Assembly (NCBI GenBank): GCA_964647565.1
Contig: CAZYIM010000059.1
Coordinates: 1-10,078 of the forward strand
DNA: 10,078 bases
Source: an uncultured Methanosarcinales archaeon
Lineage (GTDB): Archaea > Nanobdellota > Nanobdellia > Woesearchaeales > CAZYIM01
Direction: 5' to 3'
Shown: positions 1 to 10,078 of the stretch, piece after piece
Layout of the letters: each line of letters starts with the position of its first letter
Position numbering within the stretch: position 1 is the first letter of the stretch
Position numbers and translations under genes: made by a program
Notes under the pieces: generated by a model
Database searches by the model: none
What the model was told of the DNA's origin: nothing
What the model saw: only the letters and a program-made list of their open reading frames with translations

Positions 1-76
1 TCTTGATAAATGCATCATCAACTTTCACTAAAATGTCCAATAAAGGACTCTCAATACCATAAACATCGTATTTCAT
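1..76 (-). CDS. 5' part of a PfkB-family carbohydrate/adenosine kinase-like gene (runs off the left edge; not in the ORF track)
   Basis: Manual translation from the ATG at 76-74 gives MKYDVYGIESPLLDILVKVDDAFIK with no stop before the edge. This resembles the N-terminal 'DVxGIGxxLxDIxxxVDDxFL' strand of adenosine kinase/PfkB proteins. The ATG overlaps the TGA of the upstream gene (ATGA, 73-76). Confidence 0.7.
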   Translation of the reverse strand, partial: MKYDVYGIESPLLDILVKVDDAFIK

Positions 77-1188
77 TTCAATTCCACCGTGATTTTTCCT
101 TCTTTATCATTAACATCCTTAATGATGGCATGCCCCTTGAGTTTCTCCTTTATTTCCGCCCAGGAATGTTTTTTTCGAACTGCATTTAAATCTTCAAGTA
201 TCTTGTTAAGCTCGTTGTAGTGTTCATATATTAATTCTCCTTTTTTCTGGTTCTCATCTGCGCTTTTAGTCATATTCTTTATGGTTAACTCTTGCTGATC
301 AATGATTACCTGGATCTTCTCAAGCTTCACATTTCTTTTCTTCTCTCCTGTAACTTGTTTATGGTCACTTAATTCCTTTGAAAGTTTGGCATCAATAGCT
401 TCTGAGAAATTCTTGAAACTCTTACTCTCTTCATCCTTAAAGCGCTGCAGCTCAAAAGGGACTGCTTCTTCACCTATCAACACAGGTTTAATCTTAGACC
501 TAAGTAAACTCTTAATAATTGAAAACAGGCGTTTAAGAATATCCTCATTCAAAACAAGCTCCTTCTTATCTATATCTGCCTTCAGACATACTTCTTCCGC
601 ATACAGACCTCCCAATCCCAAGTCTGCTGCCAATACTTTCACTATAGAGTCCTTTTTTGAGTTCTTAGCAATCTCAATAAAAGAAGTTTCATCAATCTCA
701 AGCAGGTTCAATATGGGCGGAGGAAACTCATATTTCACACCACCTCTTACAGTACGGTCTTTCCATCTCTGGTTTTCTAAAGGACTGATAATGGTATAGT
801 CTTCTTTACATAAAATAATGTTGCCTTTACTGAATAGTTCAATAATCAAAATCAACTTACCTTCTTTAGCATCAAAGATAATTTCCACAATACGTTCAAA
901 GTTAACCTGTCTCACAGCTTCAATCCTGGCATTTCCCAGATGTTTTCTTAAAAAAGTGCAATAGCCTGGAGGGCTATCAGTAAACTCTTGTTTGTATTCT
1001 GATAAATAGATAAAGCCCGGTGCAATAACTCTAAGCTGTTTCTTACCATGACTAGGAACATGCATCCTGAATAGGAATTCCCTTTTGTTGGACTTCTGTT
1101 GATATATCTTGTCTATTTTGCCCCCAATCAATACTTGGAATTCCTTTATCAGACAACTTAGCTCCAAAGAGCTTGTTTCATTATTCAT
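73..1188 (-). CDS. Archaeal-type Rqc2/RqcH (NFACT / FbpA N-terminal domain) protein, 371 aa, N-terminal half only
   Basis: NFACT-N motifs 'GGKIDKIYQ', 'FLRKHLGNARI', 'QVNFERIVEI', 'IIELFSKGNIIL' and 'WKDRTVRGGVKYEFPP'; HhH-like 'LAADLGLGGLYAEEVC'; then a coiled coil with 'KKGELIYEHY'. It ends at GKITVELK with no second coil or NFACT-R/C domain. Confidence 0.88.
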   Translation of the reverse strand: MNNETSSLELSCLIKEFQVLIGGKIDKIYQQKSNKREFLFRMHVPSHGKKQLRVIAPGFIYLSEYKQEFTDSPPGYCTFLRKHLGNARIEAVRQVNFERIVEIIFDAKEGKLILIIELFSKGNIILCKEDYTIISPLENQRWKDRTVRGGVKYEFPPPILNLLEIDETSFIEIAKNSKKDSIVKVLAADLGLGGLYAEEVCLKADIDKKELVLNEDILKRLFSIIKSLLRSKIKPVLIGEEAVPFELQRFKDEESKSFKNFSEAIDAKLSKELSDHKQVTGEKKRNVKLEKIQVIIDQQELTIKNMTKSADENQKKGELIYEHYNELNKILEDLNAVRKKHSWAEIKEKLKGHAIIKDVNDKEGKITVELK

Positions 1189-1211
1189 AGATTATAGAAA
1201 AACTTGAATAA

Positions 1212-1219
1212 TTTTTAAA
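1212..1219 (-). promoter_or_regulatory. Putative archaeal TATA box for a (near-)leaderless Rqc2/NFACT transcript
   Basis: Minus-strand TTTAAAAA lies 24-31 nt upstream of the ATG at 1188, directly after the glmS stop, and there is no SD. The AT-rich context limits specificity. Confidence 0.4.
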
Positions 1220-3049
1220 TCATTCGACTGTTACACTCTTTGCAAGGTTCCTGGGTTTGTCCACGTCTAAATTTCGCAAAGTAGCGATGTGATATGCCAA
1301 AAGTTGTAATGGAATCACATTAAGAAGTGGACTCAATTGCTCGTCCACCTTAGGTATTTTTATGATTGAATCTGAAAGCTTCTTAATATCTCTGTCAACT
1401 TTGTCTGTAACAGCTATTATCTTGCCACCTCTAGACTTAACCTCTTCCATATTACTAAGTATCTTATTATATATCTGCCCATCAGACTGTACAACAAAGA
1501 CTACAGGCATCTGCTCATCTATCAAAGCAATAGGTCCGTGTTTCATCTCTGCAGCAGGATATCCTTCTGCATGGATATAAGAAATTTCTTTCAGCTTAAG
1601 GGCGCCTTCAAGAGCAACTGGAAAGTTAATGCCTCTACCCAGATAAAGGAAGTTAGGTTTATTGTAGTACTGATTAGCAATCTTCTTTATCTTATTGTTT
1701 TTCTCAAGTATCTCAGTCACAAGAACAGGTATTCTATGTAGTTCTTCAATCAATTGTTCTGTATCCGTCTTGGATATTGTCTTTCTCTTTAGACCCATCA
1801 TCAAACTGAGCATGAACAATGCAGTAATTTGGCTGGTAAAAGCCTTGGTACTAGCCACCCCAATTTCAGGTCCTGCATGCAGATATATACCTTTTTTACA
1901 TTCTCTAGCAATGGTGCTACCTACAACATTAACTATACCAAGAGTTGTAATATCGTTTTTTTTAGCAAGTCTTACAGCAGCAAGGGTATCTGCAGTCTCA
2001 CCTGATTGACTTATTGCAATAAATAAATCTTCTTTTTGGAATAGAGGATAATTATATCTGAATTCAGAAGCATAATCAACTACAACAGGAATTCGACAAT
2101 TTTCTTCAAAGAATTGTTTAGCTACTAGAGCCGCATGCCATGATGTTCCACAGGCAGTTATAATAATTCTTTTAATCTTCTTTATTTCATCTGGAGAAAG
2201 ACTAGGCCCTCCTAACTTTACAGGATTATCTCCCTTGAGAATTCGTCCTCTAAATGTATCTGCTATGGACTCAGGCTGTTTGAAGATTTCCTTTAGCATA
2301 TATGTTTCATAGCCGTCCTTCTCTAGTTGATCAATAGTCATATTTACTTCAGAAGGTTCTTTTTGAAGATATTTTTTATCATGATCAAATATCTTGTATC
2401 CTTTCTTATTTATCTTAACTATTTCACCTTCACCTAAATAAACTATTTTTTTAGTGTGTTCTGCAATAGATGAAGCATCGGATGATAAAAAAAATTCTTT
2501 AGCTCCAACACCCAGCACTAAAGGACTTCCGTTTCTAGCACCAATCAATTCATCTTGATCTTTTTGCATGATTACCAAGCCATATGCACCCTCTAAAATA
2601 GATAAGACTTTAATGGCTGTATCAAGAAGGTTCCCTGTATATTCTTCTTCAAGTAAATGTGCAATGATTTCTGTATCTGTGTCGGATATGAATTTGTGTC
2701 CTTTTGATTCAAGATAACGTTTCAGTGTGGAATAATTCTCTATGATCCCATTATGAACAATAGCAAACCTATTATTACAATCTGTATGGGGATGTGCATT
2801 TATTTTAGTGGCAGGGCCGTGAGTTGCCCAACGAGTATGGGAAAGGCCCATATTAGATATCTCTGTGAATTCATTTGATAATGTCTCAAGATTGGTAATC
2901 CTACCAGACGTTTTCATAATTACCATATCATCCTTTGTTTTCAAGCACATACCTGCAGAATCATAGCCTCTATATTCCAATCTCTTTAAGCCCCTTATTA
3001 AAATAGGAGCAGCATTTCTATTTCCCATATAAGCAAATATGCCACACAT
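1220..3049 (-). CDS. glmS: Glutamine--fructose-6-phosphate transaminase (isomerizing), 609 aa
   Basis: N-terminal MCGI (catalytic Cys), 'LEYRGYDSAG', 'HTRWATHG', 'NAHPH', 'HNGIIENY', SIS-domain 'SQSGETADT', 'GVASTKAFT', 'EGALKLKEISYIHAEG', C-terminal 'PRNLAKSVTVE'. Confidence 0.98.
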   Translation of the reverse strand: MCGIFAYMGNRNAAPILIRGLKRLEYRGYDSAGMCLKTKDDMVIMKTSGRITNLETLSNEFTEISNMGLSHTRWATHGPATKINAHPHTDCNNRFAIVHNGIIENYSTLKRYLESKGHKFISDTDTEIIAHLLEEEYTGNLLDTAIKVLSILEGAYGLVIMQKDQDELIGARNGSPLVLGVGAKEFFLSSDASSIAEHTKKIVYLGEGEIVKINKKGYKIFDHDKKYLQKEPSEVNMTIDQLEKDGYETYMLKEIFKQPESIADTFRGRILKGDNPVKLGGPSLSPDEIKKIKRIIITACGTSWHAALVAKQFFEENCRIPVVVDYASEFRYNYPLFQKEDLFIAISQSGETADTLAAVRLAKKNDITTLGIVNVVGSTIARECKKGIYLHAGPEIGVASTKAFTSQITALFMLSLMMGLKRKTISKTDTEQLIEELHRIPVLVTEILEKNNKIKKIANQYYNKPNFLYLGRGINFPVALEGALKLKEISYIHAEGYPAAEMKHGPIALIDEQMPVVFVVQSDGQIYNKILSNMEEVKSRGGKIIAVTDKVDRDIKKLSDSIIKIPKVDEQLSPLLNVIPLQLLAYHIATLRNLDVDKPRNLAKSVTVE

Positions 3050-3051
3050 GA

Positions 3052-3753
3052 TCAGAATTTATTTTTTAGAATAGATTCTACTTTTGGAACATCCTCGGGA
3101 CATCCCAAGTCAAGCCAATAACTTGTTAATTTTTTAACATAAACATCAGATTCTTGTGCAATGATGTTTATTGCATCAGTAATCTCATATTCGCCTCGTT
3201 CAGAAAGACTGATTTTTTTCAAAGCATCAAATATTTTCGGGGTGAGTTTATAGAGACTTATATTAACCAGATCTGATTCGGGATGCTTTGGTTTCTCAAT
3301 GATCTTTTCAAGCAATCCATCTTTCTGATATATAACACCAAACTTCTCAGGATTTTCTACGTTTCGTGCATACATATAGAGTTGATCATCATCAAAAGGA
3401 ATCCCTGCTAAATCTTTAGCATCATAAATGTGGTCAGCAGCAAACAAAATAAAATTGCCACGCATATATTTTTCAGCAACCATGACCGCATGACCAGTTC
3501 CTAATTGTTCTTTTTGTTCGATAAAATGAAAGTCGGCATCGAACTCAGCATTATTTGTCAGATAATCAATAATTTTTTCCTTTAAATATCCAACTACTAA
3601 GGTAATATCCTCAAATCCTGCAGTTTCAAGATTCTTGATAATATAATAAAGAAAAGGTTTGCCATTTACTTGCACTAAGGGCTTAGGCGTGTTCTCTGTA
3701 AGATAAAGCATTCTTGTTCCCTTTCCAGCCGCAAGTAATAAAGCTTTTTTCAT
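3052..3753 (-). CDS. Sugar-1-phosphate nucleotidyltransferase (GlmU N-terminal / RmlA-like NTP_transferase domain only), 233 aa
   Basis: 'LLAAGKGTRM...TPKPL' signature, 'QKEQLGTGHA', 'IIEKP', 'SERGEYEITDAI', 'WLDLG'. There is no hexapeptide acetyltransferase domain. The stop is 2 nt before the glmS ATG. Confidence 0.9.
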   Translation of the reverse strand: MKKALLLAAGKGTRMLYLTENTPKPLVQVNGKPFLYYIIKNLETAGFEDITLVVGYLKEKIIDYLTNNAEFDADFHFIEQKEQLGTGHAVMVAEKYMRGNFILFAADHIYDAKDLAGIPFDDDQLYMYARNVENPEKFGVIYQKDGLLEKIIEKPKHPESDLVNISLYKLTPKIFDALKKISLSERGEYEITDAINIIAQESDVYVKKLTSYWLDLGCPEDVPKVESILKNKF

Positions 3754-3779
3754 AAACGTAGAAAATTAATTTGTTGACC

Positions 3780-3786
3780 TTATAAA
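3780..3786 (-). promoter_or_regulatory. Putative archaeal TATA box for the nucleotidyltransferase-glmS unit
   Basis: Minus-strand TTTATAA lies 27-33 nt upstream of the ATG at 3753, and no SD precedes the ATG. Confidence 0.45.
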
Positions 3787-3831
3787 TATTACTATTGTTT
3801 TTTTAGTAGTATTAAAAAGACAATTTTATAT

Positions 3832-4539
3832 TTAATTTCTTATTTCAACCATCCTGAAGTAAGGCTCTAACATTTTTTTAAAATCATGCAATACAACAGG
3901 GGGATAAGGTTTAACATCAGCTAATTTCTGATCAAGAAGGGGGACATCTGGCTTAAACTGCTGTAGTACAAACTTTTTTGATCCTTTCAACCATTTCCCT
4001 ATCTGCAGCGCATCTTCCTTCTTGAAAAAAGAAGGGATAACTGTGGTCCTGAATTCATAATCTACCTTACCATTCTGAAGTAGATTGATGCTTTTTTGTA
4101 GAGCTTCTTTATTGACGGGCACTCTTGTCACTTCGTTATATTTTTTTATTGGTGCCTTAATATCCATAGCAATATAATCTATCAATTGGCGTTCAATCAA
4201 GAGTTTTATAATTTCAGGTCGTGAGCCATTAGTATCTAGCTTAACTAAAAAATTATGCTTCTTCAGTTCTGATATGAAAGAAATCAATTCATCTTTATGT
4301 AGAGTAGGTTCACCACCAGTTATGCAAACCCCATCTAACATCCCTTTTTTAGATTTTAAATGTTTGAAGATGACTGAATGATGAACATCATCCATATCTT
4401 TATGATTAATAACTAAGTCAGGATTATAACAAAATCCGCAATTGAAGCTGCATGTAGGAAGAAATATTGTAGTGACTATCTTACCAGGATAATCAACCAA
4501 GGAGGTCTTCTGAAATCCTTTTATTTTCAGATTTTCCAT
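3832..4539 (-). CDS. nrdG: Anaerobic ribonucleoside-triphosphate reductase activating protein (radical SAM), 235 aa
   Basis: 'GFQKTSLVDYPG', CxxxCxxC (CSFNCGFCYNP), 'GVCITGGEPT', 'VKLDTNGS', 'YIAMDIK', 'YEFRTT'. It lies directly downstream of nrdD. Confidence 0.93.
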   Translation of the reverse strand: MENLKIKGFQKTSLVDYPGKIVTTIFLPTCSFNCGFCYNPDLVINHKDMDDVHHSVIFKHLKSKKGMLDGVCITGGEPTLHKDELISFISELKKHNFLVKLDTNGSRPEIIKLLIERQLIDYIAMDIKAPIKKYNEVTRVPVNKEALQKSINLLQNGKVDYEFRTTVIPSFFKKEDALQIGKWLKGSKKFVLQQFKPDVPLLDQKLADVKPYPPVVLHDFKKMLEPYFRMVEIRN

Positions 4540-4551
4540 TTTGAAGATTTA

Positions 4552-4592
4552 AAACAATAAAAATAATGAAAAAAATAAAAAAATAAAAATAA
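4552..4592 (-). terminator. Oligo(T)-rich tract after the nrdD stop; possible archaeal-type terminator/attenuator
   Basis: The minus strand shows several consecutive T-runs broken by single bases right after the nrdD stop, with no GC hairpin. Confidence 0.4.
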
Positions 4593-6719
4593 CTATGCTG
4601 TATGCTCAACCTTTTTCTTATCTTGTGTAAAGATTGTATTCTGAGTACTTTTTTTCTCACAAAATGCAACTCTATCCTTGAACTCTTCTTTCTTACCAAT
4701 GTTCCAATTCTGTACAGGTCTATAATAACCTACAACTCGGCTATAAACCTCTGTAGGTGCATTACAATCAGGACATTTGAAAATCTCTCCTTTGATATAT
4801 CCATGTTCCTTACAGATACTAAACGTAGGTGTTATTGTGAAGTAAGGCAACTTAAAATGTTTAGCAAGTCTCTGGACAAGCTTTTTACAGGTCTCAATAT
4901 CAGTCACCTTCTCACCAATAAACCCATGCATTACAGTACCACCCGTATATAATGTTTGTATATCATCCTGAAGCTCAAAGGCCTCAAAGATATCATCTGT
5001 ATGGCCAACTGGAAGCTGTGAAGAGTTGGTATAATAGGGATCTTTCTTTCCTGCCGCAATTATATCCGGATATTTAGCTTTATCAATTTTAGCAAATCTG
5101 TAGCTGGTTCCTTCTGCAGGGGTTGCTTCTAGATTATAGATGTTTCCAGTCTCTTCTTGATACTCAGTCAATTTTTTTCTCATGAATTTAAGCACTTCTA
5201 CTGCAAAAGCCTTACCCTCTACTGTAGCTATATGCTTATCTTTTCCAAGGAAGTTCAATAAAGCTTCATTCAGACCATTCAATCCGATTGTAGAGAAGTG
5301 ATGCTTCAAAGTTCCTAAGTACCTCTTGGTATAAGGCAATAGTCCACTATCCATGTGTTTTTGAACAATCTTTCGCTTTATCTCCAGAGACTCCATAGCT
5401 ATATCCATCAACCTTGTCAGTTTTTCAAAAAAGTCCTTTTTAGTCTTGGCAAGATAACCAAGTCGTGGCATATTTATCGTAACAACACCCAAGGATCCAG
5501 TTGACTCTCCAAATCCAAAGAGGCCTCCTGTTTTTTTCTTCAAATCTTTCAGGTTCATCTGCAATCTGCAGCACATACTTCTAACATCTTGAGGATTCAG
5601 ATCAGAATTGAGGAAATTCTGGAAATACGGCAACCCATACTTAGAGGTCATCTCAAAAAGCAGATTTGAATTTTCAGTATTCCAATCAAAATCATGTGTT
5701 ATGTTATATGTCGGGATTGGAAATGTAAATACCCTGCCCTTAGCATCCCCTTCAGACATGGTCTCAATAAATGCCTTATTAAGCATATCCATCTCAGTTT
5801 GATAATCTGCATATGTCTCATCAAGCAGTTTGCCACCCCATACAACCCGTTCTTTCTTAAGGTCATCTGGAACAGTCCAGTCAAGAGTAATATTAGAGAA
5901 TGGCGTTTGCCCACCCCATCTTGATGGAACATTCATATTAAAAACAAATTGTTGTATAAGTTGTTTGACTCTTGCATAATCAAGCTTATCTTTCCTTACA
6001 AAGGGCGCTAAATATGTATCAAATGAACTAAAGGCCATAGCACCAGACCATTCATTCTGTAAAGTTCCCATAAAATTAACCATTTGTCCTAGTGCAGTTT
6101 CCAAATGTTTTGGAGGCTTAGAATCAATCTTACCAGGCACTCCATTAAATCCTTCAAATAGTAGTTGTTTAAGGCTCCATCCTGCACAGTATCCATTTAT
6201 GCCCATAGATAGATCATGAATGTGAAGTTCTCCACTTTTATGAGCATCCCCTATTTCAGGAGGATATAGATTCTCCAAGACATAGTATGCAATAACAGAA
6301 CCCGCTGTATGCATAAGCAATCCTGAGAAGGAGTAGTTAATATTGCTATTTTCGTTCACTCTCCAATCTACCTGCCTCAAGTAGCCATCCATCAGCTTAG
6401 CAATATCCATAAAGATAGAATTGCTTTCTCTTATCTTCTTGTGCTGATCTCTATACAAGATATATGCTTTGGCAGTCTTTGCGTGTCCTGTTTCTATCAG
6501 TATTTTTTCAACAGAATCTTGAACATCTTCTACAGCAGGATGCGCTTTGGGAAATCTTTCCTCTAAAAGCTTAATAACTTGGTCAGTCAGTTTTTCAGCC
6601 ACTGCTCTGTCTTTACCGCCTACTGCCGTTGCTGCCGCAAAGATTGCATTAGTTATCTTCTCCTTGTCAAAGGAGACAATCCTTCCGTCTCGTTTCTTCA
6701 CTTTCTTTAGTTGTGTCAT
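4593..6719 (-). CDS. nrdD: Class III (anaerobic) ribonucleoside-triphosphate reductase with N-terminal ATP cone, 708 aa
   Basis: ATP cone 'VKKRDGRIVSFDKEKI', 'LHIHDL', 'GYC' (C178), 'FTFPIPT', 'RSMCCRL' (C383/C384), 'EATPAEG' (E536), Zn site CKEH...CPDC, glycyl-radical loop 'YSRVVGYYRP' (G664). Confidence 0.97.
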   Translation of the reverse strand: MTQLKKVKKRDGRIVSFDKEKITNAIFAAATAVGGKDRAVAEKLTDQVIKLLEERFPKAHPAVEDVQDSVEKILIETGHAKTAKAYILYRDQHKKIRESNSIFMDIAKLMDGYLRQVDWRVNENSNINYSFSGLLMHTAGSVIAYYVLENLYPPEIGDAHKSGELHIHDLSMGINGYCAGWSLKQLLFEGFNGVPGKIDSKPPKHLETALGQMVNFMGTLQNEWSGAMAFSSFDTYLAPFVRKDKLDYARVKQLIQQFVFNMNVPSRWGGQTPFSNITLDWTVPDDLKKERVVWGGKLLDETYADYQTEMDMLNKAFIETMSEGDAKGRVFTFPIPTYNITHDFDWNTENSNLLFEMTSKYGLPYFQNFLNSDLNPQDVRSMCCRLQMNLKDLKKKTGGLFGFGESTGSLGVVTINMPRLGYLAKTKKDFFEKLTRLMDIAMESLEIKRKIVQKHMDSGLLPYTKRYLGTLKHHFSTIGLNGLNEALLNFLGKDKHIATVEGKAFAVEVLKFMRKKLTEYQEETGNIYNLEATPAEGTSYRFAKIDKAKYPDIIAAGKKDPYYTNSSQLPVGHTDDIFEAFELQDDIQTLYTGGTVMHGFIGEKVTDIETCKKLVQRLAKHFKLPYFTITPTFSICKEHGYIKGEIFKCPDCNAPTEVYSRVVGYYRPVQNWNIGKKEEFKDRVAFCEKKSTQNTIFTQDKKKVEHTA

Positions 6720-7192
6720 TTTTTTGGCCTCTTTTTAACACCAGCCCGAGTCTTTCTCAAGTGGGTTATTTCTTTCTCAAAATCTCTAAGAGTATTAAAT
6801 TCCTTGTATACTGAAGCAAAGCGTAGATGTGCAATCTTATCAAGCTTTAGAAGATGCTCCAATATCATGTTGCCTATAGTTGAACTTTTTACCTCATTTA
6901 AGTCCATATTTCTTATCTTAAGTTCGATGTCATTCACGATTCTATCTATTTTTTTCTGTTCAACGTCTCTCTTGGCACAAGCTTTAACCAGACTTAAAAA
7001 GACTTTATCGCTATTGAAAGGTTCTCTTTTTTTATTCCTTTTAATCACGTTTATACCAGAGATATCTGCACGTTCGTAAGTAGTAAATCTTTTACTGCAA
7101 ATCAAGCATTCTCGTCGACGTCTTACCTTTTCGGAAGAGTCTCTCTTATCCACAACCTTTGTCTTATGCGTTAAACAGAACGGACATTTCAC
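6716..7192 (-). CDS. nrdR: Transcriptional repressor NrdR (Zn ribbon + ATP cone), about 158 aa; start revised to the GTG at 7192
   Basis: 'KCPFC...TKVVDKR...VRRRRECLICSKRFTTYE' plus ATP cone 'VIKRNKKREPFNSDK' and 'LDKIAHLRFASVYKEF'. The GTG at 7192-7190 gives the usual MKCPFC start and has GAGGTG 6 nt upstream. The ORF-track ATG at 7216 falls inside an NrdR box. The stop overlaps the nrdD ATG (ATGA). Confidence 0.95.
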   Translation of the reverse strand: MKCPFCLTHKTKVVDKRDSSEKVRRRRECLICSKRFTTYERADISGINVIKRNKKREPFNSDKVFLSLVKACAKRDVEQKKIDRIVNDIELKIRNMDLNEVKSSTIGNMILEHLLKLDKIAHLRFASVYKEFNTLRDFEKEITHLRKTRAGVKKRPKK

Positions 7193-7198
7193 CAACAA

Positions 7199-7204
7199 CA
7201 CCTC
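7199..7204 (-). promoter_or_regulatory. Shine-Dalgarno site of nrdR (GAGGTG)
   Basis: The minus strand reads TTTGAGGTG-TTGTTG-GTG(start). Confidence 0.75.
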
Positions 7205-7207
7205 AAA

Positions 7208-7223
7208 CCACAACATGTTGTGT
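7208..7223. promoter_or_regulatory. NrdR box 1 (proximal)
   Basis: ccacaacatgttgtgt contains a perfect 14-bp palindrome (CACAACATGTTGTG) and matches all core positions of the NrdR-box consensus acaCwAtATaTwGtgt. Confidence 0.88.
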
Positions 7224-7239
7224 GTTCTCCTCTTTTTTT

Positions 7240-7255
7240 ATTCAACATATTGTGT
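7240..7255. promoter_or_regulatory. NrdR box 2 (distal)
   Basis: attcaacatattgtgt matches the core CwA-AT-TwG consensus. It starts 32 bp after box 1, the typical tandem spacing. Confidence 0.82.
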
Positions 7256-7438
7256 ATTTTATGTAAAATCGCCATGATTTAAAAAGTTTATGGTTATTAA
7301 TTATATATTTTAAAGGAAATCAAATTTAAAAACCCTGCGTCGATATGTCCAGTGGTAGTGACCTAGCAGTTCGAAAAAACAGAAAATGGATCATCTTCTT
7401 GTGTCCCGTGCAAGAATAAATTAAATATACACACTATT

Positions 7439-7453
7439 GAAAAACTATTTATA
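7439..7453 (+). promoter_or_regulatory. Putative archaeal BRE + TATA promoter for the tonB pair
   Basis: Purine-rich GAAAAA is followed by TTTATA (7448-7453), about 65 nt upstream of the ATG. Confidence 0.45.
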
Positions 7454-7502
7454 TTCTGAAACCAAAACAATAACATAATACAACATAGCTGAAGCTATGC
7501 AA

Positions 7503-7511
7503 AAGGAGGTG
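7503..7511 (+). promoter_or_regulatory. Strong Shine-Dalgarno site (AAGGAGGTG) of the first tonB-like gene
   Basis: It sits 6 nt before the ATG at 7518. Confidence 0.85.
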
Positions 7512-7517
7512 TATTAA

Positions 7518-8210
7518 ATGGGATTAGAAAACTATATAGCCCAAGAAAATAAAGCCAACGCAAATCGAAAACCCAATGATGGCCCAAAAGTAGGATATCG
7601 AAAGAACCTTGAAAGAGCCCTGATTGTCTCCTTGAGTAGCACGATTCTTCTGTTTGCAGGCTTCAAGAGAGCTCCGAGAGATTATAATCTCAAGGTCTTA
7701 TCCTTGGACACCATCCAACTCGAGGAAATCCCTCAAACCTATCAGATGCGAAAACAGAGAGCGCCAGAAAGACCCTCGGTACCGATTGAAGCAGATGAAG
7801 ATGAAAAACTTCCAGATGATACAACCATAGAAACTACTGAACTGAATTTGGATTATATACCACCACCTCCGCCCCCTCCGCCAGAAAGTGGAAATAAGTA
7901 TGCTGTACCAACATTCATTGCACATGACGAACCTCCACAGCCTATAGGGGGATATGATGCCATAAAAAAATACATCGTCTATCCTGAAATTGCTAGAAAA
8001 GCAGGTATTGAAGGAAGAGTATACATTCAAGCTTTGGTAGATGAAAGGGGAACTGTTGAAAGAACAGTAGTTACAAAATCTCTGGGACCGAACGGTTGTG
8101 ATCAAGCAGCTATTGACGCCATAATGAAAGTTAAGTGGGAACCTGCTTATCAAAGGGACAAAGCTGTGAAAGTTTGGGTAATGATTCCTATAGATTTTAG
8201 ATTGAAATAG
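7518..8210 (+). CDS. tonB: TonB-family energy-transducer-like protein (TM anchor, acidic/Pro-rich linker, TonB C-terminal domain), 230 aa
   Basis: One hydrophobic helix (aa 34-49), an acidic linker and a Pro8 run, then TonB_C 'PQPIGG...IVYPEIARKAGIEGRVYIQALVDERG...CDQAAIDAI...WEPAYQRDKAVKVWVMIPIDFRL'. Confidence 0.92.
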   Translation: MGLENYIAQENKANANRKPNDGPKVGYRKNLERALIVSLSSTILLFAGFKRAPRDYNLKVLSLDTIQLEEIPQTYQMRKQRAPERPSVPIEADEDEKLPDDTTIETTELNLDYIPPPPPPPPESGNKYAVPTFIAHDEPPQPIGGYDAIKKYIVYPEIARKAGIEGRVYIQALVDERGTVERTVVTKSLGPNGCDQAAIDAIMKVKWEPAYQRDKAVKVWVMIPIDFRLK

Positions 8211-8224
8211 TAACTCAGCCAATT

Positions 8225-8845
8225 ATGGTGCTAGGTAAAAACAGTGATTCACTATATTTGAAAAGGTTAAAGACAGGAATAATAATATCCTTATCTCTAA
8301 CCATCCTACTCCTACAGATTTGGAAAAGAATTCCCCGTAAATCTTACAAAGAGTTTCGTCATTCTCTTGAGACTTTAGTTGTCTATGATGTGCCTCAGAC
8401 AATGCAGGGCAGACCTGGTTCTATTCTCAGACGTCCTGAGATGCCACAAATACCTATTCCAAGCGAAGATGAATATCTACCTGAAGATGAGACAATAGAG
8501 ACAACAGAATTTACGACAGAACTAAGAACTCCACACCTCGGAGAAGGACTAGGTGATGAAAGCAAAGGAGGATCTGGAGTATACTTAACTCGCCCAATAA
8601 AAGAAGTAATACCTGCATATCCTAAACAAGCAAAAAACGCTGAAGGCATAGTAGAACTGGATATTCTTGTCAACTATACAGGGCTTGTCGATAGTGTGAA
8701 AGTTTGCAGAAACACAACAGGCAGCAGCATCCTTGAAAGAGAAACCATTCTTGCAGCATATAAAACCCAATATCTGCCAATGCCAAGAGAAAGGGAAAAA
8801 AAATCCAGCTGGATTCGAAGGCTTTATAGTTTTGAAAGAAAATAG
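8225..8845 (+). CDS. Second, more divergent TonB-family protein, 206 aa
   Basis: TM helix (aa 18-33), a linker motif shared with the first gene (PQIPIPSEDEYLPEDETIETTEF), and TonB_C-like 'PAYPKQAKNAEGIVELDILVNYTGLVDSVKV...LERETILAA'. It starts 14 nt after the first gene. Confidence 0.8.
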   Translation: MVLGKNSDSLYLKRLKTGIIISLSLTILLLQIWKRIPRKSYKEFRHSLETLVVYDVPQTMQGRPGSILRRPEMPQIPIPSEDEYLPEDETIETTEFTTELRTPHLGEGLGDESKGGSGVYLTRPIKEVIPAYPKQAKNAEGIVELDILVNYTGLVDSVKVCRNTTGSSILERETILAAYKTQYLPMPREREKKSSWIRRLYSFERK

Positions 8846-10078
8846 GCGTTTACCCTACTAGAAATATATTTAACATCCTTGGGTCTTAAAGCATAATAAA
8901 AAGGAAGATAGACTATACTATGCTCGAGTTTTTCAGCAACACACTCTGTATCATTACTTATGTTCAGCATATATTTGGTCTTTGTGTCTATATTATTTTG
9001 CCACATAAATTTTCTGAATTTAGAGATATTATCGACCAAAACAGGAAAAAGCATAGGGGCGTATTTCGCAAATCGCAATTTTTTTTGTAATGATAATCCG
9101 TCCAAAAGTTCTGAATAAGCATCAGCTTTGGTCAGTCTTGAATTACTACGAACTTCTAACTTGGTAAGATTGTCCACGAGTACATTAATATTTATTCTAC
9201 CAATCTGTTTGACAAACTCTCCTGGCTGGTATGTCTTCGAATCTTCTGAAAGTTTATCTAAAAGGTTCATACCAACCTGATTAAAGAAGTTCAATACATA
9301 CCAAAAGAAGAAATTGAAGATTGGCCCATTCAACAGCAGGGACTCAATGTTGTTTACCATCAACAGTTTTATTTCCTTAAAATAGTTCACCCTGCCTCTA
9401 TAAATATCCTCCTGAATCTCAATTTTAGGATTGTTGACAACAGCCAATCCGCCATAAAGACCGTGTAAAGGTTTGGTTCTATGCAGGCTAAACATAGATA
9501 CATCACCAAAGCTGCCACAAACTTTACCTTTGTATTCAGAGTCCATACAATGAGCACAATCTTCAATCAGGATCAGCTTATGCTCTTTTACTATTTTAAG
9601 AATAGACTCCATATCGCAAGGGTTACCCAACAAATGTGCTATCAATAATACTTTTGTATCTTTAGTAATTTTTTTCTTTATTTCATTAGGATCAATATTA
9701 AAGCTCCGTTTGTCCACATCAACAAATACTGGATTGAAACCTGCTTTTTTCACTACAGCAGGTATAAGACTAAAATTGAAAGCAGGCACCAAAATATCGT
9801 ACTGTTTATGAACACCATTACCAGATTCAAGATGTTTTTTAATAGCTTTAAGCATAAAGAAAAGTGAGTCTCTCCAACATCCAAAAAAATAAATCCTTGA
9901 AAATTTTAATTTCAGAATGTTTTTAATTCTCTCTGTTAGTAATTCTTTTGTCCCTTTCTTAATAACGTTCATAAGACTACTAAAAACCAATCTTTGTCTT
10001 GGAAACTTCCTAAATCTATCCTCGTAATATTCAATTATGCGCAGGGGTAACACAAAGAAAATAAGTCCTATGAGCCTT
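8824..10078 (-). CDS. DegT/DnrJ/EryC1/StrS-family PLP-dependent aminotransferase; 5' end probably outside the window
   Basis: 'ILVPAFNF', 'GFNPVFVDVD', 'AHLLGNPCDM', 'LIEDCAH' (PLP-binding Asp), 'GSFGDVSMFSLHRTKPL' (Schiff-base Lys), 'VYLPFY'. The frame has no stop between the GTG at 10053 and the window edge. Confidence 0.88.
   Translation of the reverse strand, partial: RLIGLIFFVLPLRIIEYYEDRFRKFPRQRLVFSSLMNVIKKGTKELLTERIKNILKLKFSRIYFFGCWRDSLFFMLKAIKKHLESGNGVHKQYDILVPAFNFSLIPAVVKKAGFNPVFVDVDKRSFNIDPNEIKKKITKDTKVLLIAHLLGNPCDMESILKIVKEHKLILIEDCAHCMDSEYKGKVCGSFGDVSMFSLHRTKPLHGLYGGLAVVNNPKIEIQEDIYRGRVNYFKEIKLLMVNNIESLLLNGPIFNFFFWYVLNFFNQVGMNLLDKLSEDSKTYQPGEFVKQIGRININVLVDNLTKLEVRSNSRLTKADAYSELLDGLSLQKKLRFAKYAPMLFPVLVDNISKFRKFMWQNNIDTKTKYMLNISNDTECVAEKLEHSIVYLPFYYALRPKDVKYISSRVNAYFLSKL

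Follow-up and report, generated by a model that had tools for sequence, protein, structure and literature searches.

The window analyzed in this study, namely the whole stretch of 10,078 nt, is a single contig with a GC content of 36% and belongs to a genome bin of 2.68 Mb, which is 86.9% complete and larger than every listed relative (0.6–2.1 Mb). Two genes of the TonB family, TonB1 and TonB2, lie in tandem in this contig (Table 1), where TonB2 starts 14 nt past the stop codon of TonB1, and both of the ORFs are intact without any internal stops. The pair is placed divergently from nrdR and convergently with an aminotransferase gene; this arrangement was confirmed as described in the initial annotation, and so were the exact coordinates of the two ORFs and their order of transmembrane segment, linker, and TonB_C.

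Table 1. Features around the TonB pair (nucleotide positions in the window)
Feature	Position	Strand	Description
nrdR	6716..7216	-	NCBIfam NrdR, 162 bits; first gene of nrdR-nrdD-nrdG, divergent from TonB1
Intergenic nrdR/TonB1 spacer	7217..7517	.	29% GC; junction of archaeal and TonB parts
Shine-Dalgarno-like GGAGGTG	7505..7511	+	Read from the sequence; 6 nt before the TonB1 ATG
TonB1, 230 aa	7518..8210	+	TonB_C at residues 153-229 (nt 7974-8204)
TonB2, 206 aa	8225..8845	+	Divergent TonB_C at residues 130-199 (nt 8612-8821)
DegT/DnrJ-family aminotransferase	8824..10053	-	Pfam DegT_DnrJ_EryC1, 155.6 bits; convergent, 22-nt 3' overlap with TonB2

The TonB_C profile of Pfam (PF03544; cut-off, 24.6 bits) matched TonB1 with 71.7 bits (E 7e-20) and TonB2 with 30.9 bits (E 4e-7), and tonB_Cterm of NCBIfam (TIGR01352; cut-off, 27.1 bits) gave 54.8 and 30.8 bits, respectively, both of which are again above the cut-off. 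TolA (TIGR02794) was rejected as an assignment; TonB1 scored only 18.5 bits versus the cut-off of 59.45, and TonB2 gave no match. In the AlphaFold models, an N-terminal helix was predicted at residues 24–51 of TonB1 and 6–35 of TonB2 (pLDDT of 91–96), followed by about 90 residues with no secondary structure and then by a C-terminal beta/alpha domain with pLDDT near or above 85. The best PDB match of both C-terminal domain models was 6i97_D (target TM-score of 0.77 and 0.82), and the top matches of both were all solved TonB C-terminal domains, i.e., 6i97_D, 6fip, 2gsk_B, 1u07, and 2grx_C, with TM-scores of 0.66–0.82. The linker of TonB1 is acidic and contains a poly-proline stretch (PPPPPPPPP), and that of TonB2 is acidic without poly-proline; the two proteins are 33% identical over the full length. 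The predicted fold agrees with the profile matches, and the models show each protein as a membrane helix at the N-terminus, a disordered linker, and a TonB C-terminal domain. By homology, the N-terminus is assumed to be inside in both TonBs.

The host of these genes is archaeal in terms of its 16S rRNA, which is located on another contig (C15) of the bin and was scored at 1405 bits with the archaeal model versus 1048 bits with the bacterial one. In the window itself, RqcH matched the archaeal model RqcH_arch with 287 bits versus 49.5 bits for the bacterial EfbA model, and the sole copies of glmS, nrdD, nrdR, and rqcH in the bin are all found here; class I/II RNR was searched for in the bin, and none was found. 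The best named matches of NrdR were from Woesearchaeota, “archaeon,” and Nanoarchaeia with about 50% identity, and nrdR was found in 45 of 60 relatives of the same order. When the nrdR loci of 19 relatives were examined, each with only 1.5-kb flanks, nrdD adjoined nrdR in six of them, and the long NrdD matches showed 56–59% identity. Judged from these sequence matches, the left flank of the TonB pair is archaeal and DPANN-like (Woesearchaeota-like). On the right side, the best non-self matches of DegT were at most 38% identical, partial in length, and few of them named, and the best match in archaea of the same order had 115 bits with 29% identity. DegT thus carries no taxonomic signal, so that archaeal DNA is demonstrable on one side of the pair only; the archaeal appearance that the initial annotation had ascribed to both flanks holds for the left one and finds no support from the right one. 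Also, the ends of the contig shared no overlaps with the other contigs of the bin.

While the left flank is archaeal, the TonB proteins themselves have bacterial relatives. TonB1 is 50–57% identical over the full length to the TonBs of KSB1/Calditrichota, and among the best 120 of its 179 matches, all of those with a named taxon were bacterial (KSB1, Calditrichaeota, and “bacterium”); the resemblance to KSB1/Calditrichota noted in the initial annotation is hence borne out by named matches. A scan of genome_contigs with the single TonB1 protein retrieved no relative, but an alignment used as the query found 511 tblastn relatives, and the best 80 of them were all bacterial-titled. As for TonB2, 68 proteins scored at E ≤ 1e-10, and the best relatives were 52, 44, 45, and 49% identical. 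In the tree, TonB1 is nested within a bacterial clade of 76 rows, and TonB2 groups with a TonB2-family clade (SH-aLRT of 100), in which both of the rows with a named origin (L054 and L055) are bacterial, the other eight, from the database, being nameless. Both proteins are therefore placed inside bacterial TonB clades, albeit with terminal branches of 1.27 and 1.8 versus the median of 0.13.

Among the columns conserved at ≥90% in 75 bacterial homologues, TonB1 keeps 62 of 69 at an overall identity of about 50%: namely, 18/18 in the linker, 41/46 in the C-terminal domain, and 3/5 in the N-terminal/anchor region. The two changes in the last region are Q47 to Ala and L23 to Pro, as compared with 59 of 64 columns kept elsewhere, although these are small numbers. 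The intact linker columns would be expected if the contacts with bacterial partners still mattered, or if the transfer was recent. In E. coli TonB, an S-x3-H motif of the anchor is needed for coupling to the motor. TonB2 has a four-residue gap in the RKKGIEG stretch of its family.

The gene order in the bacteria is also informative as to the origin of the pair. In all of the seven bacterial loci scanned, MotA_ExbB and ExbD were located directly upstream of the TonB1 homologue, and when 73 downstream ORFs from 79 loci were searched for a tandem TonB2, a TonB2-like gene was found directly after the TonB1-like gene in L055 (E 7e-27) and L054 (E 2e-25). TonB1 is the counterpart of the TonB encoded at the end of exbB-exbD-exbD-tonB operons in donor-like bacteria, and TonB2 that of a second bacterial TonB family, a member of which follows a TonB1-type gene in these two loci. 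Since a TonB1-type gene closes the motor operons and a TonB2-type gene can follow it, the pair looks like the tail of such an operon without the motor genes.

In the envelope of diderm bacteria, TonB is the textbook example of a coupling protein, and an outer membrane is not known in archaea of this kind. In the window, no exbB, exbD, or receptor gene was found. In the bin, there were no Pfam matches to MotA_ExbB (PF01618) and ExbD (PF02472) and also none to TonB_dep_Rec_b-barrel (PF00593) and Plug (PF07715), whereas the receptor profiles matched in all of the controls (E. coli, Caulobacter, and B. thetaiotaomicron). TonB1 and TonB2 were the sole TonB_C matches in the bin, and tblastn with the KSB1 ExbB, both ExbDs, S41 peptidase, ECF sigma, DsbD, and SpoIID found none of these in it. 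The orphan status proposed in the initial annotation thus extends from the gene unit to the whole bin, but the bin is 87% complete, so that a motor could sit in the missing part.

TonB_C is sporadic among the relatives of the host. None of 40 relatives of the same order had a match, whereas a match was present in five of 400 further genomes from the phylum, three of them above the cut-off; the window genome is hence not unique in having TonB_C. Two of these five (G361 and G346) were rejected as archaeal cases, because the neighbors of their TonB_C genes (HlyD and YkuD; TPR, CarbopepD_reg, M48, and amylase) look bacterial or ambiguous. In contrast, a genome of the same order with 97% completeness (G197) has an orphan TonB_C protein (locus L129, 256–675) on a contig (C29 of that genome) that also carries archaeal-type uS15, Lrp/AsnC, and DUF7523. 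The C-terminal domain of this protein shares 49% identity with the TonB1 one, but the protein is encoded by a single gene and has only 139 residues with a signal-peptide-like N-terminus, lacking the anchor and linker of TonB. No ExbB was found in this genome, and an ExbD-like match was below the threshold (16.8 bits versus the cut-off of 25.4). A tree joining the G197 protein with the window TonB was not rejected (AU p of 0.78) and had a likelihood 21 units above that of the free quick tree; given its very long branch (5.6), nonetheless, the grouping may be due to long-branch attraction.

The spacer between nrdR and TonB1 gave no match in a tRNA search and in Rfam and is not repeated within the bin. 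A tRNA-like stretch at around 7345–7375 was considered as an integration site and rejected, as both ARAGORN and Rfam were negative. The TonB pair is not flanked by any notable repeats, whether direct or inverted, and the one long direct repeat (45 nt, 73%) corresponds to the linker motif common to TonB1 and TonB2. Across the spacer, unitigs from the runs X1 (6631–7278), X5 (7232–7479), and again X1 (7280–7685) leave no loose ends; the X1 unitigs abut at 7279, and this point is spanned by a single X5 unitig of 248 nt only. Furthermore, a unitig from X3 (8061–9118) spans the end of TonB1, the whole TonB2, and 295 nt of DegT. The unitigs of the four runs thus chain over all junctions (6631–9118) at low depth, including both of those singled out in the initial annotation. 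These runs, which consist of short unitigs at about 1–5x depth and belong all to one study, are possibly the source samples, and the continuity is for this reason not independent of the assembly. In composition, the contig is at the 56th percentile of the 10-kb pieces of the bin by its tetranucleotide profile, the TonB pair falls on the 30th percentile when pieces of 1.4 kb are compared, and GC3 of the pair is 0.32 and 0.28 versus the host range (5–95%) of 0.28–0.48. We rejected the use of composition as a clock, because 13 of 79 bacterial homologues have GC3 equal to or lower than that of TonB1; with such low-GC homologues, the matching composition is no proof of long residence, and amelioration cannot be claimed. 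In the composition and the short-read unitigs, there is no sign of a chimera.

From these results, the pair was most likely acquired by horizontal transfer from KSB1/Calditrichota-like bacteria, as was proposed in the initial annotation; TonB1 branches from within bacterial sequences, and TonB_C was not found in any of the 40 same-order relatives. In the tree, the L054/L055 copies do not form the sister group of TonB2. The donor may be an unsampled one, or TonB1 and TonB2 may have been acquired separately. That TonB genes of bacterial origin reside in an archaeal genome is what we consider quite probable on the sequence evidence. Alternatively, the right-hand 2.5 kb (TonB1, TonB2, and DegT) might come from a low-GC bacterium and have been joined to the archaeal part in the spacer during the assembly, which would account for the bacterial phylogeny of the TonB genes, for DegT with no archaeal signal, and for the low depth with the X1 unitig break; also, the contig is short in an unusually large bin, low-GC bacterial homologues exist, and a contig of another assembly stops inside nrdR (P0241, containing only the C-terminal 110 residues). 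We nonetheless regard such an artefact as quite improbable. The unitigs of the four runs pass the junction with no loose end, four contigs are on record with the identical TonB1 protein, and both the tetranucleotides and GC3 resemble those of the bin at large. On a 6150-nt contig, the DegT product begins from residue 148, and if this is a cut at the contig end, the contig would span the pair together with nrdR. With exbB-exbD upstream of the bacterial genes in 7/7 loci, moreover, a chimeric join would need to fall exactly at the exbD/tonB boundary, and the other neighbor genes of the KSB1 type were not found in the bin by tblastn. No protein in the database is more than 57% identical to TonB1, and there is hence no sampled bacterium as a candidate source.

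If the genes do belong to the archaeon, they might still work as a Ton-like energy transducer with a motor and a target that either fall into the 13% of the genome missing from the assembly or have diverged too far to be matched by the profiles. The incompleteness of the bin, the conserved columns kept in the linker and C-terminal domain, and the tandem TonB1-TonB2 behind an exbB-exbD-exbD motor in bacteria would be consistent with this idea; however, the bin gave no match in four profile searches or in tblastn with proteins of the donor type, no ExbB was found in G197 and its ExbD-like match stayed below the threshold, and nrdR occupies the position directly upstream where the bacterial motor genes are found. 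Together with the lack of outer-membrane receptor parts in the bin of an organism that is archaeal by 16S, these points make a working transducer very unlikely indeed. The pair could instead be functionless passengers, namely a real part of the archaeal DNA that came from a bacterium and, as a relic, has so far escaped erosion. Such a relic is suggested by the absence of the motor and receptor in the bin, the sporadic occurrence of TonB_C (0/40 in the order and 5/400 in the phylum), the long terminal branches, the changes at two of the five N-terminal/anchor columns including Q47, and the score of just 30.9 bits of TonB2, in which a part of RKKGIEG is missing; likewise, incomplete Ton systems in monoderm bacteria were described as “likely non-functional” in a published paper (PMC12204202). 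Against it, both ORFs are intact despite the AT-rich genome, the substitutions in TonB1 spare the conserved positions (62/69 at about 50% identity), the fold of the C-terminal domain is confidently predicted, a strong Shine-Dalgarno sequence precedes TonB1, and a similar domain is kept in a second archaeon of the order, G197. Part of the conservation may predate the transfer, and these points are hence not decisive; we regard the relic as an unlikely but serious alternative.

We favor acquired, motor-less TonBs that would serve as passive binding modules, and our probability for this whole statement including its functional part is roughly 0.5. With no motor, no receptor, and no outer membrane, the pair could probably not transduce energy as TonB does. 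The intact ORFs, the conserved columns, the predicted fold, and the strong Shine-Dalgarno sequence suggest, nonetheless, that the pair is still constrained. Tentatively, TonB1 and TonB2 would be membrane-tethered modules, in which a flexible stalk places the C-terminal domain on the outer side of the cytoplasmic membrane; by analogy to the binding of TonB to the TonB box, this domain would capture a partner by pairing with one of its extended peptide strands. Peptidoglycan would be another possible ligand of the TonB C-terminal domain. Our search of the partly accessible literature found no support for such binding. In a bolder version, which we consider improbable, archaea of the DPANN group in the same order captured bacterial TonB C-terminal domains repeatedly, or once in the distant past with later loss, the examples being the pair, the G197 protein, and perhaps others, and display them on stalks or secrete them as motor-less adhesins gripping an extended, TonB-box-like strand or the envelope material of a partner cell.

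The TonBs of this archaeon, which are intact but have neither a motor nor a receptor in the bin, would offer a natural test of the TonB C-terminal domain acting alone, and the pair is also a concrete, datable example of genes passing from bacteria to DPANN archaea. Should the C-terminal domain mediate cell contact, it would bear on the attachment of small archaea to their partners; if the adhesin version is true, furthermore, a periplasmic coupling domain of bacteria would have become a device for archaeal cell–cell contact, with a partner that is possibly a bacterium. If the pair is a relic, in turn, incomplete Ton sets as described for monoderm bacteria in the available part of PMC12204202 reach archaea too.

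In comparison with known systems, the pair comprises two members of TonB families already known from bacteria, whose host is unusual, and is no new multi-part system; the expectation of an undescribed system in the initial annotation was in this respect overstated. Incomplete Ton systems have been described in monoderm bacteria, i.e., Actinobacteria, Bacilli, Caldiserica, and Dormibacteria, and they resemble the present case in having TonB-family genes without a full set of the motor and receptor and without a classical outer membrane (PMC12204202, as far as available). Their hosts are bacteria, whereas that of the window is an archaeon; the main text of PMC12204202 nowhere uses the word “archaea,” and in the literature accessible to us in part we found no description of TonB genes from any archaeon, DPANN included. 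In the same portion of PMC12204202, the origin of the monoderm systems (transfer or vestige) and their function are left open. With an archaeal host, however, it is implausible that the genes are a vestige, and the tree indicates transfer.

The closest counterparts of TonB1 are the TonBs of the exbB-exbD-exbD-tonB operons in KSB1/Calditrichota and related uncultured bacteria (e.g., L027, L029, L044, and L066), which have the same length and architecture and share with TonB1 the anchor YxKxLE...SL, IPQTxQ, EDExLPxDxTIExTE, the poly-proline, and the C-terminal domain. Unlike in those operons, nrdR but not exbB/exbD lies upstream of TonB1 and the host is archaeal, and the branch of TonB1 is about 10-fold longer than the median, with Ala at the anchor position where Gln is at least 90% conserved. 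TonB2 shares with the second bacterial TonB family the signature RPI.EVIP.YP ... ILVN..G.VDSV.V..NTT ... AAYK..Y.P ... WI.R.Y.F, and members of this family in seven metagenome loci are solitary by Pfam, with bacterial-looking neighbors and no ExbB/ExbD nearby. The order of the TonB1-type gene followed by the TonB2-type gene is, nonetheless, the same in the window and in the two bacterial loci, L054 and L055 (Bacterium BMS3Bbin03).

Contig C59 (10,078 bp), which makes up the entire window, belongs to an archaeal bin of 2.68 Mb in 86 contigs (86.9% complete, 1.85% contaminated). As the initial annotation held, its two tandem genes, here called TonB1 and TonB2, are intact and built of a membrane anchor, a linker and a TonB_C domain, and they are divergent from nrdR and convergent with an aminotransferase gene. 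Both proteins clear the curated thresholds set for Pfam TonB_C and for NCBIfam tonB_Cterm. Their AlphaFold models, made from alignments, show an N-terminal helix, then about 90 residues that form no secondary structure, and at the C-terminus a compact domain. In the PDB this domain best matches TonB C-terminal domains of solved structure (target TM-scores up to 0.77 and 0.82), with the solved BtuB, FhuA and FoxA complexes at the top of the fold search. GGAGGTG lies 6 nt 5' of the TonB1 ATG; the TonB2 start follows the TonB1 stop by 14 nt, with no obvious ribosome-binding site seen before it. Along its entire length TonB2 has 33% identity to TonB1, and the two have anchor and linker motifs in common. 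We also noticed a 45-nt direct repeat (7797-7841 and 8465-8509, 73% identical), which encodes the acidic linker motif EDE.LP.D.TIETTE common to both proteins; it reflects the family origin that they share and does not stem from a mobile element.

Features of contig C59 around the TonB1-TonB2 pair
Feature	Position	Strand	Remark
NFACT/RqcH N-terminal protein	73-1188	-	
glmS	1220-3049	-	
sugar-1-phosphate nucleotidyltransferase	3052-3753	-	
nrdG	3832-4539	-	
nrdD	4593-6719	-	
nrdR	6716-7216	-	
spacer between nrdR and TonB1			301 nt, 29% GC
TonB1	7518-8210	+	230 aa
TonB2	8225-8845	+	206 aa
DegT-family aminotransferase	8824-10053	-	convergent with TonB2, 22-nt overlap at its end

The data agree with a DPANN, Woesearchaeota-like archaeon as the host. 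Indeed, the only 16S gene of the bin scores 1405 bits on the archaeal model versus 1048 on the bacterial one, and the 40 nearest genomes compared (0.6-2.1 Mb) are of the same order. NrdR is usually regarded as a bacterial regulator; its best named matches here (about 46-54% identity) are titled "Candidatus Woesearchaeota archaeon", "archaeon", "Nanoarchaeia" and "Pacearchaeota", and it is present in 45 of 60 same-order relatives. Within 1.5-kb flanks, an NrdD gene 56-59% identical to that of the window directly follows nrdR in 6 of 19 relatives' loci, and shorter NrdD matches occur in six further loci. The NFACT protein scores 287 bits on the archaeal RqcH model versus 49.5 on the bacterial EfbA model; the bin's only copies of glmS, nrdD, nrdR and rqcH are on C59, and a search of the rest of the bin gave no class I/II ribonucleotide reductase. 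From the 16S, NrdR/NrdD, RqcH and these single-copy genes, therefore, the left 7.2 kb is of archaeal origin and in keeping with this bin. Of the archaeal flanks proposed at first, accordingly, the left one stands, whereas on the right DegT is taxonomically uninformative: no relative exceeds 38% identity, over partial length, and matches in same-order archaea (best 115 bits) are neither better nor worse than elsewhere.

Several features of the flanks and of the bin deserve mention in their own right. In the relatives' nrdR loci (L109-L127), nrdR often stands directly before nrdD, and several tblastn matches cross at least one stop codon. The NFACT/RqcH gene encodes 371 aa only, spanning positions 1-376 of the 645-position archaeal model below its 400-bit cut-off, and its stop codon is 72 nt away from the end of the contig; either the rescue factor is split or truncated, or a separate gene beyond the contig encodes its C-terminal half. 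The match of the nucleotidyltransferase to an archaeal bifunctional GlmU-type model is confined to the N-terminal 224 of 393 positions, so that an acetyltransferase half is lacking; the bin contains five further paralogues. The bin is larger than every listed same-order relative. Several of its small contigs (C58, C65, C67, C76, C77, C81 and C84) have 45-50% GC and are outliers in tetranucleotide profile; they may be of foreign or mobile origin, and C59 does not belong to this set.

A word-indexed search found 179 relatives of TonB1 at E<=0.001, the best being 50-57% identical over full length; among the best 120 of the 179, all matches with a stated taxon are bacterial (KSB1, Calditrichaeota or "bacterium"). 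When species-representative genomes were scanned with an alignment, 511 relatives emerged, the best 80 of which (79 loci) all have bacterial titles; none of these 79 loci contains a match to any of the window's seven other genes. In all seven loci scanned with Pfam, MotA_ExbB and one or two ExbD genes stand immediately before the TonB1 homologue. TonB2 belongs to a separate family with its own signature; exhaustive searching with HMMER yielded 68 proteins with E<=1e-10 (best 52, 44, 45 and 49% identity). By tblastn, neither ExbB/ExbD nor the window's flank genes were found in 18 metagenome loci with TonB2 relatives, and the neighbours in seven Pfam-scanned loci are bacterial-looking (DUF2062, DUF748, HWE histidine kinases, S9 peptidases). 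Of 73 ORFs that come straight after a TonB1 homologue, two are TonB2-like (E 7e-27 in Bacterium BMS3Bbin03, L055; E 2e-25 in another bacterial locus, L054) and one more is a paralogue of TonB1 type; bacteria therefore do have a TonB1-type gene followed by a TonB2-type gene behind exbB-exbD-exbD.

In a quick maximum-likelihood tree of 87 rows (four bacterial loci, L013, L030, L056 and L073, were omitted for odd lengths from ORF extraction), TonB1 is nested in a bacterial clade of 76 rows and TonB2 in the TonB2-family clade of 11 rows (SH-aLRT 100), on branches of 1.27 and 1.8 versus a median of 0.13. The suggested KSB1/Calditrichota resemblance and horizontal acquisition are supported by the named TonB1 relatives and by this placement. 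The L054/L055 copies are not the sisters of TonB2 in the tree. Read most simply, the pair is the tail of a ton operon that was transferred, without the motor, from a bacterium of this group not yet sampled; two separate acquisitions are a possible alternative.

The pair might instead have been joined to archaeal DNA by chimeric assembly, which we consider improbable. Logan unitigs from four runs of one study, 99-100% identical to the window, chain across every junction (run X1, 6631-7278; X5, 7232-7479; X1, 7280-7685; X3, 7536-8079; X3, 8061-9118), with no loose ends reported there. They bridge both 7250-7520 and 8820-8850, but their depth is low, two X1 unitigs abut at 7279, and the runs may be the contig's source samples; the chaining is hence support for continuity, not proof. 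Position 1571 is the window's only difference, and no population variation was seen in the pair. Apart from this, one contig each in X1 and X3 skips 113 nt of glmS (2841-2955; loose ends at 2817 and 2977), which, with a short side of 23 nt, is probably another organism's conserved glmS rather than a variant of this genome. Tetranucleotide profiles place C59 at the 56th percentile of the bin's 10-kb pieces and the pair at the 30th of its 1.4-kb pieces. Third-position GC (0.32 in TonB1, 0.28 in TonB2) is inside the host range, but is no proof of long residence, since 13 of 79 bacterial homologues are as low. A chimeric join, moreover, must fall exactly between exbD and tonB, its source bacterium would be absent from databases at >57% identity, and no other gene of the bacterial neighbourhood (ExbB, ExbDs, S41 peptidase, ECF sigma, DsbD, SpoIID) is in the bin.

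Profile searches of the window and bin gave no MotA_ExbB, ExbD, TonB-dependent receptor barrel or Plug match while control genomes did; TonB1 and TonB2 are the bin's only TonB_C matches. With 13% of markers missing, absence of the motor is not proved, and a hidden one would be very surprising. The main rival to a functional reading, that both genes are relics, is possible though rather unlikely. Relic status has been proposed for incomplete Ton sets of monoderm bacteria in a recent survey, the main text of which never mentions archaea (PMC12204202). TonB1 keeps 62 of 69 columns that are >=90% conserved in 75 bacterial homologues (median among these 98.6%, lowest 83%) at about 50% overall identity, and part of this conservation may predate the transfer. 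The kept columns are 18/18 in the linker, 41/46 in the C-domain and 3/5 in the N-terminal anchor, where the changes include Q47 to Ala and L23 to Pro; such an excess of change in the part that would contact the motor is suggestive, though it concerns few columns.

TonB_C was found in none of the 40 nearest relatives and in 5 of 400 other genomes of the phylum, three above cut-off. The clearest case, in a 97% complete genome of the same order (G197), is a 139-aa protein (contig C29, locus L129 256-675) that begins like a signal peptide and whose C-domain has 49% identity to that of TonB1, on a 7.7-kb contig of 32% GC with archaeal/eukaryotic-type uS15, Lrp/AsnC and DUF7523; that genome gave no ExbB and only a sub-threshold ExbD match. 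A clade of the window and G197 proteins is not rejected in the C-domain tree (AU p 0.78), and the constraint improves on the free quick tree by 21 log units, but the grouping may be due to attraction of the very long G197 branch. The matches in G361 and G346 lie among bacterial-looking or ambiguous genes and were not counted as archaeal; the G346 locus (L130, contig C3, 5300-10045), where about 4 kb separates two TonB_C-like ORFs and the neighbours are TPR, CarbopepD_reg, DUF1493, M48 peptidase and alpha-amylase genes, looks like Bacteroidota-type DNA in a DPANN bin, by contamination or a larger transfer. G357, a same-order archaeal bin, has a MotA_ExbB match (L137, contig C68, 5163-5348; 30.1 bits, above cut-off) that lies within an open frame of 497 aa; its weak TonB_C-like match is on another contig (C31, 2.5 kb). 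A literature search of titles and abstracts brought up no description of TonB genes from DPANN or any other archaea.

The data demonstrate the origin and the architecture of the pair and its lack of partners in the bin. By homology, both proteins would be anchored in the cytoplasmic membrane with the C-domain outside. They would be unable to transduce energy and, if functional, would serve as tethered binding modules; glmS, the sugar nucleotidyltransferase and DegT, as surface-glycan genes, weakly hint at an envelope context. The initial label of an undescribed system was too strong, as TonB1 and TonB2 are by sequence and fold ordinary members of two bacterial TonB families, and it is their archaeal host and missing machinery that stand out. 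In the BtuB, FhuA and FoxA complexes, TonB holds the TonB box by strand pairing; by analogy, the C-domain of the archaeal proteins may pair a strand with an extended peptide of a partner.
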